Source: Candidatus Yonathbacteria bacterium RIFCSPHIGHO2_02_FULL_44_14 (GTDB taxonomy: Bacteria > Patescibacteriota > Minisyncoccia > Phycocordibacterales > UBA1550). Taken from it: a stretch of 64,000 nucleotides of DNA. The position numbers and the translations under genes are program-made. How positions within the stretch are numbered: position 1 is the stretch's first letter; each line of letters begins with the position of its first letter. This document shows positions 1-64,000 of this stretch, one piece after another. The notes under the pieces are model-generated. The model searched no databases. It worked only from the letters and a program-made list of their open reading frames with translations, and was not told where the DNA came from. The DNA lies in contig MHUT01000011.1 in the NCBI GenBank assembly GCA_001823535.1, positions 9,864-73,863 on the forward strand, given 5' to 3'.

Positions 1-485
1 AATTTTTGAAGATCTTCAAGCGTGCGCGTCTTTTCGTCTTCGCTCATTCCGCCGTCCCGCTCGGTCTCGATGATGTCGTTCTTTGTTTGCTCACGAACAC
101 CCTTCAAGGTAACCCGCGCAGACTCTACTTTATCCCGCACGATTTTTGTAAATGCGACGCGACGCTCGGTGGTAAGTGGCGGGAAAAAGACGCGGAGACC
201 CGAATCGTCAGTTGAAACCGAGATACCCAAATTTGCGGTGTTGATCGCTTTTTCAATCTCTTTGCCGTTTGCCTTTTCCCATGGCACGATACGGAGCGTG
301 CGTGCATCCTCGCTGGCAATAGTTGCCACATGTTGCACCGCAAGCTGTGCGCCATAGGATTCGATAAAAATACCATCGAGGATTGAACTACTTGCGCGCC
401 CGGTATGTATAGCAGAAAGTTCCTTGCTCAAATGTTCTGCGATATCCCTCGACTTCTTTTTAAATTCTGAAAAATCATAAGTCAT
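1..485 (-). CDS. frr: ribosome recycling factor, partial (C-terminus runs off window start)
   Basis: Minus-strand translation from ATG at 485 gives MTYDFSEFKKKSRDIAEHLSKELSAIHTGRASSSILDGIFIESYGAQLAVQHVATIA...LTTERRVAFTKIVRDKVESARVTLKGVRE, typical Frr; no stop before position 1, so absent from ORF track. Confidence 0.85.
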   Translation of the reverse strand, partial: MTYDFSEFKKKSRDIAEHLSKELSAIHTGRASSSILDGIFIESYGAQLAVQHVATIASEDARTLRIVPWEKANGKEIEKAINTANLGISVSTDDSGLRVFFPPLTTERRVAFTKIVRDKVESARVTLKGVREQTKNDIIETERDGGMSEDEKTRTLEDLQK

Positions 486-574
486 ATGAAAAGTATTCTA
501 GCAAAATTATGCCCCGAATTCAACAAAGAAACCTGAGTCGCTAAAAGGACTCAGGTTTTGAAATTACCGTTTTT

Positions 575-832
575 TTATCTTGGAAGGTTAGACAGTGAAT
601 AAATTACCAACCAAGATCCGGCAACCCCCGTGAATATCGACAACTCTGTCACTTCTTCTTCGAGAAGCGACTCTATTATGGTCGCAAACCCAGAGATTGC
701 AACAATTGCCCATACTGCTGGACGGTGCGGGAAGGAATTTTTGAATATCGCAAAAAAAGCGGCACAAACCCCAACCCACATTAGAAACTTGCACATAACC
801 ACCACTGCCTTGATTCTCCTGTCTCTATTCAT
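575..832 (-). CDS. small hypothetical membrane protein (2 predicted TM segments)
   Basis: 85-aa ORF between frr and holB on same strand; hydrophobic stretches; no recognisable family. Confidence 0.3.
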   Translation of the reverse strand: MNRDRRIKAVVVMCKFLMWVGVCAAFFAIFKNSFPHRPAVWAIVAISGFATIIESLLEEEVTELSIFTGVAGSWLVIYSLSNLPR

Positions 833-908
833 AACACACTCCCTTAAAAATGGTTGAATATCTAATTCACTTTTGATATTATATCAACTAATACTAGTTT
901 TGTCAATA

Positions 909-1634
909 CTATGGGATAATAATAGCAATGTGCTCCAAAAGCATTTTAGGGGATGCGCCACGATTCGCAAGATATGTTTTAGCCTGAAAGATCCCACGGA
1001 AAATATTGGCGCTGGCATCATCTCTTTTGCCGGCGGTGCGTGTGTAGAGGATACGCTCAATGTGGTCGAGGATGCGACGGAAAAGCTCACGGTCGACGGT
1101 CTCCCCTGCTTTTTTCTCTACCATTTTTTTCGCAATAGCAAAACGGCCCTCGAGATTGCCGTCGACAAATTTTTCCGCGAGCGCCCCTGTTTCCGAATCA
1201 GCAGATTCGCGTCTTGGACGAGAACTTAATAGTACTCCGCCAGAAACTACAAGTACGCGAGAAAGCAGTGTGGGCAAAAGCATTTCCGCGCGTGGAAGAA
1301 TAATAAAAAAATGCGTACCCGATGTTGGTTCTTCAAAAGTTTTCAAGAGCGCATTTTGTGCCTCATGCGTGAACGAGTCTGCTCCAATAACAAATAGTTT
1401 GCACGTGCCTCCGAAGGAGGCACGCGTCTGCGCACCTTTGAGTTCGCGGGCTTCATCAATACCAAGTGACGCAAAGTTTTTAACGGTAAGGTCTGGATTA
1501 CCGATTGTCTCTATGCCCATATGTCGCGCAAAAGACTCAACAAGAAGTGGCGCGACCTCTTCATGCGCACCCTCTATGACATGCGCATGATGGAGGTATC
1601 CGGTTTTTTTGTAGTGTTCGAAAATGTGGTCCAT
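909..1634 (-). CDS. holB: DNA polymerase III delta-prime subunit (short form)
   Basis: N-terminal HHAHVIEG (cf. HHALLI of delta'), LLKTFEEP motif, LLPTLLSRV sensor motif. Confidence 0.75.
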   Translation of the reverse strand: MDHIFEHYKKTGYLHHAHVIEGAHEEVAPLLVESFARHMGIETIGNPDLTVKNFASLGIDEARELKGAQTRASFGGTCKLFVIGADSFTHEAQNALLKTFEEPTSGTHFFIILPRAEMLLPTLLSRVLVVSGGVLLSSRPRRESADSETGALAEKFVDGNLEGRFAIAKKMVEKKAGETVDRELFRRILDHIERILYTRTAGKRDDASANIFRGIFQAKTYLANRGASPKMLLEHIAIIIP

Positions 1635-1669
1635 GGCTGATTTAAACTTCCCGTCACTCGTTCGCTTGC

Positions 1670-2683
1670 CTACTTCTTTGCCAAAATACTCTTCTTGTAG
1701 GTATCAAGATGCTCAAGCGCGATGCCAGTACCCTTTACCACGCAGTAAAGCGCATCTTCGGCAAGCACCGCTTTGACCCCCGTGCGTCTCTCAACTAATT
1801 CCGGAAAATTGCGAAGCTGTGATGATCCGCCCGTCATAATAATTCCTTGATCGATAATATCCGCCGCAAGCTCGGGCGGAGTCTCTTGCAAAACTTCTTT
1901 GATTGCGCGAATAATTTCGCGAAGTTCTCGGTCAATCGCTTTCACAATCTCATTAGTGGTCACCTGCGCGGTGCGTGGCAAACCAGTAATATAATCACGG
2001 CCTTTTATCGTAAGTAAAAGTTCGTCTTCAATAGGCACCGCTGATCCAATTCGAACCTTAATCTCCTCCGCGGTGCGATCACCAATTGCCAGATTAAATG
2101 TTTTTTTAATATGGTCGGCGATTGCGTGGTCTATCTTGTTGCCAGCACATTTTACAGAAGTTGACGCAACGATCCCTCCGAGAGAAATTACCGCAACATC
2201 GGTCGTGCCACCACCGATATCAACCACCATGTGTCCGTGCGCTTCGTAGATAGGGATACCTGCGCCGATTGCTGCAAGAATCGGCTCTTTGACTACGTAC
2301 ACATTTTTTGCACCAGCCTTGATTGTCGCCTCGATAACCGCACGACGTTCTGTCGATGACACGCCAGCAGGCACCGAGACCATCACATCCGGCTTCAAGA
2401 TATTCCACCTGCCAAGAGCCTTGCTCATATAATAGCGTATCATTGCTTCTGTCACCCGATAGTCAGCAATGACACCATCTTTCATTGGGCGGTACGCAAT
2501 GATATTGTCAGGCGTGCGACCGATCATTTGCTTTGCCTCAACACCCACAGCCATAATGCGATTATCTTGCTGGTTCACGGCGACTACAGAAGGCTCATTA
2601 AGCACGATACCTTTGCCAGGAATATACACCAGCGTGTTCGCTGTGCCTAGGTCGATGCCGATTTTTGTTACAAATAGTCCCAT
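1670..2683 (-). CDS. mreB: rod shape-determining actin homolog MreB
   Basis: IGIDLGTANTLVY..., DIGGGTTDVAVIS actin-fold motifs; 337 aa. Confidence 0.9.
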   Translation of the reverse strand: MGLFVTKIGIDLGTANTLVYIPGKGIVLNEPSVVAVNQQDNRIMAVGVEAKQMIGRTPDNIIAYRPMKDGVIADYRVTEAMIRYYMSKALGRWNILKPDVMVSVPAGVSSTERRAVIEATIKAGAKNVYVVKEPILAAIGAGIPIYEAHGHMVVDIGGGTTDVAVISLGGIVASTSVKCAGNKIDHAIADHIKKTFNLAIGDRTAEEIKVRIGSAVPIEDELLLTIKGRDYITGLPRTAQVTTNEIVKAIDRELREIIRAIKEVLQETPPELAADIIDQGIIMTGGSSQLRNFPELVERRTGVKAVLAEDALYCVVKGTGIALEHLDTYKKSILAKK

Positions 2684-2688
2684 AAAAA

Positions 2689-4005
2689 TTACGTAGTTTG
2701 CTCCATAGATGATACTTCCGGCAACACTTTTACTCGCTCTATTCCAACACCAATAGCGCGCAAACGGTTCTCTATGTCCTCATAGCCACGATCAATCGTA
2801 GTGTCCACATTATGTATGACGGACTCCCCTTTTGCAACTATTGCTGCAATAACGAAAGCAAGCCCCGCGCGAAGATCGGGACTCTCGAGTTTGCGACCGC
2901 GAAGCTCCGTCTTCCCGCGCACGAGCGCGCGATGCGGATCCATCATGGTAATGGACGCACCCATGGAGGACAAGGACTCGGCGTAGTTGAGGCGTCCTTC
3001 GAAAATAGTTTCAAACACAGTACTCTCGCCGTCTGCTTGAGTAAGGAGCACCGTCATTGGCGCTTGCAAATCTGTGGGGAAGCCAGGATACTCGTGCGTC
3101 TTAATATCAATCGGCATGATTTTGGATGGCGCACGCACAATAATTTCAGTTTTCTTTACTTCAATGGGAATGCCTGCGCTACGCAATGCCTCGATAGGTG
3201 ATTCTAGATGGGCAGGCTCGCAATTTGTAATATGAAGCTCGCGTGCGGCAAGCGCACCTAAAATAAGGAAGCTACCAGCCTCGATGCGATCGGGCATCGT
3301 TTTATACACGCGCCCCTTGCCTGTTAAAAGTTTCCCTCCTTTGATCGTGATTGTTGGCGTACCCGCACCCGAAATATTTGCGCCACATTCATTTAAAAAA
3401 CCTGCAAGATGGGCTATCTCCGGCTCCATTGCGGCATTTTTAATAGTTGTTATGCCTCTAGCAAGGACGCCTGCCATCATAAATGTTTCAGTAACTGTCA
3501 CACTTTGATTTTTAAGAAAAAACTTTGCGCCATTTAACCCGCCTTTCGCTTCAACAATATACGAGCCATCCTTGATATATACCCTTGCGCCCATCTTCTC
3601 AAAACCATCAACAAAAAGATCAAGTGGGCGCGCTCCAATAACACAACCACCCGGATGAGGAAAAGATACTTTCCCATACCGCGCAAGCACCGGACCAGTG
3701 AGTACAATCGATGCGCGCATTCGCCTCGCTATCCCTGGAGAAAGTTCTGTGGCAAAATCAGGGTGGAGAGAAACAGCGTAGGTGCCATGCTTCGTTTTCG
3801 AAACTTCTGCTCCCATGTCCTTCAATAAATCAAACATGCGAAGCGTGTCATTGATTTCTGGAATGTTAGTAAAAGTGACGGTGTCGCGGAAAAGTACGGC
3901 CGCAGCGATTGCTTTGAGCGCGGCGTTCTTTGCGCCGGTCACTTTCACGACACCGTGAAGTTTCCGCTGTCCTCCGAAACCATTAATAACAAATGTGTTG
4001 CTCAT
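2689..4005 (-). CDS. murA: UDP-N-acetylglucosamine 1-carboxyvinyltransferase
   Basis: 438 aa; KVTGAKNAALKAIAAAVLF N-terminus and overall MurA/EPSP-synthase fold signature. Confidence 0.9.
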   Translation of the reverse strand: MSNTFVINGFGGQRKLHGVVKVTGAKNAALKAIAAAVLFRDTVTFTNIPEINDTLRMFDLLKDMGAEVSKTKHGTYAVSLHPDFATELSPGIARRMRASIVLTGPVLARYGKVSFPHPGGCVIGARPLDLFVDGFEKMGARVYIKDGSYIVEAKGGLNGAKFFLKNQSVTVTETFMMAGVLARGITTIKNAAMEPEIAHLAGFLNECGANISGAGTPTITIKGGKLLTGKGRVYKTMPDRIEAGSFLILGALAARELHITNCEPAHLESPIEALRSAGIPIEVKKTEIIVRAPSKIMPIDIKTHEYPGFPTDLQAPMTVLLTQADGESTVFETIFEGRLNYAESLSSMGASITMMDPHRALVRGKTELRGRKLESPDLRAGLAFVIAAIVAKGESVIHNVDTTIDRGYEDIENRLRAIGVGIERVKVLPEVSSMEQTT

Positions 4006-4045
4006 AGATTGATGTAAAAGATCATCTTACTACGTTAACTGCCTT

Positions 4046-4074
4046 TTGACCAAACAAGTGTCATGTGATATAAC
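4046..4074 (+). promoter_or_regulatory. sigma70-like promoter TTGACC-N17-TATAAC upstream of 4106 gene
   Basis: ttgacc at 4046-4051, tataac at 4069-4074, 17-nt spacer; AGGAGA RBS 8 nt before ATG 4106. Confidence 0.45.
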
Positions 4075-4105
4075 GCTAAGAGTTAATTAACGAGGAGAAA
4101 AAATC

Positions 4106-4504
4106 ATGGGTACGCCTGTTTGCTTCAAAAGTGTTGCACTTGGTGTCCTCTTTTTCATAACGATACTTGTTCTTTCTCAGGAAACATACAGAGGTACAGA
4201 GGATACTTCTCCTAGCCTTGCTTTCTCCATCTCAAAACACTACAGCACTACAGAAAAAAAGAAAATTGAAGAAAAGCGGTGTACAGATTTTGGAAAGGAT
4301 GTAATTGCAAAACTAAAAGCAAGCGAGACAACTCGTGACGCATTCTTTGTTGAAATATCTGAATTTTTATCTGAAGAATTTTCGTTGGAAATCTTCGACA
4401 TAGTAATCAATGACGAGGACCAGGTTTGTATTCATTACATGCGCCACCTAGAACCAAAGCACCCAAAACCAAATGAAAAAACCTCAGTAACCCGTCTCGT
4501 GTAG
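4106..4504 (+). CDS. hypothetical secreted protein (signal peptide/TM at N-terminus)
   Basis: Own promoter and strong RBS; N-terminal hydrophobic segment VALGVLFFITILVLS; no family recognised. Confidence 0.45.
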   Translation: MGTPVCFKSVALGVLFFITILVLSQETYRGTEDTSPSLAFSISKHYSTTEKKKIEEKRCTDFGKDVIAKLKASETTRDAFFVEISEFLSEEFSLEIFDIVINDEDQVCIHYMRHLEPKHPKPNEKTSVTRLV

Positions 4505-4547
4505 GCGGGTTTTTGTTTTATGTTTTTTCCGATACTATATAGATGAT

Positions 4548-6470
4548 ATGCAGATTATTACCGTTGCCCCTATCGTGCGTGGCGCCCTTCAGGGCGCACT
4601 CACTTATTTTTCAAAAGACCCGATTGCTGTTGGCATGGTGGTCGTCGTGCCGGTGCGCACACGTGAAGTGCCTGCTATTGTGCTTCTATCCGAGGATGCG
4701 TCTGGCTCAAAAAGCGCCCTGAAGTCCTCAGACTTTGCAATACGAAAAATCACCCGCACGAAACCCCGGCGTATTTGGTCGCCGGCATTTTTAAAATCGG
4801 CAGAAGAAACCGCAAACTTCTCTGCGCAAAAACTCGGAGAAACACTCCTTGCTCTCACCCCCAAGACAATACTCGACGCGCACCTTGAAGGCATGCTTGA
4901 TGAACCAAAAATCGTCGAAACTGGAGGATATTTTGAAGTTCTCGCTATCCAAGGAAGCACAGAGATACGGCTCGAAGCATATCAGCGCCTTGTCCGTGAA
5001 TCATTTGTGCGGCATGAATCAGTATTTGTATGCGTTCCCACAGAGGATGATGTCGTGCATGTGTCTCATGTACTTGGGCGAGGCATCGAGAATTACACGT
5101 TTGCGCTTCACAGCAGTACTGCAAAAAAACTCGTTCTTGAAACATGGAAAAATGCGTTGGCAGATGAGCATGCGATTCTTGTTGTCGGTACGGCTAAGTA
5201 CATTGGACTTCCGCGCTATTTCAAAACTATTGTTCTCGACGAAGAACACTCGCACGCGTGGAAAACGTTCTCACGACCGCACATCGACTTGCGAATGTTT
5301 GTTGAAAATTACGCGCGCGCATCCGGAAGCACACTTATTATTGGCGCACCGATACTGCGTGCGGAAACGCATGAACGTATCGCGAGGGGCAATATTTCAG
5401 AGTTTGACCGCATCGCCACTCGTGCGCGCGAAGAAACAAAAACTGTTTTGATTGATCCGCGGCGTGAAGAAAAATCCATACGAGAGAACACGGGAAAGAG
5501 AAACATGGTGCTTGTAAGCAAGGATCTTCGCAAGCTTTTAGAAGACGCGAGCGAGCGAGGCGAGCGAGTACTCCTATTGTCTGCGCGGAAAGGACTTGCT
5601 CCGGTGACCACTTGTGGCGACTGCGGGGCACTCGTACGTTGCCCCGAATGTGATACACCGCTCGTTATTCACAAAAAAGAAACAAAAAATAGCGACACCC
5701 AGGTGTTTATCTGTCACGGATGCGGATTCACGCGCGTACCTGAAAACAATGTTCATGAAACATGTCCAAACTGCGGCGGGTGGAAACTGCAGGGCGTTGG
5801 TGTCGGCATCGATCTTATCGACAATGAAATTGCAGCGCTTTCCCCGAAAACGAAGCGTTTTATTTTGGACGGCGACAGAGCTAAAACTCGCGCACAGGCA
5901 AAAAAGATTGTTGCACAATTTGAAAAATCAGAGAGTAGCATCCTTATTGCAACCCCGATGGCAATCCCATTACTAACCGCCGTTGAAAATACAGCAATCA
6001 TTTCCATAGACTCGCTGTTTGCCATTCCTGACATTCGTATGTCTGAGCGCATATTTGCACTCATACTTCTGCTTCGTGAAAAAACCACAGGAACACTTCT
6101 CATTCAAACTCGCGCGGATGATACTATTATTTTTAAACAAGCACTTTCGGGTAAACTTTTCCAGTTTGCAGAAAACGAACTGGCGACTAGAAAAGCATTT
6201 TCGTATCCACCCTATGGCACTATTATAAAAATCACACTTCGTGGCAAACGTGCTGAAGTGCTGTCTGAGATGGAGCGGTTAAAGGTCTTTTTGGTAAATT
6301 ACGCACCAATAGTGCTTGGAACAATGGCTCGCGAACCAAAAAATATTTTCCGCATGCATATGATCCTGAAGCTCGCAAAAAATAACTGGCCCAATAGCGA
6401 CCTCCTTGCAAAACTTCGCGCATTGCCGATGCAATTCACTGTGGAAGTAAACCCTAATAATTTAATTTAA
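4548..6470 (+). CDS. priA: primosomal protein N' (PriA) with degenerate Walker A and motif VI
   Basis: Aligns to PriA across helicase lobe 1 (IVLDEEHSHAWK = DEEH Walker B) and Cys-rich region (CGDCG...CPECD...CHGCG...CPNCG, 4x CxxC); conserved priA-def-fmt gene order; P-loop reads QGS--TEIR instead of GSGKTEVY. Confidence 0.75.
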   Translation: MQIITVAPIVRGALQGALTYFSKDPIAVGMVVVVPVRTREVPAIVLLSEDASGSKSALKSSDFAIRKITRTKPRRIWSPAFLKSAEETANFSAQKLGETLLALTPKTILDAHLEGMLDEPKIVETGGYFEVLAIQGSTEIRLEAYQRLVRESFVRHESVFVCVPTEDDVVHVSHVLGRGIENYTFALHSSTAKKLVLETWKNALADEHAILVVGTAKYIGLPRYFKTIVLDEEHSHAWKTFSRPHIDLRMFVENYARASGSTLIIGAPILRAETHERIARGNISEFDRIATRAREETKTVLIDPRREEKSIRENTGKRNMVLVSKDLRKLLEDASERGERVLLLSARKGLAPVTTCGDCGALVRCPECDTPLVIHKKETKNSDTQVFICHGCGFTRVPENNVHETCPNCGGWKLQGVGVGIDLIDNEIAALSPKTKRFILDGDRAKTRAQAKKIVAQFEKSESSILIATPMAIPLLTAVENTAIISIDSLFAIPDIRMSERIFALILLLREKTTGTLLIQTRADDTIIFKQALSGKLFQFAENELATRKAFSYPPYGTIIKITLRGKRAEVLSEMERLKVFLVNYAPIVLGTMAREPKNIFRMHMILKLAKNNWPNSDLLAKLRALPMQFTVEVNPNNLI

Positions 6471-6473
6471 AAA

Positions 6474-7094
6474 ATGAGGAAAGTAAGGTATACTAACGAA
6501 AATAATATGGTCACGATTGTACAAAAAGAAGATCCAGTACTCAGGGAAAAAGCTGAACCAGTGAACCCAAAAGATTTTGGTTCGCCTGCGCTTAAAAAAA
6601 TTCTTAGCGATATGGCAAACGCTATGGAAAAAGAAGAAGACGGCGTCGCGATTGCAGCACCGCAAATCGGCGTTCCACTCCGTATTTTTGTAGTGTCCCA
6701 TCGCGCTTTTGAATACATCGACGAAAATGATACGCATACTCAGGACGACCTTCACAATGTGCACGTTCCCGAACACAAAAAAACTAAGCGTGCAAATATG
6801 GTTTTCATAAACCCTGTCATCACCAAACTCTCGCGAAAAAAAGTATGGATGCCTGAGGGATGTCTTTCGGTACGTTGGCTTTACGGCGAAGTATCTCGCG
6901 CCGAAAAAGCAACGGTGCGCGCCTACGACGAAAATGGAAAAGTGTTCACATGGGGCGGAAGCGGGCTATTGGCGCAGATTTTTCAACACGAAACCGATCA
7001 CCTGGACGGCGCGCTCTTTATTGACACTGCGCGAAACATCGAAAAAATAACAGCTGAGGAACAGAAGTTGCGACAGGAAAAAGAAACAAATTAA
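6474..7094 (+). CDS. def: peptide deformylase
   Basis: EGCLS motif (PEGCLSV) and QHETDHLDG (HEXXH); alternative start at 6507. Confidence 0.9.
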   Translation: MRKVRYTNENNMVTIVQKEDPVLREKAEPVNPKDFGSPALKKILSDMANAMEKEEDGVAIAAPQIGVPLRIFVVSHRAFEYIDENDTHTQDDLHNVHVPEHKKTKRANMVFINPVITKLSRKKVWMPEGCLSVRWLYGEVSRAEKATVRAYDENGKVFTWGGSGLLAQIFQHETDHLDGALFIDTARNIEKITAEEQKLRQEKETN

Positions 7095-7096
7095 CT

Positions 7097-7966
7097 ATGA
7101 CTGATCTTCGAATCGCATTCTGGGGCACCTCGCGCATTTCTGTCATCGTTCTTGATGAAATGGTGAAAGAAGGGATGCTCCCCTCTCTTGTTGTTACCGC
7201 ACCACCAAGACAAAAGGGTCGCGGACTTGAAGTGACACCGAGTACGGTTAAAGTTTGGGCAGACGCGCACTATATCCCCGCCCTCGAACCGGAAGAAATA
7301 AAATCAGAAGAATTTCTAAAATCATTGGGGGCGGATTGGGATCTTTTCATTATCGCCTCGTATGGAAAAATTATTCCGCGATCAGTCCTCAAACTCCCCA
7401 AGCACGGCACGCTCAATGTGCATCCGTCGCTTTTGCCAAAGCTCCGTGGTGCTTCCCCTATCCAATCAGCAATATTAGAAGATGCTTCTGTCGGCGAACC
7501 ACACGATACAGGAGTAACAATAATGCTCATTGATGAAGAGGTTGATCACGGGGACATTGTTGCGCAAAAAGCAATTTCAATATCCAATTGGCCGCAAAAA
7601 GGGCGTGAGCTTGAGGAAACACTTGGAGAGCTTGGTGGAAAACTTTTGGTAAAAACTATTCCACTCTGGGTGTCAGGATCTATTATTCCAAAAGAGCAAG
7701 ATCACAACAAAGCAACTTTTACAAAAAAAATGACGAGTGGCAGCGGGCAGATATATCTCGATGACGACCCCGTGCGGATGTATCGCAAAATTTGCGCGTT
7801 CGACACTTGGCCCCGCGCATATTTCATGACCACAAGAAACGGGCAAGAAACACGCGTTGTCGTAACCAAAGCGCACTTTGCAGACGGAGTGCTCGTTCTC
7901 GACCGCGTCATTCCTGAAGGCAAAAAAGAGATGGCGTACGAGGATTTTTTAAGGGGGCGGAAATAA
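7097..7966 (+). CDS. fmt: methionyl-tRNA formyltransferase
   Basis: SLLPKLRGASPIQSAIL motif, formyl-transferase N and C domains; follows def. Confidence 0.9.
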   Translation: MTDLRIAFWGTSRISVIVLDEMVKEGMLPSLVVTAPPRQKGRGLEVTPSTVKVWADAHYIPALEPEEIKSEEFLKSLGADWDLFIIASYGKIIPRSVLKLPKHGTLNVHPSLLPKLRGASPIQSAILEDASVGEPHDTGVTIMLIDEEVDHGDIVAQKAISISNWPQKGRELEETLGELGGKLLVKTIPLWVSGSIIPKEQDHNKATFTKKMTSGSGQIYLDDDPVRMYRKICAFDTWPRAYFMTTRNGQETRVVVTKAHFADGVLVLDRVIPEGKKEMAYEDFLRGRK

Positions 7967-8014
7967 ACGCTGACACATGCGGTCTGGACTCTAAATTAGG
8001 TGAAAATGAAAAAA

Positions 8015-8046
8015 CGGCATGAAGTTATCATGCCGCTGAAGTGCGG
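8015..8046 (-). terminator. probable rho-independent terminator for minus-strand small gene
   Basis: hairpin cggcatga-agtt-atcatgccg followed on minus strand by TTTTTT. Confidence 0.4.
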
Positions 8047-8149
8047 GAGGAGAGGTTCTTGTTCTCCGCTTGCTGTGCTTTCACCCAGGAGCCAGAATTA
8101 CCCTTTTAGGAAGTCACGGGACTTCACCTTACCGCGTAGTACTACTTTA

Positions 8150-8407
8150 TTATTTACTGAGATCAAAAAGCACCTTTTCGAAAGCTGGACTCAGAATCTG
8201 TACGGCAAACTGCATTGCCTTTTCTGAAGGGATACCCAATTCTTTCGCAGTGTTGCCAATTTCTCTACGAATCTTTTCGGGGTTCATTGGAACTGAATCA
8301 TTCATCAACCTCCGCTGAACATACTTAAGAGCGATTTCACCCATTTCTGTCTCAGTAAGAACTATTCTGACAGCCATTTTGATTCTCCTTTTGTACATGT
8401 AAGCCAC
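8150..8407 (-). CDS. hypothetical small protein
   Basis: 85-aa ORF with downstream terminator; no family recognised. Confidence 0.35.
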   Translation of the reverse strand: MAYMYKRRIKMAVRIVLTETEMGEIALKYVQRRLMNDSVPMNPEKIRREIGNTAKELGIPSEKAMQFAVQILSPAFEKVLFDLSK

Positions 8408-8456
8408 TATTGACTTACATGGGAATTATACACATTTTAACGAAAGGTCAATAGCA

Positions 8457-8486
8457 AAATCCCGCCTAAACAGCGGGATTTTTTGT
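8457..8486. terminator. bidirectional hairpin terminator downstream of cyclophilin gene
   Basis: aaatcccgc-ctaaaca-gcgggattt hairpin with T-run on plus side and U-rich tract on minus side. Confidence 0.5.
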
Positions 8487-8506
8487 GTGATTTGATAAAG
8501 AAGCGA

Positions 8507-9154
8507 TTATTTCACCTCAATCTTCTCAATGATCATATCCTCAACTGGACGATCGTTCTGTCCAGTCTTTGTATTCTCGATTGCGGTCACGACATCCATT
8601 TCTGCGACAACCTTTCCAAATACCGTGTGCTTGGTATCAAGAAAGTTATTGTTTGCGGTGTTTATGAAAAACTGGCTGCCATTTGTGTTGGGACCAGAGT
8701 TTGCCATCGAGATTGTGCCAATCACATTTTTATTTTCGTTAGAAAGCTCATCCTCAAACTGATACCCTGGGCCACCAGTCCCCCATGCATTCATCTTGCT
8801 AGTATCCTTTGAAAGTGGATCACCTCCTTGAATCATAAATCCTTTGATTACGCGGTGGAAACGTGTGCCATTATAAAATCCCTCCTTTGCAAGCTTGGTA
8901 AAATTTTCTACAGTCTTTGGTTTTAGATCGCCAAAAAGCTCCAAAGTGATTGCGCCTTTATTGGTTGTCATTGTTACGATAGTCATAGTTTTTGTTGAAT
9001 TAGTATCTGGTGTTTCTTCTGTTTTTACTTCTGCGCTGATCTTTGATTCTGTTCCAACGGGGGCATTGGGAACCTTTTTTGTTCCGCCTACCCACACAAT
9101 AAAAAAAACGAACGCAATTGCAAGAACAGCTAAAATAATATTTCGTGTACTCAT
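8507..9154 (-). CDS. cyclophilin-type peptidyl-prolyl cis-trans isomerase, membrane-anchored/secreted
   Basis: FHRVIKGFMIQGGDP cyclophilin signature; N-terminal TM (ILAVLAIAFVFFIVWV). Confidence 0.85.
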   Translation of the reverse strand: MSTRNIILAVLAIAFVFFIVWVGGTKKVPNAPVGTESKISAEVKTEETPDTNSTKTMTIVTMTTNKGAITLELFGDLKPKTVENFTKLAKEGFYNGTRFHRVIKGFMIQGGDPLSKDTSKMNAWGTGGPGYQFEDELSNENKNVIGTISMANSGPNTNGSQFFINTANNNFLDTKHTVFGKVVAEMDVVTAIENTKTGQNDRPVEDMIIEKIEVK

Positions 9155-9174
9155 GATATGTTTTAAAAAACAAA

Positions 9175-9546
9175 TTACTTTTCGCGACCAAAGCGAAGCA
9201 TATTTTTAATCATTCCTGCACCGCGGCGCACAAGGGTCCGTGTTTTATCTTTGTGTGAGGAAAGTTCGCGCACAAGCTCGTTTCGCATATCGTCAACTGC
9301 CGCATAAAGGTCATCCTTTTCTGATGTCGCACGAAAATGTTTCCCTCGCACGCGCAAGTTTACCTCGGCACGGAACACATCTCCCGACTGATGATGATTG
9401 GTTGTTTTACCTATTTCAACTTCTGCGATTGGATCCTCGCTTTCGTGTGGCAAAGCGAATTTTTCTACACTTCGAATTTTCTCCTGAACATAGGACTCAA
9501 TGGCGCTGGTAAGCTCAATATTTGTTGTTGTAATTTTGATCTTCAT
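9175..9546 (-). CDS. hpf: ribosome hibernation promoting factor (RaiA/HPF family)
   Basis: MKIKITTTNIELTSAIESYVQEKI... typical sigma54-modulation/ribosomal subunit interface protein. Confidence 0.85.
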   Translation of the reverse strand: MKIKITTTNIELTSAIESYVQEKIRSVEKFALPHESEDPIAEVEIGKTTNHHQSGDVFRAEVNLRVRGKHFRATSEKDDLYAAVDDMRNELVRELSSHKDKTRTLVRRGAGMIKNMLRFGREK

Positions 9547-9576
9547 AAGAACAGTATATCACCTGAAAATAAACTA

Positions 9577-9610
9577 TGCTAGACATAAAATCATCGTGAT
9601 TATTTTATGT
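9577..9610 (-). terminator. 13-bp-stem hairpin between DUF167 gene and hpf
   Basis: ctagacataaaat / attttatgtctag inverted repeat with 10-nt loop; U-rich tract follows on minus strand. Confidence 0.35.
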
Positions 9611-9832
9611 CTAGTCGGGAATTGACAGTATTTTCCCCGGAGAATGATGCCCCGAAATGATGCGTATCTGCTTTGACGCCATACCGAAATGCCTAGCAAT
9701 GATTTCTAGCACTCTAGTATTCGCTCGATTCCCCTCTGCAGGCTCTTTTACTGATAATAAAAAAGAATCTTCCGAGCCTGCCTCGAACGATTCCTTTCTA
9801 GCTCCTGCTATCACACGCACACGAATATACAT
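9611..9832 (-). CDS. DUF167 (YggU-like) family protein
   Basis: 73 aa; EPAEGNRANTRVLEIIARHFG...IISGHHSPGK matches the UPF0235 pattern. Confidence 0.6.
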   Translation of the reverse strand: MYIRVRVIAGARKESFEAGSEDSFLLSVKEPAEGNRANTRVLEIIARHFGMASKQIRIISGHHSPGKILSIPD

Positions 9833-9843
9833 ACTTATCTGGA

Positions 9844-11283
9844 TTAAATTACTTCCACCATCACCATGTTCGTTCCTCCGGTATGCCCAAATGGCACGCC
9901 AGCCGCCACTACCACCTTGTCTCCCTTCTTTGCAAGCTTATGCTTGAGTACATAGGCACGAACAACCTTCATGACATCAGAAACATTCGTAAAGTTGTCA
10001 ATACGTGCGGGAAAACACCCAAACACAAGTCCGAGCTGTCGTATCACATGCCCCTTCGGGCTCATGGCAATGACCGGCTGTGCTGGGCGGTAGCGCGACA
10101 CCATACGTGCAGTGAGTCCCGACTCAGAAAGCGCGATAATCGCTTTTGCGCCGACGGTCGACGCAGTACTCACCACAGAAAAAGTAACAGCGTCCACGAC
10201 ATCCCTACGATGAGTGCTATTGTCAGTTTCAGATGTGAATATGTCGCCATAAAGCGCCTCGTGGTGTGGATAATTCTTTTCTGCAATCTCTGCAATATCG
10301 GACATCATCTTTACGGTTTCAACCGGGTATTCACCGAGTGCGCTTTCTTCTGAAAGCATTACTGCATCTGCTCCATCAAGAATTGAATTTGCGACATCGG
10401 ATACTTCAGCACGTGTTGGCACGGGCGACTTGATCATCGACTCCATCATTTGTGTTGCAACAATGACCGGCTTGCCAGCAACATTACATTTCTCAATAAT
10501 CATTTTTTGGAGAATCGGCACCTCTTGCGCAGGAACCTCTACTGCAAGATCTCCGCGCGCAATCATCACACCGTCAGTTTCAGCAATAATCGAATCGATG
10601 TTCTCGATTGCTTCACCTGTCTCGATTTTTGCGATAATTTTTGCTGTTGATTTTGCTTTTGTAAGAATAGCGCGCAGCTCACGAATATCGGATGCACGCC
10701 GGACAAACGAGAGTGCGACATAGTCGACCTTATGTTCAATACCAAAAAGAACATCCTTTTTATCTTTTGCGGTTAGACAACTGATCTTGAGGGATACCCC
10801 AGGGAGGTTTACCCCTCGACGACCCTTGATTTCGCCACCCACAATAATACGACATTTGATTTCAGTACCCACCACAGAGATTACATCAAACCGTTTTTTC
10901 CCGTCATCAAGCAAAATTGCATCACCTTTTTTAAGTTCCTTTGGCAAATCAGCATAATTCACATATGCCTTGCCTTCATCACCAAGGCATTTTTTTGTAG
11001 TGAGCGTAAAAATACCTCCCTTTTTAAGCGTCACACGCTCTTGATAAAGATCACCGATGCGAATCTTTGGACCTGAAAGATCTTGCAGGATTGCAGTTGG
11101 GGTGCCAAGCTTTTCTGCTGCAGCGCGAATATTTTTCACTTGCACAAGCGCACCCTCGTGAGTACCGTGAGAAAAATTCAAACGACAAACATTCATTCCC
11201 GCTTTTATAAGATTGGTTAGCATTGCCTCGCTTTCAGATGCGGGGCCAATTGTTGCTACGATTTTCGTCTTTTTCATTGTCAT
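9844..11283 (-). CDS. pyk: pyruvate kinase
   Basis: MKKTKIVATIGPASESEAMLTNLIKAGMNVCRLNFSHGTHE; start trimmed to ATG 11283 (MTMKK), the upstream ORF extension is unlikely. Confidence 0.9.
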   Translation of the reverse strand: MTMKKTKIVATIGPASESEAMLTNLIKAGMNVCRLNFSHGTHEGALVQVKNIRAAAEKLGTPTAILQDLSGPKIRIGDLYQERVTLKKGGIFTLTTKKCLGDEGKAYVNYADLPKELKKGDAILLDDGKKRFDVISVVGTEIKCRIIVGGEIKGRRGVNLPGVSLKISCLTAKDKKDVLFGIEHKVDYVALSFVRRASDIRELRAILTKAKSTAKIIAKIETGEAIENIDSIIAETDGVMIARGDLAVEVPAQEVPILQKMIIEKCNVAGKPVIVATQMMESMIKSPVPTRAEVSDVANSILDGADAVMLSEESALGEYPVETVKMMSDIAEIAEKNYPHHEALYGDIFTSETDNSTHRRDVVDAVTFSVVSTASTVGAKAIIALSESGLTARMVSRYRPAQPVIAMSPKGHVIRQLGLVFGCFPARIDNFTNVSDVMKVVRAYVLKHKLAKKGDKVVVAAGVPFGHTGGTNMVMVEVI

Positions 11284-11512
11284 GGCGGTGATGTTTAAAT
11301 TCAGATAAGTAAGCCTGAATATTACCAAAATTTTGCAATTTCCCCAAATTTTGTTATTATGCAACCTGTATTCCACGTAGCCGAATCAGCTGATTCCGAA
11401 TTAGTAAATTCGTGTCTTGGACATAAACATCAGCAGGTTCACATCTTGGATGAAAGCTTGGCCATAATCGTGGCAAATCCAAATATGCTTTTCGTAGAAT
11501 CAAATCGTAAAT

Positions 11513-11611
11513 ATTCCGCGGTAGCTCAGTGGCAATAGGAATTAGCCAAGCGACTGGTTTTAACAGTCGAGAACGAGCTACGGGAATCCAGGGTTTATAT
11601 AGAAGTTAAAT
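11513..11611 (+). repeat. 99-bp tandem repeat unit 1: degenerate 5' half of tRNA-Asn (pseudo-tRNA) plus ~45 nt unrelated tail
   Basis: Begins attccgcggtagctcagtgg identical to tRNA-Asn 5' end; D-arm cannot close; no T-arm or 3' acceptor. Confidence 0.8.
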
Positions 11612-11710
11612 ATTCCGCGGTAGCTCAGTGGCAATAGGAATTAGCCAAGCGACTGGTTTTAACAGTCGAGAACAAGCTACGGGAATCCAGGGTTTATATA
11701 GAAGTTAAAT
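11612..11710 (+). repeat. 99-bp tandem repeat unit 2 (1 mismatch vs unit 1)
   Basis: Near-identical to 11513-11611 (gaacgagc vs gaacaagc). Confidence 0.8.
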
Positions 11711-11712
11711 AT

Positions 11713-11784
11713 TCCGCGGTAGCTCAGTGGTAGAGCAAGCGACTGTTAATCGCTTGGTCGTAGGTTCGATCCCTACCCGCGGAG
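11713..11784 (+). tRNA. tRNA-Asn (anticodon GTT)
   Basis: Manual fold: acceptor tccgcgg/ccgcgga, D arm gctc-agtggta-gagc, anticodon arm agcga-ctGTTaa-tcgct, T arm gtagg-ttcgatc-cctac, discriminator G; CCA not encoded. Confidence 0.85.
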
Positions 11785-11798
11785 CAAAAAAACAATAG

Positions 11799-11828
11799 CA
11801 CCCCTTCCTCGGGGTGTTTTTTGTTTTG
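11799..11828 (+). terminator. rho-independent terminator after tRNA-Asn
   Basis: caccccttcctcggggtg hairpin followed by ttttttgtttt. Confidence 0.6.
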
Positions 11829-11836
11829 AATAGCTT

Positions 11837-11858
11837 CCGCGCGGGTAGGGATCGAACC
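11837..11858 (-). repeat. inverted copy of tRNA-Asn 3' end (T-arm + acceptor)
   Basis: Minus strand reads ggttcgatccctacccgcgcgg, matching the last ~20 nt of the tRNA; no D or anticodon arm, so not a tRNA. Confidence 0.7.
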
Positions 11859-11993
11859 GAAGTCCCACCATTTTGGGAATGAGAGTATTCTCGAAGACCT
11901 ACAAAATGGACGGCCTCGACAGTAAGGGGAGGTGTCACTAAATCTTTTCCGCGCATGCAATGCTCGTACAAAAGTGCAATGACTACTTATTAT

Positions 11994-12692
11994 CTATTGA
12001 GTAGTGGATGCGACAGTAAAGGTTGCCGTTCCCGAGGCAAATGATGCCCAATCTTCGGTCTGATCAGAGCTATGTGAACGGCCGTATATCCAAACAGAAT
12101 ACTCCTTGTCGAGGATTAAAGCTGGGCCGTCATACACCTTGGAAATAGTAGGACCAGATGAAGTAAAGGGTGTTAGCATTCGCTGCGAACTACTTCCATC
12201 ACTAGGCGCCACAATAACCCAGTAGCCTAGCGATTGAGATGAGCCACCTGCTGGCTGCCACCTAAATGTTGGGTTTAATGAACCGGAAGATTCAACAACA
12301 ATAGGAGTTTGGATTGGGAACGTTCCAATAAGAGTTGATGTTGAGGTTCGAGTAGCCGGTCCTTCTGTGCCTAAAGCACTAACTGCTGTCACATAATATA
12401 AGTACTCACCTACAGCATAACTGGAAACTGGTTGCGAACTAGTGCGAGATAAATACCACATGGAACCTGGGCAACCTGTTGGCCCACCACCTAGCGAGGT
12501 GAGGACCCATGTTCCGTATGTTCTTTTGGTAGAGCAAGAGGTAATCTCTGATGGATCAGTAAATTCTCCAACAAGATTAAAAGTAGAATCCTGTGGTCTT
12601 TTTTGATACAAGCGGAATGCGCTCACATTGGAGAGATTATTTATGTCAAACTTAAAATTTAAACTTTCTGATGCCTTCACCCAATTGCTCAC
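11994..12692 (-). CDS. hypothetical Ser/Thr/Gly-rich domain, in frame with upstream pilin across one TGA; GTG start with GGGAG RBS if independent
   Basis: 232-aa ORF; same reading frame as 12711-13289, separated by TGA + 6 codons. Confidence 0.4.
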   Translation of the reverse strand: MSNWVKASESLNFKFDINNLSNVSAFRLYQKRPQDSTFNLVGEFTDPSEITSCSTKRTYGTWVLTSLGGGPTGCPGSMWYLSRTSSQPVSSYAVGEYLYYVTAVSALGTEGPATRTSTSTLIGTFPIQTPIVVESSGSLNPTFRWQPAGGSSQSLGYWVIVAPSDGSSSQRMLTPFTSSGPTISKVYDGPALILDKEYSVWIYGRSHSSDQTEDWASFASGTATFTVASTTQ

Positions 12693-12710
12693 ACCGCTCC
12701 CTATGCCGAA

Positions 12711-13289
12711 TCATACCCTAAGTTCCGTTGGTGCGGGCAAGGAAGCTATTGGAGGGGGTATGATTTCATCAGTTGTTGTTGCTGTTGCGGGTTGGGATGT
12801 AACAATCTCGGTAGAAGATGCAAAGCGCCACCCGCTTGCGCCAGGATTTGCGAGAGCCAAGAACTTTCCACTTGCCTTTTCGTAATACTGGCAGGAAGAA
12901 CCACCGTCACCACAGGCAGCCTGATTACCATTCTGTTCAAGGAAAGAAATAACTTCATAGTCATTCCCTTGGCGAGAATAATGAAATTTGTGTTCATCAA
13001 CATCAATGGGGTCCGAAGGAATAGCGGATATATATTTTGGTACAAGTCCGGGGATCCATTCTGGATTGCCGTTCAAATATTCAACACCATCTCCACCAGG
13101 AGGTAATCCTCCGTTGTCATTTTGATAGAGTGCAACAGCATTCGTAATCTGGTTTACACTAGCTACTCGCTGAGCATCACGCGCTTTCTCACGAGCAGTG
13201 TTCAATTTTGCGATAACAATAGAGCTCAAGATTCCAACAATTGCAACAACAACAAGGATTTCAATAAGTGTAAATCCCCAATCGTGCAA
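12711..13289 (-). CDS. type IV pilin-like protein (prepilin N-terminal methylation motif)
   Basis: MHDWGFTLIEILVVVAIVGIL: class III signal G|FTLIE followed by hydrophobic helix. Confidence 0.75.
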   Translation of the reverse strand: MHDWGFTLIEILVVVAIVGILSSIVIAKLNTAREKARDAQRVASVNQITNAVALYQNDNGGLPPGGDGVEYLNGNPEWIPGLVPKYISAIPSDPIDVDEHKFHYSRQGNDYEVISFLEQNGNQAACGDGGSSCQYYEKASGKFLALANPGASGWRFASSTEIVTSQPATATTTDEIIPPPIASLPAPTELRV

Positions 13290-13478
13290 CCTATCCTTAA
13301 TTTTTTTGATATGGCTTCTGCGCTACAATCTCTCTTTGATGTTTATTTCTTTTGTCATAGTTATATAATTATAACATAATGGACTCAAGCCCCTAATGTT
13401 CGCAAGTCATTTCCGCAACGGCATTTTCTAGCCTTCTCTCAATCCCCTTCCAATTCAAAGTTCTGAACTTGTGTACTA

Positions 13479-14717
13479 TTGGAAACATCAAAACAAAAGC
13501 ACCTTAGTGCAACGCGTTTGTTTTCGTTGCGTGGCTGTGGTTTAATTGACAACATGACAATCGAAACAATACCGGAGGCACAGGATCTTGAAAAAGATAA
13601 ACTTATTGATCCCCGCGCGTATGAAGTCGCTGACTGTGGAAATTATGCGGAGATCGTAAACACGCTTACCAAAGAAAATTTACTCAACGAGGAGATCGAG
13701 CGAGTACAAGATTGCTACAAAACGACCCTCGAACATGCGGTATGGATGACCGAGAAAGACTGGGAGATGCTTACGGTCATGGACTGCTATGACAACCGGA
13801 CAGCGCACCACTGCGTAGAGACGCTCCGCATCGCAGAAGACAGGATCGAGCGATTCAAGGCGGGTGGAAAAAAGTTTTCTGAATTAATAAAAGACGAGGA
13901 GGTCCCACTCGATGAATTTTTTCGCGCATGCTTGTTCCATGACATCGGGAAATGCCTTATTCCACGCGCTATTTTAAATAATTCCTTTTTCGATGAAGAT
14001 TTCGACACTCAGCTTTGTAACGACATTTTTCGAGGCGGCAAAAAAGAGTTTCTCGCTGCTATTGAAAAAACAACAGGACATATTTTCGAGGGGGAAGGAA
14101 ATGACATGGATCTACGTGAATATTTGCGAACGAACCACGTTCACACGATGCGGTATGTTCCTGCAATAGAAATGTTGAGCGAGGAGGATATTAATGTTGC
14201 GCGCGAGCGCTTTCCGAGTCTCAATTTTTCAAAAGCGACCCTTGCAGATATTCTTGAATTTCACGAAGAAAATTCGGAAAATATATTACTTGCTCAAGGG
14301 TTTGATATGGCGGCCAATATTGCGGGTAAGCACCACAACTACCGCAAACTAGAGATGCGTTTCCCTGTGAGTACAGACATCCTCGGGGTGACCATCGCAC
14401 TCGAGGAGCTCCTCACACTCTCAGACATGAAGCAAGCGTTGTCAGCGAAACGCTCTTACAAAAACTCTCTGAATTCACCATTGATCCTTCATAATCTTAT
14501 ATTTGAGGCAGAGAGGCACGAGATCAGTCCTGTCATAACAAGTTTGTGGGTCGAGCAAGAGCTTGCGCTTATTTCCTCCGAAGAACGTCGAGGGCATGAT
14601 GAGCAAACAATCTTTGCGATTCATGAATGCGAAGAATTCATAAAAAAACACCAATCGCTGGTTGAAGATTTTGTTAATGCTATCCAAAACAAAACTGTTG
14701 AAACGAGTACTTACTAG
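13479..14717 (+). CDS. HD-domain metal-dependent phosphohydrolase family protein
   Basis: H...HHCVETLRIAED then ACLFHDIGKCLIP (HD motif); true start may be MTIETIP at 13554. Confidence 0.5.
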   Translation: METSKQKHLSATRLFSLRGCGLIDNMTIETIPEAQDLEKDKLIDPRAYEVADCGNYAEIVNTLTKENLLNEEIERVQDCYKTTLEHAVWMTEKDWEMLTVMDCYDNRTAHHCVETLRIAEDRIERFKAGGKKFSELIKDEEVPLDEFFRACLFHDIGKCLIPRAILNNSFFDEDFDTQLCNDIFRGGKKEFLAAIEKTTGHIFEGEGNDMDLREYLRTNHVHTMRYVPAIEMLSEEDINVARERFPSLNFSKATLADILEFHEENSENILLAQGFDMAANIAGKHHNYRKLEMRFPVSTDILGVTIALEELLTLSDMKQALSAKRSYKNSLNSPLILHNLIFEAERHEISPVITSLWVEQELALISSEERRGHDEQTIFAIHECEEFIKKHQSLVEDFVNAIQNKTVETSTY

Positions 14718-14793
14718 AAATTACATATTCAAATAATTATCCAATTATCCATAAACTGGGAATTGTTCCTTTTGGAGTGATCTACTATTTCGT

Positions 14794-15521
14794 ATGGAAA
14801 AGATAATGAACACATCCTCCTCTCATGTCGAAGTACATTCAAATACATCTGGGCGACAACTTAATTGGCTTAGGGCGGCAGTGCTCGGCGCCAACGATGG
14901 CATTGTCTCTATCGCAGCTCTTGTAGTCGGTGTCGCAGGAGCGTCTGAATCTTTGAATTTCATTCTCGCTGCGGGTATATAGCGGGGATTCTCGCCGGTG
15001 CACTCTCGATGGCGGTTGGCGAGTATGTTTCCGTGAGCACACAGAGAGACACTGAGCGAGCGCTTATAGCAAAAGAGTTGCACGAACTCGAAAATGAAGC
15101 TGAGCACGAGTTAAACGAGCTGGTAATGCTCTATGAGGCGAAAGGACTGACACACAGAACAGCTACCACTGTCGCACAGGAACTCACCGCACACGACGCC
15201 TTTGTGGCCCATGTTGACGCAGAGCTACACATTGACCCCAACAATCTAACCAATCCATGGCACGCAGCATTTGCATCTGCCTCATCATTCTTTTTTGGTG
15301 CAATGATACCCCTTGTTGCAGTAATTGTTCCCTCACCAACACTGCGTGTCCCCGTCACTTTTATTGCGGTTCTCTTTGCGCTCGTGATTACAGGTTCACT
15401 CAGTGCCCACACAGGCGGCGCAAACAAAACACGCGCAACAATAAGAGTTGTGTTTGGAGGTGCGCTTGCCATGGTAATAACCTTTGCTGTTGGAAAACTT
15501 TTTAGCATTAATGGAGTGTAA
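14794..15521 (+). pseudogene. VIT1/CCC1-family iron/manganese transporter disrupted by a frameshift at a (TA)3 run
   Basis: 14794-14982 encodes WLRAAVLGANDGIVSIAALVVGVAGA...FILAAGI*; 15009-15521 continues in another frame with MAVGEYVSVSTQRDTE...; upstream extension of frame 2 reads YIAGILAGALSM, so one protein is split at gggtatatagcgggg. Confidence 0.7.
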
Positions 15522-15585
15522 TTGCATTCGCCGCGATCCAAGCAGACTGGTTGTATAATTCTCGAAAATTCCCTAAAATGAGATA

Positions 15586-16461
15586 ATGAAGAAATTCGCG
15601 GAAGAGAACCCTTTTTTTGTTGCATTACCAATAGCTATTATTGTTTTTTTCAGCGTCCTCACGTGGGGAATGTCCATGTTGCGACAGCCCCAAACTCCAG
15701 ACTTATGGGGATCCTTGGCCGCTGTTGTGGTATCGCAGGATGAAACAATATCTACCACTACGCCACACATTGTTGATATGCATCCACGTTTCGAATACAT
15801 AGAAGTACTTGATAGCTGCGGACCATACTATACGGGAGCCTGTGTCAATATGCGTTCAGGACCTGGCGAGGAATATCCGATAATTGGGCGCCTGCGCACT
15901 GGCGTAGTGCTCAAGGTTGCGGACACGGTGATACAGGATGAACATGCGTGGCATAGGATTATGTTTGACGAGGGTGTGCGGTATCCTGAACGAGTAACGG
16001 GAGACTGGTATGTTTCTGCTGATTATGTGCAATTGTTCACAGACAAAGGCGACGAGATTTTGGCGACTCACGCAGACGGCAAAAATGCTAAACTCATTAT
16101 CGTAGACCTTTCTGAACAAATGCTATACGCCTACGATGACGACACATTGTTTATGCAAGAACCAATCTCGACGGGTCTTGAGTTTACACCAACACCCCGT
16201 GGCACATTTACGGTGTTCAAGAAAACTCCGAGCCGTTACATGCAGGGTCCGATACCTGATGTTAGCGATCAATACTTTGACCTGCCTGGTGTACCTTGGG
16301 ATCTATATTTCACCAATGAGGGAGCAGTCATCCACGGTGCCTACTGGCACGATAATTTTAGTAAACCGTGGTCTCACGGATGCGTCAATTTATCGCCCCA
16401 AAAAGCAAAGGAACTCTATCAATGGGCCAATATCGGCACGTCTATTATCGTGCGTGATTGA
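15586..16461 (+). CDS. L,D-transpeptidase with SH3b-like domain
   Basis: C-terminal YkuD catalytic motif HGAYWHDNFSKPWSHGCVNL; N-terminal TM; SH3-like CVNMRSGPGEEYPIIGRLRTGVVLKV. Confidence 0.8.
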   Translation: MKKFAEENPFFVALPIAIIVFFSVLTWGMSMLRQPQTPDLWGSLAAVVVSQDETISTTTPHIVDMHPRFEYIEVLDSCGPYYTGACVNMRSGPGEEYPIIGRLRTGVVLKVADTVIQDEHAWHRIMFDEGVRYPERVTGDWYVSADYVQLFTDKGDEILATHADGKNAKLIIVDLSEQMLYAYDDDTLFMQEPISTGLEFTPTPRGTFTVFKKTPSRYMQGPIPDVSDQYFDLPGVPWDLYFTNEGAVIHGAYWHDNFSKPWSHGCVNLSPQKAKELYQWANIGTSIIVRD

Positions 16462-16517
16462 TTAAAAACCAAACTCAAATCCTTGCGTGTATTATATATA
16501 TGTGTTAGCGTCAACCA

Positions 16518-17114
16518 ATGATACCATATATTAGTGCGCCAATAATTTATCCGGCCAGCGCGCCGTTTGAGATTAGTATCGCAAAAGCTCCAACGGTCCC
16601 CTTTTATTCTCAATTTAAGGATATTCAGTCTTTGAGTTGGAAAAAAAATGGTTGCGGAATAGCCAGTATGGCAATGCTGATTGAATTTTACAAACCCGGA
16701 ACCGTGTCAGTGGATAAATTACTAACGCAAGCTATTGCATCAGGTGCTTACAAGCAGGATGCTGGTTGGAAACACAGGGAGCTTGCTCTCCTGTCTAAAA
16801 AATACGGACTTGAAGGAAAAAACTATGACCTTTCAAATTCTGACAAAAACGTTGCCTTTGCACAGTTCAAAGATTTTTTAGAAGACGGCCCCGTAATAGC
16901 ATCCGTGTATAATAAGTTTGACCCAAAAAGTACGGTACCTCATCTGGTGGTCATAAACGGCATCAAGGGAGACACTGTCTACTATAATGACCCGGCCGCC
17001 AAAACTGCGGGAAAAGAAATTTCCACTGCCGATTTTCTCAAAGGTTGGAAAAAAAGATTCATAGTTGTAAGACCGGCAAAAGAGAGCAATAAGATTATAC
17101 TAACCAAAAAATAG
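16518..17114 (+). CDS. C39-like (papain-fold) peptidase domain protein
   Basis: WKKNGCGIASMAMLIEFY catalytic-Cys context and ...HLVVINGIKGDTVYYNDPA typical of the Peptidase_C39_2 family. Confidence 0.5.
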   Translation: MIPYISAPIIYPASAPFEISIAKAPTVPFYSQFKDIQSLSWKKNGCGIASMAMLIEFYKPGTVSVDKLLTQAIASGAYKQDAGWKHRELALLSKKYGLEGKNYDLSNSDKNVAFAQFKDFLEDGPVIASVYNKFDPKSTVPHLVVINGIKGDTVYYNDPAAKTAGKEISTADFLKGWKKRFIVVRPAKESNKIILTKK

Positions 17115-17137
17115 ATTTAATATTTTTCATTAATTAC

Positions 17138-17521
17138 ATGCAAGAAAGTTTCCCAAACCCAATTGAAGAAAGAGAGCGAGTCAGACTAGAGTATGTCGCT
17201 CTGGCTATTGAGCTTAGCGAAAGCAACGAAATCTTTCCTTTTCCTGGAATCGACCCGGAAGGATATTCAAAAGTAAAAGCTGTTGAGGAGGAATATCCGG
17301 GTTACGGCACACCGATAGACGAACTAATTGGGAGATTTAAAAATGAAGGGATAAAGGTTGTCATGAGCGACGACCCCAAAAAAAGTGGCACTGTTTATAT
17401 CTTACCAGCACTGAGTAGTGATATTGAAAATGACAACGTTTTCCCGAGACAACTGCAAATAGTTGAAACGGTGGACGAGAGACTGAAGAAGTTGATTTTA
17501 ATAGGACGAAGTCGTGTGTAA
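17138..17521 (+). CDS. hypothetical protein
   Basis: 127-aa acidic ORF, no family recognised. Confidence 0.35.
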   Translation: MQESFPNPIEERERVRLEYVALAIELSESNEIFPFPGIDPEGYSKVKAVEEEYPGYGTPIDELIGRFKNEGIKVVMSDDPKKSGTVYILPALSSDIENDNVFPRQLQIVETVDERLKKLILIGRSRV

Positions 17522-17569
17522 AAAACGGGGGGATTATTAAAGTAGCAACTTCCCCCTCAACTTAGTAGC

Positions 17570-17598
17570 TTGACTTTTTTAGCTGGATATGCTAAACT
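17570..17598 (+). promoter_or_regulatory. sigma70 promoter TTGACT-N17-TAAACT for cspA with ~125-nt 5'UTR
   Basis: ttgact 17570-17575, taaact 17593-17598, 17-nt spacer; long leader typical of cold-shock genes. Confidence 0.55.
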
Positions 17599-17727
17599 GT
17601 AACTACAAAAGTAGTAGGGAGAGGTTGTAGGGAGATGTCGATTTCGAATCAACTGATTCGTGGCTTGGCCATAAACTAAGTCGCGGCTATATTTTGTATA
17701 TTAGTTAGGTTAAATAAATTAAATTTT

Positions 17728-17925
17728 ATGAAAGGTATTGTAAAAAAAGTTACTGACAAGGGTTTTGGTTTTATCACCGCAGAAGGTTTGGACAAGGATT
17801 TGTTCTTCCACTCAAACTCACTCGTAGGTGTTGCATTTGACGACATTCGTGAGGGTGACGAAGTTACTTTCGAGACCGAAGATGGTCCTAAAGGGAAGAG
17901 CGCAGTAAACGTAGAGCGCGTATAA
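17728..17925 (+). CDS. cspA: cold-shock protein (CspA family)
   Basis: MKGIVKKVTDKGFGFITAEG...VTFETEDGPKGKSAVNV; RNP1-like KGFGFI. Confidence 0.9.
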   Translation: MKGIVKKVTDKGFGFITAEGLDKDLFFHSNSLVGVAFDDIREGDEVTFETEDGPKGKSAVNVERV

Positions 17926-17947
17926 TGACTCAACAAAAGACCCATCG

Positions 17948-17981
17948 GCATATGCCGATGGGTCTTTTGTTTTTATATATC
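17948..17981 (+). terminator. rho-independent terminator after cspA
   Basis: gacccatcggcatatgccgatgggtc hairpin + ttttgttttt. Confidence 0.75.
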
Positions 17982-18040
17982 ACAATGTAGTGCAAGTTGC
18001 GCACATTAGGTGTAAAATTAAAAAGTACAAATCGCACACC

Positions 18041-20425
18041 ATGAAACTACGCACAAAAGCCACATTGTTTTTTGGAGCATTCCTTATCACTATCGCCCTC
18101 GGCATCACACTTTACGCTGAATATGTTGTTGGAAACGTTTTCAAAAAACAGGCGACAAGCAACCTCCGCATCGTTGCCGAACAAAGCGAAAGTGCTTATC
18201 TTGCTTTTTTGGGGAGCATGAAGGTGCGAGTTCTCGATTGGACATCGGACGATATGGTTCGAAAAATAACAAAAGGGGTGCTTGCCACTTCAGAGGGATC
18301 TCCTGACCGAACGCGGCTCGCAAAAGAATTCACCACATATTTGAACGAAAAAAAGATGCCTTTTGACAAGACTATCTTCCTCGCCGACCTTCTTGACAAA
18401 AACGGTATCATTATCGCCTCGACACATCCAGAACGTATCGGGAAGGACGAACGAAACGAGGAGGCTGAACATCGCAAGGTGCATGATTTTGACCGAACGA
18501 TTAATTCAAAGTTTGGAGAGGTGTTTTTCGGCACTATCATATTAAACGGGAAAGATGGCAACACAGATCCAACGCTCAATGTGACCGCGCGACTCTTTGA
18601 CATAGACCAGAGCGGAGAGATAAAACCTCTCGACGCAATTCTCCTTGTTTATTTTTCTAATGTGGTAGAAATTGCCGACATTCTCGGCTCTGGTGCAAGC
18701 ATTTATGCCGGATTACCTTCAACAACGGGGAGATTAACAAACGCCGCGCTCATAGAAAGTTACCGTACATCAGAACTTTATCTCGTCAACAATGAGCAAT
18801 TCATGGTTACCCCATCGCGTACAATAAAAGATGTAAGTGTGAAGCAAAAAGTTGACACGCTCCCCGTACACGAGTGTTTGGAAAACGGAAAAGAGATAAA
18901 TGGAGAGTACGATAACTATCAAGGGGTTCGCGTATTGGGCGCCTCAATGTGTTTTCAAAGAGAGGGTGTTACACTCTTGGTAGAAATTCAAAAGGAAGAA
19001 ATTTTTGCGCCATTAAGAGCGCTTGTGCAATCTACGGTAGTTGTTACGGTAATAGCTTTTGCTCTTGGTTTTCTGATCATCGATATTTTCATTCGGCGGC
19101 ATATTGCGCGCATCAGTGACGTTGTTTCAATTGCGAAGCAGGTGTCAAAAGGTAAGTTTAATCTTTCTATGAAGGTGCATACAGAGGACGAGCTGGGTTA
19201 CCTTGCCTCAGTGTTCAATGTAATGATACATTCTGTTTATGAAAATCAAAAATATCTTCAGGATTCAAAACACAAAGCTGAGGAAGAAAGAGCAAAAGAT
19301 GATGCTCTCTTAGCAAGTCTAGGTGAAGGAATGATTGCTACGGATAAATCCGGGAACATCATCGCAATAAACCACATCGCAGAGACACTTCTTGGACTTA
19401 AAGCCACTGCTGCTATCGGGAAAAAAGCTTCTGACATATGCGAAGCATTAGATGAAAACGGCAAAGAAATCCATGAGGAACAGCGAACATTCGCTGTGAC
19501 GACCACTGTTGGAGTCGCCACAATTTCTAAAATAATGCATTATCGCCGAAAAAACTATGGATACTTCCCTGTGGCAATCACAGTAACTCCCGTTATGCTT
19601 AAAGGCAAGGCTATAGGCTCCATTGAAATATTCCGCGACATCACCAAGGAAAAAGAAATTGAAAAAACGCGTGGAGACCTCCTATCTCTCGCTTCGCATC
19701 AGCTGCGCACACCGCTTTCTGGCACCAAGTGGCTCATTGAAACACTGAAAAGAGGATTGCATGGACCACTCACCGCAGGTCAAACAGAATACCTCGATGA
19801 GATCTACAAAATCAACGAACGAATGACAGGACTCGTGCATGACATGCTTGACGTACTTCGCATGGAAAGTGACGGCGGGCAAGCAAAAAAGGAAAATGTT
19901 TCAATAAAAGATCTGCTTGCCACGGTTTTTGAAACACTCCACGGTGTGGCTGAAAGTAAAAAAATTATCATCCGACTACCTGACGATGGGGACTATGTGG
20001 TGAACACCGACCGTATACTTTTACAAAATATCCTTGAAAGTCTGCTGACGAACGCAATCAATTATTCTAAACCTGGTCGCGAGGTCGCGATCAGTATCGA
20101 ACAAAGATTGCGGGCGAATCGCGTAGCGCAAGACTCAGACTCCAGGAGTGAATCCCCTGATGAAATTATATTCGCAGTAAAGGATTCCGGCATAGGGATT
20201 CCGCGCGACGAGCAACGACAAATTTTTGAACGATTTTATCGCGCTTCAAATGCAAAGACCTTCGATACTCGTGGGAGTGGTCTTGGACTCTATATTGCAG
20301 CGATGCTCGCAAAAAAAATAGGGGCGCATCTTTCGTTTGAATCCAAAGAAGGCGTGGGCTCGACCTTTTATGTTCATCTTCCACTTGGGCCAGACGCCTT
20401 GCCTCAAAACACGACTAGTGTATAA
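18041..20425 (+). CDS. sensor histidine kinase (TM, extracytoplasmic sensor, HAMP/PAS, HisKA, HATPase_c)
   Basis: H-box LASHQLRTPLSGTKWL; ATPase G-boxes DSGIGIP...GSGLGLYIAAMLAKKIG; start trimmed to MKLRTK; paralog of 52774-55200. Confidence 0.85.
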   Translation: MKLRTKATLFFGAFLITIALGITLYAEYVVGNVFKKQATSNLRIVAEQSESAYLAFLGSMKVRVLDWTSDDMVRKITKGVLATSEGSPDRTRLAKEFTTYLNEKKMPFDKTIFLADLLDKNGIIIASTHPERIGKDERNEEAEHRKVHDFDRTINSKFGEVFFGTIILNGKDGNTDPTLNVTARLFDIDQSGEIKPLDAILLVYFSNVVEIADILGSGASIYAGLPSTTGRLTNAALIESYRTSELYLVNNEQFMVTPSRTIKDVSVKQKVDTLPVHECLENGKEINGEYDNYQGVRVLGASMCFQREGVTLLVEIQKEEIFAPLRALVQSTVVVTVIAFALGFLIIDIFIRRHIARISDVVSIAKQVSKGKFNLSMKVHTEDELGYLASVFNVMIHSVYENQKYLQDSKHKAEEERAKDDALLASLGEGMIATDKSGNIIAINHIAETLLGLKATAAIGKKASDICEALDENGKEIHEEQRTFAVTTTVGVATISKIMHYRRKNYGYFPVAITVTPVMLKGKAIGSIEIFRDITKEKEIEKTRGDLLSLASHQLRTPLSGTKWLIETLKRGLHGPLTAGQTEYLDEIYKINERMTGLVHDMLDVLRMESDGGQAKKENVSIKDLLATVFETLHGVAESKKIIIRLPDDGDYVVNTDRILLQNILESLLTNAINYSKPGREVAISIEQRLRANRVAQDSDSRSESPDEIIFAVKDSGIGIPRDEQRQIFERFYRASNAKTFDTRGSGLGLYIAAMLAKKIGAHLSFESKEGVGSTFYVHLPLGPDALPQNTTSV

Positions 20426-20449
20426 TAAAAAGCATAATCTTATATATAT

Positions 20450-20842
20450 ATGAACCATGTATTAATTGTTGAAGACGAAGATTTCTTGGTACGAGCATTG
20501 AAAGACAACTTGGTTTCCGATGGCTACAGCGTTTCTGTTGCCATGGATGGCGAGGCGGCTTTCGATGAATTGAAGAAGAAAACACCGAGCCTTATTTTGC
20601 TTGATCTTTTGCTCCCAAAAAAGAACGGGTTTGATGTATTGAAAGAAATTCGCCAGAGTCCGGAGTGGCAACTTATCCCTGTGGTCATTCTCTCCAACCT
20701 CGGCGAAGACTCTGAAATCAAGCGTGCGCTCGAGCTCGGCGCAAACGATTATTTCGTGAAATCGCAACATCCAATCCAAGAGGTGATGGAAAAGGTGCGC
20801 GAGTATCTGCAAGGGAAAGGTTCAACAAAGGGAGGAATGTAG
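20450..20842 (+). CDS. single-domain response regulator receiver (CheY-like)
   Basis: LIVEDEDF...LLDLLLPKKNGF...; no output domain. Confidence 0.85.
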   Translation: MNHVLIVEDEDFLVRALKDNLVSDGYSVSVAMDGEAAFDELKKKTPSLILLDLLLPKKNGFDVLKEIRQSPEWQLIPVVILSNLGEDSEIKRALELGANDYFVKSQHPIQEVMEKVREYLQGKGSTKGGM

Positions 20843-20863
20843 AATGTTGAATTTGGAACCATA

Positions 20864-20905
20864 AAGAAAGGGGGCATCGCCAAAGCCGATGCCCCCTTTC
20901 TTTAT
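20864..20905 (+). terminator. rho-independent terminator
   Basis: aaagaaagggggcatcg-ccaaag-ccgatgccccctttcttt + ttattt. Confidence 0.7.
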
Positions 20906-20928
20906 TTCTAAATTTCTAACTACCTTCC

Positions 20929-20953
20929 CACTTGGAGGCAAAGCCTCCAAGTG
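20929..20953. repeat. REP-like palindromic element copy 1 (cacttggaggc-aaa-gcctccaagtg)
   Basis: Perfect 11-bp inverted repeat immediately 3' of transposase stop. Confidence 0.8.
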
Positions 20954-20955
20954 AA

Positions 20956-21630
20956 TTATATTTCCTCTGGGTCCTCGCGTCTCTTCAAAATATCATCGAG
21001 AGACAACAAGGCGAACTTTTTATATTCAGCGCTATTTCGAAATTGCCCTAGGATAATTCCCTTCTCACAAATACCATCTGCCATTTTACCTTTCTCCGTA
21101 TACTCTCCCCAGCTTGATCTACTCTCCACCAACTTGGAGGTTGAGCCTCCAAGTTGGTGGACGCGGTCATTTAAATTTACATATGCACTCACGTGGAGTA
21201 GGTATTCATTTGAATCTATGTGGACAGCCTTAAACCTTCCCTGAAAAAGGGAGCCATTTCTTTTTTCTTTTTCATTAAAATACATCGTGTAACCAGTAGA
21301 CAAACGATGCATAAATTTTTCTACCCCACGATCAGCAGTCTGCATAAGAAGAAAGTGGTAATGATTAGCGTTCAAACAATACGCAACAAAATCCACCAGC
21401 AGCACTTCCTCTTCCTCCAACTTGGAGGTTGAGCTTCCAAGTTGCTTGTTAAAAGAATTTTGATAGATACTCCCTATCGGGTCAAGCACGTTGAATTCGA
21501 CCATACTCTGGAAAAACCTGTCAATGTCCGCTTGGTCTGAAAAAATATTTCTCTTATCAACTCCTCTGTTATAAATATGATAATACTCGCCTTCAATAAA
21601 TGCTGTTTTCCTTTGTGACATGCCATTCAT
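20956..21630 (-). CDS. Y1 HUH tyrosine transposase (IS200/IS605 TnpA or REP-associated RAYT-like, COG1943)
   Basis: YHIYNRGVDKRNIF; HuH-like NHYHFLL; catalytic-Tyr region GSLFQGRFKAVHIDSNEYLLHVSAYVNLN; start trimmed to MNGMSQ (first 9 codons of ORF come from the hairpin). Confidence 0.7.
   Translation of the reverse strand: MNGMSQRKTAFIEGEYYHIYNRGVDKRNIFSDQADIDRFFQSMVEFNVLDPIGSIYQNSFNKQLGSSTSKLEEEEVLLVDFVAYCLNANHYHFLLMQTADRGVEKFMHRLSTGYTMYFNEKEKRNGSLFQGRFKAVHIDSNEYLLHVSAYVNLNDRVHQLGGSTSKLVESRSSWGEYTEKGKMADGICEKGIILGQFRNSAEYKKFALLSLDDILKRREDPEEI
21126..21160. repeat. REP-like palindromic element copy 2, inside transposase ORF in frame (encodes HQLGGSTSKLV)
   Basis: ccaccaacttggagg-ttgag-cctccaagttggtgg, 15-bp stem. 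Confidence 0.8.
21418..21446. repeat. REP-like palindromic element copy 3, inside transposase ORF in frame (encodes KQLGSSTSKLEE)
   Basis: caacttggagg-ttgag-cttccaagttg, 1 mismatch in stem. Confidence 0.75.
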
Positions 21631-21635
21631 TGTAG

Positions 21636-21661
21636 CACTTGGAGGTTGAACCTCCAAGTGC
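21636..21661. repeat. REP-like palindromic element copy 4 at 5' end of transposase
   Basis: gcacttggagg-ttgaa-cctccaagtgc perfect palindrome. Confidence 0.8.
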
Positions 21662-21720
21662 TGGGTGTGCTTTTTTGTCTTGTAAACTGCTTGACTTACG
21701 GGGTATAATATTTAGGAAAT

Positions 21721-24552
21721 ATGCGCTCATTCCTCCGCAAACTAACTACAAAAACATTTACTATTATTTCTGCTATTTATTTTGTAGTGGTAGGGTTTTT
21801 ATTTTTTCAAAACGAAGTTAGCGCTGCTGTTTCTATCCGTAGCGCAGGAGCATATGTGAGTGGCATATCCAACCTAACACCAATTATCCCTGCCTCTGCT
21901 GCCACTGGTGATATTATGCTTCTGATATACGGCACAAAACCATACAATGACGCCCCAACTGTAACAGCAGGTTGGACAAGCATCGGCTTCGCAACAGATG
22001 GAACGATAGCTGCAGGAAATGATGTTGGCTCAATGCAAACGAGAATTTATTATAAAGAGCACATAGGATCAGAAACAAATCCGACTGTTACCAATACTAC
22101 TAATAGTGTTTCTGGGGCCGTAATCATCGCATTTCAAAAAGGCGCGAGTGAAGTGTGGGAAACTCCTGTTGGTGCAGGAGGTGGAGACGCAACTGCTGGA
22201 ACCGGATTTTCCGTTACAACTTCTGTTAACCCCGGGATCACAGCTGGGGATATGCTAGTTGGGTACGCGGCAATTCGCTCTGATGCTGGTACTCAATCAG
22301 CAATTGCTATTACCGCTACGGGTTTAACTGTCGGGGCATTTACAGAGTCCCCCTCTGCTGATTTAGCTACCAACTCAGGAGGTGACATGGCAATGTCTGG
22401 TGGCTACAGACTTGTAACAGCTGGTACAGCGTCAGACGCACCTGTTTATGCATCAACGCTCGCCACATCACATACCGGATCTGCATTTATAGTAAGATTG
22501 CGAGCAACAACGCCCCCCGCCGTCCCCACGGTCACCTCGCCCACCGCAACATCCATCGCCACAACAGGCGCAACGCTTGGCGCAAACGTTACGTCTCTCG
22601 GTGTGCCTGCATCCATCTCTGCGCGCGGAACTTGCTGGGGAGAATCATCAGCGCCAACAATAAACTGTACTCCTGCATCAGGTTTAACTACTGGTGTGTT
22701 CACACATGCTCGCACAGGAATGTCCCCTGGAACTTTTTACTACTACCGTGGCTATGCAACCAATTCTACTGGCACGGGATATTCAACTGATGGTACATTC
22801 ACAACGACCGCTTCCGCCTCTGGCTCCGTCTCTGCTTCCCCATCTTCGTGTACCATTTCATCGGGAGCAAGTACCTGTACTGTGCAGTTCACATGGGCCA
22901 TCAGCAATGCGACATCGCCAAATCTTTACAACTTCACTAGGTCAACAGAATATTCAGCGTTGGCCTCTGGCACTGGTGTCTCATACGCAATCACTAATGG
23001 AGTGAACACTGTGCAGGTGCGCGACAGTAGTACTGTGCTTGATTCAACAAGCGTAACAGCAAGTTGCGAGGCCGGCACTTCGTGGAGTGGTGGTGTTTGT
23101 ACGGCGATTGTAACTTACTACACTATCTTTGCATCATCAGGAGTAAATGGAACAGTTGAACCAACAGGCACATCTACCATTGCGCAGGGTGGCTCACAAA
23201 TTTACTCCATTACCCCTAACTCATTATATGAAGTCGCGACATTGTTAATAGACGGTGGTCCTGTTACAGCAACGACAACTTATACATTCACAAACGTAAC
23301 CGCAAACCACACAATCAGCGCAACATTCAGCCTTCTGCCAGTTACGCACACCATTACCTCAAGCGCTGGCTCAAATGGCACAATTGACCCACTCGGGGCG
23401 ATTGTGGTTCTAAATGGCGCTTCGCAAGCATTTAGCATCACCCCAGAGCCTGGCTTTTACACAGCATCGCTCCTTGTAGACGGTGGCAATGTCGCAACAA
23501 CAAGTCCTTATACATTCACAAACGTCACAACAAACCACACCATCACTGCGACATTTGCACAAATTCCAACACCTCCTGGCTCGTTCACTATCATCGCAAG
23601 CCAAAACCCAAATGGTACTGTAGCGCCAAGTGGCTCAACTACTGTGACAGAGAGCGCATCACAAACATACACCATCACCCCAAACTCTGGATATGATGTT
23701 GGGTCATTGATTATTGATAGTTTTACTGTTGCCACATCCACTTCATATACTTTTACAAATGTTACTGCCGACCACACTATAGAAGCGACTTTCACGGCGC
23801 TTCCCGAAACGCCAGTGATGGCAACAGTAAGGAGGCTCGCAAGTATCACATTTTCTGGAAAAGCCTTCCCGAGTGGGAAAATTTCAATTGTCCGAAAAGA
23901 GCTCGGTAATGAAATTGCAACAAAGGAACATGGCACGACAGACGAAAACGGATTCTTTAATATTAGATTCACAGACCTTCAAACTGGAGCGCACAGCTTT
24001 GGTCTCCTAATAAAAGACCCCGAGGGCAGAACTTCACAAACAAAATTCTTTCTCGTTGACGTAAGTAGAGGTGATGAAATATTTAAGGACATAATAGCTC
24101 CGCCAACTGTTGATATTTTAAACGGGCAAGTTTCGCGCGGAGGAAATCTAAAAGTTTTTGGTTATGCTTCTCCTGGCCATACCATTCGCATCTATTTAGA
24201 TGATATACTAGTCAAAGAGGCGCTTGCAGGGCGCGGAGGTGTGTACTCGTTTGATATACCCACAGGAGTATTTGATTTTGGACAACACAAAGTCAGAGCA
24301 AAACAAATAAACCTTGACGGTGGCGTCGCGAGTGATTTCTCAACAGGAAGAACATTCATTGTGTCCAAACTTGCTATAGTAAAGGCAGACCTCTCTGGCG
24401 ACGGAAAGATTGACATCAAAGACTGGAGCATCTTTCTCGCGCGCTGGGGCGCAAAGAATTCTCTGGGCAGGGCTGGCATCGACTTGAACGAGGACGGGAA
24501 AGTAGATATTGGAGATTTTAGTATATTTATCAAAACAATTAGAAAAAAATAA
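21721..24552 (+). CDS. giant secreted surface protein: N-terminal signal/TM, Thr/Ser-rich region, four ~90-aa Ig-like tandem repeats, CarbopepD_reg-like domain, C-terminal dockerin (two Ca-binding repeats)
   Basis: Repeats ...NGTVEPTG..QGGSQ.YSITPN.GY.V..L.IDG......YTFTNVT.NHTI.ATF x4; dockerin DLSGDGKIDIKDWSIF...DLNEDGKVDIGDFSIF. Confidence 0.7.
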   Translation: MRSFLRKLTTKTFTIISAIYFVVVGFLFFQNEVSAAVSIRSAGAYVSGISNLTPIIPASAATGDIMLLIYGTKPYNDAPTVTAGWTSIGFATDGTIAAGNDVGSMQTRIYYKEHIGSETNPTVTNTTNSVSGAVIIAFQKGASEVWETPVGAGGGDATAGTGFSVTTSVNPGITAGDMLVGYAAIRSDAGTQSAIAITATGLTVGAFTESPSADLATNSGGDMAMSGGYRLVTAGTASDAPVYASTLATSHTGSAFIVRLRATTPPAVPTVTSPTATSIATTGATLGANVTSLGVPASISARGTCWGESSAPTINCTPASGLTTGVFTHARTGMSPGTFYYYRGYATNSTGTGYSTDGTFTTTASASGSVSASPSSCTISSGASTCTVQFTWAISNATSPNLYNFTRSTEYSALASGTGVSYAITNGVNTVQVRDSSTVLDSTSVTASCEAGTSWSGGVCTAIVTYYTIFASSGVNGTVEPTGTSTIAQGGSQIYSITPNSLYEVATLLIDGGPVTATTTYTFTNVTANHTISATFSLLPVTHTITSSAGSNGTIDPLGAIVVLNGASQAFSITPEPGFYTASLLVDGGNVATTSPYTFTNVTTNHTITATFAQIPTPPGSFTIIASQNPNGTVAPSGSTTVTESASQTYTITPNSGYDVGSLIIDSFTVATSTSYTFTNVTADHTIEATFTALPETPVMATVRRLASITFSGKAFPSGKISIVRKELGNEIATKEHGTTDENGFFNIRFTDLQTGAHSFGLLIKDPEGRTSQTKFFLVDVSRGDEIFKDIIAPPTVDILNGQVSRGGNLKVFGYASPGHTIRIYLDDILVKEALAGRGGVYSFDIPTGVFDFGQHKVRAKQINLDGGVASDFSTGRTFIVSKLAIVKADLSGDGKIDIKDWSIFLARWGAKNSLGRAGIDLNEDGKVDIGDFSIFIKTIRKK

Positions 24553-24553
24553 T

Positions 24554-26227
24554 ATGGCGCGGAGCATTAAAATTAGTTTCATTTTCGGGCTTGTAGCGTT
24601 TTTTGCAAACACAGCAGATGCCGCTTCCCTTTTCTTTACGCCCGGAACCGGCGAGTATGGCATTGGAAAAGAAATCGCCGTCGATCTTAAAATAGATAGC
24701 AGTGACACGGGTATCAATGCGGGGCAAGCGACTATACGCTACCCCAAGGATATTTTGGAAGTGAAGTCTATCGACAAAACAGACTCAGCTTTCAACTTCT
24801 GGCTTGAGGAACCGGCTTTTTCCAACGCAGACGGCGCAATCACGTTTTTAGGGGGTACCCCGTATGGTATTTCCGGCGCGTCTATTCAGGTTCTTCATAT
24901 TATTTTTATTACTAAGACCGCCGGCACGGGAACGCTTTCTTTTGCAGATGCGGCAGTGACAGCATCGGACGCTAGTGGTACAAACGTTTTGTCCAAAACA
25001 GAGGAAGCGGCATTTACCGTTTCTCTTGCCACACTTCCGCCTATCATTACTCCGCCGACACAGATCAAGAGAGAGCCCGTAGCGCCAAGCGGACTTCCAA
25101 TAAAGCCCATACTCAATGTTCCGCTCTACACGGACAGTGCAGAGTGGTACAACCACTCAAACATCTTTAACGCATCATGGGCTCTCCCGCGCGATATTTC
25201 CGATGTTGTCACAGCGCTCAACAAGCAACCGAGCTACACACCCGCAGAAAGCGAAGGGCTCTTTGACAACAAGATGTTTCAAGCACTCTCCGACGGAGTA
25301 TGGTATCTCCACGTGCGGTTCAACAACGACATCGGATGGGGCACAACGAGCCATTATCGTATTGCCGTCGACACAAAACCACCGCTTCCGTTTGAGGTTA
25401 CCTCAACAGAAAGCGAAGTGAGCGACAACCCAAATCCAATATTTAAATTTAAAGCGAGTGATGCGCTCTCGGGTCTTCGTGAATATCGCGTGCGAGCCGG
25501 TACCGAGAATTGGATTGTAATTCCTGCAAAAGATTTCAAGGGCTTATTCGCGCTCCCCATCGAAAACCCCGGCAAATACCATGTCACCGTCCAAGCAGTG
25601 GACAATGCGGGGAACAGCATCGAGAGCGGTATCGACCATGAGACACTCGCGATTGCATCGCCCACATTCACCTTCGTGACCGAAAAACTCTTTTCAGAAG
25701 AAGCGCAGGGGCTCTCCTTGAAAGGCACGGCACTCCCTTCTACAGAAATACTTCTCGCGCTCAAAAGCGGGAGCACTGTCATTGCGTCGAGCACTCTTCC
25801 GGTAAACGCGCAAGGAAACTGGGAATTCACTTTTAGCGACCCGCTTCGCAACGGAAGCTATATAGCAAGCATCCAAAACAGAGACGCTCGCGGAGCGCGC
25901 AGTCTCGTGGTTAATTCTCCGACAATACAGGTCACTGGCAAATACACAAATATCATCCTTGTCACGCTCATTGCGCTCGTTGGCGCGCTCGCTTTGGGAA
26001 CATGGTATTACAAAAAACGCAACAAACAAATATCCCTCCGTGTCGGTGTCGCACAAAGTGATGCGTCGAAGGTATTCAAGATGATAGAAAATGATATAGA
26101 AAAATTAAACAGTGCGCGAAGCACCCCCACAACAGCCGACGACGAATTTCTCGCAAAGAAACTCTCGGAGAACGTAAAAAAGATGGGTGTCTATATTAAA
26201 GAAGAAATCGACCGCGCGGACGACTAA
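24554..26227 (+). CDS. cohesin-domain protein with C-terminal TM anchor (scaffoldin-like)
   Basis: Signal peptide MARSIKISFIFGLVAFFANTADA; cohesin-like beta-sandwich segment GKEIAVDLKIDSSDTGINAGQATIRYPKDILEVKSID...TGTLSFADAAV; TM IILVTLIALVGALALGTWYY near C-terminus; starts 2 nt after dockerin gene stop. Confidence 0.5.
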   Translation: MARSIKISFIFGLVAFFANTADAASLFFTPGTGEYGIGKEIAVDLKIDSSDTGINAGQATIRYPKDILEVKSIDKTDSAFNFWLEEPAFSNADGAITFLGGTPYGISGASIQVLHIIFITKTAGTGTLSFADAAVTASDASGTNVLSKTEEAAFTVSLATLPPIITPPTQIKREPVAPSGLPIKPILNVPLYTDSAEWYNHSNIFNASWALPRDISDVVTALNKQPSYTPAESEGLFDNKMFQALSDGVWYLHVRFNNDIGWGTTSHYRIAVDTKPPLPFEVTSTESEVSDNPNPIFKFKASDALSGLREYRVRAGTENWIVIPAKDFKGLFALPIENPGKYHVTVQAVDNAGNSIESGIDHETLAIASPTFTFVTEKLFSEEAQGLSLKGTALPSTEILLALKSGSTVIASSTLPVNAQGNWEFTFSDPLRNGSYIASIQNRDARGARSLVVNSPTIQVTGKYTNIILVTLIALVGALALGTWYYKKRNKQISLRVGVAQSDASKVFKMIENDIEKLNSARSTPTTADDEFLAKKLSENVKKMGVYIKEEIDRADD

Positions 26228-26269
26228 GGCGAACATGTCGCACAATTAACATGGAACGAAATACAGAAA

Positions 26270-26302
26270 GCGCCGATTGCCTTCGGCAATCGGCGTTCCT
26301 GT
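26270..26302. terminator. hairpin between convergent cohesin and SET genes
   Basis: gcgccgattgcc-ttcg-gcaatcggcg stem-loop. Confidence 0.35.
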
Positions 26303-26322
26303 CAGTTGTCAATGGTCAAATG

Positions 26323-26736
26323 TTAAATGTTTTTCCCTTTGCAGGACACACATCTACAGCCGTATGGCTTTATATATTCATCTGTATATTCCTCGCCATA
26401 ATCATAGTTGAGCTCCTCCCCTGCTTCAATGCGCTTGACCGCCTTCACAAACACACGACCTCCGATGATGTCAACTTCACAATTTGGTTTGCAAGAATGG
26501 TTTATATACCGCGCAGTGTTGGAGCGAGCGCTTCCATCGATCATCCTCGTTGCACTTGTTTCAAATAGATATTTATTCTCTGGGTAATCCTCGACTTCTT
26601 TTTTGCCGCTTATAATCTTTCCCACATATTCAATAATCCAGGTACCTCGTTTGATTGGTTCTGCGGCAAAAAGCCCGAGTCCCGCACTCGACTTCTTTAC
26701 TTTATATTTTACATCTCCGATTTTTGGAATTGGCAT
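26323..26736 (-). CDS. SET-domain protein (putative protein lysine methyltransferase), 137 aa
   Basis: RYINHSCKPNCEV (NHSC.PNC), ELNYDYG, C-terminal CRCVSCKG post-SET Cys cluster; only the C-terminal part of the 395-aa ORF (from MPIPKIG) is genuine. Confidence 0.75.
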   Translation of the reverse strand: MPIPKIGDVKYKVKKSSAGLGLFAAEPIKRGTWIIEYVGKIISGKKEVEDYPENKYLFETSATRMIDGSARSNTARYINHSCKPNCEVDIIGGRVFVKAVKRIEAGEELNYDYGEEYTDEYIKPYGCRCVSCKGKNI

Positions 26737-26785
26737 AATTAAACTGCAGTGTACCAAAAGTCCAAAGTGAAGTAAACTACAAGAA

Positions 26786-28054
26786 ATGGAAACCAAAAAA
26801 ACAAAAAATGAGATCAGTTGCGATGTTGTTGTTGTTGGTGGCGGACCAGCAGGAATGATGGCGGCGATACATGCGGCAAAAACAGGCGTATCTGTCATTC
26901 TCATTGAAAAAAACAAAATGCTTGGGAAAAAACTGCTTATTACGGGGGGTGGGCGATGCAACATCACCAACGCGACGTTCGACAACCGCGTGCTTGCGCA
27001 AAAATACGGAAAGAAAGGCAAGTTCCTCCTCTCCCCATTTTCAAAATGGGGCGCGAAAGAAACGATTGATTTTTTTGAATCCCATGGAATACCTACCAAG
27101 GTCGAAGCCGAAAATCGCGTATTTCCCCAAAGTAACTCCGCACAAAGCGTGCTGGATGTTCTGGTAAGCGAGCTCAAAAACTCTGGGGTGAAAGTTCTTG
27201 CCGGCTCCCCTGTCGTCAAAATAAAATTATCAAAAAATATGCTATTGGATGTAGAGACCGAGGACACAGTTATTGCCGCAAAAGCATTTGTTCTCACCAC
27301 AGGTGGCACCGCACGACCTGAAACAGGTTCGTCGGGGGACGGATTCAAGTGGCTCAAAAAATTTGGACATACTATTGGCACACCAAGTGTCGCTCTCGTA
27401 CCAATCAAAACAAAAGAGGGGTGGTCGCACAAACTCCAAGGCTTGTCGCTCCAAAATGTGAAAGTTACGCTCATTGACGCAAAGGTGCGCTCAAATGCCA
27501 TGGTTGGCAAAATCCTTTTTACTCACTTTGGGCTTTCTGGCCCACTCATTCTCAACATGAGCCAATCTATCGGCGAGGCACTCCGCGAGGGTACGGCGAC
27601 CCTTGAGCTCGACCTCTTCCCCAGCCTAGACCAAACGATGCTCGACGAAAAACTTCGCGAACATCTCACAAAAGCCCAAAATAAAAAATGGGCAAACGCC
27701 CTCGCTGGGTTTGTGTCGCCCCTTCTTGCTCCGGTGCTTGTAGAACTTTCGGGCATTAACCCAACGCTACCAGTCAACAAAGTGGAACGTACTGCCCGCC
27801 TCGCTTTTGTAAGAAAACTCAAGGCGCTTATTCTTACACCAATAGGGTTGCTCTCAAAAGAAAAGGCTATCGCCTCATCTGGTGGCGTCGCACTCGAAGA
27901 AGTTGATTTCAAAACAATGCGCTCACAAAAAATAGGAAATCTTTATCTGGCAGGCGATATTCTCGACTTCAACCGCCCGTCAGGTGGTTTTAGTCTCCAA
28001 ATATGCTGGTCGACAGGATTTGTTGCAGGCAAAAATGCGAGAGGCACAGAATAA
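26786..28054 (+). CDS. HI0933-family FAD-dependent flavoprotein (YhiN/aminoacetone-oxidase-like)
   Basis: DVVVVGGGPAGMMAAI...KLLITGGGRCNITN signature. Confidence 0.8.
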   Translation: METKKTKNEISCDVVVVGGGPAGMMAAIHAAKTGVSVILIEKNKMLGKKLLITGGGRCNITNATFDNRVLAQKYGKKGKFLLSPFSKWGAKETIDFFESHGIPTKVEAENRVFPQSNSAQSVLDVLVSELKNSGVKVLAGSPVVKIKLSKNMLLDVETEDTVIAAKAFVLTTGGTARPETGSSGDGFKWLKKFGHTIGTPSVALVPIKTKEGWSHKLQGLSLQNVKVTLIDAKVRSNAMVGKILFTHFGLSGPLILNMSQSIGEALREGTATLELDLFPSLDQTMLDEKLREHLTKAQNKKWANALAGFVSPLLAPVLVELSGINPTLPVNKVERTARLAFVRKLKALILTPIGLLSKEKAIASSGGVALEEVDFKTMRSQKIGNLYLAGDILDFNRPSGGFSLQICWSTGFVAGKNARGTE

Positions 28055-28126
28055 TAGGCAATCTGCACTGGCTATTTTCCCAGCTTGAATGTAAAATACA
28101 GGATAATACGTTCACAATCAAAAATC

Positions 28127-29368
28127 ATGGCAGAGACAACAAACAATGCGAATAATGAGTTTTCCCATCCGAACGGCAAACACAGAGCGAGAAACACTCT
28201 TATTATTGTTGGTGTTATTCTCGTCGCATTTGGTATTGGCGGGTCACTCATCGCCTCACAAGGAATCAAAAAATTCTTCTGGGAAGCCCGCACAAAGTCG
28301 GAGATTAAAACAGTTATTGAATTGTATAGGGATTTAAATGAAACTGATATTGTTCACTGGCAAGAACGCGATGCACAGAGCCGCATAGAAACTTTTGGGC
28401 TGAAGATCAAGCAGTATCTTCCAAGCGTCGCTGCATTGAAAATTTTCACGCCTGACGGAACAATCGCATGGACTGATTTGCGAAACATTGAACCGGGGTA
28501 CCACGAGCCAGGCATCGAAGCCGAGATCAATGAAGTCGCAGCCGCCGAACAAATGATAAAGGGTGCAAGTGAGGCAACAAAGAGAGAGCTCGACAAAGCA
28601 GATCTGCTTGAAGTTTGGACAGTAATAAAAAACGCACAAGGAGAACCAATCGGCTTTATTGAACTCTATTTTGATAGTACTGATATCACAACGTTTATCA
28701 AAAAAATCCAGTACTATATCTGGGGCACAATCACTTTTGTGCTCGTTATTATCATCGTTTTACTTCGTCTCACGTTCCGAAAACAAGACGATCTTATTGT
28801 TCATCAAGCTCATGAACTTTCCAATGTGATCGAAAAAACACCTATTGGAATTTACATAATCAACCAAAAAGGAACTATCACGACAATCAACAAAAAAATG
28901 CTTGAACTCCTTGATGAAAAAGACGCTCGAAAAATTATCGGGCAAGATATCTTCACGCTCTCTTCTGTTCAAAAACTGAACATCGAAGGGTTAATCCATG
29001 AAGCGCTGCTAGGCACTCCGTTCAAAAAGGAAACAACCTGCACCACCGATAACGGAAACAAGCTCTGTCAATATTACCAGGCTACCCCGCTTTTTGATAG
29101 TGAGGAAAAATCTGTTGAGCAAGTCCTTCTTACGGTCGAAGATATCACCAACCAAAAGAAACTTGAAATAGATCTTGTCTCAGAAGCCAAAGGGCTCGAA
29201 TCGCTCGTTACCGAACGCACCAAGAATCTTGAAGAAAAAATTGCAGAACTTGAACAGTTCCAGCGCGTGACAGTGGATCGGGAAATACGCATGGCAGAAC
29301 TAAAGCAACAAATCGAAAAAATGCGCATCAAGCTCGAGAAGTTAGGAGCTACCGCCGAGACAGCCTAG
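28127..29368 (+). CDS. membrane-anchored PAS-domain protein with C-terminal coiled coil, no recognisable output domain
   Basis: TM LIIVGVILVAFGIGGSLIA; second TM; PAS-like IEKTPIGIYIINQKGTITTINKKMLELL; heptad-rich C-terminus. Confidence 0.5.
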   Translation: MAETTNNANNEFSHPNGKHRARNTLIIVGVILVAFGIGGSLIASQGIKKFFWEARTKSEIKTVIELYRDLNETDIVHWQERDAQSRIETFGLKIKQYLPSVAALKIFTPDGTIAWTDLRNIEPGYHEPGIEAEINEVAAAEQMIKGASEATKRELDKADLLEVWTVIKNAQGEPIGFIELYFDSTDITTFIKKIQYYIWGTITFVLVIIIVLLRLTFRKQDDLIVHQAHELSNVIEKTPIGIYIINQKGTITTINKKMLELLDEKDARKIIGQDIFTLSSVQKLNIEGLIHEALLGTPFKKETTCTTDNGNKLCQYYQATPLFDSEEKSVEQVLLTVEDITNQKKLEIDLVSEAKGLESLVTERTKNLEEKIAELEQFQRVTVDREIRMAELKQQIEKMRIKLEKLGATAETA

Positions 29369-29432
29369 GACCGCTAAGCCTCATTTTCTTCAGATTAATG
29401 GCACAAAATCACGAACTCTGTAAACTCATTTT

Positions 29433-31313
29433 ATGAATAACGGACACATTGATTTTGAAAAAGCGCTCAGGTTTGAAATTTCCCTTGTTGTTCTTTTTAT
29501 TGCAACATTTGCACTCTACGTAGGAGGATTATTACCAGAAAAGTTTGAAGGACAAATCATTGGAATTGTTGGGTTTGTAGGAATATTTCCTGTAGCACAG
29601 AGTGCGTTTCGTTCTTTGCGTGAACAAAAAATAAATGTTGACCTTCTCGCGACAATCGCGCTTTTTTTCTCATTCATAAGCGCCGAGTGGGGCTCGATGC
29701 TTTTCATAAACCTCATGCTCGCTGGGGCACGAGTTCTTGACTTGTATACAAAAAGACGTGTTCGAATCTCGCTCGAGAGTCTCACAAAGTTAAAGCCCTC
29801 GAAGGCACGTATTCTTCGAGGAGCAGAGTCCTTAGAGGTTCCTCTTGCAGATGTACGAATCGGCGACCTCGTGGTTGTAAATCTCGGCGAGCAAATACCT
29901 GTTGATGGGTCAGTCTTCGAGGGTTCTGCGACAGTAAGCCAAGCATCCTTGACTGGTGAATCTGTGCCTGTGCTTCGGGAGCCAGGTTCGTCTGTGCTTT
30001 CTGCAACCGTTGTTGTTTCCGGAAATATTATCATTCGCACGGAACGCATCGGTGCTGAAACCACCTTCGAGCGAATGATAAACCTCATTGAGGCCTCTCA
30101 TGACGCAAAAACAAGAATGAGAACGTTCGCTGAGCGTTTTTCAAGCTGGTACATCGGCATTATGCTTGTAGTTGCAGTAATTCTTTATTTAATAACAAAA
30201 AATACGCAACTCGTGCTGGCAGTTGTGCTTGTAGTGTGTGCGGATGACATTGCTATTGCTGTTCCCCTCGCATATATAATCGCGATAGGCACAGCAGCAC
30301 GCCGTGGAATTATTGTAAAAAGCACCGATTTTCTGGAACTTGTGACAAAAATCACTACCCTTGTTGTAGACAAAACGGGAACACTAACGCTCGGCAAACT
30401 AGCAGTTGAAGATGTTCGGGCGTTTGGTGACACAACCACGGAGCAATTACTTGAGCTCTCTGGGATTATTTGTGCGCGTTCAAACCACCCAGTCTCAAAA
30501 GCAATAATGGAATATGCTAAGGAAAAGGGTTGCTCCTGCACACCGCTAGATCATTTTAAAGAAATCGAAGGTCGTGGCATCGTCGGGACTGATTTCAATG
30601 GCAAGGAAATAATAATTGGCAGACTTGAGTTTTTAAATGAACGAGAAATTAAACTTGAGCACGAAGCAAAAGTAGCAACAGATGGCTGGGTATCCAAGGG
30701 CTACAACATAACACTTATTGCTTTGAGTGGTAATGTGATTGGAATGTTCGCTCTCGCTGACAAGATGCGCGAAGGAGTAATTGACGCAATGAGTGTCCTC
30801 AAAAAAACCGGCGTTAAAGAAATTATAATGCTCACAGGTGACAATGAAGGAGTGGCAAAAAAAATTGCAGACCACCTTGGTATCGACAAATACTATTCAA
30901 AACTTCTTCCAGAACACAAAGTTTTCATTCTTAAAGATTATCTTGGAAAACAAGGAGGGGTGGTGGCAATGATAGGAGATGGGGTAAACGACGCCGCTGT
31001 GATAACCCGTGCCGATATTGGCATAGCAATGGGTGGCATCGGATCCGATGTCGCAATAGAATCAGCCGACATTGTTCTTATGCAAGATAATTTTGGAAAA
31101 ATCCTCGAACTGCGCAGTATCGCCAGAAAAGTTTCTGCTGTAGTACGTGAAAACTTTATTATATGGGGTGTGGTAAACGGAGTAGGACTTTATTTGGTAT
31201 TCGCCCATATCATAGGTCCGTCAGGCGCCGCCGCATACAATTTCCTCACCGACTTCCTCCCTATCGCAAACTCTCTTCGTCTTTTCCGTTATCGCCAAAA
31301 CAATATATACTAA
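29433..31313 (+). CDS. P1B-like heavy-metal P-type ATPase lacking N-terminal metal-binding domain, atypical TM6 motif C-A-D-D in place of CPC
   Basis: TGES (LTGESVPV), DKTGTLT, MLTGDN, GDGVNDAAV; P1B-like 2+6 TM topology; VVCADDIAIAVPLAYI where CPC/SPC/CPH is expected. Confidence 0.7.
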   Translation: MNNGHIDFEKALRFEISLVVLFIATFALYVGGLLPEKFEGQIIGIVGFVGIFPVAQSAFRSLREQKINVDLLATIALFFSFISAEWGSMLFINLMLAGARVLDLYTKRRVRISLESLTKLKPSKARILRGAESLEVPLADVRIGDLVVVNLGEQIPVDGSVFEGSATVSQASLTGESVPVLREPGSSVLSATVVVSGNIIIRTERIGAETTFERMINLIEASHDAKTRMRTFAERFSSWYIGIMLVVAVILYLITKNTQLVLAVVLVVCADDIAIAVPLAYIIAIGTAARRGIIVKSTDFLELVTKITTLVVDKTGTLTLGKLAVEDVRAFGDTTTEQLLELSGIICARSNHPVSKAIMEYAKEKGCSCTPLDHFKEIEGRGIVGTDFNGKEIIIGRLEFLNEREIKLEHEAKVATDGWVSKGYNITLIALSGNVIGMFALADKMREGVIDAMSVLKKTGVKEIIMLTGDNEGVAKKIADHLGIDKYYSKLLPEHKVFILKDYLGKQGGVVAMIGDGVNDAAVITRADIGIAMGGIGSDVAIESADIVLMQDNFGKILELRSIARKVSAVVRENFIIWGVVNGVGLYLVFAHIIGPSGAAAYNFLTDFLPIANSLRLFRYRQNNIY

Positions 31314-31318
31314 ATGAT

Positions 31319-33832
31319 ATGAATTTTTCCCCGTATGCTCAAAGTAATACCGAAAAAATAACAAAACTTTTTTCTGTCAATCCAGCACAGGGACTTTTGT
31401 CTGCGGAAATTGAAGGTCGGCGGAAAGAATCAGGAATGAACATACTTGAGGAAAGTAAAATTAGCCCGCTAAAAATTTTCCTTCGTCAATTTAAGTCATC
31501 CTTTATTTATTTGCTTCTTTTTGCGACAGTACTCTCATTTTCTCTTGGACAAACCACTGAAGGTGTGATGATTCTTATATTTCTCTTTATTAATGCATCC
31601 CTTGGATTTTACCAAGAGTATCGTTCTGAACAAACAGTTCTGCTTCTCAAGCGCTATGTTACCACTCGCGTCAAAGTAAGACGAGACGGGAGAGTTTCGA
31701 CTATAAACGCGAGAGAGCTCGTTTTGGGGGATATCGTAATTCTTGAGGCTGGCGACGGAGTACCGGCCGACATTCGCATTATTGAAGAAACAAACCTTGT
31801 GGTAAATGAGGAACCATTGACTGGTGAGTCCGTCTCAGTAGACAAAGAGAGCGCACCTCAAGCACACTCTGAAACGGAGCTCTATGAAGCTAAAAATATT
31901 TGCTTCTCTGGTACTACCGTTGTTTCTGGGCGCGCAGTGGGTATCGTATTCGCAACAGGCAATCGTACTATGATTGGTGGTATTGCAGAGCTCGCAGGTG
32001 GAGCGACACGCGTGAGTAGCTTTGAACAAGAACTCGGTAAATTCAGTCGCTTCATTTTATACCTTGTTATCGGCACACTCACATTTATCTTTGCGGTGAA
32101 TATTCTCCTTAAAGGTTTCTCTGCAAATATCGTCGAGCTCGCTATTTTTTCTATTGCGCTTGCGGTATCAGTCGTTCCCGAGGCGCTTCCGCTTGTTATG
32201 ACATTCTCACTCTCGCGAGGAGCACGACGTCTTGCAAAAGAGCATGTTGTTGTGAAGCGCCTATCCTCCATTGAGGACCTCGGCAGCATACAGATGCTCT
32301 GCACAGACAAAACGGGCACACTCACAGAAAACAAATTAACAGTCCACCAAACGTGCGGAAATGATGATAGGAGAACCATCATTGCGGGAGTTCTTGGAGG
32401 AAGCTATCTCGGCACAAAAGAGCGTGGTGGCACCCCCGACCCGTTTGATACAGCACTTTGGGAGGCACTTTCGCCTGAAGAACAATCTGTAGTCGATTCT
32501 CATATTCATCTGAATGATACGCCGTTTGACCCCATCCATAAAAAAAGCAGTGCTACTGTTAAGCACGGAGATGAAACAACGCTAATTGTTCGCGGAGCGC
32601 CCGAATCAATAATTAGCAGCTCAAAATTATCCGGCGAAGAGAGTTCAACTATTCTCAAGTGGGTTGCAGAAGAAGGTTTTGCGGGACGCCGCACTCTTGC
32701 AATCGCATCAAAAAAAATTATTAATACTGCTGACAATGACGATACAAATCTTACTTTTATTGGCTGTGTTTCCTTTATAGATCCAATCAAGGAAAGTGCG
32801 AAACAAGCGATTAAAGACGCACAGGCACTCGGGGTGAAAATCAAAATTTTGACCGGAGATAGTCGCGAGGTTGCAGGCGTGGTTGCACACGAAGTCGGAC
32901 TCGCTAAAACTCCAGATGATGTCCTCACTGCCCGTGAATTTTTTGCTCTTCCGGATGGTGTGCGTGAATCTGCACTCGAACAAACAAACGTATTTGCTCG
33001 CGTATCGCCAGAAGAAAAATATCGCCTGATTGAACTTCTTCAAAAAAATTACCAAGTTGGTTTCCTTGGTGAGGGCATAAATGACGCTCCTGCGCTTAAA
33101 ATTGCCAATGTTGCCATTGTTGTTGCGAGCGCATCTGACATCGCGCGCGAAGTCTCAGATATTATTCTTCTTGATAAAAGCCTCGCAGTGGTCATCGGGG
33201 GTATACGCGAAGGACGCGCAATTTTTGCAAATACAATCAAGTACATTAGGAGTTCTCTTTCGTCCAACTTCGGCAATTTTTATGCAGTTGCAATCTCTTC
33301 CCTATTTATCCCATTTCTGCCGATGCTTGCACTACAAATACTCCTTGTAAACCTCCTTTCCGACTTCCCCGCTATTGCTATCGCAACCGACACCGTGGAT
33401 GATGCCGAACTTCGCGAGCCACGACAGTATAATGTTCGAAAATTAGTTGCAATGGGTACCGTTCTCGGTATCGTTTCAACTGTTTTTGATTTTATAATTT
33501 TTGCTTCGTTCTATAAGATAGGCCCCGAAGCGCTCCAGACCCACTGGTTCATTGAAAGTATTTTGACTGAACTCCTCTTCCTCTTCTCAATCCGCTCACG
33601 TTCATTCTTCTGGAAAACGAAAGCGCCTTCTGTTATTTTGGTTCTACTTTCAGCACTCGCGGCATCTGCAACATTAATCATTCCATTCACGAGCATTGGG
33701 CAGTCACTATTCCACTTTATCGCACCCACAGCGGCTTCACTGGGCTTTGTACTCGGTATTGTTGCTCTCTATTTTATCACTACTGAATTCGCTAAAATAG
33801 CCTACTATAAACTTTCCGCTCCTGCGAAATAA
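31319..33832 (+). CDS. P-type ATPase, type II/III (Mg2+/Ca2+-type, MgtA-like)
   Basis: Cation-ATPase N-terminal domain, CTDKTGTLTENK, PEALPLV, TGDSREVA, GEGINDAPAL; start trimmed to MNFSPYAQS. Confidence 0.8.
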   Translation: MNFSPYAQSNTEKITKLFSVNPAQGLLSAEIEGRRKESGMNILEESKISPLKIFLRQFKSSFIYLLLFATVLSFSLGQTTEGVMILIFLFINASLGFYQEYRSEQTVLLLKRYVTTRVKVRRDGRVSTINARELVLGDIVILEAGDGVPADIRIIEETNLVVNEEPLTGESVSVDKESAPQAHSETELYEAKNICFSGTTVVSGRAVGIVFATGNRTMIGGIAELAGGATRVSSFEQELGKFSRFILYLVIGTLTFIFAVNILLKGFSANIVELAIFSIALAVSVVPEALPLVMTFSLSRGARRLAKEHVVVKRLSSIEDLGSIQMLCTDKTGTLTENKLTVHQTCGNDDRRTIIAGVLGGSYLGTKERGGTPDPFDTALWEALSPEEQSVVDSHIHLNDTPFDPIHKKSSATVKHGDETTLIVRGAPESIISSSKLSGEESSTILKWVAEEGFAGRRTLAIASKKIINTADNDDTNLTFIGCVSFIDPIKESAKQAIKDAQALGVKIKILTGDSREVAGVVAHEVGLAKTPDDVLTAREFFALPDGVRESALEQTNVFARVSPEEKYRLIELLQKNYQVGFLGEGINDAPALKIANVAIVVASASDIAREVSDIILLDKSLAVVIGGIREGRAIFANTIKYIRSSLSSNFGNFYAVAISSLFIPFLPMLALQILLVNLLSDFPAIAIATDTVDDAELREPRQYNVRKLVAMGTVLGIVSTVFDFIIFASFYKIGPEALQTHWFIESILTELLFLFSIRSRSFFWKTKAPSVILVLLSALAASATLIIPFTSIGQSLFHFIAPTAASLGFVLGIVALYFITTEFAKIAYYKLSAPAK

Positions 33833-33847
33833 TGGTATACTTAACAC

Positions 33848-35356
33848 ATGCAACTCTCTAAAAAACAAATCATCTGGGGTAGTATTATTATTGCAATTAT
33901 TATTGCTGGCTATTTTATTGTCAGCAACAAAGAAGGTGCTGTTGTACCAAATACTACAACCATCAAACGCGGCGATGTCATCCAGGAGGTGAGTGTCACG
34001 GGTCGCGTTAAACCCACATCCACCGTTGACCTTGGTTTTGAAAAAAGCGGGCGTGTCGCCGGTGTCTATGTGCGCGTCGGAGAGCATATCAATGCAGGCA
34101 AAACTCTTGCCGAAGTTGAATCCTCGAGCGCCGAGGGAAGTCTTATGGAGGCCGAAGCGCGTCTCTCGGAGCTCAAACGCGGGTCGCGACCAGAAGAGCT
34201 TACTGTCAAAAAAGCCGAGCTCGCAAAATACACTCAAGACCTCGACAACGCATATAGCGGCATCACAGATATTTTTAACGATGCTTTTGCTAAAGCTGAT
34301 GATGCGCTTCACACAAAGACAACTGGGATCTTTTCAGGTTTTAAAACTTCATCGTACAAATACACTTTTTCTATCTGCGACAGCAAGCAAGCCTTAAACA
34401 GCGAGTGGCTCCGCTATACGACCGAGATTGATTTCGATACATGGCGTACGGAAAACACAACACTCTCTATTACTTCTCCTAAAACAGAGCTCAGTGCCGC
34501 CCTTGGTCGCACAGGCAAACACCTTGAGGGAGTGCTCGCATTCCTTGAATCGGTCGGTCGCACACTTTCTCTCGACTGCACCATCACAAACAGCAGTCTT
34601 GATACATATCGCACAAACATCAACACCGCTCGCACAAACATCACTGCTGCCCTATCGAGCGTAAACACCAAACAACAATCAATCGCAGCTCTTGCGCTCA
34701 CTGTCGCAAAAGTTGAGGACGAACTCTCCCTCCTTGAAGCAGGTACTGCGAATGAGGTTGTCACTGCACAGGAAGCGCGAGTTCTTTCTGCACGCGGTGA
34801 ACTTGCAAAATACCGCATTTTTGCGCCAATCTCCGGAGTAATTACCAAAGCTGATATAGAAAACGGTGAAGGTGCTACTGTTGGAAGGACGGTATTTTCA
34901 ATCATTTCTGATACCTCATTCGAAATCGAAGCGTACATTCCAGAGGCGGATATAGCAAAAATAAAAATCAATGACTCTGCGCGAGTTACACTTGATGCTT
35001 ACGGATCGGATGTACTATTTGAAGCGCGCGTAACAATGATTGACCCCGCAGAGACAATTATAGACAATGTTCCCACATATAAAACGACGCTTCATTTCGC
35101 CAAAAATGATCCTCGCATTAAATCCGGGATGACTGCGAATATCGACATCAGCACTTCTTCGCGCACAAATGCTCTTTTTATCCCTGAGCGCTCGATTATC
35201 ACACGAAATGGTGAGAAATTTATCCGCACCGTGACTCCCGACAGCACAACAACCGATGTCCGCGTAACAGTAGGCCTCAAAGGCTCCGATGGGTCAATCG
35301 AAATCCTCTCTGGCGCAACAGAAGGATCCACCATCATCATGGCGCCAAAGGACTAG
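33848..35356 (+). CDS. periplasmic adaptor / membrane fusion protein (HlyD/MacA family)
   Basis: N-terminal TM, biotin-lipoyl-like and coiled-coil regions; precedes MacB-type ABC pair. Confidence 0.7.
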   Translation: MQLSKKQIIWGSIIIAIIIAGYFIVSNKEGAVVPNTTTIKRGDVIQEVSVTGRVKPTSTVDLGFEKSGRVAGVYVRVGEHINAGKTLAEVESSSAEGSLMEAEARLSELKRGSRPEELTVKKAELAKYTQDLDNAYSGITDIFNDAFAKADDALHTKTTGIFSGFKTSSYKYTFSICDSKQALNSEWLRYTTEIDFDTWRTENTTLSITSPKTELSAALGRTGKHLEGVLAFLESVGRTLSLDCTITNSSLDTYRTNINTARTNITAALSSVNTKQQSIAALALTVAKVEDELSLLEAGTANEVVTAQEARVLSARGELAKYRIFAPISGVITKADIENGEGATVGRTVFSIISDTSFEIEAYIPEADIAKIKINDSARVTLDAYGSDVLFEARVTMIDPAETIIDNVPTYKTTLHFAKNDPRIKSGMTANIDISTSSRTNALFIPERSIITRNGEKFIRTVTPDSTTTDVRVTVGLKGSDGSIEILSGATEGSTIIMAPKD

Positions 35357-35410
35357 GGAATGTTGGTCTCGCGCCCGTTATAAATTCAATATTCCAAATT
35401 CTACCCATTT

Positions 35411-36133
35411 ATGCCACTCATTGAAGTCAGGAACCTTACAAAGGTATACGTGAATGACGAAATAGAAACGCCTGTTCTTCATGGTGTTTCATTTGGGATT
35501 GAGCGAGGCGAGTTCGTTGCTATTATGGGTCCATCTGGCTCTGGCAAGTCCACCTTACTCCACGTTCTTGGCTTTCTTGACGGATACACTAACGGCTCGT
35601 ATCGCTTTGAAGACAAAGAAGCAAGTACATACGAGGGTGATGCAATGTCGCATATTCGTAACAAAAAACTTGGTTTTATCTTTCAGTCATTCAACCTTCT
35701 CGCACACGCAAGCGTTTTTGAAAACGTTAAACTCCCACTTTTTTATTCAGACATTCCAGAATCAGAATGGACCAAACTAGTAACCGATGCGATAGAAACT
35801 GTTGGGCTCACGCATCGTACAGATTTTGACGTCACCCGCCTTTCTGGTGGTGAAAAACAGCGTGTTGCTATAGCTCGAGCACTAGTGTGTAGCCCTGAAG
35901 TTATTTTTGCAGATGAACCAACAGGCAATCTGGACTCAAAGTCTGGTGGTGGAGTGATGCAGACTCTCCAGGACCTCAACGAGAAACACGGGCACACAAT
36001 AATACTTATCACTCACGAAACCTACACTGCCGAACACGCGCGACGTATCATCCGCATCAAAGATGGTCTGATCGAAAGCGATACAGAGGTTGTAGCCCGC
36101 CGACACACAACTGCTGGAATGCTCATGAAATAA
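35411..36133 (+). CDS. ABC transporter ATP-binding protein (MacB/LolD family)
   Basis: [12 protein letters not shown] Walker [16 protein letters not shown] signature, Walker B. Confidence 0.9.
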
Positions 36134-36137
36134 CACA

Positions 36138-37373
36138 ATGAAACTTAAACACAGTCTAAAAACTGCATATACAGGACTTGAGCAAAATCGCGCGCGGTCT
36201 TTCCTCACCATACTCGGTATTGTCATTGGTGTTGCCGCAATCATTCTAGTAATGTCACTTGGTCAAGGCGCTCAAGCGCTTATTCTAGACCAGGTAAAAG
36301 GTATGGGCACTCGTACGATTATTGTTGGTGGTGGTCGAGAACCAAAAGGTCCATCCGATGCGGGGCAGATTTTTAATGATTCACTCAAAAAGCGTGACTT
36401 AGATTTTCTTGAACGTCGAGAAAATACCCCAAGCGTAAAATTTGTTATGCCTCTTATTTTTGGAGCAGCAGGTGCCTCCTATCAAAGCGATACTTACAAT
36501 CTCACTATTTTTGGTGCATCCCCTCTTATGGAAAAAATCTTTGACATGCCTTTCAAAACTGGTGGGATGTTTACAGAAGAGGACATCCGCGCGCGAGCTA
36601 AATATGTAATAATTGGCAACAAAGTAAAAACTCAACTTTTTGGCGCTGATGACGCGATTGGACAAGTAATAAAAATGAAGGGTTACAACTTCCGTGTTAT
36701 TGGAGTTCTTACGGAACAAGGACAGAGCGCATTTAACTTTGATGAAGCTGCCATCATTCCCTACACCACTGCCCAGGACTACGTTCTTGGTATTAAATAT
36801 TTTAACAGGTTTGTCATTGAAGCACAGAGTGATGAGCTGGTTAATAGCGCGTCAGATGAGGTTGCGCTTACTCTACGCGAGTCGCACAATATCACTGATC
36901 CGGCTAAAGATGATTTCTTTGTAATAACACAGGTCAGCCTCGCAAATAGCCTTTCTTCTATCACATCGGTCCTTACGATATTTCTTGCCGCCGTTGCCGC
37001 GATATCGCTCATTGTTGGCGGTATCGGTATCATGAATATAATGCTCGTTTCGGTCACCGAGCGCACCAAGGAGATTGGTCTCCGTAAAGCGCTCGGAGCC
37101 ACCTACAAGGACATTCTCACCCAATTCCTCCTTGAAGCCGTCATGCTCACCGGCATGGGCGGTCTCGTCGGAATTCTCTTGGGCGCTTTTCTCTCGTGGG
37201 CGATATCTGCAGGAATCACACAATTTACAAGTATCGCGTGGACATTTAGCTTTCCTGTTTCCGCGGCACTTCTCGGTCTCGGCGTCTCAGGCGCAATAGG
37301 ACTTATTTTTGGGCTCTATCCAGCTCGCACCGCCGCTCGCAAGAGCCCCATCGACGCCCTCCGTTATGAGTAA
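36138..37373 (+). CDS. ABC transporter permease (FtsX/MacB family)
   Basis: N-terminal TM, large periplasmic domain, C-terminal 3-TM FtsX-like region. Confidence 0.8.
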   Translation: MKLKHSLKTAYTGLEQNRARSFLTILGIVIGVAAIILVMSLGQGAQALILDQVKGMGTRTIIVGGGREPKGPSDAGQIFNDSLKKRDLDFLERRENTPSVKFVMPLIFGAAGASYQSDTYNLTIFGASPLMEKIFDMPFKTGGMFTEEDIRARAKYVIIGNKVKTQLFGADDAIGQVIKMKGYNFRVIGVLTEQGQSAFNFDEAAIIPYTTAQDYVLGIKYFNRFVIEAQSDELVNSASDEVALTLRESHNITDPAKDDFFVITQVSLANSLSSITSVLTIFLAAVAAISLIVGGIGIMNIMLVSVTERTKEIGLRKALGATYKDILTQFLLEAVMLTGMGGLVGILLGAFLSWAISAGITQFTSIAWTFSFPVSAALLGLGVSGAIGLIFGLYPARTAARKSPIDALRYE

Positions 37374-37726
37374 TTTTGGAATATAGGACCCATACCGCAG
37401 AAACCGGAAGGTAATACTTTGAATTCGCTCTGCTCATGCAGAAGCGTTGCTGAATCTGGTGATTCAGCATTTGGTGATTTGTCTATATCGCTAATAAATT
37501 TTTTGCGATGAATATAGACCCCTGCGGCAGAGACCGCAGGGTAATACTTGGAACTCGCTTCGCTCATGCAGAAGCGTGGCAGAGACCACGCGGTATTGAC
37601 CTATATTAGCTCCTCGGCTCAGGAACGAAAAAGATTACTTTTCTTTTTGTCTTCGTCCAAGACGCGAACTTGCTAGTTCGTCTACGTCGCTAATAATCCT
37701 TCGTTTATGAGCGATATTTAACTGTA

Positions 37727-38188
37727 TTAGTTGGTGACTTCACTCCACGTTGTGCTTGTTATGTCTCCATCGGTACCTAGAGCAACGACTACCTGTAAAG
37801 TACGTGTACTTGATTTCATTATCCCCTTTGCGGTGACTGTTTTTGCGGTGTCATTACCCGTCACGCTCATTTTTGCACAATCGTTACCGAGACTGCACCC
37901 GTTAGTACTAAAATCTACGGTATAGCAGTCAGTCGTTGCGCAAGTGTAACCCTTGTTACGCGCAATTCGTATTAGTGCATCGCGAGTACCAGACTCCGCA
38001 TAAAAAAGCGCTTTGTTAGATTGTATATTTCCTTGTGATACAAATGATTCTGTCAGAGAAACTGCGGTAATACCCACTGCAACCACGAGCGACATGACAC
38101 CAAGCATAATCACAGTAGGAAGCGTTGCGATACCGCTGGAAGAACATTTGATATACGACTTTTGGCATGCGCCCTTTTTGTTTGGCAT
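37727..38188 (-). CDS. minor pilin-like protein (PilX-like hydrophobic N-terminus)
   Basis: GIATLPTVIMLGVMSLVVAVGITAV N-terminal helix; last gene of pilus operon. Confidence 0.45.
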   Translation of the reverse strand: MPNKKGACQKSYIKCSSSGIATLPTVIMLGVMSLVVAVGITAVSLTESFVSQGNIQSNKALFYAESGTRDALIRIARNKGYTCATTDCYTVDFSTNGCSLGNDCAKMSVTGNDTAKTVTAKGIMKSSTRTLQVVVALGTDGDITSTTWSEVTN

Positions 38189-38214
38189 TTTATTAAATGT
38201 TAATTGTTTATCGT

Positions 38215-38736
38215 CTACCTAAAAGTAATTGTCGTACGCAGACTATCCGAGTATGACCAATCAGTGCTTAAGGAATTATAGCGCATCGTCATCGCGACTT
38301 GCATAGAAGTCGTTGTGGCATCCAATAAGGAATTATAATTTTCGAGTCGCGTAAAGGTGGGGACTTCAACAAGAACTGAATTACCTGTTGTCGTAGCAAC
38401 TACGCCATTCTCAATACGTCGTAGCGCACCCCCCAACACATCATAAACGACGGGGACTCCAGATACGGTAACACTTAGTGAACTTGAAGGAGTCCCAAGA
38501 GTTGGAGCGGAAACAGCAGAAGCATTTTTTACGTCCTGCTTGATTCGCTCAATTGCAAAGCGAATCGCACTATTCACTTCGCTCCGCGCTTCTGCTTGCC
38601 CTCGCCCCTTTGATAGGGAGATAAATGCATCGGAGATGATTACCATGAGTCCCGAAAGTATGGCAATATAGAGCAGAAGCTCAAGCAAGCTCATTCCGCG
38701 CTGGCATACTTTGTTTTTTGGAGAAAAAATTTTCAT
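38215..38736 (-). CDS. pseudopilin with prepilin-type N-terminal cleavage/methylation motif
   Basis: QRGMSLLELLLYIAILSGL; 4-nt overlap with upstream gene. Confidence 0.7.
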   Translation of the reverse strand: MKIFSPKNKVCQRGMSLLELLLYIAILSGLMVIISDAFISLSKGRGQAEARSEVNSAIRFAIERIKQDVKNASAVSAPTLGTPSSSLSVTVSGVPVVYDVLGGALRRIENGVVATTTGNSVLVEVPTFTRLENYNSLLDATTTSMQVAMTMRYNSLSTDWSYSDSLRTTITFR

Positions 38737-41693
38737 CTAATGGAAATGACGCTTGTTATTATTTGTCCGCTATCAAGCACCGCCTTGAGCTGCCAAGAAC
38801 CTGGCGACATCGTACTCGTGGAGAGATTAAAAAGGTAGTGCTGTCCGCTTGTATCATAGCGGAATTGATTTCCCGTATCTGCCACTGAGGTCGAAAGGGG
38901 TATTTCATCATTCCCAACCACGCTATCACTTATTTTTGCAACATAGAGGTATGCAAAAACCGAAGGTACCGCGTTATTATTCACATCACGCACTCCAAAT
39001 TTCACCGGCAATGTTCTTCCTTGGTTGTACACACCGCTTCCATCAGATTTAATAGGTGAAAGAAAGCCATTTGTTGCGTAGAGAACATTGAATGTACTGG
39101 TAGTAGTAGCGGTGTTGCCTTCATTATCCATCGCGACCAGTTCCAGCATATTTACTCCTGGCTTGACCATGGTTACCTGTTGTCCATTTATAACTGGATT
39201 CTCATTCAAGGTAGCGTTTAGAATTGCAATACCCGAGACATCGGTTGCATAGAATTGCGCCGTAGTGGTTGCGTTGAGGAGGTATTCACCTGAGGGGTAA
39301 ACGACTGAGATTGCGGGTGGGTCGATTTCAGTAAGACTGCTGTCGCTCTGAATAACGCGGTCAACAACACCATCTCCGTTGGTATCAATGCCTACGGTCA
39401 CCCCACGCTCTCCACGGTCAAGCGCATCCCAATCAATAAAATATTCGTGGATTTCACCCGGGGTGGCGGGGATGTTTGTGGCATAAAAAGTCCGTAAAAT
39501 ATCATTCTGTGTGAATTCAACTCGGAAACCGTATGTTCCTATTCCCGTTCCGATTACACGATATGTATACGGATTATGAGGGAAGAATATTACCCCTCCG
39601 TCTGCATCACGGTCATACCGTGAGAAAGGAATTTCTTCTCTGATTACGGAAGTTCCGTCAAAACCTGTAGCTCGCCCAAGTGAATCAATCACCTCAATTT
39701 CAACAGGACTAAACTTCTTGAACTCAATTCGGTTTGCATTTGCAAGCTTCAATTTTTCAATAAGTTGATCATTGTTTGCATAGTCAATCCCTGGGAAATA
39801 TATCGACAAATCGCGCAAAGAATTCGAGATTTGTTTCAGGTAGTTACCCGTCAATACTTTTCCATTGTATCCCCATGTGGCAAGAACGCGTTCAATATCT
39901 TGGCAGCTATATACCAATGTCCCAATCGTTAGCTGTGCATCAGGACATTTCCTGCGATACTTCTCTTGCAGTGTACGAAAACCGTCTTTGATGTTTGCAT
40001 AAATCCCCTGCAAAGCATTTGAGTAGTACTTACTTGTGGGAAAATTCGTCCGGCAATCCCCTGTTTTGGGATAATTTTTAAGAGCACTTCCCAAGCCCTT
40101 GAATCCCTCACTGGTGATTTGCATAATACCAATTCCGCCGTCTTGCGCACTGGAACAAATTTCGTTATCAAGTGTGCCTGCCGACTCGTGTCCTGCAATA
40201 GCAAGCACAAGTTCTTTAGGGTATGAAGCTCCTTGAATAAATCTTTGGAAATTATTTAAACTATCATGTCCGCCACCTCCGCCATAGAGAGAGCTTGAAG
40301 TTGCTGTCGCAGTGTAGTAAGTATCTACTGCCTGTAGGATTACGGGGGTACGGGCTTCCTTTGTTTGATATGGCATGGTGGTTGCTTTTGCATCAAGAGT
40401 TGATTGAGCATTTGCGTCATACGGAAGATATATTGTTCCCGTGCTTATCTCTCTAGCCACCATCCAGCCAATGGCACCATCAGTCACATCAACCACTCCG
40501 TACCATTGGTACCCGTCGAGTTCGATAGTTTGCCCCGTAACAGTATCAGTCGTCGTTGCGACTTTGAGCACCCAGTCGGCGGGGACAGTTTTTATAACAT
40601 CACTTGCCGGTTTGTCAGTTTGTGTTCCCGTTATTTTTGTTCCCGCTGTTTGACGGAGTTTAAAAACTCCGCCGGAATGATTAACTTGAGAAAAAAATTG
40701 AGGTAGTTGGGGACCCCCGATTGCTATTTTACTCACGGTGTTGGAATATTGGTTTGCCACCCAGACAGAGTTCGTAACATTGTCGAAGGCGATGCCATTA
40801 GGATAATTCCCGACTGAATAATCAACCTTTGTACCGGTAAATATGTCTATCTTGCTTACGGATCTGGAAAAATAGTTTGTCACCCAGATAGAGTTCGTAA
40901 CATTATCGAAGGCGATGCCAATAGGATATGCTCCGACTGAATAATCAACCTTTGTACCGGTAAATATGTCTATCTTGCTTACGGTACCAGAGCCAACATT
41001 TGCAACCCAGACAGAATTAGTAACGCTATCGAAAGCAAGGCGATATGGCGACAGCCCAACAGGATAATCAACTCTTGAGCCACTAAATATGTCTACCTTG
41101 CTTACGGTACCAGAGCCAACATTTGCAACCCAGACAGAGTTCGTAACATTATCGAAGGCGACACCAGCAGAATCAACCCCGACTGAATAATCAACCTTTG
41201 TACCGGTAAATATGTCTATCTTGCTTACGGTATAATTGTTTGCCACCCAGACAGAGTTCGTAACATTATCGAAGGCGACACCAGCAGGATACATTCCTAT
41301 AGGATAATCAACTCTCGCACCGGTAACAATATTTATTTTACTTACGGATCTGGAAAAATAGTTTGTCACCCAGATAGAGTTCGTAACACTGTCGAAGGCG
41401 ATGCCATTATTCGACACCCCAACTGAATAATCAACCTTTGTACCGGTAAATATGTCTATCTTGCTTACGGTATAGGACTGACTCCCAACCCAAATAGAGT
41501 TGGTAATATTGTCAAAGGCAACCACTGTTGGATACGATCCGACAGCATAATCAGTTCTGGTGCCTGCTGGCGAATTCACAACTTGCGCGAAGGCAATATC
41601 GACAAAAGAAAAAAACGAAAAAAGGAGAATTATAGAACCTATGGTCCTTATTAAAGAAACTTTAGAAAATCGTGATATCAAATTTTGGGACAT
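38733..41693 (-). CDS. secreted fusion protein: 7-8 YVTN-type beta-propeller repeats + SLT lytic transglycosylase domain + C-terminal Ig-like domains
   Basis: Signal peptide; ~40-aa repeats VDYSVG.YP.GIAFDNVTNSVWVAN...VSKIDIFTG x8; SLT motif IAGHESAG...SAQDGGIGIMQIT. Confidence 0.7.
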   Translation of the reverse strand: MSQNLISRFSKVSLIRTIGSIILLFSFFSFVDIAFAQVVNSPAGTRTDYAVGSYPTVVAFDNITNSIWVGSQSYTVSKIDIFTGTKVDYSVGVSNNGIAFDSVTNSIWVTNYFSRSVSKINIVTGARVDYPIGMYPAGVAFDNVTNSVWVANNYTVSKIDIFTGTKVDYSVGVDSAGVAFDNVTNSVWVANVGSGTVSKVDIFSGSRVDYPVGLSPYRLAFDSVTNSVWVANVGSGTVSKIDIFTGTKVDYSVGAYPIGIAFDNVTNSIWVTNYFSRSVSKIDIFTGTKVDYSVGNYPNGIAFDNVTNSVWVANQYSNTVSKIAIGGPQLPQFFSQVNHSGGVFKLRQTAGTKITGTQTDKPASDVIKTVPADWVLKVATTTDTVTGQTIELDGYQWYGVVDVTDGAIGWMVAREISTGTIYLPYDANAQSTLDAKATTMPYQTKEARTPVILQAVDTYYTATATSSSLYGGGGGHDSLNNFQRFIQGASYPKELVLAIAGHESAGTLDNEICSSAQDGGIGIMQITSEGFKGLGSALKNYPKTGDCRTNFPTSKYYSNALQGIYANIKDGFRTLQEKYRRKCPDAQLTIGTLVYSCQDIERVLATWGYNGKVLTGNYLKQISNSLRDLSIYFPGIDYANNDQLIEKLKLANANRIEFKKFSPVEIEVIDSLGRATGFDGTSVIREEIPFSRYDRDADGGVIFFPHNPYTYRVIGTGIGTYGFRVEFTQNDILRTFYATNIPATPGEIHEYFIDWDALDRGERGVTVGIDTNGDGVVDRVIQSDSSLTEIDPPAISVVYPSGEYLLNATTTAQFYATDVSGIAILNATLNENPVINGQQVTMVKPGVNMLELVAMDNEGNTATTTSTFNVLYATNGFLSPIKSDGSGVYNQGRTLPVKFGVRDVNNNAVPSVFAYLYVAKISDSVVGNDEIPLSTSVADTGNQFRYDTSGQHYLFNLSTSTMSPGSWQLKAVLDSGQIITSVISIR

Positions 41694-41741
41694 ATTTTAT
41701 TAAATTAGACACATTACGACATACCATTTCACATAAAACCC

Positions 41742-43388
41742 CTATGATGCATAGTTTACCACAATGCGAGTAATGGTGGGGGTAACTGTTCCTGGTGTTG
41801 TGCAGTCTCCCGAGCAAAGTTTTACCTTATACCGATAGTATCTTTGATTATTATGATACGTTGATGAGCATTTCAGCTCAACTGGTTGATCTTGATTTAC
41901 GGTATCATACCAAAAAACACTACCGCAACTCACTCCGTCTGAACCGATATAACTCCATGATCCTAAATCATTACAAGCTGGGGCATTTGTTTTTCCATTC
42001 GCGCAATCTGATGTAGCAAACTGAAATTTAACCTTTGTTCCAACGGGAAACGTTCCTTTCCACATTATTGAATTATATCCTCCACCGTCACCCGCTGTTG
42101 CCCAAAACGAATTCGAATCAAAAACGGAAGATGTAACAATTCCTGATGTATTTTTGTTTGCGACACCGCCCACAGCTGTGCCGCAGATCTTATTAGAATA
42201 CGCTGTTGAACCGCCTACGTGGGCATTCGTTAATAAAGAAGAAATGGAGGCAATGATTGCATCATACCCGGTGCAATTGTTTGCTTGATACGCTACCGAA
42301 ACAGTGCCCCCTGACGGTACGGACATACAGGCATTATTGGCGCTTGAGTAATTCGATTGATCATTTCTTTCTGCATGTGCGTTCGTCAGTCCAGACAATT
42401 TCAATACAACCGCAGAAGGTGCGGTGCATGAGTTACCAAGACCAGTAACTCCTGAACAGCAGATGACATTCCCTGTATAGTTTCCGTTTGATTGGCTGGG
42501 CAATTCCGCATGAGCATTTGTTGCGCCCGACATTCTGAGTATCGTCGTTCCACCACTGCTTGTACAAGCAGCCGCAGTGCTAACTGAGCAGGAAAGTGTT
42601 CCTGATGGTGGCGCTGCAACAGTAGCCTTGTAGGTGGCAATTAGGTCAATTGAGTCATTCGCCCCACTCAATGTGCCGGTAGCGTTATAGGTGCCGATAC
42701 TAGAAACAATCTGATACTCAGTAAAGATTGTCATATTGGAAGAAGCCGCAGAACCACTAGTACCCGCGCTAGGTAATGCAGTAAAGATTCCACCTGCGGT
42801 AAATGTAGTTGTGGGAGGGGCTTCACTGGTAAAAGACCCAAAGAGCAATTCATCTGCCTGCGCAGTCGAGGCAGTGGCAGTGGAATCAAGGGCAGTAGTA
42901 AGACTATATGTTTTTGCTGTCTGATCGAGGGCACTAGCAGTCAATAACCCAGAAAATTCAGTTGCACTCATGGCACTCGCATTAAGACTTGTGTGTGTAA
43001 CGGTAATTGTATCCCCGCTCACTAGCGCGGTAGTAATAGGTGCTGAACAAATAGAGCCTTGTTTCGAGTTATTGTAATTATACTCAACATCAGTGGTATA
43101 AGTGTTCCCTTTTGAATCAGAACATACAGGAATAAGCGGTGGAGGATTAGCCGAACTGTAGTCCGAAGCAATGCCAATGATTACCGTATTGCCGGAAGCG
43201 ACCCCTCCGGCTGGTACAGTAATCTGTAATTGCGTATGTGCGCCTTTTTGAGCTACGGCACCGATATTTTGAACTAAAGCGATCGCTGCATGGGCTTGGT
43301 TAACATCAATACAAAAAACAAATAAAATTGTTAGAATTGATCCTCGAAGGATTCTTTTACTTAAAAATTTAGTTGCAAAAAGACTCAT
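41742..43388 (-). CDS. secreted Cys/Thr/Ser-rich protein with three SG.TNAHAE repeats (possible pilus-associated adhesin)
   Basis: Signal peptide; low-complexity T/S/A/G-rich; no family recognised. Confidence 0.45.
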   Translation of the reverse strand: MSLFATKFLSKRILRGSILTILFVFCIDVNQAHAAIALVQNIGAVAQKGAHTQLQITVPAGGVASGNTVIIGIASDYSSANPPPLIPVCSDSKGNTYTTDVEYNYNNSKQGSICSAPITTALVSGDTITVTHTSLNASAMSATEFSGLLTASALDQTAKTYSLTTALDSTATASTAQADELLFGSFTSEAPPTTTFTAGGIFTALPSAGTSGSAASSNMTIFTEYQIVSSIGTYNATGTLSGANDSIDLIATYKATVAAPPSGTLSCSVSTAAACTSSGGTTILRMSGATNAHAELPSQSNGNYTGNVICCSGVTGLGNSCTAPSAVVLKLSGLTNAHAERNDQSNYSSANNACMSVPSGGTVSVAYQANNCTGYDAIIASISSLLTNAHVGGSTAYSNKICGTAVGGVANKNTSGIVTSSVFDSNSFWATAGDGGGYNSIMWKGTFPVGTKVKFQFATSDCANGKTNAPACNDLGSWSYIGSDGVSCGSVFWYDTVNQDQPVELKCSSTYHNNQRYYRYKVKLCSGDCTTPGTVTPTITRIVVNYAS

Positions 43389-43459
43389 TTTTAATTACTT
43401 CATTGCTCAAGGGGAATCAAGCAAATTTTATGATACCACCGCCCAAAATCACTATCTTT

Positions 43460-44374
43460 TTAATAAGCACTATATTTACACCAACTTCCTTCTTTTATAA
43501 CGATACCATTTGATGTCGCTGTCTCTGGCTTAAATCTCATCTGGAGTGTCCCAGCGTTTGCGCCATTACTCCAAAAACCAGAAAATCGAGCACTGTTGTT
43601 TGTCGTAGCAACTGATGCTGTGGTAACAGCACCGGTATCATCACCTACAATGGTTGTTCCTCCAACCGTCGCAGTGGTAATACCAGAAACCATTTGCGCG
43701 CTGGTGATGAGCGGTGACGATGGTCCAGTCCATCCAACACCGAGTCCTCTGGTGGTAGCACTAGCATCATATAGGATATAACATTCAATATCGTACCGTG
43801 TATTTGCACTAATCGCCCAAGAAAGACCTGTTATGTTCTGATAGGCAGTCGAGGCTGTGCTCCCGACATCGGCAGTAGTAACCACATAGGTCGCGCCACC
43901 TCCTGCGGAAGTCTGATCAGTCCCACAAGAAAAAAGGTTTGTGGTACTGTCGTAAAGAAGCTTTGCATTTGTGCCAGAACAGCTCGACGGTAATGAGCGA
44001 GCCGTGTATGCCGAAGTAGAGTCCCCAACCAACACCGCATCAGAGACAGAAGCAGTGAGACCGGTTCCTCCTTGCGCAACCGTAACGGCACTATTGCTTG
44101 TCAAAACTGACGCAGCTGCGTCAGGAAAGGTAAATGTTCTTTCTGTTGTAGGTCCAGTCACAGAAAAGAACGCTGAACCAGTACCACCATTTGCAACAGG
44201 AAGAATACCTGTCACTTGTGCTGTCAAATCAACAAGGACATCTCCAACCTCTGACCATGTGTGTCCGGGGTTTGGCGCAACCGCATTAACAACCGTGATT
44301 ACAGAAAATGCAACACCAAGGAGAAGCAGGGCTGTTAATGTTTTGTTTGGTGTAAATTTGGGGAATTTTTTCAT
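43460..44374 (-). CDS. secreted hypothetical protein
   Basis: Signal peptide MKKFPKF...LLLLGVAFSVITVVNA; T/S/A-rich. Confidence 0.45.
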   Translation of the reverse strand: MKKFPKFTPNKTLTALLLLGVAFSVITVVNAVAPNPGHTWSEVGDVLVDLTAQVTGILPVANGGTGSAFFSVTGPTTERTFTFPDAAASVLTSNSAVTVAQGGTGLTASVSDAVLVGDSTSAYTARSLPSSCSGTNAKLLYDSTTNLFSCGTDQTSAGGGATYVVTTADVGSTASTAYQNITGLSWAISANTRYDIECYILYDASATTRGLGVGWTGPSSPLITSAQMVSGITTATVGGTTIVGDDTGAVTTASVATTNNSARFSGFWSNGANAGTLQMRFKPETATSNGIVIKEGSWCKYSAY

Positions 44375-44444
44375 ATTAAAATTATGTGGCGACTGCTTAA
44401 TTGTTTCTTATATTTTACCTTGTATCAATAATGAGGGCAAGCAT

Positions 44445-45107
44445 TTATATCAACTTGAGCGTGCCTGTTGAAGTAGATACTGTGGCATCAATGGTATCGT
44501 AGGTTGTCGTACCGCACGATTGAACCGAATCCCCCGACAAACCATTCCCCACCCATCCCGACTGACTGCACACCATATTTCTCCATCGGAAAAAATATTC
44601 GGAAATTGCAACGGGGTCGGCGTTCGGCCATGAGACGGTTACGGTCGCTTTTTGAGTTGAAGGATCATCGATGTAATCTGTGGCGAGCGGTGTGCAGGTG
44701 GTACTACTTGCAATGGAACGGGTTGAATCACTACATCGATTCACATTTTCTATAATTACATAGAGTGTGTATGTTACACCGTTAAGAACAACCGTTTGGC
44801 TCCCCGTTCCCAATGTCCATTTCCCCACAGGCACAGTCGAAGTGGCGTAGTACTGCGACCCCTTTGTAAGACCGTAAATATTCTGCCACTTTTCTTCAGT
44901 AGTTCCGCGCACCGCTTCAAGCCCTTCGTTTGCAAGACCAAGCGCCACATCGCGCTCGCTCGACACTTTGTTGCTTTGCAAACTCACAAACACTGCCTCA
45001 CTTCCCGTAGATAGGATAACGGCAAGCAGAGCGATCACAATAAGAAGCTCAAGAAGGAGGGACCCGCGGTTGTACTTTAGGATATTAAATTTTAGATTGT
45101 GTCTCAT
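44445..45107 (-). CDS. pseudopilin (prepilin N-terminal motif)
   Basis: NRGSLLLELLIVIALLAVIL. Confidence 0.7.
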   Translation of the reverse strand: MRHNLKFNILKYNRGSLLLELLIVIALLAVILSTGSEAVFVSLQSNKVSSERDVALGLANEGLEAVRGTTEEKWQNIYGLTKGSQYYATSTVPVGKWTLGTGSQTVVLNGVTYTLYVIIENVNRCSDSTRSIASSTTCTPLATDYIDDPSTQKATVTVSWPNADPVAISEYFFRWRNMVCSQSGWVGNGLSGDSVQSCGTTTYDTIDATVSTSTGTLKLI

Positions 45108-45109
45108 GT

Positions 45110-45556
45110 TTAATATATTGTTCCGATGCTTGAGATTGTTGTTGTTGCGGTTGCTCCCTCTTGAGTGATACTTGTCGTAGTTGCCGCAGGTATGGTGCCA
45201 GAAATTTTATTGAAGATGACGTCTTTGTATCCTGATGCAGGGTCAGAAAATCTGATGCCGGACGATAAGGTGGTGGTGGCCGTAGTGGTAGAGTTTGTGC
45301 CGTCTGTTGAAAATGTTATGTAATAATCTCCGCTGGTATTTTTTACAAAACGCACGCCCCATTTATATCCGCTCTCGCCTATCATTGATTTCGCACGCAT
45401 TTGTTGCAAATCGCTCACAATCATTTTTGAAGCAGATTGAATTTCCATATTTTTGACAACACCACGATAGAACCCAGATCCGGTAACTGCGAGCACTGCC
45501 ATGATTGCTATCACGATGAGGAGCTCTAAAAGCGAAAATCCGCGCGAAGTATGCAT
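45110..45556 (-). CDS. pseudopilin (GspH/FimT-like)
   Basis: SRGFSLLELLIVIAIMAVLAV. Confidence 0.7.
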   Translation of the reverse strand: MHTSRGFSLLELLIVIAIMAVLAVTGSGFYRGVVKNMEIQSASKMIVSDLQQMRAKSMIGESGYKWGVRFVKNTSGDYYITFSTDGTNSTTTATTTLSSGIRFSDPASGYKDVIFNKISGTIPAATTTSITQEGATATTTISSIGTIY

Positions 45557-45559
45557 ATT

Positions 45560-46774
45560 TTAAGTAAAATGACCTACTAATTGATAAATCGGCAGAATAA
45601 TAGAGAATGCGATAGATCCGACAAGGAGTCCCATAATAAGAAGCAGTGCCGGTTCGAGGATAGCGGTTAAGTCTTTGAGCTTGTTATCAACATCTTCCTC
45701 GTAAAAATCAGAGAAAGTGACTAGAATTTCTGACAACGAACCCGTGCGCTCCCCCACTGTTACCAAACTTAAAAGTAAGCGCGGGAAGAGTTTCGGAAAT
45801 TTTGCAAGAGCGTCAGAAATAGAGAGGCCGTTTTTAATGTCTTCAATCACAGCAGTAATTGCCATTTCATACTTTTGATTACCAATAGATTGAGCGGCAG
45901 ATTCAAGCGATGAGACCGCGGAAAGCCCGCCTGCCATCAAATTTCCTAAAGTACGAGAAAATCGAACAAGGGCAACTTTTCTTACGAGATCGTCCGCTAC
46001 GGGGATCCGTGAAATGATCAAGAAAAAAAACTTCTTCCCCATGCGAGTCGTACGAAAATAAAGAAAAAACCAGATAACAAAAACAAGTGCGGCAGCATCA
46101 AGCATGAAGCTGTAGGTAAGCATACTGGAAAGTCCAAGAAAAAACTTGGTAACCCACGGGAGGTCCACACCGCTCGATGCAAATGCCTTGGTGAGACGCG
46201 GGAGCACAAAAATAAGTAAAAGTGACACGACCCCAACAGAAGCGATGAGAAGAATGACGGGGTAAGTCAATGCAGATTTGACCTTTGCACGAAGCGCATA
46301 TTCCTTTGAAAGATACTGCGAGAGCTCGGCAAGAGTGCGGTCCAGCTGCCCAGATGCCTCTCCGGCACGGAGCATTCCAAGAAAAACAGGGGGGAATGAA
46401 TTTGCATAATTTCCAAAACCTAATGAAAGGGGTTGGCCATTTTTTACCAATGCTTGAACCTCCTGAAGGGTGTTCTTCATAATCTTTTTTTCAGTATCGG
46501 CAATTAAAATATCAAGCGCTTCTACGATAGAGAGGCCCGCCTTTATGGTCGCTGAGAGGTTGCGCGTCAAAAACAAAATATCAACCGGAGTAATTTTTTC
46601 AAAAAGCGAAAATGAAAGATCAAGCACGCCCTTGCTGGCGCGGAGAGCCTCCACAGAGATGGGGTTTAAATCGCGACGAAGCAAGTAGTCGACAACTTCT
46701 TCGCGAGTACTTGCTTCGTACTCCCCTCGCACAATTGCCCCGTCGCGATTATACCCTTCATAAATAAAAATCAT
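45560..46774 (-). CDS. pilC: type IV pilus / T2SS platform protein PilC/GspF
   Basis: Two T2SF domains, 3 TM segments, ~400 aa; start trimmed to ATG 46774 (MIFIYEGY). Confidence 0.85.
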   Translation of the reverse strand: MIFIYEGYNRDGAIVRGEYEASTREEVVDYLLRRDLNPISVEALRASKGVLDLSFSLFEKITPVDILFLTRNLSATIKAGLSIVEALDILIADTEKKIMKNTLQEVQALVKNGQPLSLGFGNYANSFPPVFLGMLRAGEASGQLDRTLAELSQYLSKEYALRAKVKSALTYPVILLIASVGVVSLLLIFVLPRLTKAFASSGVDLPWVTKFFLGLSSMLTYSFMLDAAALVFVIWFFLYFRTTRMGKKFFFLIISRIPVADDLVRKVALVRFSRTLGNLMAGGLSAVSSLESAAQSIGNQKYEMAITAVIEDIKNGLSISDALAKFPKLFPRLLLSLVTVGERTGSLSEILVTFSDFYEEDVDNKLKDLTAILEPALLLIMGLLVGSIAFSIILPIYQLVGHFT

Positions 46775-46783
46775 AATGAAAAG

Positions 46784-47248
46784 ACAATTAACATTTGACA
46801 ATTAACATTTGACGGGGATTTTATAATCATTTTATTGGTGATTTTAACAAACTCTTACGAAAGGCTGTGAGTTGATTTGCGAGAACCTCCGCTCCACTCA
46901 AACAATCCTTATGTTCCGTAATTGTAAAGTACTCACTATCTAACGCAATGTCGCAACATGCAACAACCTCATTAAGAGAAGTATGCGACATATTTAGAAA
47001 ATGTGCAAAGTCCTTATCTGTCATACGGTCCGACCCCTCGGCGATATTAAGAATGATGGAATCAAGCGCTCGAGATATTTGAGCGAGCAACGAAAACTGC
47101 TCCGTGTATGGAAACTTTTTCTTTGTTAATATTTTTACATTATGCACAAAAATACGAGCATCGCCATACACGGGAAATTGCCTAAATCTAAATTTTTTGT
47201 TCTGTGTTTGCATCTTAGTCAAATGTCACTGGTCAATTGTCAAATGTT
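46784..47248. mobile_element. ~465-bp cassette bounded by imperfect ~30-bp inverted repeats, carrying a four-helix-bundle gene, inserted between pilB and pilC
   Basis: Left end acaattaacatttg x2 + ac (46784-46813); right end 47218-47248 gtcaaatgtcactggtcaattgtcaaatgtt, whose reverse complement shares aacatttgacaatt and acatttgac. Confidence 0.5.
46827..47213 (-). CDS. four-helix-bundle protein (23S rRNA intervening-sequence protein family, PF05635/TIGR02436)
   Basis: FSLLAQISRALDSIILNIAEGSDRMTDKDFAHFLNMSHTSLNEVVACCDIALDSEY matches the family pattern (...RA..SI..NIAEG..R....DF..FL..A.GSL.E). Confidence 0.7.
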   Translation of the reverse strand: MQTQNKKFRFRQFPVYGDARIFVHNVKILTKKKFPYTEQFSLLAQISRALDSIILNIAEGSDRMTDKDFAHFLNMSHTSLNEVVACCDIALDSEYFTITEHKDCLSGAEVLANQLTAFRKSLLKSPIK

Positions 47249-47256
47249 CCCCAATT

Positions 47257-48972
47257 CTACTCGTTCACTACACGGAGGATTTCTTCGATTGTGGTAACGC
47301 CACGCTCGACCTTATCCAAGCCATCCTGGAACATCGTGGTCATGCCGTCTTCGATGGCTTTTTTGCGAACTTCGCCTACTGTTGCCTCGCGCAGAATGAG
47401 CTCGCGAATAGCGTCTGTAATACGGAAAAATTCATAAATGCCAATTTGTCCTTGAAACCCAGAGTTACCACAGACTCTGCACCCACGACCGCGATAGAGA
47501 GTGCTGGAGATAGCGCCCGTTGTGTGCCCCGAGAGCTCCATTTGTGCCTTAATGAGGCGTATAATTTCGGGGCTGGCGGGATATGATTCGGTGCATGAGG
47601 CACATATACGGCGCACAAGGCGTTGTGCAATAACAAGATTCACTGTCGAAGAAAGAAGGAACGCCGGCGCACCCATGTCTAGGAGGCGCGGGAGTGCCGA
47701 GGGAGCATCGTTTGTATGAAGTGACGACAACACGAGATGACCCGTGAGTGCCGCGTGGATGGCAATCTCGACGGTTTCGTTATCGCGGATTTCACCAATC
47801 ATGATAATGTCAGGATTTTGGCGGAGAAGTGCGCGGAGGCCGTTTGCAAAAGTGACCCCTGATTTTATATTCACCTGCGTTTGATTTACGCGCGGAAATT
47901 CATACTCAACGGGATCTTCGATCGTAGTAATGTTGACTGATGGCGTGTTGAGAATTTGAAGTATCGCGTAGAGTGTCGTTGTTTTACCGTGTCCAGTAGG
48001 TCCAGTCACCAGTATCATGCCGTGTGGCTTTTTTATCTCATTAAAAAGAATTGAAACGCCTTCATCAGAAACCCCTAGATCCTTAAGCGTAAGCGGACGC
48101 GCAGCGCCTTTTAGGATACGCATTTCAACCTTCTCTCCACTGAACACCGGCATAATATTCACGCGCACATCAATAGCCCCGCCATCCTCCATGTCAAAAT
48201 GGAAACGGCCGTCTTGGGGCACACGATGCTCGTCAATCTGCATGCCAGCGAGAATTTTTACACGCGCGACGAGGATGGGGTCGATTGCTTTGGGTAGGCT
48301 TACAATCTCTTGCATAATACCGTCAATGCGAAAGCGCACAAGAAGCTCTTTTTCAAGAGGTTCAAAGTGTATATCAGAAGCATTCAGGCTCGCTGCGTGA
48401 TCGATAACGTTATCAAGGATGGTGACAATAGGAACCGCTGTGGCGCTTTTTGCAACGTCTGCTTCACCAGTAATTGCGAGTGATTGTTCAACATTTTCTG
48501 AAATTATCTGATCGAAATTAATGCCAACCTTTTTTTTGTATTGTTTAAGTCCATAACGAAGACTTGGGAGTGTAGTCAGATAAACATCTACCCACATATC
48601 AAGTTTCGCGCGTACATACTCAATGGTGTCGTAGTCAAATGGGTCAAGCATTGCGAGCTTTGCGCGGCCTTGCTCTTTGTCGTATGCAAACAAAACTATG
48701 TTCTTTGATTTTGCGTAAACTTCAGGAATGAGCTCGAGCACATCGGGGCTGATAGCCTCTGCTTCTTTTTTGAGATTTACTATTGGAGCGCCGTAATAAG
48801 GACTGAGAAGCTCAGTAAAATAATCTTCAGGGATCTTCCCCCTGCCAATGAGGACATTTGAGATAGATTGCCCCGAGCGACGGGCCTCTTCTGCGGCAAT
48901 AACAAAATCTTCATCGCTCACCAGTCCCGAGTCGAGTACAATCTCTTTCAATTTCTCTTTTGTGATGTGCAT
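47257..48972 (-). CDS. pilB: type IV pilus assembly ATPase PilB/GspE
   Basis: Walker A GPTGHGKTTTLYA, GspE N-terminal domain, Asp/His boxes, C-terminal tetracysteine (CASC...CRVC). Confidence 0.9.
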   Translation of the reverse strand: MHITKEKLKEIVLDSGLVSDEDFVIAAEEARRSGQSISNVLIGRGKIPEDYFTELLSPYYGAPIVNLKKEAEAISPDVLELIPEVYAKSKNIVLFAYDKEQGRAKLAMLDPFDYDTIEYVRAKLDMWVDVYLTTLPSLRYGLKQYKKKVGINFDQIISENVEQSLAITGEADVAKSATAVPIVTILDNVIDHAASLNASDIHFEPLEKELLVRFRIDGIMQEIVSLPKAIDPILVARVKILAGMQIDEHRVPQDGRFHFDMEDGGAIDVRVNIMPVFSGEKVEMRILKGAARPLTLKDLGVSDEGVSILFNEIKKPHGMILVTGPTGHGKTTTLYAILQILNTPSVNITTIEDPVEYEFPRVNQTQVNIKSGVTFANGLRALLRQNPDIIMIGEIRDNETVEIAIHAALTGHLVLSSLHTNDAPSALPRLLDMGAPAFLLSSTVNLVIAQRLVRRICASCTESYPASPEIIRLIKAQMELSGHTTGAISSTLYRGRGCRVCGNSGFQGQIGIYEFFRITDAIRELILREATVGEVRKKAIEDGMTTMFQDGLDKVERGVTTIEEILRVVNE

Positions 48973-49056
48973 TATTTTATTAGTATACCACGCAGTTAGA
49001 AAAAAATAACACCAACTGTGTACTAACTCAGTTGAAGCCAGGCTTCAACAATGGTA

Positions 49057-49719
49057 CTAAAGCTTAAGAAGTAGATATAGATTGAGGGAAGTAAGGATTG
49101 GAATCGCAAAAAATAATGCAAACGGTGCCGCGATGAGAAATGACGCGGGCAGACTGACGTTGTTGAAGCCTGGCTTCAACAACGTCAGCAGGGCGAAGAA
49201 AACTGCAAGAGCAAAACTTAGTGGAACGAGAACCATTGCCCCTGGCCAGCCCGCAATTAAAAAAGCCAGGGCGATTATAGCAATGCCCCCCTCCTGAAAA
49301 AGTGCGGGACGATACTGTGCGTACAGCTTAAAAAACAAAACAAATAATCCCGTAATGAAAAATAGCGCGACGGTGCTCATAAAAAAATGCTGAAACGAAT
49401 AGAAAGCGAAGTATCCATGAGTACCACTGAATGCAGGTCGCATCCACTCGAGTAATGACGGAAATGGAACCTCAAGGGGAAGGGTAGACGAAAGAAATAT
49501 TTTTGTAAATTCACTTTTTCCCCAGACAACATACTGCCCCCATGTGGCAAAAATACCATACAAAAGGTGCAGTGAGACTGCGCCTAGCACGAGCCATTTA
49601 TAAGGAATACTTTTTAGCAAAAGTGGGCGAATAAAACGCACAACAACAAACATAAAAAAGATACCCCAAACAGTGAGGGCAATCGCATTAAAATTAGCTA
49701 ATAGAAAATTGAGGGACAT
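49057..49719 (-). CDS. polytopic membrane protein of unknown function in pilus operon (not PilD by motifs); carries an embedded 35-nt palindrome
   Basis: ~6 hydrophobic segments; lacks A24 prepilin-peptidase motifs. Confidence 0.45.
   Translation of the reverse strand: MSLNFLLANFNAIALTVWGIFFMFVVVRFIRPLLLKSIPYKWLVLGAVSLHLLYGIFATWGQYVVWGKSEFTKIFLSSTLPLEVPFPSLLEWMRPAFSGTHGYFAFYSFQHFFMSTVALFFITGLFVLFFKLYAQYRPALFQEGGIAIIALAFLIAGWPGAMVLVPLSFALAVFFALLTLLKPGFNNVSLPASFLIAAPFALFFAIPILTSLNLYLLLKL
49154..49188. repeat. perfect 17-bp-arm palindrome embedded in frame in the membrane-protein ORF
   Basis: ctgacgttgttgaagcc-t-ggcttcaacaacgtcag; a 9-bp-arm version gttgaagcc-a-ggcttcaac sits at 49031-49049 just 3' of the gene. 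Confidence 0.8.
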
Positions 49720-49734
49720 AAGAGCTATCCTAAC

Positions 49735-49777
49735 AAAAAAACACCCAGCCTGTCTAGACAGGCTGGGTGTTTTTAAG
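49735..49777 (-). terminator. strong rho-independent terminator/attenuator after major pilin gene
   Basis: acacccagcctg-tcta-gacaggctgggtgt flanked by A-run and T-run. Confidence 0.7.
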
Positions 49778-49790
49778 AAACTAACCTAAA

Positions 49791-50543
49791 CTAGAATAAT
49801 GCACCCGTAAGTGGTAAAAGATTCAAACTGTTACCAGATTCATACTTATCAGTATTGTCGCCGCCATCATTTGCCATTTTAGCGTCATCAACAGTGTAAG
49901 CATTACTTTCAAGCACTGCGTTCATTTCAAAGACGTATGCTGGCTTTCCCGCTCCAACACCCGCAGTAGTACCATTTTGACATCCGTAACGATACACGAG
50001 ATCAGAAGCAGTTGCAGTAGTTCCTATAGTGTTTATTGGGTCTACAGGGAAACTCGAAATTGGAGTTCCTCCCGTCAATGCTTTAAGATTTACGGGGATC
50101 CAGCCAGTGCCATCAACCTTTCCTGCTGCTGCACCCGCAGGAGAACCTGACGTGCTAACCCATGGTGTAAACGCAGAATCCGAACCTGCGGTGAGTGTCC
50201 CACCGAGTGTTGGGGTCACGTTGGCACTGTATTTGATTTTAGGAGCCGCGTTTGACGAGGTAACCCCTGCTGCAGTTGTCGATGTTGTACAAATTGCTCC
50301 AAAATTGTCGAGACTTGGTGTAGAAGATGCGGTAAGCATAATACCAAGCGCAGTCTTAACAGACTTCAAGTCCGAGATACGTTGCGCATCGCGCGCTTTC
50401 TTGAGAGTCTCTGCTGGGTTCAACATGAACACGAGAGCAATAGAAAGGATGGCAATGATTGCGATTACAATCAGGAGCTCAAGGAGAGTGAAGCCGCCCT
50501 CGCGCTTCACATCCATTTTTTTCAAATTAGTAAGTGAGATCAT
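49791..50543 (-). CDS. type IV major pilin (paralog 1)
   Basis: REGGFTLLELLIVIAIIAILS prepilin cleavage/methylation site. Confidence 0.85.
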   Translation of the reverse strand: MISLTNLKKMDVKREGGFTLLELLIVIAIIAILSIALVFMLNPAETLKKARDAQRISDLKSVKTALGIMLTASSTPSLDNFGAICTTSTTAAGVTSSNAAPKIKYSANVTPTLGGTLTAGSDSAFTPWVSTSGSPAGAAAGKVDGTGWIPVNLKALTGGTPISSFPVDPINTIGTTATASDLVYRYGCQNGTTAGVGAGKPAYVFEMNAVLESNAYTVDDAKMANDGGDNTDKYESGNSLNLLPLTGALF

Positions 50544-50570
50544 AGTGATAAAGTTATTTAATAATTACTA

Positions 50571-51287
50571 TTAGAAGTCTGTTCCTGCATCAAGAATCTT
50601 GAGGTTTGTACCTACTTCATAGAAGCTTGCATTGTTACCGCCATCAGAAGCACGTTTGTCGTCTGCTCCTGTTGTGTAAGCGGAACTCTCAAGTATAGCA
50701 TTCATCTCAAACGTAAGAGGGGTCGCTGAACATGCGTAACGGTAGAAGTAGCTTGCTGGTGAAATACCAGTAGCATAACCGTCAGTAGTACCTCCATTTC
50801 CGTTCAATGTATTTATAGGATCAACAGGAATATTCGAGATTGGTGAACCGCCAATCAAAGAATCAAAGTTTACAGGGATCCAGCCTGTTCCATCTGTAAG
50901 AGATAGGTTTGCTGCCCCTACACTCACCGCTGCAGCAGCGTATGCAGATGCACCCATGAGACCGGTATGAGTAATTGAAGTTGGTGAAGAATAATAAATC
51001 TTAGTTGGTGTAACTGGGGCAGTTAAACCAGGTGTGAGGAAACAAGGCAAGTTGTTTGTAAGACCCAAATAAGGTGTCGATGTACTCGTCAAATAAAGCC
51101 CGAGTGCTGTCTTCATTGTGCTCAGATCTGAAATACGCTGAGCATCGCGCGATTTACGAAGTGCTTCTGCAGGGTTCAAAACAAGAACAAGTGCGACTGA
51201 TAAAATTGCGATAATCGATATAACAATCAGGAGCTCTAGGAGAGTAAAACCTCCATCGCGTTCCTTTTTAAAATTCATTGAAGTCAT
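50571..51287 (-). CDS. type IV major pilin (paralog 2)
   Basis: RDGGFTLLELLIVISIIAILS; similar to the 49791 gene through the first ~70 aa. Confidence 0.85.
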   Translation of the reverse strand: MTSMNFKKERDGGFTLLELLIVISIIAILSVALVLVLNPAEALRKSRDAQRISDLSTMKTALGLYLTSTSTPYLGLTNNLPCFLTPGLTAPVTPTKIYYSSPTSITHTGLMGASAYAAAAVSVGAANLSLTDGTGWIPVNFDSLIGGSPISNIPVDPINTLNGNGGTTDGYATGISPASYFYRYACSATPLTFEMNAILESSAYTTGADDKRASDGGNNASFYEVGTNLKILDAGTDF

Positions 51288-51406
51288 GTTTATAAAATTA
51301 ATTGTAATTAACTTTTTTATTATACCAGATACTATTTAAATAACACAATGGGCTGTGGATAACTCCTCGGGAAGGAAGGCTCTCATGAACCTCGACATTT
51401 AATTCA

Positions 51407-51450
51407 CAAAAAGCTACCCTTGTAGGATTACCTGCAAGGGTAGCTTTTTG
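51407..51450. terminator. bidirectional terminator separating sensor operon from pilin operon
   Basis: aaaaagctacccttg-...-caagggtagcttttt. Confidence 0.65.
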
Positions 51451-51459
51451 ACACGCGGA

Positions 51460-51840
51460 TTATATCTCCAAATACCCTTTCACCTTATCTATTACCTCCT
51501 GAATTGGATAGTCCACCTTTACCAAATATTCATTCGCTCCAAGTGCAAGTGTACGGTCTTGGTCGCTCTTTTGGCCAAGGTTCGAGAGAATAATAACGGG
51601 AATATTTACAAGCTCGGGATTTTTTTTAATTTCCTCAAGGACCATGAAACCATCCTTTTTGGGAATCATCAGGTCAAGGATAATCAGGTCAGGCTTTTCA
51701 GCGGTAATTTTCACAACTGCCTCTTCGCCGTCGCGTGCAAGCGAAGTCGCAAGACCCTCCTTTGCAAGTTTGATTTCATATACCTTTGAGATATGCTCAT
51801 CGTCTTCGACAATCATCACTTTTTTCTTGTTTTCATTCAT
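51460..51840 (-). CDS. single-domain response regulator (CheY/PilH-like)
   Basis: MIVEDDEH...LIILDLMIPKKDGF...; paralog of the 20450 gene. Confidence 0.85.
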   Translation of the reverse strand: MNENKKKVMIVEDDEHISKVYEIKLAKEGLATSLARDGEEAVVKITAEKPDLIILDLMIPKKDGFMVLEEIKKNPELVNIPVIILSNLGQKSDQDRTLALGANEYLVKVDYPIQEVIDKVKGYLEI

Positions 51841-51846
51841 AGGAGA

Positions 51847-52233
51847 TTATGCGTAGCTTGATACTTTTTTTACAAGTGCATTAATATCGTAGTCACTTTT
51901 TACCAAATAGTCAACTATTCCCAGCTCGCGCGCGATATCTTTTGACTCTTCGCGTCCTGACACAGAACAAATAACGACTTTCATGTCTTTATATTCAGGA
52001 TTCTTACGAATCTCTGCAAGAAAATCGATTCCATTCATTCCCGGGAGCAACAAGTCGAGCCAGATAATGTCTATAGCAGAGTGTTCTGACTTAAGCACTT
52101 CAAAAGCATCCTCAGCGCGCATTACTGATATGACATGATGACCATTTTGCTCGAGCTTAAGGACAATTGCTCTATTGAGTGCCACATCATCTTCTATAAG
52201 AAGAATTGTTTTTGATATTGTATTTTCTTCCAT
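51847..52233 (-). CDS. single-domain response regulator (CheY/PilG-like)
   Basis: LLIEDDVAL...IIWLDLLLPGMNGIDF... Confidence 0.85.
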   Translation of the reverse strand: MEENTISKTILLIEDDVALNRAIVLKLEQNGHHVISVMRAEDAFEVLKSEHSAIDIIWLDLLLPGMNGIDFLAEIRKNPEYKDMKVVICSVSGREESKDIARELGIVDYLVKSDYDINALVKKVSSYA

Positions 52234-52238
52234 ATATA

Positions 52239-52640
52239 TTAGATAGATTTTTCGTACGCAGGAAAGATTGTTACTTCTTCGATAGTGATTCTGTCTTTTA
52301 TCTTGTCACGAATATTCTCGTAATCCACCACAATATCCGATGGTACGTCTCTGCTCTCTATAGATAATATCTTACCCGCAACGAGAGCGAAATTTTCTGC
52401 GTATGCTTCCATGGTGAGATGAAATATATTTGCCATGCGACGTACTTCCTCGTCTGATGATTTTATAAGTGCCGGATAAAGCTCTGTATCTTCTTTCCTT
52501 AAATGTGGCTCTAGTACCGCTTGTAATTTCTGAATAAGATTTTTTTTATTTTCTAGGTCGTTTGTCGCATCCATCGAATCGAAAATATCGCGGATTACCT
52601 GATGTTCTCCCTCGAGGGTTTTAATGAAGTCTGTGCTCAT
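52239..52640 (-). CDS. hemerythrin-like HHE cation-binding domain protein
   Basis: LEGEHQVIRDIF...LEPHLRKEDTELYPAL...TIEEVTIFPAY pattern of His/Glu ligands. Confidence 0.45.
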   Translation of the reverse strand: MSTDFIKTLEGEHQVIRDIFDSMDATNDLENKKNLIQKLQAVLEPHLRKEDTELYPALIKSSDEEVRRMANIFHLTMEAYAENFALVAGKILSIESRDVPSDIVVDYENIRDKIKDRITIEEVTIFPAYEKSI

Positions 52641-52773
52641 AATGATTTAATTATTTTTTAAATTATACTTACAACTGCAATTTTTATCTCAAGAGCATTA
52701 TATGATTATGCAAGCGTCTTTGCAACTTTCTTTTACCGTTGGTAGCAATTACGTACATGCTCCAAAAACGAAA

Positions 52774-55200
52774 TTAAAGCGGTACGGTAAAGAAAAATGT
52801 CGTCCCCTGCCCTTCAGTGCCCTCAAACCAAACCTTACCGCCCCATGACTCAACCAAATCCTTTACCAGTGCGAGACCGAGACCAGAACCGTCCGGCGCC
52901 CACGCGCGAGCATTTTCCGCACGAAAGAATTTCGAGAAGATACGCGGGCGCTGATTTTCGGGAATACCAATACCGTTGTCACGCACCATATAAACAACTT
53001 CTTTCTTTTCATTGTCCACACTCCATTTTATTTCAATAGTGCCATTCTCGTTTGAATAGCGAATCGCATTGGAAATAAGATTTAGTACCACCTGACGCAG
53101 TGTGAGCGAGTCCTGCGATACAACAACAGGGCCCATGTCTCCTGAAATTATGTTGAGCACGAGTTTCTTCTCGTCAATCTGCGGTGCAAGCTCTTTTGCA
53201 ATCTCCCCAGTAAATACATCGAGGTCTATTGGAGTCTTGATTGTTTTAATCTTCCCACTTTCAACGCGAGAGATGCCAAGCAAAAGATCTACTGTTTGAT
53301 AAAGGCGCTCGGCTCCACCGTGGACCTCGGTCAAAAAATCGCGTTGCGAAGCAGAAAGTTCGCCAGCATCTCCCGAGAGGAGCATCTCCGCATACCACCT
53401 TATAGTCGTGAGAGGAGTACGAAGCTGGTGTGATGCAACCGATATAAAACCCGACTTTGCGTCATCGAGTTCGCGATCCTTTGTCGCATCGCGGATCACA
53501 ACCACAGCCCCAGCCACCACACCATCCAAAGGTGCGACAGAAAAGACGATCGGAATCTTTTCTGTATGATTTTCTGTTGAAATAGAGAAGTCGTCATCCA
53601 GCGTCACCTCAATGGTTTTTTTGGTCAAAAATACTTCCTCGAAAGGCCACAGGGCAGGAGGTATTACTTCTTTTCTTTTTTTCCAGAAAGTAATAATGGT
53701 ACGCAGGTCTTTCCCATTGATCTCCTCCCGAGCCATACCAAACATTGTTGCCGCTACAGGGTTTATCAGCACAACGCGATAGGCACCATCGATAATGAGA
53801 AGTCCATCGCCAATTGATGAGAGAATCGTTTGCAATCGGTTTTTTTCTACCTCAAGCCTCTCTTTCGCTTGCCAAGCATCCTCGAGGAGGTTCACTTGAG
53901 CGCGACGCGACTGGTCTAGGAATTTTTCTTGTTGCTCATGCACTTTGACATCGCGCTCAAGCAGAGATGCTTCCTTTTTAATTTTCTCGTTCGCTACATT
54001 AAGTTTCTCCTGAGATGCTTGCACTGTTTCGATCATGATATTAAACGCCCGCGCGAGGTCCGCGGTTTCATCTTTTCCTGAAACTGGCGTGCGTATAGTG
54101 AGATCTCCTTTTATTGCGCAATTAAGTGCGGTAACAACCTCACTGATACGTGCCAATGGTCGACGCACAAAAAAGAAGATAATAAAGATACCCAAAACAA
54201 ATACTGCCACCGACGCCACCGCCGTACCCCGCGCAAGTGCCGTCATGGTAGAGAAGATCTCATCCTTTTGAACTTCTACGATAATAACGTCTCTTTCTTT
54301 CTGAAAACACATAGACGAGCCGATAACACGAACTCCTTGATAGTTGTCATACTCCCCATGAATTTCTCTCCCGTTATTCAAACACTCGCGCACGGGGAAC
54401 GTATCGACTTTTTGTCTCTGCGTTATATCCTGCACATAACGGGAGGGGGTAACCATGGTGCGTTCACTGTTTACCAGATAAACATCGGAAGTCTCGTAGC
54501 TTTTTAAAAACAGACCTGTCGTTAGTCTTACTGTTTCATTGTTGCTCGAAGCACCAAGGGCTTCGGCAGCCTGCGACAAGTTGGCAAAATGGATCAGGAG
54601 TATCGCGTCAAGGGGCACAAATTCTCCAGTTTTGTCTTCAGAAAATAACAACACACTCGAATGAATAAAAGGGACAGGACTCTCTCTATCCTCTATCACG
54701 ACACCGGACACGAACGCTTCGCCAAATTTCGAATTGGTCACTTCATCAAAATTGTGTGTTTTATTCCCGATTGATGTTTTTTCTATATTCTCATCCCTTC
54801 CTATGCGTTCAGGTTTTGTGGATGCAAAGATGATGCCATTACGATTAATGAGATCAACCAAGAAAATTGTTTTATCATACGGCATCTTTTTTTCGTTCAA
54901 ATAAACGCTGAATTCTTTTGCGAGCCGCGTTCGGTCAGGAGATCCCTCTGAAGCGGCAAGTATTGCTTTTGCGATACTCTGAATTTTTATATCAGACGAC
55001 CAGTCAAGAGTACGTGTCTTGATAACCTCCCTAAAGACAAGGTAGGTGCTTTCAGTTTGTTCAGCAATGATGCGGAAGTTATCGGTTGTTTGTTTTTTGA
55101 AAACTCCTCCGATGACGTATTGCGTGTAGAGAAAAATACCGAGCGTGATTACAAAGAGAAATAATCCAAAAAAGATTGCGGCTTGGGTACGTAACTTCAT
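52774..55200 (-). CDS. sensor histidine kinase, paralog of the 18041-20425 gene
   Basis: N-terminal 150 aa ~65% identical to the other kinase (MKLRT..FKKQ..EGSPDRTRLAKEF..YLNEKKMP..DKTIFL); H-box VASHQLRTPLTTIRWY; HATPase_c GSGLGLALVKDLVESWGG. Confidence 0.85.
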   Translation of the reverse strand: MKLRTQAAIFFGLFLFVITLGIFLYTQYVIGGVFKKQTTDNFRIIAEQTESTYLVFREVIKTRTLDWSSDIKIQSIAKAILAASEGSPDRTRLAKEFSVYLNEKKMPYDKTIFLVDLINRNGIIFASTKPERIGRDENIEKTSIGNKTHNFDEVTNSKFGEAFVSGVVIEDRESPVPFIHSSVLLFSEDKTGEFVPLDAILLIHFANLSQAAEALGASSNNETVRLTTGLFLKSYETSDVYLVNSERTMVTPSRYVQDITQRQKVDTFPVRECLNNGREIHGEYDNYQGVRVIGSSMCFQKERDVIIVEVQKDEIFSTMTALARGTAVASVAVFVLGIFIIFFFVRRPLARISEVVTALNCAIKGDLTIRTPVSGKDETADLARAFNIMIETVQASQEKLNVANEKIKKEASLLERDVKVHEQQEKFLDQSRRAQVNLLEDAWQAKERLEVEKNRLQTILSSIGDGLLIIDGAYRVVLINPVAATMFGMAREEINGKDLRTIITFWKKRKEVIPPALWPFEEVFLTKKTIEVTLDDDFSISTENHTEKIPIVFSVAPLDGVVAGAVVVIRDATKDRELDDAKSGFISVASHQLRTPLTTIRWYAEMLLSGDAGELSASQRDFLTEVHGGAERLYQTVDLLLGISRVESGKIKTIKTPIDLDVFTGEIAKELAPQIDEKKLVLNIISGDMGPVVVSQDSLTLRQVVLNLISNAIRYSNENGTIEIKWSVDNEKKEVVYMVRDNGIGIPENQRPRIFSKFFRAENARAWAPDGSGLGLALVKDLVESWGGKVWFEGTEGQGTTFFFTVPL

Positions 55201-55502
55201 AGTGTGTACTTTGTTTGCAAATAGTATAGCATGCAAATAAATATAAGACACCTGTGGGAAAACCACAGGTGTCTTATATTAGCTCCTCGGCTCGGAAATG
55301 AAAAAATATTTTTTCATTTCCCTCGCTCTACGTCGCTAATAACTTGGCGGGCCCATCCGCCTACTTTTGCATTATTGCGCGGTGTTTTTTAATATTTTTG
55401 CTTAAAATATTATGCATCAGCAAAAGAGATTGCCTTTTGTGTGGATATGCAACAAAAAACACTATGCAAAAAGTAGGTGTGGGGGTATACTACTTGGATA
55501 GA

Positions 55503-56966
55503 ATGAACATTTTAAATCTTCTTAAAAATGAAAATCGTGTCGCGGGAATCGAAATTAGTGATTCCGTAGTTCGTGTTGCATTTTTTCGTCTGCAAAAAAA
55601 GAAACGACTCACATCGAAAACAAGCACTGAGGAAGGTAAGCTTGTTCTCATTGAAGAGCCCATTGCCGCGAATATTATTCAGGATGGCATCATTGTTGAT
55701 GTCGACCTCCTTGGAAAAACACTCGGGAGCATTTGGAAGAAAGCAGCGCTTGATACCAATTATGCCATCATCGCTATCCCCGACGATAAAATTTACTCAA
55801 GAATTTTTTCGTTTCCAAAATCTGTCGCTGAAACGCGCCTTACCGAAGCAATGCGTCTCGCAATCGGTTATCAACTTCCCATGAAAACCGACGATGTGTA
55901 TCTCGACTGGGAGAGAACCACTGGCACTGCAGGCACCAATGAAATTCTTCTTTCCACCATCCCTCGCGCTGTTGCCGAGGGGTATGTTCAAGCGCTCGAA
56001 CAAGCGGGGATAAAAACACTTGCGCTCGAAAGCCATCTTGCAGCTATTGCACGGGCGATAAAACTTACACATGGGGAGATGACACTCTTTTCAAAAAAAA
56101 CACCCGACGGAACTACTATTTTTGCGCTCAAAGATAGAATTCTGCGATTTTCGCGCACTTTTCCTCTCCGTTTTGTTCCCGAAGAACAAATCCCAAATGA
56201 AATTAAAAAAATCAAATCGGCGCTCGCGACAGACACAAACGAGCATATTATGGAACAAGATCTCCTTGACGCGACAGTCTGCGATGAATATGCGGCCCGC
56301 GCTGAGATTACCGATCCAAAATCAAAGTGGCTCGTTGCTCTAGGTGCTGCTATCCGCAGCAAAATCCCCGAAGGCAGCGACAATCTCATAAGCCTCCTTC
56401 CTGTGGGGACAGAGGAGGCTTATTCGTACCAGCGCGCAACGACATTCATAGTCGTTATGAGAAATCTAATCATTAGTGTTTCTCTATTTTTTATTGTGGC
56501 ATATCTTGCGACATATCTTTTTATGTTCTCATTGTCGAAAAACACAACAGAGCGAATCACAACACTATCAGCATCCGCGGTTCCTCCCGAGCTTGCTGAA
56601 AAAGAAGGTCAGATTAGCGACATCAACTCCCTTACCGAAACAAGCGCGACATTTCTTGCACAAATGCCCGTGTGGAGCAATGTCCTTACCGAACTAGTCG
56701 CTCGCACTCCGGAAGGAATCACCATTTCTATGTTTTCCGGCCCTTTTTTCAATGAAAAATTTTCTCTTACGGGCGTAGCGACAAACCGCATGACTTTAAA
56801 TAATTACAAAAAAATCCTTCAAGACTCGCCGATGCTTTCCGAAGTTGAACTCCCTTTGACTAATCTCGAGCAGAAAGGGGAGGTTCCTTTCGCGATATCA
56901 TTTCGCCTGAAGGACCCCGGTGCGCTATACTATACTCAAGTGAACAAACAGGAGGAAAAGATATAA
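55503..56966 (+). CDS. PilM-like actin-fold pilus assembly protein fused to a PilN-like TM/periplasmic region
   Basis: VAGIEISDSVVRVAFF (PilM N-terminus), AIIAIPDDKIY...LTEAMRLAIGYQLP, then TM IISVSLFFIVAYLATYLFMF; start uncertain (alternatives 55344, 55464). Confidence 0.55.
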   Translation: MNILNLLKNENRVAGIEISDSVVRVAFFRLQKKKRLTSKTSTEEGKLVLIEEPIAANIIQDGIIVDVDLLGKTLGSIWKKAALDTNYAIIAIPDDKIYSRIFSFPKSVAETRLTEAMRLAIGYQLPMKTDDVYLDWERTTGTAGTNEILLSTIPRAVAEGYVQALEQAGIKTLALESHLAAIARAIKLTHGEMTLFSKKTPDGTTIFALKDRILRFSRTFPLRFVPEEQIPNEIKKIKSALATDTNEHIMEQDLLDATVCDEYAARAEITDPKSKWLVALGAAIRSKIPEGSDNLISLLPVGTEEAYSYQRATTFIVVMRNLIISVSLFFIVAYLATYLFMFSLSKNTTERITTLSASAVPPELAEKEGQISDINSLTETSATFLAQMPVWSNVLTELVARTPEGITISMFSGPFFNEKFSLTGVATNRMTLNNYKKILQDSPMLSEVELPLTNLEQKGEVPFAISFRLKDPGALYYTQVNKQEEKI

Positions 56967-56994
56967 TACTCTAGCAATCAAACACACTGACACC

Positions 56995-57552
56995 ATGTTC
57001 ACTACAAAAAATCTTTTTACACTCGTCACCAAATATATTCTTATCGCTTTTGCGGTTGTTCTTTTTACGTCGGGAGTTGTATTCTTTCTTTCTGGGCAAA
57101 TCACCAAAGTATCGAACAGAACTGCAAAGGACCGCCAACTTGTCACAATGCTAAGCGAGCGAACAGCTGTTCTTTCTAATTTGAAACACGACACCGATAT
57201 CATCGGAGCAAACGAATCAACCATTAAACAAGCATTTATCCCATCCAATAACATTCTCGAGTTTGTCGCTGCCTTCGAAAACCTAGCTTCAAAAAACGGT
57301 CTCACGCAAGCATTTCATTTCTCATCACCAACGACAATGGATACAGGGTCCCCAATCACCCTCACAACGATTGGCTATCAAAACAATATCTCGTCAAATG
57401 TCTCTGTATTCATTAACTATCTCAAAGATTTTGAGCGGCTTCCCTATTTTACCAAAATTGACTCTATAAATATTTCTTCTGGCAAGGAAGGCTGGTACGG
57501 CACGGCAGCGATATCCTTCAGCGCGACTATCATCGCACGCTCGACACAATAA
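56995..57552 (+). CDS. PilO-like pilus assembly protein (N-terminal TM + periplasmic domain)
   Basis: TM LIAFAVVLFTSGVVFFL; follows the pilM/N-like gene. Confidence 0.4.
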   Translation: MFTTKNLFTLVTKYILIAFAVVLFTSGVVFFLSGQITKVSNRTAKDRQLVTMLSERTAVLSNLKHDTDIIGANESTIKQAFIPSNNILEFVAAFENLASKNGLTQAFHFSSPTTMDTGSPITLTTIGYQNNISSNVSVFINYLKDFERLPYFTKIDSINISSGKEGWYGTAAISFSATIIARSTQ

Positions 57553-57558
57553 ACAACC

Positions 57559-58164
57559 ATGTCCCAACTCACAAAAAAAATACGTGCGTCTATCTCGGGA
57601 GTCAGCCCTCGAGATTTAATATATCCGGGAATCGTTCTTTTCTTTTTTATCATAGTTGGAATTCTTTTTTTTCTCGCTACGCAGTTCATCGCCAAGAACA
57701 TTAACAATGCCTTTTTAGGCGACACAGAAACTGAGCCAAATACTCTCAATGTGGCAAATTATACTCTCGTGGCAAATAAACTTGGTATCAGTGCTATCCC
57801 ACAAAAAAACACCATCAGTACTCCTTCTGCTGTTTCATCTACCACCACAAAAAAAACCAGTGTCACTCAAGTGTCTAATGTTTCCGATATAAACTCTCTC
57901 ACCATTAACATTTTGAACAGTACAACAAAAAAAGGTGTTGCGAGCGCTCTCGCGCAGTCGCTTGAGTCTCTGGGGTACGCCAGAGCAACAACGGGAAACG
58001 AGAAAAAGTTGTATGCTACCACTACAATCATTATCAAAGAGAACAGGTCTTCTTTTGGACCCGCCCTTCTTGAAGAAGTAAAGAAATTTTATTCTGAGGT
58101 CACAATGGCAACAACTACAGAAGTAGCCAACTTTGACGTGACCGTAATCATCGGCACGCACTAA
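57559..58164 (+). CDS. membrane protein with LytR_C (LytR cell-envelope-related attenuator C-terminal) domain
   Basis: TM; C-terminal INILNSTTKKGVASALAQSLESLGY...TTIIIKEN pattern. Confidence 0.5.
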   Translation: MSQLTKKIRASISGVSPRDLIYPGIVLFFFIIVGILFFLATQFIAKNINNAFLGDTETEPNTLNVANYTLVANKLGISAIPQKNTISTPSAVSSTTTKKTSVTQVSNVSDINSLTINILNSTTKKGVASALAQSLESLGYARATTGNEKKLYATTTIIIKENRSSFGPALLEEVKKFYSEVTMATTTEVANFDVTVIIGTH

Positions 58165-58257
58165 AACTCATCAATTTAAGCAGGTTATAGGAACTCAAAA
58201 GACTCACGCGCTAATAATTTTTCTTTGCACGAGTGCATGTGATATAATATAAAGACT

Positions 58258-59910
58258 ATGGAAAAAAAGATGCAAACGGTGGACGCTATTCGTGAGGCTG
58301 GTTTTGAAGGGGAAATTTTAAGCGATGCCGCAAACCTTATCCGCTACGAAAACGACACAAGTTTGTTTGAACTCCGCCCGGCACTTGCGGTAAAGCCAAA
58401 AGATGCAACCGATATCAAAAAGCTTGTTTCTTTTATTGCAAGTATAAAAGATGAGAATCCAACACTGTCTGTCACTGCGCGCGCTGCGGGCACTGGCATG
58501 GCGGGTGGTGCGCTCAATGAGTCAATTATCATCGATGTGGCGAACATGAACCATATCAAAAGCGTTACTGCGGAACGTGTTGTTGTAGAGCCTGGCGTTT
58601 TTTATCGTGACATGGACGCGGCAACAAAAGAAAAAGGGGTCATTATGCCGTCCTTCCCCGCATCACGCAACATTTGCGCAGTAGGTGGCATGACCGGCAC
58701 CAACGCATCTGGCGAAATGACCCTCACTTATGGAAGTACCGAAAATTGGGTAAAGCGTCTGAGGGCTGTCCTCTCGGACGGCAATGAATACGAATTCAGC
58801 CCGCTTACGGTGTCACAGCTCGAGGAAAAGAAAAAACTCCAGGGTTTTGAAGGTGACATATACCGTCGCACATATGATCTCATCGAAAATAATTATGACC
58901 TCATAAAAAAAGCGAAGCCAAATGTTGCAAAGAATTCGACGGGCTATGCGCTCTGGAACGTCTGGGACAGACAGACTTTTGACCTTACTAGACTTTTCAC
59001 GGGCTCTGAGGGTACACTCGGCATTTTTACTGAAATTGAATTTGCTCTTATTAAACCGAGAGAGCACCGCAAGCTCGTAGTTATCTTTTTGAAGGACTTC
59101 GCCATGCTTTCGGAAGTTGTTGCGAAGGTGCTCACCCACAAACCAGAGACATTTGAGTCGTATGATGATCATACGTTCCAATTTGCCATTCGCTTCTTCC
59201 CTGATATTGTAAAGTCTCTGAAGACAGGTATTATCAAGCTCGGTTTGTCATTTATTCCGGAAGTATTGATGGTCCTTAAGGGCGGATTCCCAAAACTTGT
59301 GCTCCTTGCTGAATTCACCGGCGATACAGAAGAAGAGGCGACCCAAAAAGCGAATATTGCATTTGAGGACATCAAGCAACTGCCTGTACAAATAGAAATA
59401 ATGCGCACTCAAAAAGATGCAGAAAAATTTTGGACGATTCGGCATGAGAGTTTCAATCTTTTACGCAAACACGGCGGGAGCGACAAGACCGCTCCCTTTA
59501 TCGACGACATTATCGTAGCGCCAGAAAAACTTCCTGAATTTTTGCCAAAACTCGCTGAAGTAATGAAAGAGTACAAACTTACCTATACCATTGCTGGCCA
59601 TATCGGCGATGGCAACCTGCATATCATCCCCCTTATGAACCTACGCAATGCTCACGACCGCGATATCGTGATGGAGCTTTCCCAAAAAGTGTTTGACTTG
59701 GTGTTTTCGTTTGGCGGTTCTATGTCTGCGGAGCACAATGACGGACTTATCCGCACCGCATACCTCCGCCAAATGTACGGAGACAAAATCTACAGTTTGT
59801 TTGAAGAAACAAAGGATATCTTTGATCCCAAGAATATCTTTAACCCGGGCAAAAAAGTGTACGGACATGATCTCGCATATATAAAAGACCATATTGATAA
59901 AGTGTATTGA
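58258..59910 (+). CDS. FAD-linked oxidase (GlcD/D-lactate dehydrogenase family)
   Basis: FAD-binding PCMH-type domain RAAGTGMAGGALNESIIIDV and C-terminal FAD-oxidase_C region. Confidence 0.8.
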   Translation: MEKKMQTVDAIREAGFEGEILSDAANLIRYENDTSLFELRPALAVKPKDATDIKKLVSFIASIKDENPTLSVTARAAGTGMAGGALNESIIIDVANMNHIKSVTAERVVVEPGVFYRDMDAATKEKGVIMPSFPASRNICAVGGMTGTNASGEMTLTYGSTENWVKRLRAVLSDGNEYEFSPLTVSQLEEKKKLQGFEGDIYRRTYDLIENNYDLIKKAKPNVAKNSTGYALWNVWDRQTFDLTRLFTGSEGTLGIFTEIEFALIKPREHRKLVVIFLKDFAMLSEVVAKVLTHKPETFESYDDHTFQFAIRFFPDIVKSLKTGIIKLGLSFIPEVLMVLKGGFPKLVLLAEFTGDTEEEATQKANIAFEDIKQLPVQIEIMRTQKDAEKFWTIRHESFNLLRKHGGSDKTAPFIDDIIVAPEKLPEFLPKLAEVMKEYKLTYTIAGHIGDGNLHIIPLMNLRNAHDRDIVMELSQKVFDLVFSFGGSMSAEHNDGLIRTAYLRQMYGDKIYSLFEETKDIFDPKNIFNPGKKVYGHDLAYIKDHIDKVY

Positions 59911-60003
59911 GGAGCAGAATATTGAATTTGGAAGATTGGATTGATTCACCTCAAAATACAACAGTATTTGCGATTGCAAATACTGTTGTATTTTTGAGTA
60001 CGA

Positions 60004-60834
60004 TTATTTTTTTGCAACAATAAGACTAAGAATAAAAAAAATGAGCGCTACCAAAACAATCGCACCTCCTGACGCAAGGTCAAAGTAATATGACGCAAAT
60101 AAACCTGTAATAACAGATACGAGTGAGAATACAACAGACAAAATGAGTGTTATGCGGAAACCACGCCCGTATTGCATTGCTGAAATAACTGGAATAACCA
60201 TGAGCGCGCCTATGAGAAGCACCCCGACAATACGAATAGATATAGCCACCGCCACCGCCGCAAGCATGACCATCATAAGATTGATTACCTTCACTGGAAG
60301 ACCACTCGCCTCAGCAAGTTCTGGATCAAATGAAGTAAAAAATAGTTCTTTGTAGAGGAATACGACATCAAGGAACACAATTATAGCTAGCGCGATAATC
60401 ACCAATAAGTCGCCTGTTGAAACCGTTGAGATACTGCCGAACAAATAACTAAACAAATTTGCGTTGAATCCCTTCGCAAGAGAGAGAATGATGACCGCAA
60501 CAGCAAGCGACCCCGACAAAAAAAGAGCGAGTACAGATTCTCCAAAGATGCGGCGTGAGTTACGCAAAGACTCGATACCGAACGCGGCAACAACAGAAAG
60601 ACCAATCGCGGAAAAAATAGGATTTATTTTAAGAAGGAGCCCTATGGCGACCCCCGCAAAAGATACGTGCGCAAGCGTATCTGCCATCAATGAATACCTC
60701 CTCACCACAAGAAACATACCGATAAGCGGAGCAACAATACCTATTGCGATTCCAGCCTCAAAGGCGCGCACCATAAAATCATATTGAAATATTTCAAGCA
60801 TATTATTCTTTTTTATTGGTATTGTGCGACACAA
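60004..60834 (-). CDS. metal ABC transporter permease (ABC-3, ZnuB/MntB family)
   Basis: 8 TM segments, 276 aa; adjacent to cognate ATPase and SBP. Confidence 0.85.
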   Translation of the reverse strand: MCRTIPIKKNNMLEIFQYDFMVRAFEAGIAIGIVAPLIGMFLVVRRYSLMADTLAHVSFAGVAIGLLLKINPIFSAIGLSVVAAFGIESLRNSRRIFGESVLALFLSGSLAVAVIILSLAKGFNANLFSYLFGSISTVSTGDLLVIIALAIIVFLDVVFLYKELFFTSFDPELAEASGLPVKVINLMMVMLAAVAVAISIRIVGVLLIGALMVIPVISAMQYGRGFRITLILSVVFSLVSVITGLFASYYFDLASGGAIVLVALIFFILSLIVAKK

Positions 60835-61570
60835 TCCTTGAGTGTCTGCCGTACAGACGATTTAAAATATGCTCATTCAAGAGGTCATGGGGAAGGCCGT
60901 GACAAACAAGATTATGGTTGAGGCAGAGCACGGTCTTTGTCTCCTGAGAGACTGCGTCAATATCGTGTGATATAAAAATGATAGTAAGATGATGATCTCG
61001 ATTAAGCGATGCCAAAAAATCGTAAAAGGTTTTTTGCGCGCCAATATCAACACCGACAGTTGGCTCATCAAGAATGAGTACATCAGGCTCGCTCGCTAGT
61101 GCTCTCGCTATGAATACACGCTGACGCTCCCCACCCGAAAGATTGCCTATAAGCGTATCTCTATAGCGTGCTATACCAGAAATCTCCATTGCATGTTCGA
61201 CCACCTCTATGTCTTTCTTTGTGAATTTTTCAAAAAATCCAAGGCGTGCGATACGCCCCGTTCGCACCACCTCAAACACCGTTGCGGGGAAATTTTTGTC
61301 AGCTTGAGTTATTCGTTGCGGCACATATCCAATACGGTGCTTTTCCTTGAAATCATGACGGTCCTTTCCAAAAAGTGTGATTACGCCGTTCGTTGGATGA
61401 AGAAGCCCCAAGATTATTTTTATAAGCGTCGTTTTTCCACCTCCATTCGGTCCAATGATACCCAAATACTCTCCCTTACGCACAGTAAAAGTAAGGTCCT
61501 CAATTACGGGGACACTATCGTAAGAAAAACTCACATTTTCGAGCTTGATATATGGTTCTTCTAATTGCAT
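60803..61570 (-). CDS. metal ABC transporter ATP-binding protein (ZnuC/MntA family)
   Basis: GPNGGGKTTL Walker A, LSGGERQRVFIARAL. Confidence 0.9.
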   Translation of the reverse strand: MQLEEPYIKLENVSFSYDSVPVIEDLTFTVRKGEYLGIIGPNGGGKTTLIKIILGLLHPTNGVITLFGKDRHDFKEKHRIGYVPQRITQADKNFPATVFEVVRTGRIARLGFFEKFTKKDIEVVEHAMEISGIARYRDTLIGNLSGGERQRVFIARALASEPDVLILDEPTVGVDIGAQKTFYDFLASLNRDHHLTIIFISHDIDAVSQETKTVLCLNHNLVCHGLPHDLLNEHILNRLYGRHSRIVSHNTNKKE

Positions 61571-62499
61571 GACATTGCTGTTTTTAAGTTATTCAAGTTC
61601 ATTTCCATTTTTGAAATGTAATCTTCTTTTGATTGTACCTCATCTGGGGTAAGATTTTCAATAGGGTTAAGCACGAGCGTGGTGCCACCAACTTCGCGAG
61701 CAATCAACTCTGAGAACTTCGGACTCGCGACCGTCTCGGAAAAAATATACTTCACTCCCTTTTCGCGCACCAATGAAATAATGCGCGCAAGCTCTCTTGG
61801 TGAAGGTTCCTCGTCTGGGGAAATACCAGCAATAGAGGTTACAGAAAATCCATACTGGCGTGCGATGTAATTAAAGGCTTCGTGCAAAACTATGACGTCG
61901 CGTAACACACACGATGACAGCCCCTCGCGAAAGTGCTGATCAAGTGCGTCTAACGCCGCTAAAAAATGACCTGCGTTGTCATAGAACATATCTTTGTGCG
62001 CAGGGTCAATCTGAATAAGCAGGTCGCGAACGATCTCTGTTTCGCTCTTCATTATTATTGGGTCAAGCCAAAAATGCGGGTCTATTGCACCATTTTTTTC
62101 AATAAGATTCACATTCTGACCCTTGAGTGCAGCTGCCATATTAATAGCATGCTTTGGTCGTGGCGAATTGCCTTGTTCCCATTTTTTGACCCACGGTTCA
62201 AGCGAAGCGCCATTGTAAATCAAAATATCCGCATTCCCTATTTCAATGAGGTCGCGCGCGGATGGCTCGTAGTCGTGTGGCTCCACGCCAGCTGGAACTA
62301 GGCTACGCACCGAGACAAGGTTCCCGCCTACTTCATTCGCAACGTACGAAAGCGGGTAAAAACTTGCGACAATACGAATTCGTTCATTCTGCATATTGCT
62401 GCGGGGAATCCGTAAAGAAAGAAAAAATATCGCACCCCCAACAAGAGTAACGATGGTAATAACGAGGAGGACTTTGCGATTCAAAATTATTTTTAACAT
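61561..62499 (-). CDS. metal ABC transporter substrate-binding protein (ZnuA/TroA cluster 9)
   Basis: N-terminal TM/lipobox-like region, DPHFWLDP metal-SBP motif. Confidence 0.85.
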   Translation of the reverse strand: MLKIILNRKVLLVITIVTLVGGAIFFLSLRIPRSNMQNERIRIVASFYPLSYVANEVGGNLVSVRSLVPAGVEPHDYEPSARDLIEIGNADILIYNGASLEPWVKKWEQGNSPRPKHAINMAAALKGQNVNLIEKNGAIDPHFWLDPIIMKSETEIVRDLLIQIDPAHKDMFYDNAGHFLAALDALDQHFREGLSSCVLRDVIVLHEAFNYIARQYGFSVTSIAGISPDEEPSPRELARIISLVREKGVKYIFSETVASPKFSELIAREVGGTTLVLNPIENLTPDEVQSKEDYISKMEMNLNNLKTAMSCN

Positions 62500-62505
62500 A
62501 CCATA

Positions 62506-63081
62506 CTATTTAATTGCTTTGCTGATTGTTTCTAATAACTCTTCTCTCCCATAATGAGTGCGTGCGGAGTATGGCAGAACCAATGCACCCAAAGAAGCTT
62601 CAATCGCCTTTATATTGTGCGAGCGCTCAGTTTGGTTCAGCCGATCAATTTTGTTTGCGACAACGACAAATGGAATATTCTCCGCGCGGAGAATATCTGA
62701 CATCTCTTTGTCATATGCCATTGGTTTTACAGCCGAGTCAACAATAAGCACAACGAGCTGTGCTCGCGCCTCACCGCTTCCCAAATACCATAAAATAAGT
62801 TTTCGAATTTTTTCTGCTCCTTTTGCACCCATTCGCGCAAAACCATAGCCGGGAAGATCTACGAAATAACACTTTTTATTAATAAAAAAGAAGTTAATTT
62901 CCCTTGTTTTGCCGGGCATCGAGCTAGATTTCACCAAATCCTTGCGCATCACGAGAGAGTTGATAACACTGGACTTTCCCACATTGGACCGCCCTACAAA
63001 AGCGACATGGGGGTGTTTTTCTTTTAGAATAGAGTCGGTTCCAATGATGCCTTTCACGAATTCTGCACTAGCGATATTCAT
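62506..63081 (-). CDS. engB: ribosome biogenesis GTP-binding protein YsxC/EngB
   Basis: GRSNVGKSSVINSL G1 motif, DLPGYG G3 region. Confidence 0.85.
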   Translation of the reverse strand: MNIASAEFVKGIIGTDSILKEKHPHVAFVGRSNVGKSSVINSLVMRKDLVKSSSMPGKTREINFFFINKKCYFVDLPGYGFARMGAKGAEKIRKLILWYLGSGEARAQLVVLIVDSAVKPMAYDKEMSDILRAENIPFVVVANKIDRLNQTERSHNIKAIEASLGALVLPYSARTHYGREELLETISKAIK

Positions 63082-63241
63082 CCCGTTAGTTTAGCATATA
63101 ACCCTTACAACAAACAAAAGTCATTTGTGACCCATCTGTAGTATAATTACGGATTGGTCACAAATGACTTAGAGAAAAAATTCTTGTAAATTTAGAAATA
63201 ATGGTATACTTTTATTCATTAACAATGATAATTCACAAAAA

Positions 63242-63958
63242 ATGAACGGAGAAAATACAGCAACGACACCTCAAGTACCAGCGCCACAAAATTACGCAAT
63301 TCCCTTTGCGATAGTTATCGCAGGACTCGCTATTGCAGGCGCAATCTATTTTAGCGACACAAAAAAAGATTCCTCACAAGTTGTGACAGCGCAGACAAAC
63401 AGCGAGGTTGAGCCAGTCACCTCTGCTGACCATATTGTTGGTAATCCAAATGCAAAAGTGGTAATTGTGGAGTATTCTGACCTTGAATGTCCGTACTGCA
63501 AATTCTTCCACCCAACCATGCAACGCATTATGGATGAATACGGAAAAGACGGTAAAGTCGCGTGGGTCTACCGACATTTAGTGGTAATTCCTCAACACAC
63601 AAAGGCTCCTCATGAGGCAGAAGCGACTGAATGCGCAAACAAACTCGGTGGAAACGTAAAATTCTGGGAATACATCAACAAAGTGTTTGAGATAACAACC
63701 GGGAATAACCAACTCGACCCCGCAGAACTCCCGAAGATTGCTAAAACTATCGGTCTCGATACTGCTGCATTCAATAAGTGTCTTGATGGTGGCGAAATGA
63801 AAGCATTCGTTGATAACAGTCTCAAAAAGAATAGTGTATTTTCTCAAAATGGCACGCCATTTTCTGTTATTCTTGTGGACAAGAAACCAGTAGACAGTAT
63901 TCAAGGTGCACAACCATATGAAGTGGTGAAAGCTCAAATCGAAGCGGCGCTTAAGTAA
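63242..63958 (+). CDS. DsbA-like thiol:disulfide oxidoreductase, membrane-anchored
   Basis: N-terminal TM; thioredoxin CxxC active site ECPYCKFF. Confidence 0.8.
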   Translation: MNGENTATTPQVPAPQNYAIPFAIVIAGLAIAGAIYFSDTKKDSSQVVTAQTNSEVEPVTSADHIVGNPNAKVVIVEYSDLECPYCKFFHPTMQRIMDEYGKDGKVAWVYRHLVVIPQHTKAPHEAEATECANKLGGNVKFWEYINKVFEITTGNNQLDPAELPKIAKTIGLDTAAFNKCLDGGEMKAFVDNSLKKNSVFSQNGTPFSVILVDKKPVDSIQGAQPYEVVKAQIEAALK

Positions 63959-63961
63959 TCG

Positions 63962-64000
63962 AAAAAATACAGCCCTTCGCATTTGCGAAGGGCTGTATTT
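63962..64000 (+). terminator. rho-independent terminator at window end
   Basis: atacagcccttcgc-attt-gcgaagggctgtat + tt. Confidence 0.6.

Follow-up and report, generated by a model that had tools for sequence, protein, structure and literature searches.

The window, by which we mean the whole 64-kb stretch of DNA analysed, encodes a pyruvate kinase whose best database match is 93% identical and by which the window is assigned to the Patescibacteria, in the vicinity of Candidatus Yonathbacteria and Nomurabacteria. The pyruvate kinase gene (minus strand, end near 11290) and an open reading frame of 232 amino acids (ORF232; minus strand, stop at 11994) enclose an intergenic region in which a promoter, a leader, two tandem units, a tRNA-Asn(GTT) gene and a terminator all lie on the plus strand. 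A promoter scan identified a sigma-70-like promoter at 11333-11360 (plus strand; TTGCAA-16-TATTAT, with TG upstream) as the sole candidate for the leader, the units and the tRNA. The same scan found no promoter inside the units, and the whole locus has one promoter and one terminator. The block at 11326-11373 is 94% identical to the sequence that lies directly 5' of tRNA-Asn in relatives. It is followed by a long variable leader (11374-11507, plus strand) with a palindrome, GAATCAGCTGATTC, at 11383-11396 that was detected as a self-inverse match; the leader measures 147 nt from the end of the promoter to the first unit. Two of its segments, 11429-11504 and 11376-11396, match the tRNA-Asn leader of the relative L010 with 89-100% identity in blastn.

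The tRNA-Asn(GTT) gene occupies 11713-11785 on the plus strand according to ARAGORN and was also recovered by the Rfam tRNA model with 72 bits. The acceptor stem is palindromic, and nucleotides 1 and 72 pair as U1-A72; the 3' end reads GGAGCAA, and the CCA is not encoded. The gene is 100% identical to the tRNA of relatives. Downstream of it, a terminator scan and folding located an intrinsic terminator at 11797-11828, which forms the apex of a long palindrome. A first-pass annotation of this DNA had already placed an authentic tRNA-Asn with a terminator here; the present analysis adds that the terminator is bidirectional and serves both strands.

Between the leader and the tRNA, TRF detected a tandem repeat (11508-11730) with a period of 99 nt, 2.3 copies and 99% matches. 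The first-pass annotation had described two 99-nt tandem units that begin with nt 1-18 of tRNA-Asn and then diverge. TRF and a repeat search agree on these units, the phase of which (11513/11612) had been off by a few bases. We refer to them as pseudo-tRNA leader modules 1 (11508-11606) and 2 (11607-11705), both on the plus strand; module 1 was recognized by the repeat search, its fold and a covariance model, R1 (68 bits), and module 2 as a near-identical tandem copy with an R1 score of 64.6 bits. The units differ at one base, G11575 in unit 1 versus A11674 in unit 2, and the latter weakens helix P1. The sequence TAAATAT plus tRNA nt 1-18 makes up a 25-nt plus-strand repeat, which occurs three times with 99-nt spacing (11508-11532, 11607-11631 and 11706-11730), so that 74 nt separate successive copies. 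The third copy (11706-11730) is a substrate for unequal recombination or slippage that alters the number of modules, and the pair in the window, with one mismatch in 99 nt, suggests a recent expansion from one copy. The identity of nt 1-18 with the tRNA might stem from repeated unequal crossing-over and not from selection.

Module 1 consists of the TAAATAT leader, tRNA nt 1-18 (11515-11532), a P2 insert (11533-11547), tRNA nt 26-34 with a palindromic hairpin called P3 (11548-11569), the 3' strand of P1, GAGCTACGGGAAT (11575-11587), and an AU-rich linker. The P2 insert comprises the 15 nt after nt 18, CAATAGGAATTAGCC; it is purine-rich and closed by GGC/GCC. Both units share AAGCGACTG (tRNA nt 26-34) with tRNA-Asn, and in its overall composition the module takes in tRNA nt 26-38. 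The hairpin CGACTG-GTTTTAA-CAGTCG, which the first reading had correctly picked out in the anticodon region, is present in each unit and corresponds to P3; here the 5' stem and loop of the anticodon arm are made palindromic by a strand that the module itself encodes. The 3' part of the units had been regarded as unrelated sequence. This does not hold, since it contains GAGCTACGGGAAT, five bases past P3, which is complementary to the unit's own tRNA-like start ATTCCGCGGTAGCTC. The module-encoded strand pairs with nt 1-16 in a closing helix, P1, of 12-17 bp. The predicted fold is thus a three-way junction of P1, P2 (a small GGC/GCC hairpin with a purine-rich loop) and P3, without a T arm. In module 1 of the window, P1 is followed by U-CCA.

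Neither unit is accepted by tRNA detectors, in line with the first-pass view of them as pseudo-tRNAs: ARAGORN called only 11713-11785 in the region, and the Rfam tRNA model found no match in 11508-11712 at E≤10. As modelled, the T-armless three-way junction cannot act as a tRNA. An Rfam scan of 10500-13000 at E≤10 returned only the tRNA and chance matches (MIR9486 and mraW), the latter because a long palindrome surrounds the terminator, and it contained no ribozyme, T-box or other leader family. The module matches no Rfam family. A three-way junction in tandem repeats recalls hammerhead and other ribozymes; we rejected this candidate because the conserved cores are missing and no Rfam match was obtained. 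The AAC opposite GUU in P3 was also considered as a T-box-like arrangement. It was dismissed since there is no antiterminator and the pairing is merely a palindrome.

The syntenic tRNA-Asn locus was recovered from about 25 relatives, whose contigs or loci are designated by L numbers; they were found through homologues of pyruvate kinase as well as by a single genome scan and a single scan with a relaxed DNA pattern. The relaxed pattern yielded three loci. A strict pattern (GTAGCTCAGTGG..GCGACTGG..CAGTCG) gave 0 matches in metagenome and genome contigs, but most modules carry GCGACTGT, and these nulls do not show absence because the pattern is too specific. A scan of viral contigs for the P3 hairpin produced no matches. 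In at least seven related Patescibacteria lineages the module occurs at the same position, i.e. in the order promoter, module(s), tRNA-Asn, with a copy number of 0-3. One module is present in L011/L090 (pyruvate kinase 84% identical), L089, L091, L013/L096 (80%) and L100-L103 (77%), while L104 (75%) has three tandem modules that are mutually diverged. L094 contains a truncated copy and L014 a degenerate 70-nt version; no module was found at the tRNA-Asn locus of L001, L005-L008, L010, L093 and L095. Full modules measure 92-99 nt in all lineages that have them, and in every module the 5' junction is AU|U and U1 pairs with A. The pseudo-5' end of L100 has four substitutions. The module interior of L090 also holds a decayed acceptor 3' strand.

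The end points of the module are sharp. L093 and L094 are contigs from different samples that encode an identical pyruvate kinase protein (P0004); within this one species, a common leader enters either the tRNA directly (L093) or the module (L094). The comparison thus reveals a precise difference between an occupied and an empty allele at the repeat. This polymorphism cannot discriminate an att scar, because recombination between the 25-nt repeats predicts the same result. In L004, the closest relative for which flanking sequence exists, the contig breaks off precisely at nt 18 of the tRNA, the branch point between module and tRNA. As expected for unequal recombination or slippage, the number of modules shifts at the 25-nt repeat. 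The module losses in L001, L005, L010, L093 and L095 are without obvious consequence and compatible with a dispensable or selfish element.

We next consider the evidence that the module has a conserved fold in the sense strand. Since MAFFT misaligned the variable 3' strands, the modules were aligned with the covariance model R1, which was built from four of them. R1 recovers 10 full modules with 49-105 bits and has no matches in true tRNAs or in about 50 other loci. Minimum-free-energy folding yields the three-way junction for 9 of the 11 units. When compared with 1000 dinucleotide shuffles, the complementarity of the variable 3' strand to nt -3..17 exceeds the random expectation in seven of the 10 modules. 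For P1 this corresponds to p≤0.001 in three units and 0.01-0.025 in four, including unit 1 of the window (p=0.019); the helix is not significant in L089, L100 and unit 2 of the window (p=0.097). In the model alignment, which is fitted to the structure, pairing is found in 81% of the cells; with slid partners the value drops to 25-39%. P3 is 98.6% paired in this alignment and has two compensated pairs; P2 is 96.7% paired. The signal of covariation is thin: four pairs change on both sides, a number reached by 31 of 500 shuffles, in a set of 10 sequences from about seven lineages with a near-invariant 5' strand. The tRNA-Asn of L013 itself differs (TCCGTGG...GTGCGCTGTT), and the L013 module copies these differences; its partner strands compensate for them with a change from C5-G to U5-A in P1 and with two altered P3 pairs.

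Sequence conservation is uneven along the module. The mean pairwise identity among seven lineages is 0.90 in the 5' part, 0.82 in the P2 insert and 0.85 in P3; in the variable 3' part it is 0.63, which is near the baseline. Nothing in the tRNA corresponds to the P2 insert. Conversion from the tRNA could therefore not maintain this insert, yet it is 82% conserved, and the lineages that share P2 have surrounding leaders that cannot be aligned. The sense fold is more stable than the antisense fold in 9 of the 10 modules, with sums of -265.8 versus -232.6 kcal/mol; the advantage of the sense strand stems from several pairs that are G-U in this orientation. Together, these models give real but modest support to the view that the module is a structured sense RNA. 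Folding of the whole 461-nt primary transcript provided no information on the order of folding. Complementarity alone is also compatible with a function of the palindrome at the level of DNA.

Downstream of the terminator, the minus strand carries at 11837-11858 an inverted copy, ggttcgatccctacccgcgcgg, of the T-loop, the T-stem and the acceptor 3' strand of the tRNA. The first-pass annotation had noticed this copy, and its presence was borne out by two arms, 11756-11781 and 11840-11865, that are 88% complementary with a 19-nt exact core; the hairpin that contains both arms has a z of -9. The copy adjoins a decayed mini-element or island scar (11859-11954) with the motif tacaaaatggacggcctcgacagtaaggggaggtgtcac at 11900-11938, followed by a degenerate acceptor-like sequence, TTCCGCGC, at 11947-11954. 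Window positions 11900-11938 are homologous to a scar in L006 that ends in a direct copy, CCCTACCCGCGGAACC, and a related motif occurs in L089, L091 and L104. Equivalent inverted copies were found in L011, L013, L091, L104, L015 and L113, where each matches the tRNA of its own lineage. In relatives, the inverted copy is often split by a small hairpin insertion and a direct copy follows about 100 nt beyond. We read the inverted and the direct copy as a miniature att-bearing element or its scar, with the inverted copy as the inner end; the palindromic acceptor stem, TCCGCGGA, might let a serine recombinase act in either orientation. For the minus strand at 11836-11960 we also considered a permuted tmRNA and a tRNA with an intron; both were rejected, as ARAGORN and Rfam were negative and the fold (z -0.7) is no better than that of shuffles.

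In relatives, genes for large serine recombinases (Resolvase + Recombinase + Zn_ribbon, ~500 aa) end inside the 3' end of tRNA-Asn. Two of these proteins share 28% identity with each other, and the cargo behind the recombinases is variable and mostly consists of restriction-modification systems. A comparison of the occupied locus L105 with the empty locus L109 defines an island of 7.5 kb whose junctions share the 7 nt GGAGCCA alone. Such short identity at the junctions is typical of serine integrases. Empty alleles contain extra short direct copies of the tRNA 3' end, CTACCCGCGGAGC(CA), and in the window the tRNA ends in GGAGCAA, versus the GGAGCCA core. As suggested before, no integrase is nearby; no homologue of the recombinases occurs anywhere in the 64-kb window. 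A second att copy was sought beyond ORF232, the pilin gene and the HD gene and was not found. The earlier suggestion that these neighbouring genes are accessory appears weak, as the close relative L093 has a homologue of ORF232 directly after the tRNA. From these sequences, we take the downstream region to be a genuine integration hotspot, of which the window retains a decayed scar only. The idea of an integration scar at this locus thus survives for the downstream copy of the tRNA 3' end, where it is backed by the recombinases of relatives, the L105/L109 island and the homology to the L006 scar; it does not extend to the units upstream.

The 5' end of the tRNA is occupied by a different kind of gene in two other lineages. 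L015 (Lloydbacteria) and L113 (Kaiserbacteria) have a pseudo-5' fragment of tRNA-Asn that stops at nt 17-18 and is broken by a palindromic, GC-rich hairpin. An open reading frame for an 82-83-aa GIY-YIG protein (Pfam 1.6e-16) starts within a few bases of this fragment and terminates inside the intact tRNA, where nt 8-10 (TAG) provide the stop codon. The same layout is found at tRNA-Gln in L114, and in L018 a GIY-YIG frame lies between two tRNA-Gln genes, so that all four GIY-YIG loci inspected adjoin a tRNA 5' end. No GIY-YIG homologue was detected in the window by tblastn with the L015 protein (E≤1e-3). SegB, a GIY-YIG homing endonuclease of phages, targets tRNA genes via a tRNA motif, and it was shown experimentally that it drives tandem amplification of tRNA plus segB through microhomology at the tRNA 5' end (PMC2330249, PMC13096335). 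The position of the GIY-YIG genes and this precedent imply that the modules may share the mechanism of origin of the cassettes. By analogy, both could go back to a nuclease-induced break in the 5' region of the tRNA that was repaired by duplication and fold-back synthesis.

The data as a whole are best explained when the two units are tandem copies of a lineage-conserved, structured pseudo-tRNA leader module that derives from the 5' half of tRNA-Asn, the downstream inverted copy being a separate matter; we consider this explanation probable. The leader, the modules and the tRNA lie between one conserved promoter and one terminator and should therefore share one primary transcript. The modules would be transcribed together with tRNA-Asn from the promoter at 11333-11360, each would fold on its own, and they would be removed during maturation. 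Since the AU|U junction before the tRNA is repeated before every module, RNase P and endonucleases that cut in the AU-rich linkers should release the modules; the former is the likely cutter at the repeated AU|U junctions. The tRNA-identical strands would be locked by module-encoded complements and should for this reason not mispair with the 3' half of the authentic tRNA, with which they would then not compete for pairing. The copy number would be altered via unequal recombination or slippage between the 25-nt repeats. With respect to function we favour a self-sequestering leader RNA that is excised. Candidate roles of the released RNA are a mimic of tRNA-Asn, an aid in processing or none; the repeated loss of the module in relatives argues that it is dispensable.

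The GIY-YIG genes suggest another origin of the units, which we rate as unlikely. They could be remnants of a mobile cassette that entered the D-loop of tRNA-Asn after nt 18 and brought its own leader together with nt 1-18, i.e. an ORF-less relative or decayed derivative of the GIY-YIG cassettes. The upstream pseudo-5' end would then be the displaced host copy, and the array would result from repeated insertion or from nuclease-stimulated amplification. This fits with the GIY-YIG genes of L015 and L113, which sit at the same junction after nt 18, with the tRNA-Gln parallels in L114 and L018, with a presence/absence polymorphism that has clean end points and with the tandem repeats generated by phage SegB (PMC2330249, PMC13096335). 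Moreover, in L091 and L100 the first pseudo-5' end is as far from the promoter as the tRNA is in module-free alleles, and the true tRNA has a different leader. On the other hand, the window is devoid of a GIY-YIG homologue, and outside the tRNA-derived part the module interior has no similarity to the GIY-YIG cassettes. The interior is itself derived from a tRNA (nt 26-38, and in L090 the decayed acceptor 3' strand), as expected from gene duplication rather than foreign cargo. The 80-aa proteins hold the catalytic domain only, their site-specific cleavage is putative, and the base of the argument is the four GIY-YIG loci inspected. It is a tentative and rather unlikely extension of this idea that the modules and the small GIY-YIG genes represent two forms of one undescribed class of cassettes in Patescibacteria that replace tRNA 5' ends. 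Such cassettes may lodge after nt 18, supply a fresh leader and nt 1-18 and use the strong tRNA promoter. The displaced 5' end may be left as a pseudo-tRNA, and the module RNA may be either a non-autonomous passenger or an active mimic of tRNA-Asn.

It is also conceivable, albeit unlikely, that the units are a functionless, neutrally decaying pseudogene from a tandem duplication of tRNA-Asn, with a structure that is residual palindromy of fold-back repair and a similarity to the tRNA that is upheld by unequal crossing-over. The many close relatives without modules, the unconserved 3' part, the unstable copy number, the decay of P1 in L089 and L100 and of the whole module in L014, as well as the four substitutions in the pseudo-5' end of L100 agree with such neutrality. 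It does not account for the P2 insert, which is 82% conserved with no tRNA counterpart as conversion donor, for P3 with 98.6% pairing and two compensated pairs, for the systematically greater stability of the sense strand and for the steady module length of 92-99 nt. Alternatively, the module RNA, with one to three copies per tRNA, could be a trans-acting mimic of tRNA-Asn and serve as a decoy or regulator of a factor that recognizes the acceptor and D region or the anticodon arm. RNase P, the machinery of Asp/Asn transamidation and toxins that target tRNAs are conceivable factors of this kind. In accordance with this, nt 1-18 and nt 26-38 are strictly kept and follow the cognate tRNA, the length of P1 approximates that of the acceptor and T-stem stack, the P2 loop is conserved, no module has lost its AU|U junction at the 5' side or its U1-A pair, and module 1 of the window has U-CCA after P1. 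However, no partner gene is linked to the module, many relatives have lost it, a stem takes up the anticodon, and conservation of the CCA-like tail does not extend to other lineages; the proposal is entirely inferential, and we judge it very unlikely. Finally, the upstream units could be classical attL/attR scars left after the deletion of an island with an integrase; the first-pass annotation had primarily taken them for scars of integration. The locus is indeed an integration hotspot in relatives, and prokaryotes commonly carry tRNA fragments that stem from integrating elements (PMC9897764). Yet all documented islands and scars at this locus are at the 3' end, with 7-16 nt of identity, whereas the units duplicate the 5' end; they have a common fold in at least seven lineages, in none of which a recombinase adjoins them, and the 64-kb window contains no recombinase homologue. 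This reading of the units fails because related genomes carry the element as a conserved leader, a finding that had been named beforehand as one that would speak against it, and seven or more lineages share that leader element. The existing evidence largely refutes it, and we regard it as extremely unlikely. A processed small RNA, which had been mentioned as an alternative, would fit the units better than an integration scar.

If the units are a structured leader module, as we favour, their closest analogue appears to be the tandem repeats with a tRNA segment in the tyrT operon. In E. coli, the tyrT operon contains tandem 178-bp repeats that give rise to rtT RNA, for which Rfam has an rtT family. 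In both cases tandem repeats lie inside a tRNA transcription unit, and each repeat has a short segment identical to the tRNA. The tyrT repeats are co-transcribed and processed out, as we infer for the modules, and in both, unequal crossing-over is the presumed source of changes in copy number. The two differ in that the tyrT repeats are downstream and contain the tRNA 3' end, while the modules are upstream and contain the 5' half; furthermore, the modules add complementary strands that create the three-way junction, and the host phylum is a different one. An Rfam scan (E≤10) gave no rtT match in the units.

Other known systems resemble the locus in part. The tRNA fragments at att sites (PMC9897764) are likewise partial copies beside an intact gene, and the downstream sequence 11837-11954 belongs to this group. 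The modules do not, in that they copy the 5' half, lack an integrase and form a conserved structured unit between promoter and gene. SegB-type genes in tRNA clusters are comparable insofar as the GIY-YIG gene of sister lineages sits exactly where the modules do and extends into the 5' end of the tRNA; SegB, however, is found in phages, while the CPR proteins of ~80 aa comprise only the catalytic domain, their homing is putative and the window is without GIY-YIG. Truncated or T-armless tRNAs and tRNA-like structures, such as nematode mitochondrial tRNAs and mascRNA, share with the module an acceptor-like helix and D-like and anticodon-like hairpins. They differ from it because the module anticodon is paired in a palindromic stem of 6-8 bp and the loop varies from 3 to 7 nt across lineages. 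Decoding by the module is excluded since the anticodon is base-paired and the loop size varies.

Candidate-phyla bacteria have tiny genomes with usually one gene per tRNA, and anything inside a tRNA transcription unit should therefore be under tight constraint. Within one clade, the single-copy tRNA-Asn gene hosts at least three kinds of genetic parasite: its 3' end is used by serine-recombinase islands, its anticodon loop by a group I intron and its 5' end by GIY-YIG genes. Should the module be a processed RNA for tRNA maturation or tRNA mimicry, it would constitute a new RNA family; if it is a relative of the cassettes, it would reveal a new route by which mobile genes enter tRNA genes from the 5' side. 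The interest would grow if a connection with the GIY-YIG cassettes at 5' ends turned out to be general. On the practical side, the modules break short-read assemblies at tRNA nt 18, and they are at risk of being misannotated as tRNA fragments from integration.

The 3' end of the tRNA-Asn gene hosts islands of differing cargo in several related Patescibacteria (contigs L105, L001, L007/L106, L008 and L095). Read against the empty allele of L109, the island of L105 covers positions 2200-9790, and identity at its junctions is limited to GGAGCCA. The large serine recombinases that inserted them come from at least two families, only 28% identical to each other; the island cargo includes the MvaI/BcnI and CfrBI restriction-modification systems, an MmeI-type enzyme and an AAA ATPase. 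The GGAGCCA end is found in alleles with present or recent serine-recombinase islands, and this sequence is the crossover core. The tRNA-Asn of the window ends in GGAGCAA (11779-11788), without an encoded CCA, as it does in L011, L013, L091 and L104. The change from GGAGCCA to GGAGCAA may leave the window site refractory to integration.

The segment 3' of the tRNA in the window (11994-14717), which extends to a VIT1-like gene, contains ORF232, a type IV pilin-like gene with N_methyl and T2SSG domains, and an HD-domain gene. ORF232 had no Pfam match. The corresponding space in L109 and L011 is filled by two M14 peptidase genes, and in L093 a homologue of ORF232 lies immediately 3' of the tRNA. 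The segment is therefore variable among lineages and is not clearly island cargo.

An imperfect 18-nt direct repeat (TTACCAAAATTTTGCAAT / TTCCCCAAATTTTGTTAT) spans the -35/-10 region of the tRNA promoter in the window (11322-11357), and relatives share this conserved block. The motif GAATCAGC(A/T)GATTC...CGTGYCTTGGRC, which includes a perfect 14-nt palindrome, is present in the tRNA leaders of the window (11383-11430) and of L010. In L011 (~4440-4470) and L013 (~3125-3150) the same motif adjoins direct tRNA 3'-end copies, a placement that resembles that of the end of an element. Between the tRNA promoter and the pyruvate kinase start codon, L010 (5760-6000), L093 (300-460) and L094 carry an insertion of ~150-240 nt that has the inverted repeats CCCGTTAGAAGT...ACTTCTAACGGG at its ends and looks like a MITE; the window lacks this insertion.

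Small GIY-YIG nuclease genes (~80 aa) lie directly upstream of tRNA genes at two tRNA-Asn loci (L015, 484-791; L113, 1440-1752) and two tRNA-Gln loci (L114, 1396-1749; L018, 3433-3675). A partial copy of the 5' end of the same tRNA precedes the nuclease gene in three of the four, and in both tRNA-Asn loci the GIY-YIG stop codon is inside the tRNA (..IPR*). These pseudo-tRNA 5' fragments are broken up by palindromic GC-rich insertions of 32-39 nt, of the type CCYGCCTCG...GAGGCGGG, in L015 (493-528), L113 (1447-1485) and L114 (1407-1439 and 1448-1479). The host genomes are otherwise AT-rich, and the insertions resemble a family of small hairpin-type insertion elements.

The tRNA-Asn of L013 (3348-3594, minus strand) is overlooked by ARAGORN because the gene is split by a group I intron of ~245 nt (73 bits against Rfam RF00028, which exceeds the gathering score). 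The intron separates nt 35 from nt 36 in the anticodon loop, and L096 has an identical intron-split tRNA-Asn. The pseudo-tRNA leader module is retained upstream of the split gene in L013.

Follow-up and report, generated by a model that had tools for sequence, protein, structure and literature searches.

A Y1/HUH enzyme gene of Patescibacteria with a short hairpin on both flanks and twice in frame inside its own coding sequence: a probable REPtron-like unit

Results

An intact Y1/HUH gene at a conserved chromosomal position

The stretch of DNA analysed here (the window, 64 kb), from an ultra-small bacterium of the Patescibacteria, carries a gene for a Y1/HUH enzyme together with four copies of a short hairpin, one upstream of the gene, two within its coding sequence and one past its stop codon (Table 1).

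Table 1. The enzyme gene and its four hairpins, by position in the window; energies were computed for folding as single-stranded DNA.
Feature	Position	Strand	Basis or folding energy
Y1/HUH (RAYT-like) enzyme gene, 224 aa	20956..21630	minus	ORF, Pfam, invariant residues, Foldseek
Upstream hairpin, 14-bp stem, core 21638-21658	21634..21662		-14.9 kcal/mol
First internal hairpin, core 21421-21441, one mismatch	21418..21444		-8.4 kcal/mol
Second internal hairpin, 16-bp stem, loop 5, core 21133-21153	21125..21161		-19.3 kcal/mol
Downstream hairpin, 11-bp stem, loop 3, core 20931-20951	20929..20953		-12.4 kcal/mol

The gene is intact. Its minus-strand ORF (20956-21657) has no stop codon across either internal hairpin copy, and both copies therefore keep the frame, as the first-pass annotation of this DNA had stated. 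Because the homologues begin with M-x-x-RK, the start codon was assigned to the ATG at 21630 or the one at 21621. All of the Y1 transposase hallmarks claimed earlier (YHIYNRG, NHYH, LFQGRF and YVNLN) were found in the protein. The HUH motif NHYH (residues 89-92) is encoded at 21355-21366 and the catalytic Tyr150, which sits in a predicted helix (141-152) of the structure model, at 21181-21183; H90, H92 and Y150 are invariant across 114 homologues. The match to Pfam PF01797 (Y1_Tnp) spans residues 79-152 and scored 29.7 bits (cut-off 23). In the tyrosine motif, YVNLND, the Asn is invariant and the Pro of the Y---NP signature is replaced by Asp or Asn; more distant paralogues found in the flanks of the loci carry YIHLNP.

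By fold, the best Foldseek match was 4ER8_A (E 2.8e-4, probability 1.0), the E. coli REP-associated tyrosine transposase with a bound REP hairpin, and the next matches were the ISDra2 and IS608 TnpA structures. When the PDB was searched by sequence alone, either with the single protein or with a 114-sequence profile, no Y1 transposase was found, and only the fold comparison gave this match. Against the NCBIfam model REP_Tyr_transpos (NF047646) the protein scored 24.8 bits (cut-off 80), rising to 31 bits with an alignment of nearly full length when both hairpin-encoded peptides were deleted. The protein and the RAYT of the E. coli type are therefore not equivalogs, and both peptides are additional with respect to this canonical model. 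The Pfam score did not gain from the same deletion.

The enzyme is a member of a protein family of Patescibacteria that comprises more than 6,000 proteins. The neighbouring genes are unchanged in an 82%-identical orthologue, indicating a conserved chromosomal position, and paralogues within one genome are 30-68% identical and carry different hairpins. A second paralogue lies within 10 kb in 12 loci, and in about 12 of 80 loci the gene is found at most 300 bp from a contig end. Low copy number, divergent paralogues and vertical inheritance, by which a RAYT is recognised, were thus all observed for this gene.

The four hairpins of the window

Each hairpin has a 21-nt core of the form CTTGG-N11-CCAAG. 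Searching the 64-kb window for CTTGGAGG-N5-CCTCCAAG with up to two mismatches gave exactly four sites, against 0.02 predicted by shuffles, which confirmed the number of palindromes reported earlier; the first internal copy has one mismatch. A looser foot, ACTTGG-N11-CCAAGT, recovered the identical four sites, and no fifth copy was found in the window by either pattern. As copies outside the locus are expected at ~0.13 per 10 kb, the lack of one in the rest of the window is unsurprising, and the window yields no local support for dispersal. The folds of the four hairpins had z-scores of -3.6 to -8.0. The TTGAN loop of the first-pass annotation does not apply to the downstream copy, which has CAAAG instead. 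The feet read CACTTGG...CCAAGTG or CAACTTGG...CCAAGTTG. A GT[AG]G guide tetranucleotide is a typical feature of REPs; in a search for this or a CGTC guide, the tags GTAG, GTGG and CGTC were absent from the hairpin feet.

The upstream hairpin precedes the start codon (ATG 21630 or 21621) by 4-13 nt, probably in the 5' UTR, and so does not cover the 5' end of the coding sequence, contrary to the first description. The GGAGG of its stem was considered as a ribosome-binding site and rejected, being 21 nt from the ATG; this role is also contradicted by the stems of most relatives, which differ (GGAAG, GGCGG, GGACA). A promoter scan upstream of the hairpin, for the minus-strand gene, gave no sigma-70-like site. 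The downstream hairpin begins 2 nt past the stop codon, with a loop that is AAA on the plus strand and TTT in the orientation of the gene. Terminator-like calls on the plus strand at both outer hairpins were weak because the T-runs are poor, and a separate 19-bp hairpin at 20861-20905 is the real terminator of the gene. With permissive thresholds, Rfam gave only sub-threshold matches, located on this neighbouring terminator, and no family came near its threshold.

The first internal hairpin, with a stem of 9 outer base pairs and one A.C/G.T mismatch, is read as codons Q63-L71 (QLGSSTSKL), where predicted helix B ends, ahead of the HUH strand. The second is read as codons H158-V168 (HQLGGSTSKLV), directly past the helix of the catalytic Tyr. 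The translated copies are NKQLGSSTSKLEE and DRVHQLGGSTSKLVESRSSW, and the peptides LGSSTSK and LGGSTSK are indeed encoded in frame, as had been claimed. In the structure model pLDDT is below 50 at residues 64-72 and 160-165, which are the hairpin-encoded segments, and these peptides are the internal segments with the lowest placement confidence.

Conservation of the layout in related loci

Related loci with a usable reference numbered 79. The upstream hairpin was present in 72 of them, internal site 1 in 54, internal site 2 in 55 and the downstream hairpin in 65, with all four slots filled in 30. The four-hairpin layout is common to most of the surveyed loci and is no one-off oddity. Both internal segments were present, at unchanged positions, in all 29 aligned top homologues, and H158, Q159, L160, G161, K166 and L167 are invariant in these. 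Internal site 1 is cleanly absent from one sub-clade, in which the protein is 7 residues shorter; internal site 2 moves by 0-4 residues between loci, and some intact genes, such as that of locus L027, carry neither internal copy. The outer foot ACTTGG/CCAAGT is conserved family-wide, and the inner stem and loop vary by genome. Distant RAYT paralogues have quite different palindromes in the same layout, with positions that recur at about +180.

In the light of this survey, parts of the first reading have to be revised. Colonisation of the gene by the internal copies is neither recent nor particular to it, given that the segments occur in 29 of 29 aligned homologues and in 54-55 of the 79 loci. 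Nor do the copies break up a normally conserved stretch of the protein, as both segments are family-wide and modelled with very low confidence. Relatives lacking a segment, which the first-pass annotation had suggested looking for, exist for site 1 in the sub-clade; the 29 aligned homologues all have both.

Selection and homogenisation at the DNA level

The central 11 nt of hairpin copies are 95.4% identical within a locus (70% of pairs identical), a value somewhat inflated because copies were detected by their similarity to a reference of the same locus, with at most 4 of 21 positions mismatched, and 47.7% identical between loci (0.8% of pairs identical). In the orthologue of 82% identity, which has the same gene neighbourhood, all four hairpin centres differ from those of the window, having switched together. 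In the hairpin segments the codons CTT and TTG for Leu and AAG for Lys stand at ~90%, 80% and ~80%, compared with 23%, 21% and 30%, respectively. The non-coding flanking copies share their sequence with the in-frame internal ones. Copies occur in both orientations (28 versus 26), and asymmetric mismatches flip as well; a search for a set order of orientations among the four copies, for example + - + -, found none. A strand signature, in the form of an excess of G.T over A.C mismatches, which would have indicated a hairpin acting as RNA or on one DNA strand, was likewise not seen, the counts across the four slots being symmetric (8/9/10/10 versus 10/10/6/11).

The internal copies are DNA elements under selection at the level of DNA, not of the peptide. 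The first-pass annotation had treated ancestral, conserved segments as evidence against its reading. Formally the segments are of this kind, yet a REP origin survives, because what is conserved is the DNA, as seen from the codon bias, the compensating changes, the change of hairpin type from genome to genome and the clean absence from a sub-clade.

Dispersed copies and copies in other genes

The palindrome is unique to the locus within the window and is dispersed in related sequence, where 52 of the 77 informative copies from metagenomes have no RAYT gene nearby and ~24 further copies lie in the flanks of genome loci. The dispersed copies occur singly and as inverted doublets, which, together with the palindromes flanking the gene in most relatives, agrees with the RAYT-REP resemblance proposed earlier. 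Their density, ~0.13 per 10 kb at a distance of 6-10 kb, climbs steeply towards the gene, reaching ~350 times the distal background within the gene unit. On a 170-kb contig, a dispersed doublet of the AGG type exactly matches the hairpins of neither resident RAYT, and in a test there for one hairpin type per genome the dispersed and gene-borne types were not cleanly matched.

Long ORFs contain 26 of the 52 dispersed copies, about half being in frame within other genes. The hosts, named from Pfam or from the source, are class I aaRS, TopA, LigA, ArgRS, MnmA-type, UvrC, TruB, GlyRS and enolase, so that the likeness to Rickettsia palindromic elements seen in the first reading extends to unrelated housekeeping genes. 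The reading frame of the hairpin varies, giving LEVEPPS or LGGSTSK. In GlyRS the unit replaces 7 codons, and orthologues without the palindrome are of equal length; therefore, simple insertion is no explanation there. The enolase loop that holds a hairpin is ~10 residues longer than in solved enolases, a comparison that is ambiguous because native enolases also show LGG at this place.

Discussion

The gene and its hairpins probably form a REPtron-like unit, in which a REP-associated enzyme is accompanied by cognate hairpins in its leader, in two low-confidence predicted loops and past its stop codon; the enzyme would belong to a family of REP-associated tyrosine (Y1/HUH) endonucleases that is specific to Patescibacteria. 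By analogy with E. coli TnpA-REP and the TnpA of IS200/IS605, the enzyme would bind the hairpin on single-stranded DNA and cleave and rejoin it at the foot, which could copy or exchange hairpin units, and from this analogy we infer movement of the hairpins by the enzyme. Seeding would be heaviest in and around the gene because such enzymes work best near their own gene. Copies would persist only where they are harmless, which within the ORF would mean the two low-confidence predicted loops, and a unit of 21 nt, equal to 7 codons and open in 5 of the 6 frames, would preserve the frame in these slots. Repeated overwriting of the slots by the currently active hairpin type would then lead to the concerted evolution observed among the copies.

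The hairpins could instead be retained for a need of the gene itself, as cis-regulatory sites by which the enzyme curbs its own transcription or translation, or as seed copies that link enzyme and substrate in transfer. This is compatible with a REPtron-like unit rather than exclusive of it. Positions that are fixed in most of the 79 loci, the recurrence of the ~+180 position in distant paralogues with unrelated palindromes, the ~350-fold density in the gene unit and the copy directly preceding the start codon all point this way. We nevertheless consider such a need rather unlikely, as a sub-clade lacks internal site 1 and intact genes like that of L027 lack both internal copies, site 2 moves by 0-4 residues, the orientation is random, and identical units occur in unrelated housekeeping genes that would not be expected to be regulated in this way. 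A role of the hairpins as RNA, in mRNA stability, ribosome pausing or processing, appears improbable to us. All four are probably co-transcribed with the gene, and REPs elsewhere serve as 3' UTR and mRNA elements (PMC3733652), but on the coding strand G.U-compatible mismatches are no commoner than A.C ones, the hairpins are randomly oriented with respect to the gene, and all Rfam families were well below threshold. That the hairpins are double-stranded operators of a dimeric DNA-binding regulator is highly improbable. The half-sites are perfectly symmetric at a constant 21-bp spacing with conserved ACTTGG/CCAAGT, as operators could be; however, complementarity runs to 1-5 nt from the centre and often outward to 16-23 bp, as is usual for hairpins but not for operators, some copies are located in essential genes, and the associated protein has the fold of an enzyme that binds single-stranded hairpins.

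The whole 730-bp unit might also transpose as an autonomous IS200-like insertion sequence, with the outer hairpins as its left and right ends. Its size and single-gene content resemble IS200, and the genes close to contig ends (about 12 of 80 loci) and the second paralogues within 10 kb (12 loci) could be read as signs of mobility. This reading is very improbable in view of the shared neighbours in the 82%-identical orthologue, the merely 30-68% identity of same-genome paralogues with different hairpins, and the solo hairpins dispersed without the gene. The outer hairpins are also identical and randomly oriented to each other, not distinct same-strand ends, and the motif here is Y---N, compared with Y---Q in IS200 transposases (PMC6006769). 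Least credible, and in our view almost certainly wrong, is the reading of QLGGxTSKL as a peptide repeat with a function in the protein, the palindrome in its DNA being incidental. It would account for the six residues (H158, Q159, L160, G161, K166 and L167) that are invariant in the 29 closest homologues, but the codon choice is forced into the palindrome, the identical sequence stands untranslated on both flanks, other genes read the hairpin in other frames (LEVEPPS, LGGSTSK), the residues vary along with the hairpin type, and pLDDT is below 50 for both segments.

REPs in frame inside the RAYT's own gene and inside other genes are already known (Quentin 2018; Di Nocera 2013). The REPtron-like unit described here shares with REPtrons (E. 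coli TnpA-REP, 4ER8; class 2 TnpAY1, Quentin et al. 2018, PMC6006769) the Y1/HUH fold, with 4ER8 as best match, a low-copy resident gene with divergent paralogues, a hairpin found on the flanks and also dispersed, singly or as inverted doublets, and a hairpin type specific to the gene copy. It differs in that the hairpin is perfect, very short (21-25 nt), without a GT[AG]G guide and of very low genomic density, in a score far below the curated RAYT cut-off, in its Patescibacteria host and in the motif YVNLND, the signature of class 2 TnpAY1 being Y---NP (PMC6006769). For TnpAY1 subclass 2.4 (RAYT group 4), too, in-frame REPs within the enzyme's own gene have been reported (PMC6006769). As here, the cognate REPs lie in a peripheral variable region of the ORF and leave the frame intact, and the subclass is also listed with a short insertion where helix B ends (PMC6006769). 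The two slots here, however, lie before the HuH strand (fixed) and after the Tyr helix (shifting by 0-4 residues), are kept family-wide and are homogenised with the flanking copies, whereas the insertions of subclass 2.4 lie between HuH and Y. The motifs of that subclass, NH[IFV]H, WQ and YIxNNP, also differ from NHYH, FQ and YVNLND; the motifs of the present protein (NHYH, FQ, YVNLND and an SSW tail) look closer to those of subclass 2.1, which was reported without REPs (PMC6006769).

In-frame intragenic REPs in other genes and Rickettsia palindromic elements (RPEs) have been described by Di Nocera et al. 2013 (PMC3733652), and tRNA synthetases, DNA ligase, TruB and Uvr proteins are hosts in both their list and ours. 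Unlike RPEs, the unit here is 7 codons long and length-neutral at GlyRS, and there is no sequence relation. IS200/IS605 TnpA is alike in superfamily, in the logic of a hairpin on a single strand and in a unit of ~0.7 kb. However, subclass 1.1, to which it belongs, has Y---Q, ~150 aa, several near-identical copies per genome and distinct end hairpins, in contrast to the Y---N (YVNLN), the 224 aa with a C-terminal tail, the syntenic single copy and the identical end hairpins found here.

In a literature search of incomplete coverage, we found nothing that links Patescibacteria/CPR to REP, REPIN or RAYT biology. The genomes of Patescibacteria are tiny and densely packed with genes, and they are regarded as poor in mobile DNA. 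Our results point to a widespread, low-copy hairpin repeat system in these bacteria, paired with a domesticated-looking HUH enzyme and persisting within reading frames, those of essential genes as well as the one for its own enzyme. The recurring layout (30 of 79 loci with all four hairpins) and the genome-specific types could serve as a natural data set on the co-evolution of HUH enzyme and substrate and on repeat homogenisation. Of practical value, the hairpins also explain the recurrent 7-residue segments of the LGGxTSK and LEVEPPS types in Patescibacteria proteins, and they are a source of alignment and annotation artefacts.

A more daring reading is that the enzyme goes beyond inserting hairpins and performs a precise, length-neutral exchange of 21-nt cassettes at pre-existing slots, among them slots in essential genes and in its own ORF, with all copies of a genome being continually overwritten by the current master type. 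We hold this to be a doubtful, distinctly unlikely extension of the REPtron-like unit. If true, it would amount to a site-specific single-strand exchange whose substrate is embedded in the gene of the enzyme and co-inherited with it.

At the GlyRS slot, the hairpin type differs among related genomes. Mosaic loci with two or three types also occur, and in locus L081 a remnant half-hairpin adjoins a new hairpin; these mosaics and the remnant, like the two orientations and the absence or shift of internal sites, resemble the behaviour of mobile elements.

Four hairpins at the Y1 gene

The Y1 gene is accompanied by four copies of a 21-nt hairpin (CTTGG-N11-CCAAG), two of them inside the gene and in frame. 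A pattern search for CTTGGAGG-N5-CCTCCAAG, with up to two mismatches allowed, gave exactly 4 matches in the 64-kb window versus 0.02 expected from shuffles, and the looser foot pattern ACTTGG-N11-CCAAGT detected no site in the window beyond those four. The remaining long hairpins in the window all look like A/T-flanked terminators. When folded as single-stranded DNA, the four hairpins gave -8.4 to -19.3 kcal/mol, with z-scores of -3.6 to -8.0. The minus-strand ORF 20956-21657 was open through both inner copies, which encode QLGSSTSKL and HQLGGSTSKLV, in agreement with the first-pass annotation. The same annotation had the upstream copy covering the 5' end of the gene, which has to be corrected: homologous proteins start at M-x-x-RK, which places the true start at the ATG at 21630 or 21621 and leaves the upstream hairpin outside the coding sequence, on its 5' side. 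The downstream hairpin starts 2 nt past the stop codon. Between the convergent Y1 and response-regulator (20450-20842) genes, a 19-bp perfect hairpin flanked by A-rich and T-rich sequence (20861-20905) probably terminates transcription in both directions, in which case the downstream palindrome copy would not be needed for termination.

Hairpin slots of the Y1 gene, with window coordinates and occupancy in related genomic loci
Slot	Core in window	Stem in window	Position relative to gene	Loci with hairpin
Upstream	21638-58	perfect, 21634-21662	~-40 from gene start	72/79
Internal site 1	21421-41	21418-21444	~+180 from gene start	54/79
Internal site 2	21133-53	perfect, 21125-21161	~+455 from gene start	55/79
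Downstream	20931-51	perfect, 20929-20953	just past stop	65/79

Identity of the enzyme

Pfam Y1_Tnp matched residues 79-152 of the window protein (29.7 bits, cut-off 23), and the NCBIfam RAYT model scored 24.8 bits, below its cut-off of 80. Sequence searches of the PDB, with either the single protein or a 114-sequence profile as query, gave no match. An AlphaFold2 model built with 114 homologues (mean pLDDT 76.9, pTM 0.78) had as its best solved-structure match 4ER8_A, a complex of the E. coli REP-associated tyrosine transposase with a REP hairpin (E 2.8e-4), followed by the ISDra2 and IS608 transposases. The HUH histidines, H90 and H92, and Tyr150 are invariant among homologues. By its NHYH, FQ, YVNLND and SSW motifs and its length of ~224 aa, the protein is similar to TnpAY1 class 2 (Quentin et al. 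2018, PMC6006769), with subclass 2.1 the closest in motifs and length as judged from the table in that paper.

A layout shared across the family

The family has more than 6,000 database matches. The best 120 of these are nearly all 215-246 aa (one is 261 aa), share 62-99% identity with the window protein and, where the source is named, come from Patescibacteria, e.g. Yonathbacteria, Kaiserbacteria and Paceibacterota. For the layout survey (Table), 80 genomic loci from species-representative genomes were scanned, 79 of which had a usable reference, and a slot was counted as filled if it held a hairpin within 4/21 mismatches of that locus's own reference. All four slots were filled in 30/79 loci and three in 33/79, counts that are slightly imprecise as the automatically chosen reference in a few loci (e.g. 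L009, L039, L042, L049) was a terminator-like hairpin outside the family. The core is always 21 nt, and the outer foot ACTTGG/CCAAGT is conserved across the family (variants ACTTAG, ATTTGG, CGTGG); the inner stem and loop are unconserved, with at least 17 inner-stem types. In ~12 of the 80 genome loci (L001, L010, L025, L032, L044, L072, L080 and others) the gene lay <300 bp from a contig end, which is above chance expectation; repeats or paralogues may break assemblies at such loci.

The first-pass annotation proposed that the palindrome had colonised the enzyme gene in a RAYT-REP-like manner. This was right in kind, but the internal copies are not a local, recent colonisation of a conserved region, as both encoded segments were present in 29/29 aligned top homologues and both inner slots recur across the surveyed loci. 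Relatives without a segment do exist for internal site 1, which is cleanly missing (protein 7 residues shorter) in a sub-clade including L027, L033, L051 and L078.

The internal segments are DNA elements rather than a peptide motif. Codon bias and the use of other reading frames in other genes make a conserved peptide unlikely: CTT encodes Leu-2 of the hairpin peptides in ~90% of cases but makes up 23% of the Leu codons in the rest of these genes, AAG encodes Lys-8 in ~80% versus 30%, and TTG encodes Leu-9 of internal site 2 in 80% versus 21%. The residues track the hairpin type (GGSTSK, GSPTSK, GGETPK, GHSVSK, GCPTPK etc.), and the two segments within one protein vary together. The position of internal site 2 varies by 0-4 residues and its downstream linker is variable. 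In the AlphaFold2 model, pLDDT fell below 50 over at least 3 residues at 64-72, 160-165, a short stretch at 182-184 and both termini, the first two coinciding exactly with the hairpin peptides. Deleting both 7-residue units raised the NCBIfam RAYT score to 31 bits, with the alignment spanning model positions 6-143 of 146, so that the segments stand as extra against the RAYT model. At L206, one of two paralogues in one genome, the internal copies (10178 and 10457) keep a G.A stem mismatch (GGGGG/CACCC) and the flanking copies are perfect (GGGTG/CACCC); a perfect internal stem would create a Cys codon, so the locus appears to strike a compromise between protein and hairpin constraints.

Hairpin turnover at a resident gene

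In a Yonathbacteria genome, an 82%-identical orthologue is found in the same gene neighbourhood as in the window (large surface protein, Y1 gene, response regulator, PAS histidine kinase), indicating that the gene itself has not moved. The four hairpin centres have nevertheless changed in concert, being TTCAA / CTCAA / CTCAA / CTTTG in the window versus CCTTG / CAAGG / CCTTG / CAAGG in the orthologue. Between different slots of the same locus the central 11 nt, corrected for orientation, were 95.4% identical, a figure somewhat inflated by the detection threshold, and 70% of pairs matched fully; for the same slot in different loci the values were 47.7% and 0.8%. At the upstream site of orthologue L081 (~9955-9995; columns 60-100 of alignment A3), a remnant window-type left arm and loop (TTTGGAGGTTCA) is directly followed by a complete new-type hairpin, which looks like the footprint of unit replacement. 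Orientation is random, the downstream copy being + relative to the upstream copy in 28 loci and - in 26. Asymmetric stem mismatches flip along with the loop (e.g. L050), indicating that whole 21-nt units are copied in either orientation. Some loci (L003, L012, L014) combine two or three hairpin types in a mosaic, and paralogues within one genome differ in type (L004/L008, L020/L077, L022/L061, L205/L206).

Dispersed copies

Over the 10 kb flanking the genome loci, the density of each locus's own hairpin type fell from 0.80 copies per 10 kb at 0.16-1 kb from the gene to 0.25 at 1-3 kb, 0.17 at 3-6 kb and 0.13 at 6-10 kb, compared with ~45 per 10 kb in the gene unit itself. The distal density predicts ~0.8 extra copies in the window, so the absence of extra copies there is unremarkable. 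At L047, three copies of its own hairpin were found in one 482-codon open frame (4862-5562), 4.9-5.5 kb downstream of the gene; this frame contains a WGEY motif as in the RAYT tail and may be a fused or degraded paralogue.

The exact window-variant hairpin was found in at least 120 metagenome stretches, and copies were classed on 80 loci among the matches listed. Among these, 25 copies were inside or adjoining a RAYT homologue, 52 had none within 120 bp and 32 further copies were uninformative. Most of the 52 (48 copies) were on loci without any RAYT homologue despite at least 800 bp on each side; the other 4 had the gene further off. Head-to-head dimers of 39-41 nt and inverted doublets with a spacer of ~35 nt also occur, one such doublet being present on two different contigs (L094 2631-2710, L154 1587-1666) in a REPIN-like manner.

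Half of the dispersed copies among the matches listed (26/52) were within long ORFs, read as LGGSTSK or LEVEPPS. Host genes of in-frame copies, identified by Pfam or source names, were class I (I/L/M/V group), arginyl- and glycyl-tRNA synthetases, topoisomerase I, NAD-dependent DNA ligase, an MnmA-type tRNA-modifying enzyme, UvrC, TruB, class V aminotransferase, PMT glycosyltransferase and enolase. Two sites of the arginyl-tRNA synthetase, an essential gene (L135 508-2490), together hold three to four in-frame units, among them a head-to-head dimer (LEVEPPLGGSTSK) and a tandem (LEVEPLNLEVEPPS). GlyRS orthologues of equal length read GS-LGGSTSK-SY, GS-LGGETAK-SY, GS-TGGGTTK-AY and GS-TSGETTT-AY. 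The same 21 nt form two different perfect hairpin types, one AGG-type and one CGG-type, in the 88%-identical genes of L114 and L203, a decayed hairpin in L204 (84% identical to L114) and no palindrome in L202 (86% identical). In these sequences the pattern resembles an exchange of what the slot holds more than a simple insertion.

A probable REPtron-like partnership

E. coli TnpA-REP and the IS200/IS605 TnpA recognise hairpins in single-stranded DNA, which they cut and rejoin at defined positions. By analogy, enzyme-driven copying or exchange of hairpins would most economically account for the concerted evolution, orientation indifference and local enrichment. The best-supported reading is a REPtron-like partnership of a Y1/HUH enzyme with its cognate hairpin, in which two loops of the enzyme, both predicted at low confidence, would accommodate in-frame copies. 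Alongside this partnership, the four copies may also have a regulatory or linkage role. Synteny, divergent paralogues and identical end hairpins make an autonomous IS200-like element unlikely. Action of the hairpins at the RNA level is also improbable, as there is no G.U bias and orientation is random, and a double-stranded operator fits poorly with complementarity that reaches the centre and stems of up to 23 bp.

Quentin, Siguier, Chandler and Fichant (2018; PMC6006769) described REPs in frame within their own tnpA-REP gene as unique to TnpAY1 subclass 2.4, and intragenic REPs are known in repair genes, tRNA synthetases, ligase and TruB, as are Rickettsia palindromic elements (Di Nocera et al. 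2013, PMC3733652). In a literature search of incomplete coverage, we found no description of a Y1/hairpin system in Patescibacteria, of two family-wide internal slots outside the HuH-Y interval, of four-copy homogenisation, or of a minimal unit of 7 codons replaced slot by slot in essential genes.

Distant paralogues and an unrelated palindrome pair

A second RAYT-like gene, 30-62% identical to the window protein, lies within 10 kb in 12 loci. Most have wholly different palindromes (e.g. ATGTCGGACAT..., TTGCCAAAGC..., TGTTTAGGT...), as in the flanks of L010, L024, L028, L029, L065, L067 and L070 (30-49% identity). Several keep the same layout of upstream, in-frame (near +180) and downstream palindromes. 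Each enzyme lineage thus has its own hairpin, and hairpins are recurrently tolerated in the loop at the end of helix B. In the second paralogue of L028, the in-frame copy is directly after the HUH motif instead of near +180.

Elsewhere in the window, an unrelated palindrome pair, GTTGAAGCC-N-GGCTTCAAC (49031-49049 and 49154-49188; 2 matches versus 0 expected), repeats the 'one outside, one inside' arrangement of the Y1 locus with no Y1 gene nearby. One copy closely follows the stop codon of ORF 49057-49719 (minus strand), which encodes a 220-aa membrane-like protein, and the other, with a 17-bp stem, is in frame within this ORF.

Follow-up and report, generated by a model that had tools for sequence, protein, structure and literature searches.

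A conserved dockerin–cohesin gene pair in Paceibacteria and its probable role as a surface tether with a transmembrane anchor

Introduction

Cell-bound cohesins that capture a dockerin-bearing secreted protein are exemplified by OlpA, OlpC and SdbA of Clostridium (Acetivibrio) thermocellum, which combine a type I/II cohesin with SLH repeats. Known anchoring scaffoldins are attached to the wall by SLH repeats or by sortase; ScaE of Ruminococcus flavefaciens is sortase-anchored, and its cohesin pairs with the XDoc of CttA (4iu3), an adhesin-type cargo with an Ig-like module directly before the dockerin. Cross-partner binding is common in cellulosomes. Pairs whose modules lie on separate proteins, with no cellulosome, are represented by the Archaeoglobus fulgidus cohesin (2xdh) and by toxin/glycosidase complexes of Clostridium perfringens (2vo8, 2jh2, 2w1n, 2ozn). 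Among CPR bacteria, the Saccharibacterium Southlakia epibionticum possesses an essential dockerin-domain envelope protein, SEML1_0315, whose proposed function, according to Wang et al. (2023; PMC10633639), is to adhere to the host or to target glycans.

The gene pair described here lies in a 64-kb stretch of DNA (the window) from Candidatus Yonathbacteria (CPR/Patescibacteria), an ultra-small groundwater bacterium of a lineage thought to live host-attached. It is, with good likelihood, a two-gene surface-display module in which the dockerin of the first gene product sits in the cohesin of the second and tethers an adhesin-like cargo to the producing cell. The arrangement recalls OlpA, OlpC and SdbA in its single cell-bound cohesin, but the anchor is held by a transmembrane helix and extends into a cytoplasmic domain; in contrast to C. 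thermocellum cellulosome anchoring, there are no enzymes, no carbohydrate-binding modules (CBM) and no multi-cohesin scaffoldin. It shares with the A. fulgidus and C. perfringens proteins the placement of the modules on separate proteins outside a cellulosome. However, its cohesin is carried by a dedicated protein that spans the membrane once and ends in a cytoplasmic tail, its partner is encoded immediately upstream across a tight junction in most related loci, its cargo is adhesin-like with swapped heads rather than an enzyme, and the pair as such is conserved across a whole CPR class. As in CttA, an Ig-like module directly precedes the dockerin of an adhesin-type cargo; this conserved domain (residues 786–880) is a candidate counterpart of the X-module. 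The likeness to SEML1_0315, also a dockerin-bearing envelope protein of a CPR bacterium, is one of description; that protein belongs to another CPR class, and its report names no cohesin as its partner, the word occurring 0 times in PMC10633639. The novelty of the present pair is its genomic context, namely that it is kept across related loci of many Paceibacteria lineages.

Results

Gene organization and the dockerin module

The two genes lie in tandem on the forward strand, to which all coordinates below refer unless otherwise stated. Gene 1 (21721–24552) encodes a secreted modular cargo protein of 943 aa and gene 2 (24554–26227) a cohesin-bearing type I membrane anchor of 557 aa. The gene 1 stop codon (TAA, 24550–24552) is separated by one base from the gene 2 ATG at 24554; an ORF check found the tandem order and coordinates proposed by an earlier sequence-only reading to be exact. 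Given this 1-nt gap, which gives way to an overlap in some relatives, the two proteins may be co-translated in matched amounts.

Judged by its sequence, the C terminus of gene 1 is a real type-I-like dockerin (24361–24549; residues 881–943), with two 12-residue Ca-binding loops, DLSGDGKIDIKD (24388–24423) and DLNEDGKVDIGD (24481–24516), each followed by a D[WF]SIF[LI] helix. These are the sole dockerin-type loops in the window in a six-frame search. The whole gene 1 protein scores 21.7 bits against Pfam Dockerin_1, just below the cutoff of 22.9, and the isolated 66-aa C terminus passes it (30.9 bits, E 3e-7), as anticipated by the earlier claim of two canonical C-terminal dockerin repeats; all 45 of 45 orthologous C-termini match the same profile. 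The dockerin family profile matches solved type I dockerins with E values of 6e-10 to 1e-5, including C. thermocellum 4fl4_A (5.6e-10) and the C. perfringens dockerin 2jnk/2ozn. It also matches EF-hand Ca-binding proteins, so that sequence alone is no proof of a docking function. With a mean pairwise identity of 50%, this module is better conserved than any other part of gene 1.

Architecture of the membrane anchor

Gene 2 begins with a signal peptide (24554–24622; residues 1–23, MARSIK-hydrophobic-ADA|A), read directly from the sequence and modelled as helical with low pLDDT. The following all-β sandwich (24623–25024; residues 24–157) is a cohesin, as unambiguously indicated by its predicted fold. 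The gene 2 protein alone matches Pfam Cohesin below threshold, with 14.9 bits where the cutoff is 24.1 (E 0.03, covering profile positions 13–128 of 139); of 51 family members, 15 reach E<=0.1, with a best value of 4.9e-7. An AF2 model of residues 22–170 (pLDDT 90.6, pTM 0.80) was used in a Foldseek search of the PDB, in which the top 45 matches are all cohesins, mostly of type I (E 2e-9 to 7e-5, TM up to 0.78). The top match is A. fulgidus 2xdh (E 2e-9); 6kge_A superposes with a TM of 0.75/0.78 and an rmsd of 2.4, the cohesins of OlpC (4dh2) and OlpA (3ul4) rank near the top (TM up to 0.76), and the C. perfringens cohesins occupy ranks 24–33. ScaE (4iu3_A) appears at rank 39, the fold resembling type I cohesins (TM 0.7–0.78) more than those of type III (TM 0.58). 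With this clear fold and with orthologues that pass Pfam, the cohesin-like N-terminal domain of the sequence-only reading is borne out. The domain is the best-conserved region of gene 2 (62% mean pairwise identity).

A Pro-rich linker modelled without secondary structure (25025–25108; residues 158–185) connects the cohesin to three Ig-like spacers (25109–25939; residues 186–292, 293–368 and 369–462), the last of which is a Big_13 domain (Pfam 1e-12; NCBIfam OmpL47-type, 5e-5); the spacers are β-rich in the model, with a pLDDT of about 90. A single transmembrane helix follows (25940–26017; about residues 463–488), where hydropathy exceeds 1.8 at residues 463–468, and a long model helix starts at residue 465; the KKRNK that comes directly after it obeys the positive-inside rule. 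Together these features confirm the C-terminal membrane anchor first proposed for this protein. The remaining ~70 aa (26018–26224; residues 489–557) form a conserved cytoplasmic two-helix tail (model helices 465–520 and 528–556).

Architecture of the cargo

The gene 1 signal peptide (21721–21825; residues 1–35), also read directly, has a basic n-region, a hydrophobic core and a cleavage motif (MRSFLRKLTTK-hydrophobic-VSA|A), with a hydropathy peak at residues 10–31. It precedes a variable head (21826–22506; residues 36–262) that has no match in Pfam; the module itself recurs at 59–65% identity in unrelated dockerin-less proteins, and other heads replace it in close orthologues. Residues 263–465 (22507–23115) comprise two β-rich modules, one fn3-like and one Cys-containing, which are shuffled in P0122, P0123 and P0134, where their order and number differ; residues 366–465 have no Pfam match. 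Three tandem repeats of ~77 aa of the Flg_new_2 (InlB B-repeat-like) family come next (23116–23808; residues 466–696), bounded by residues 466–541, 543–618 and 621–696. Pfam Flg_new_2 matches three stretches (E 7e-8), and self-alignment scores of 183–213 relate 70-aa stretches starting from about residues 466–481, 541–551 and 616–636. The protein then continues into a stalk of two Ig-like domains (23818–24360), the first Big_6-like (residues 700–785; Pfam Big_6, E 1e-7) and the second (residues 786–880) abutting the dockerin. The tandem repeats of the sequence-only reading are thus present, although they number three rather than four and are joined by two non-repeated Ig-like domains at residues 700–880. 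Its other descriptions do not hold: Thr makes up 15% of the protein and is spread over residues 250–700, forming no discrete stalk, and a protein of 943 aa is large rather than giant.

In an alignment of 42 cargos, conservation starts at the stalk and is confined to the last ~245 aa, with a mean pairwise identity of 34–36% in the stalk and 22% in the head. Heads differ even among orthologues that are 66–79% identical over their C-terminal two-thirds, and include YDG, Big_3_5, TIG, fn3, RTX, DUF11/CLIPPER, β-helix and Flg_new_2 modules. Another reading would make the cargo an S-layer-type main coat or lattice protein, with the cohesin protein as its membrane pedestal. Such a coat would be suited by the single conserved pair that each locus of this very large family carries (2,255 cluster representatives at 50% identity, E<=1e-30) and by the combination of a variable exposed part with a conserved anchoring part. 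A Foldseek search with the full-length anchor model, which returns multi-Ig/FN3 adhesins, also lists two S-layer chains, 7ptp_A and 8cka_A, alongside numerous multi-Ig proteins. However, these matches are generic to multi-Ig proteins (TM 0.13–0.22), and cargos ranging from 337 to 1,806 aa with unrelated domain sets fit adhesins better than a lattice protein, which makes a coat function improbable.

No catalytic domain was found in the cargo heads examined, and neither of the two genes nor any of 41 orthologous cargos has a glycoside-hydrolase, esterase, lyase or CBM domain. The non-cellulolytic context proposed at the outset therefore holds. A minimal cellulosome-like complex for polysaccharide degradation would account for the cohesin and dockerin modules and for nothing else; it is contradicted by this domain content, as well as by the single cohesin and the lack of a scaffoldin, and its probability is close to negligible.

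Conservation of the pair

The pair is conserved across the class Paceibacteria. Of 81 assessable loci, 80 have a dockerin gene ahead of the cohesin gene in the same orientation. An upstream same-strand ORF with the conserved dockerin is present in 78 of the 83 non-redundant loci, L047 and L059 are added by motif or partial match, and two loci without upstream DNA are left out of the 81. Paired loci span Yonath-, Nomura-, Azam-, Wolfe-, Staskawicz-, Adler-, Buchanan-, Uhr-, Magasanik-, Jorgensen-, Harrison- and Colwellbacteria, and order and strand are kept across lineages down to 35% identity. The two genes are usually directly adjacent, with gaps mostly of −4 to +60 nt, often 1–4 nt or overlapping.

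This conserved pairing lends strong comparative support to the proposed cohesin–dockerin partnership. The two modules might instead not be mutual partners: the dockerin could be a Ca-binding stabilizer or the ligand of another cohesin, the cohesin could serve other dockerins, and adjacency could reflect co-regulation only. The promiscuity known from cellulosomes would permit this, the dockerin count is that of the 64-kb window, and one locus (L029) has a cohesin gene with no dockerin gene within 6 kb upstream. Against it stand the order and strand kept in 80 of 81 loci with usually tight or overlapping junctions, the fact that cohesin and dockerin are each the best-conserved part of their own protein, and the presence of exactly one dockerin and one cohesin in the window; we regard independent partners as highly unlikely.

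The data thus support a non-cellulosomal cohesin–dockerin surface tether with an unusual transmembrane anchor, for which we infer the physical binding. Gene 2 would be exported by means of its signal peptide and retained in the membrane by its one C-terminal helix, with the three Ig-like domains and the Pro-rich linker holding a single type-I-like cohesin off the membrane and the 70-aa tail in the cytoplasm. Gene 1 would be secreted and its dockerin would plug into this cohesin, so that the cargo would be held non-covalently, and presumably Ca-dependently, on the producing cell. The cargo would then present interchangeable adhesin-type β modules in front of a conserved ~245-aa stalk-plus-dockerin, and the pair probably serves to fasten a rapidly changing surface protein to its cell, most likely for contact with other cells or surfaces.

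Neighbouring genes and the cytoplasmic tail

The conserved neighbourhood begins with a sensor histidine kinase (18041–20425; 794 aa, the gene call being taken from the identical contig L001), in which two transmembrane segments around a ~300-aa outside domain are followed by HAMP, PAS, HisKA and HATPase domains (Pfam HAMP 5e-6, PAS_9 5.9e-12, HisKA 7.7e-13, HATPase_c 5.6e-24). Next is a receiver-only response regulator of 130 aa without an output domain (20450–20842; Pfam Response_reg 2.7e-24). In the closer clades, genes for such a kinase and receiver-only regulator are found ahead of the pair. A passive tether leaves both the conserved tail of gene 2 and the linked kinase and regulator unexplained.

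These elements raise the prospect of an outside-in contact sensor, in which the head would bind a ligand, for example a host surface, and a signal would pass through the transmembrane helix to the tail, the regulator and the kinase. Such a function is compatible with the tether and would add signalling to the cohesin–dockerin link. Consistent with it, the tail pattern R..A.RD....F..I..D..K ... N..K...Y....I..I is kept in all 70 aligned loci, across all clades, at a mean pairwise identity of 52%, about equal to that of the extracellular spacers. Of 46 assessable related loci, 26 have a kinase gene upstream of the receiver gene and 29 a receiver-only gene directly upstream of the dockerin gene; in L007, L023 and L027 an additional small receiver-only gene separates the dockerin gene from the cohesin gene, and the order in L029 is kinase, receiver, cohesin. 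Receiver-only regulators work by protein contacts. However, the tail has no match in Pfam and hence no known signalling domain, and it is still conserved in the more distant clades, where an adjacent kinase or regulator was not found (17 of 46 loci). The kinase may do no more than regulate transcription by way of an unlinked partner, and in the window the regulator is parted from gene 1 by a terminator-like hairpin and a transposase-like insertion, gene 1 having its own promoter-like site. On balance, we consider a sensory function doubtful.

The first of these intervening elements, read directly 3′ of the regulator gene, is a GC-rich hairpin with a T-run (20866–20906; GGGGGCATCG-CCAAAGC-CGATGCCCCC TTTCTTT) that looks like a terminator and would, in this genome, set gene 1 apart from the operon of kinase and regulator. 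The second, an IS200/Y1-transposase-like gene on the reverse strand (20929–21660; Pfam Y1_Tnp 5e-7), lies between the regulator and gene 1 and is flanked by two copies of the hairpin CACTTGGAGG-N5-CCTCCAAGTG (20929–20953 and 21636–21660; 0 expected). It is absent from the syntenic loci L005 and L006, and is an insertion that forms no part of the gene pair system. The promoter-like site, TTGTAA-18-TATAAT (21680–21709), matches the consensus at 10 of 12 positions, a consensus match only, and ends 12 nt 5′ of the gene 1 ATG. Downstream, a palindromic GC-rich hairpin with no assigned strand (26271–26295; 11 pairs, 8 of them GC) between gene 2 and a convergent SET-domain gene is likely to be a bidirectional terminator.

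A dockerin gene and a cohesin gene in tandem

Two co-directional open reading frames, encoding a secreted modular protein of 943 aa (gene 1, the cargo; 21721-24552, + strand) and a membrane protein of 557 aa (gene 2, the anchor; 24554-26227, + strand), are separated by a single base between the TAA of the former and the ATG of the latter. This arrangement agrees in coordinates and gene order with an earlier sequence-only reading, which had proposed that a dockerin-bearing protein is tethered to the cell by the product of the adjacent cohesin gene. Type I dockerins (Pfam PF00404) are built from a duplicated segment of ~22 residues, in which a 12-residue EF-hand-like loop with D, N or S at positions 1, 3, 5 and 9 and D at position 12 precedes a helix, the two loops lying ~30 residues apart. 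A six-frame scan of the 64 kb reveals only two dockerin-type Ca loops in the window, both at the end of gene 1. The corresponding segments, DLSGDGKIDIKD continuing into WSIFLARW and DLNEDGKVDIGD continuing into FSIFIKTI, conform to the type I duplication: the loop starts are 31 residues apart and each 12-residue loop leads into a D[WF]SIF[LI] helix. All four Asp residues, at positions 1 and 12 of each loop, are kept without exception in 45 orthologues.

Profile comparisons bear out the dockerin proposed for gene 1. Its isolated 66-aa C terminus matches Pfam Dockerin_1 (30.9 bits, E value 3e-7, cutoff 22.9), as do the orthologous C termini (45 of 45, best E value 3e-13), and a profile derived from the latter matches solved type I dockerins (4fl4_A, E value 5.6e-10; also 2y3n_B, CelS 2mte/1daq and 2vn5_B). 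The same profile matches EF-hand proteins, as expected from the shared loop type. Scanned whole, gene 1 scores slightly under the Dockerin_1 cutoff (21.7 versus 22.9 bits) and slightly under that of the NCBIfam dockerin model.

The N-terminal domain of gene 2 adopts a predicted cohesin fold

Cohesins (Pfam PF00963) are nine-stranded all-beta jelly-roll sandwiches of ~140 aa. The gene 2 protein has a 100% identical counterpart, annotated as hypothetical, in Candidatus Yonathbacteria bacterium RIFCSPHIGHO2_01_FULL, so that the window derives from a CPR/Patescibacteria (Parcubacteria/Paceibacteria) genome. Against Pfam Cohesin it scores 14.9 bits (cutoff 24.1, E value 0.03) over profile positions 13-128 of 139, and 15 of 51 orthologues match at E values up to 0.1 (best 4.9e-7), several orthologues being named 'cohesin domain-containing protein' at NCBI. 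Searches of PDB sequences with gene 2 and with the family profile return only weak matches to R. flavefaciens cohesins (E values 0.2-0.7), so that sequence alone is insufficient for calling a cohesin. A Foldseek search with the full-length gene 2 model gives mostly generic multi-Ig/FN3 chains, which are undiagnostic, and the N-terminal domain was modelled alone instead.

The AF2 model of residues 22-170 is all-beta (pLDDT 90.6, pTM 0.80), and its best 45 PDB matches are all cohesins, with Foldseek E values of 2e-9 to 7e-5, TM scores of 0.6-0.78 and r.m.s.d. values of 2.4-4 Å. The leading match is the non-cellulosomal cohesin of Archaeoglobus fulgidus (2xdh, E value 2e-9); other top matches are type I cohesins of C. 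acetobutylicum, C. thermocellum OlpC/OlpA and C. cellulolyticum (TM scores up to 0.78, r.m.s.d. values of 2.4-3 Å), with type II and type III cohesins placed lower. Together with the Pfam matches and NCBI names of the orthologues, the predicted structure and its Foldseek neighbours settle the assignment of this domain as a cohesin. The earlier proposal of a cohesin on gene 2, which was to fall if neither a profile match nor the fold were found, stands because of these orthologue matches, the AF2 model and the cohesins retrieved with it.

Architecture of the anchor

The domain order of gene 2 was read from the full-length model (pLDDT 84.6) and hydropathy. A signal peptide (residues 1-23; model and hydropathy) is followed by the cohesin (residues 24-157), an unstructured Pro-rich linker (residues 158-185) and three Ig-like domains (residues 186-462), the last of which is identified by Pfam as Big_13. 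The chain then crosses the membrane through a single transmembrane helix (residues 463-488; model and hydropathy), which KKRNK follows, in agreement with the C-terminal membrane anchor of the sequence-only reading, and in the model ends in a two-helix cytoplasmic tail (residues 489-557). Although the tail has no Pfam match, its pattern is kept in 70 loci in which every clade is represented.

The middle domains of the anchor (approximately profile positions 190-370, comprising a WYN...YLHVRF domain and the next Ig-like domain) were also encountered, in an exhaustive search, as 14-32 tandem copies in giant proteins (P0241, of 4269 aa, P0246, P0253, P0361, P0371 and P0376).

The cargo carries variable heads on a conserved C terminus

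The gene 1 protein comprises a signal peptide (residues 1-35), a head of 227 aa belonging to no known family (residues 36-262), two beta modules (residues 263-465), three tandem Flg_new_2 repeats of ~77 aa (residues 466-696; window 23116-23808), two Ig-like domains, the first Big_6-like (residues 700-880), and the dockerin (residues 881-943). Pfam searches with residues 36-262 and 366-465 give no match. Tandem repeats precede the dockerin but number three rather than the four initially described as Ig-like; Thr makes up 15% of the protein and is diffuse along it, so that there is no discrete Thr-rich stalk, and the product, at 943 aa, is large but not giant. Of the Flg_new_2 repeats, one is missing from P0121, a 606-aa fragment from another sample that is 93% identical to gene 1, reflecting either strain copy-number variation or assembly collapse.

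Across 42 cargos only the last ~245 aa can be aligned, and complete cargos span 337-1806 aa. Their heads contain YDG, Big_3_5, TIG, fn3, RTX, DUF11/CLIPPER, beta-helix and Flg_new_2 modules. Close relatives bear unrelated heads despite 66-79% identity to gene 1 across the C-terminal two-thirds. The gene 1 head itself (window 21826-22506) recurs with 59-65% identity at the N terminus of otherwise unrelated proteins of 527-628 aa that lack a dockerin (P0171 and P0154) and is therefore a mobile module that is also combined with other attachment contexts. Such differing and recurring heads are the mark of modules being swapped while the attachment device stays the same.

The pair differs from cellulosomes and from described cohesin–dockerin systems

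Cellulosomes are characterized by dockerin-bearing carbohydrate-active enzymes, a multi-cohesin scaffoldin with a CBM, and wall anchoring by SLH domains or sortase. No GH, CE, PL or CBM domain is present in gene 1 or in 41 orthologous cargos, in keeping with the non-cellulolytic context put forward at the outset, and no enzyme domain occurs among the heads of the orthologous cargos scanned. Domain scans of gene 2 show one cohesin only and no CBM, SLH or LPXTG. The absence of these enzyme and anchoring modules, the single cohesin and the anchoring by a transmembrane helix exclude a cellulosome-like role. Cohesin and dockerin lie instead on separate proteins of a non-cellulolytic Candidatus Yonathbacteria, which places the pair among non-cellulosomal ones.

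Non-cellulosomal cohesin–dockerin pairs have precedents, among them those of A. fulgidus and C. perfringens, and the module identities are not new, since some gene 2 orthologues already carry an automatic 'cohesin domain' label. Several features of the Paceibacteria pair depart from described systems. Whereas described cohesin anchors rely on SLH domains or sortase, gene 2 has a single-pass transmembrane anchor and a conserved cytoplasmic tail. The cargo is encoded by a dedicated gene placed just ahead of the anchor gene, the junction being tight in most loci, and its swapped heads are non-enzymatic; the pair is kept throughout a CPR class and is often linked to a two-component system. A literature search combining cohesin or dockerin with Patescibacteria, CPR or Parcubacteria, and covering noncellulosomal systems, did not find the pair described, which is no proof of absence. 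Closest to it among the papers found is an essential envelope protein with a dockerin domain from a Saccharibacterium, for which no cohesin partner is reported (PMC10633639).

Conservation of the pair

A scan of one genome per GTDB species yielded 134 gene 2 relatives, of which 80 loci were kept; these come from Yonath-, Nomura-, Azam-, Wolfe-, Staskawicz-, Adler-, Buchanan-, Uhr-, Magasanik-, Jorgensen-, Harrison- and Colwellbacteria and share 35-68% identity. Combined with loci from an exact protein look-up they form 83 non-redundant loci, 78 of which have an upstream same-strand open reading frame matching the last 253 aa of gene 1. Two further loci carry a diverged double loop upstream (L047) or a truncated frame with one loop and a phmmer match (L059). 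Once two loci that lack upstream DNA are left out, 81 loci can be assessed, and 80 of them have a dockerin gene upstream of the cohesin gene; L029 is the sole exception. The two genes directly adjoin in most loci, with gaps mostly of -4 to +60 nt and many of 1-4 nt. The cohesin is the best conserved region of gene 2 (62% mean pairwise identity) and the dockerin that of gene 1 (50%, versus 22% for the head). In an exhaustive profile search, the anchor family comprises 2255 representatives of 50%-identity clusters (E value up to 1e-30), mostly full-length at ~560-610 aa.

A probable non-covalent surface tether

Given the domain identities, topology elements, linkage and head variability observed here, the best-supported reading of the pair, by analogy with established cohesin–dockerin pairs, is a non-covalent surface tether. 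The membrane protein would present its single cohesin past the wall on a stalk of Ig domains, and the secreted cargo, docked there Ca-dependently by its C-terminal dockerin, would display a variable, adhesin-like head. What is established for such pairs is the basis for inferring that the two modules bind, that binding depends on Ca and that the role is adhesive. Both halves of the dockerin carry a similar D[WF]SIF helix, which suggests that the cohesin could be bound by one half or the other, as in the dual-binding mode of type I dockerins, and the Ig domain abutting the dockerin could be X-module-like.

CPR bacteria (Patescibacteria) account for a large share of bacterial diversity, and an attached life on other cells is assumed for most of them; to our knowledge, almost nothing is known of how Paceibacteria build their surface or recognize partners. 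The gene pair is very widespread (about 2,000 clusters at 50% identity) and has a clear and directly testable mechanism, in which a conserved anchor would carry swappable exposed heads. It offers small, defined domains for binding assays and a means to label uncultivated cells or pull them down, and the cargo heads are candidate host-recognition proteins. Cohesin–dockerin biology would thereby gain a form that is operon-encoded, free of enzymes and anchored by a transmembrane helix.

Linkage to a two-component system and genomic neighbourhood

In the window, a PAS histidine kinase gene and then a receiver-only regulator gene lie upstream of the pair. Among 46 loci with enough upstream DNA, a receiver-only gene directly precedes the dockerin gene in 29, and 26 of those 29 also have a kinase before it; the linked loci are essentially the clades with at least 40% identity. 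A passive tether leaves the conserved cytoplasmic tail and the linked kinase and regulator unexplained, and thus leaves room for a signalling role of the pair or, on the same two features, for a role in an envelope lattice. A bolder reading, which we regard as improbable, would place the pair at the centre of a hitherto undescribed contact apparatus shared by the whole class Paceibacteria (CPR). Its transmembrane receptor, tipped by the cohesin, would hold a ligand-binding protein that is dockerin-tagged, exchangeable and fast-evolving, and the conserved tail of the receptor would signal engagement to the receiver-only regulator and histidine kinase encoded next to it. If true, this would be a modular device for host recognition and signalling beyond the tether.

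Some relatives have a second such regulator, a small receiver-only gene directly before the cohesin gene. In L007 (7578-7973), L023 (1348-1749) and L027 (1287-1715) it separates the dockerin gene from the cohesin gene, and in L029 (5438-5911) the order is kinase, receiver, cohesin, with no dockerin gene within 6 kb upstream.

Downstream of the regulator gene, the window has a terminator-like hairpin and then an IS200/Y1-transposase-like gene (20956-21657, - strand), and a promoter-like site of its own precedes gene 1. The transposase-like gene is flanked by two copies of the hairpin CACTTGGAGG-N5-CCTCCAAGTG (window 20929-21660), which occurs twice in 64 kb versus 0 expected. Neither L005 nor L006, both syntenic, has this gene, which resembles an insertion of REP/RAYT or IS200 type separating the response regulator from gene 1.

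A palindromic hairpin lies downstream of gene 2. Just beyond the cohesin gene, a convergent gene (26323-26736, - strand) encodes a putative lysine methyltransferase, a 137-aa member of the SET proteins (Pfam SET, E value 4e-25), which few bacteria have. This gene keeps its position in the Yonathbacteria-like loci L001 (the identical contig), L005 and L006. The same three loci share the order of the genes at 29433-33832, where two P-type ATPase genes are followed by an RND-adaptor/ABC/FtsX (MacAB-like) export set.
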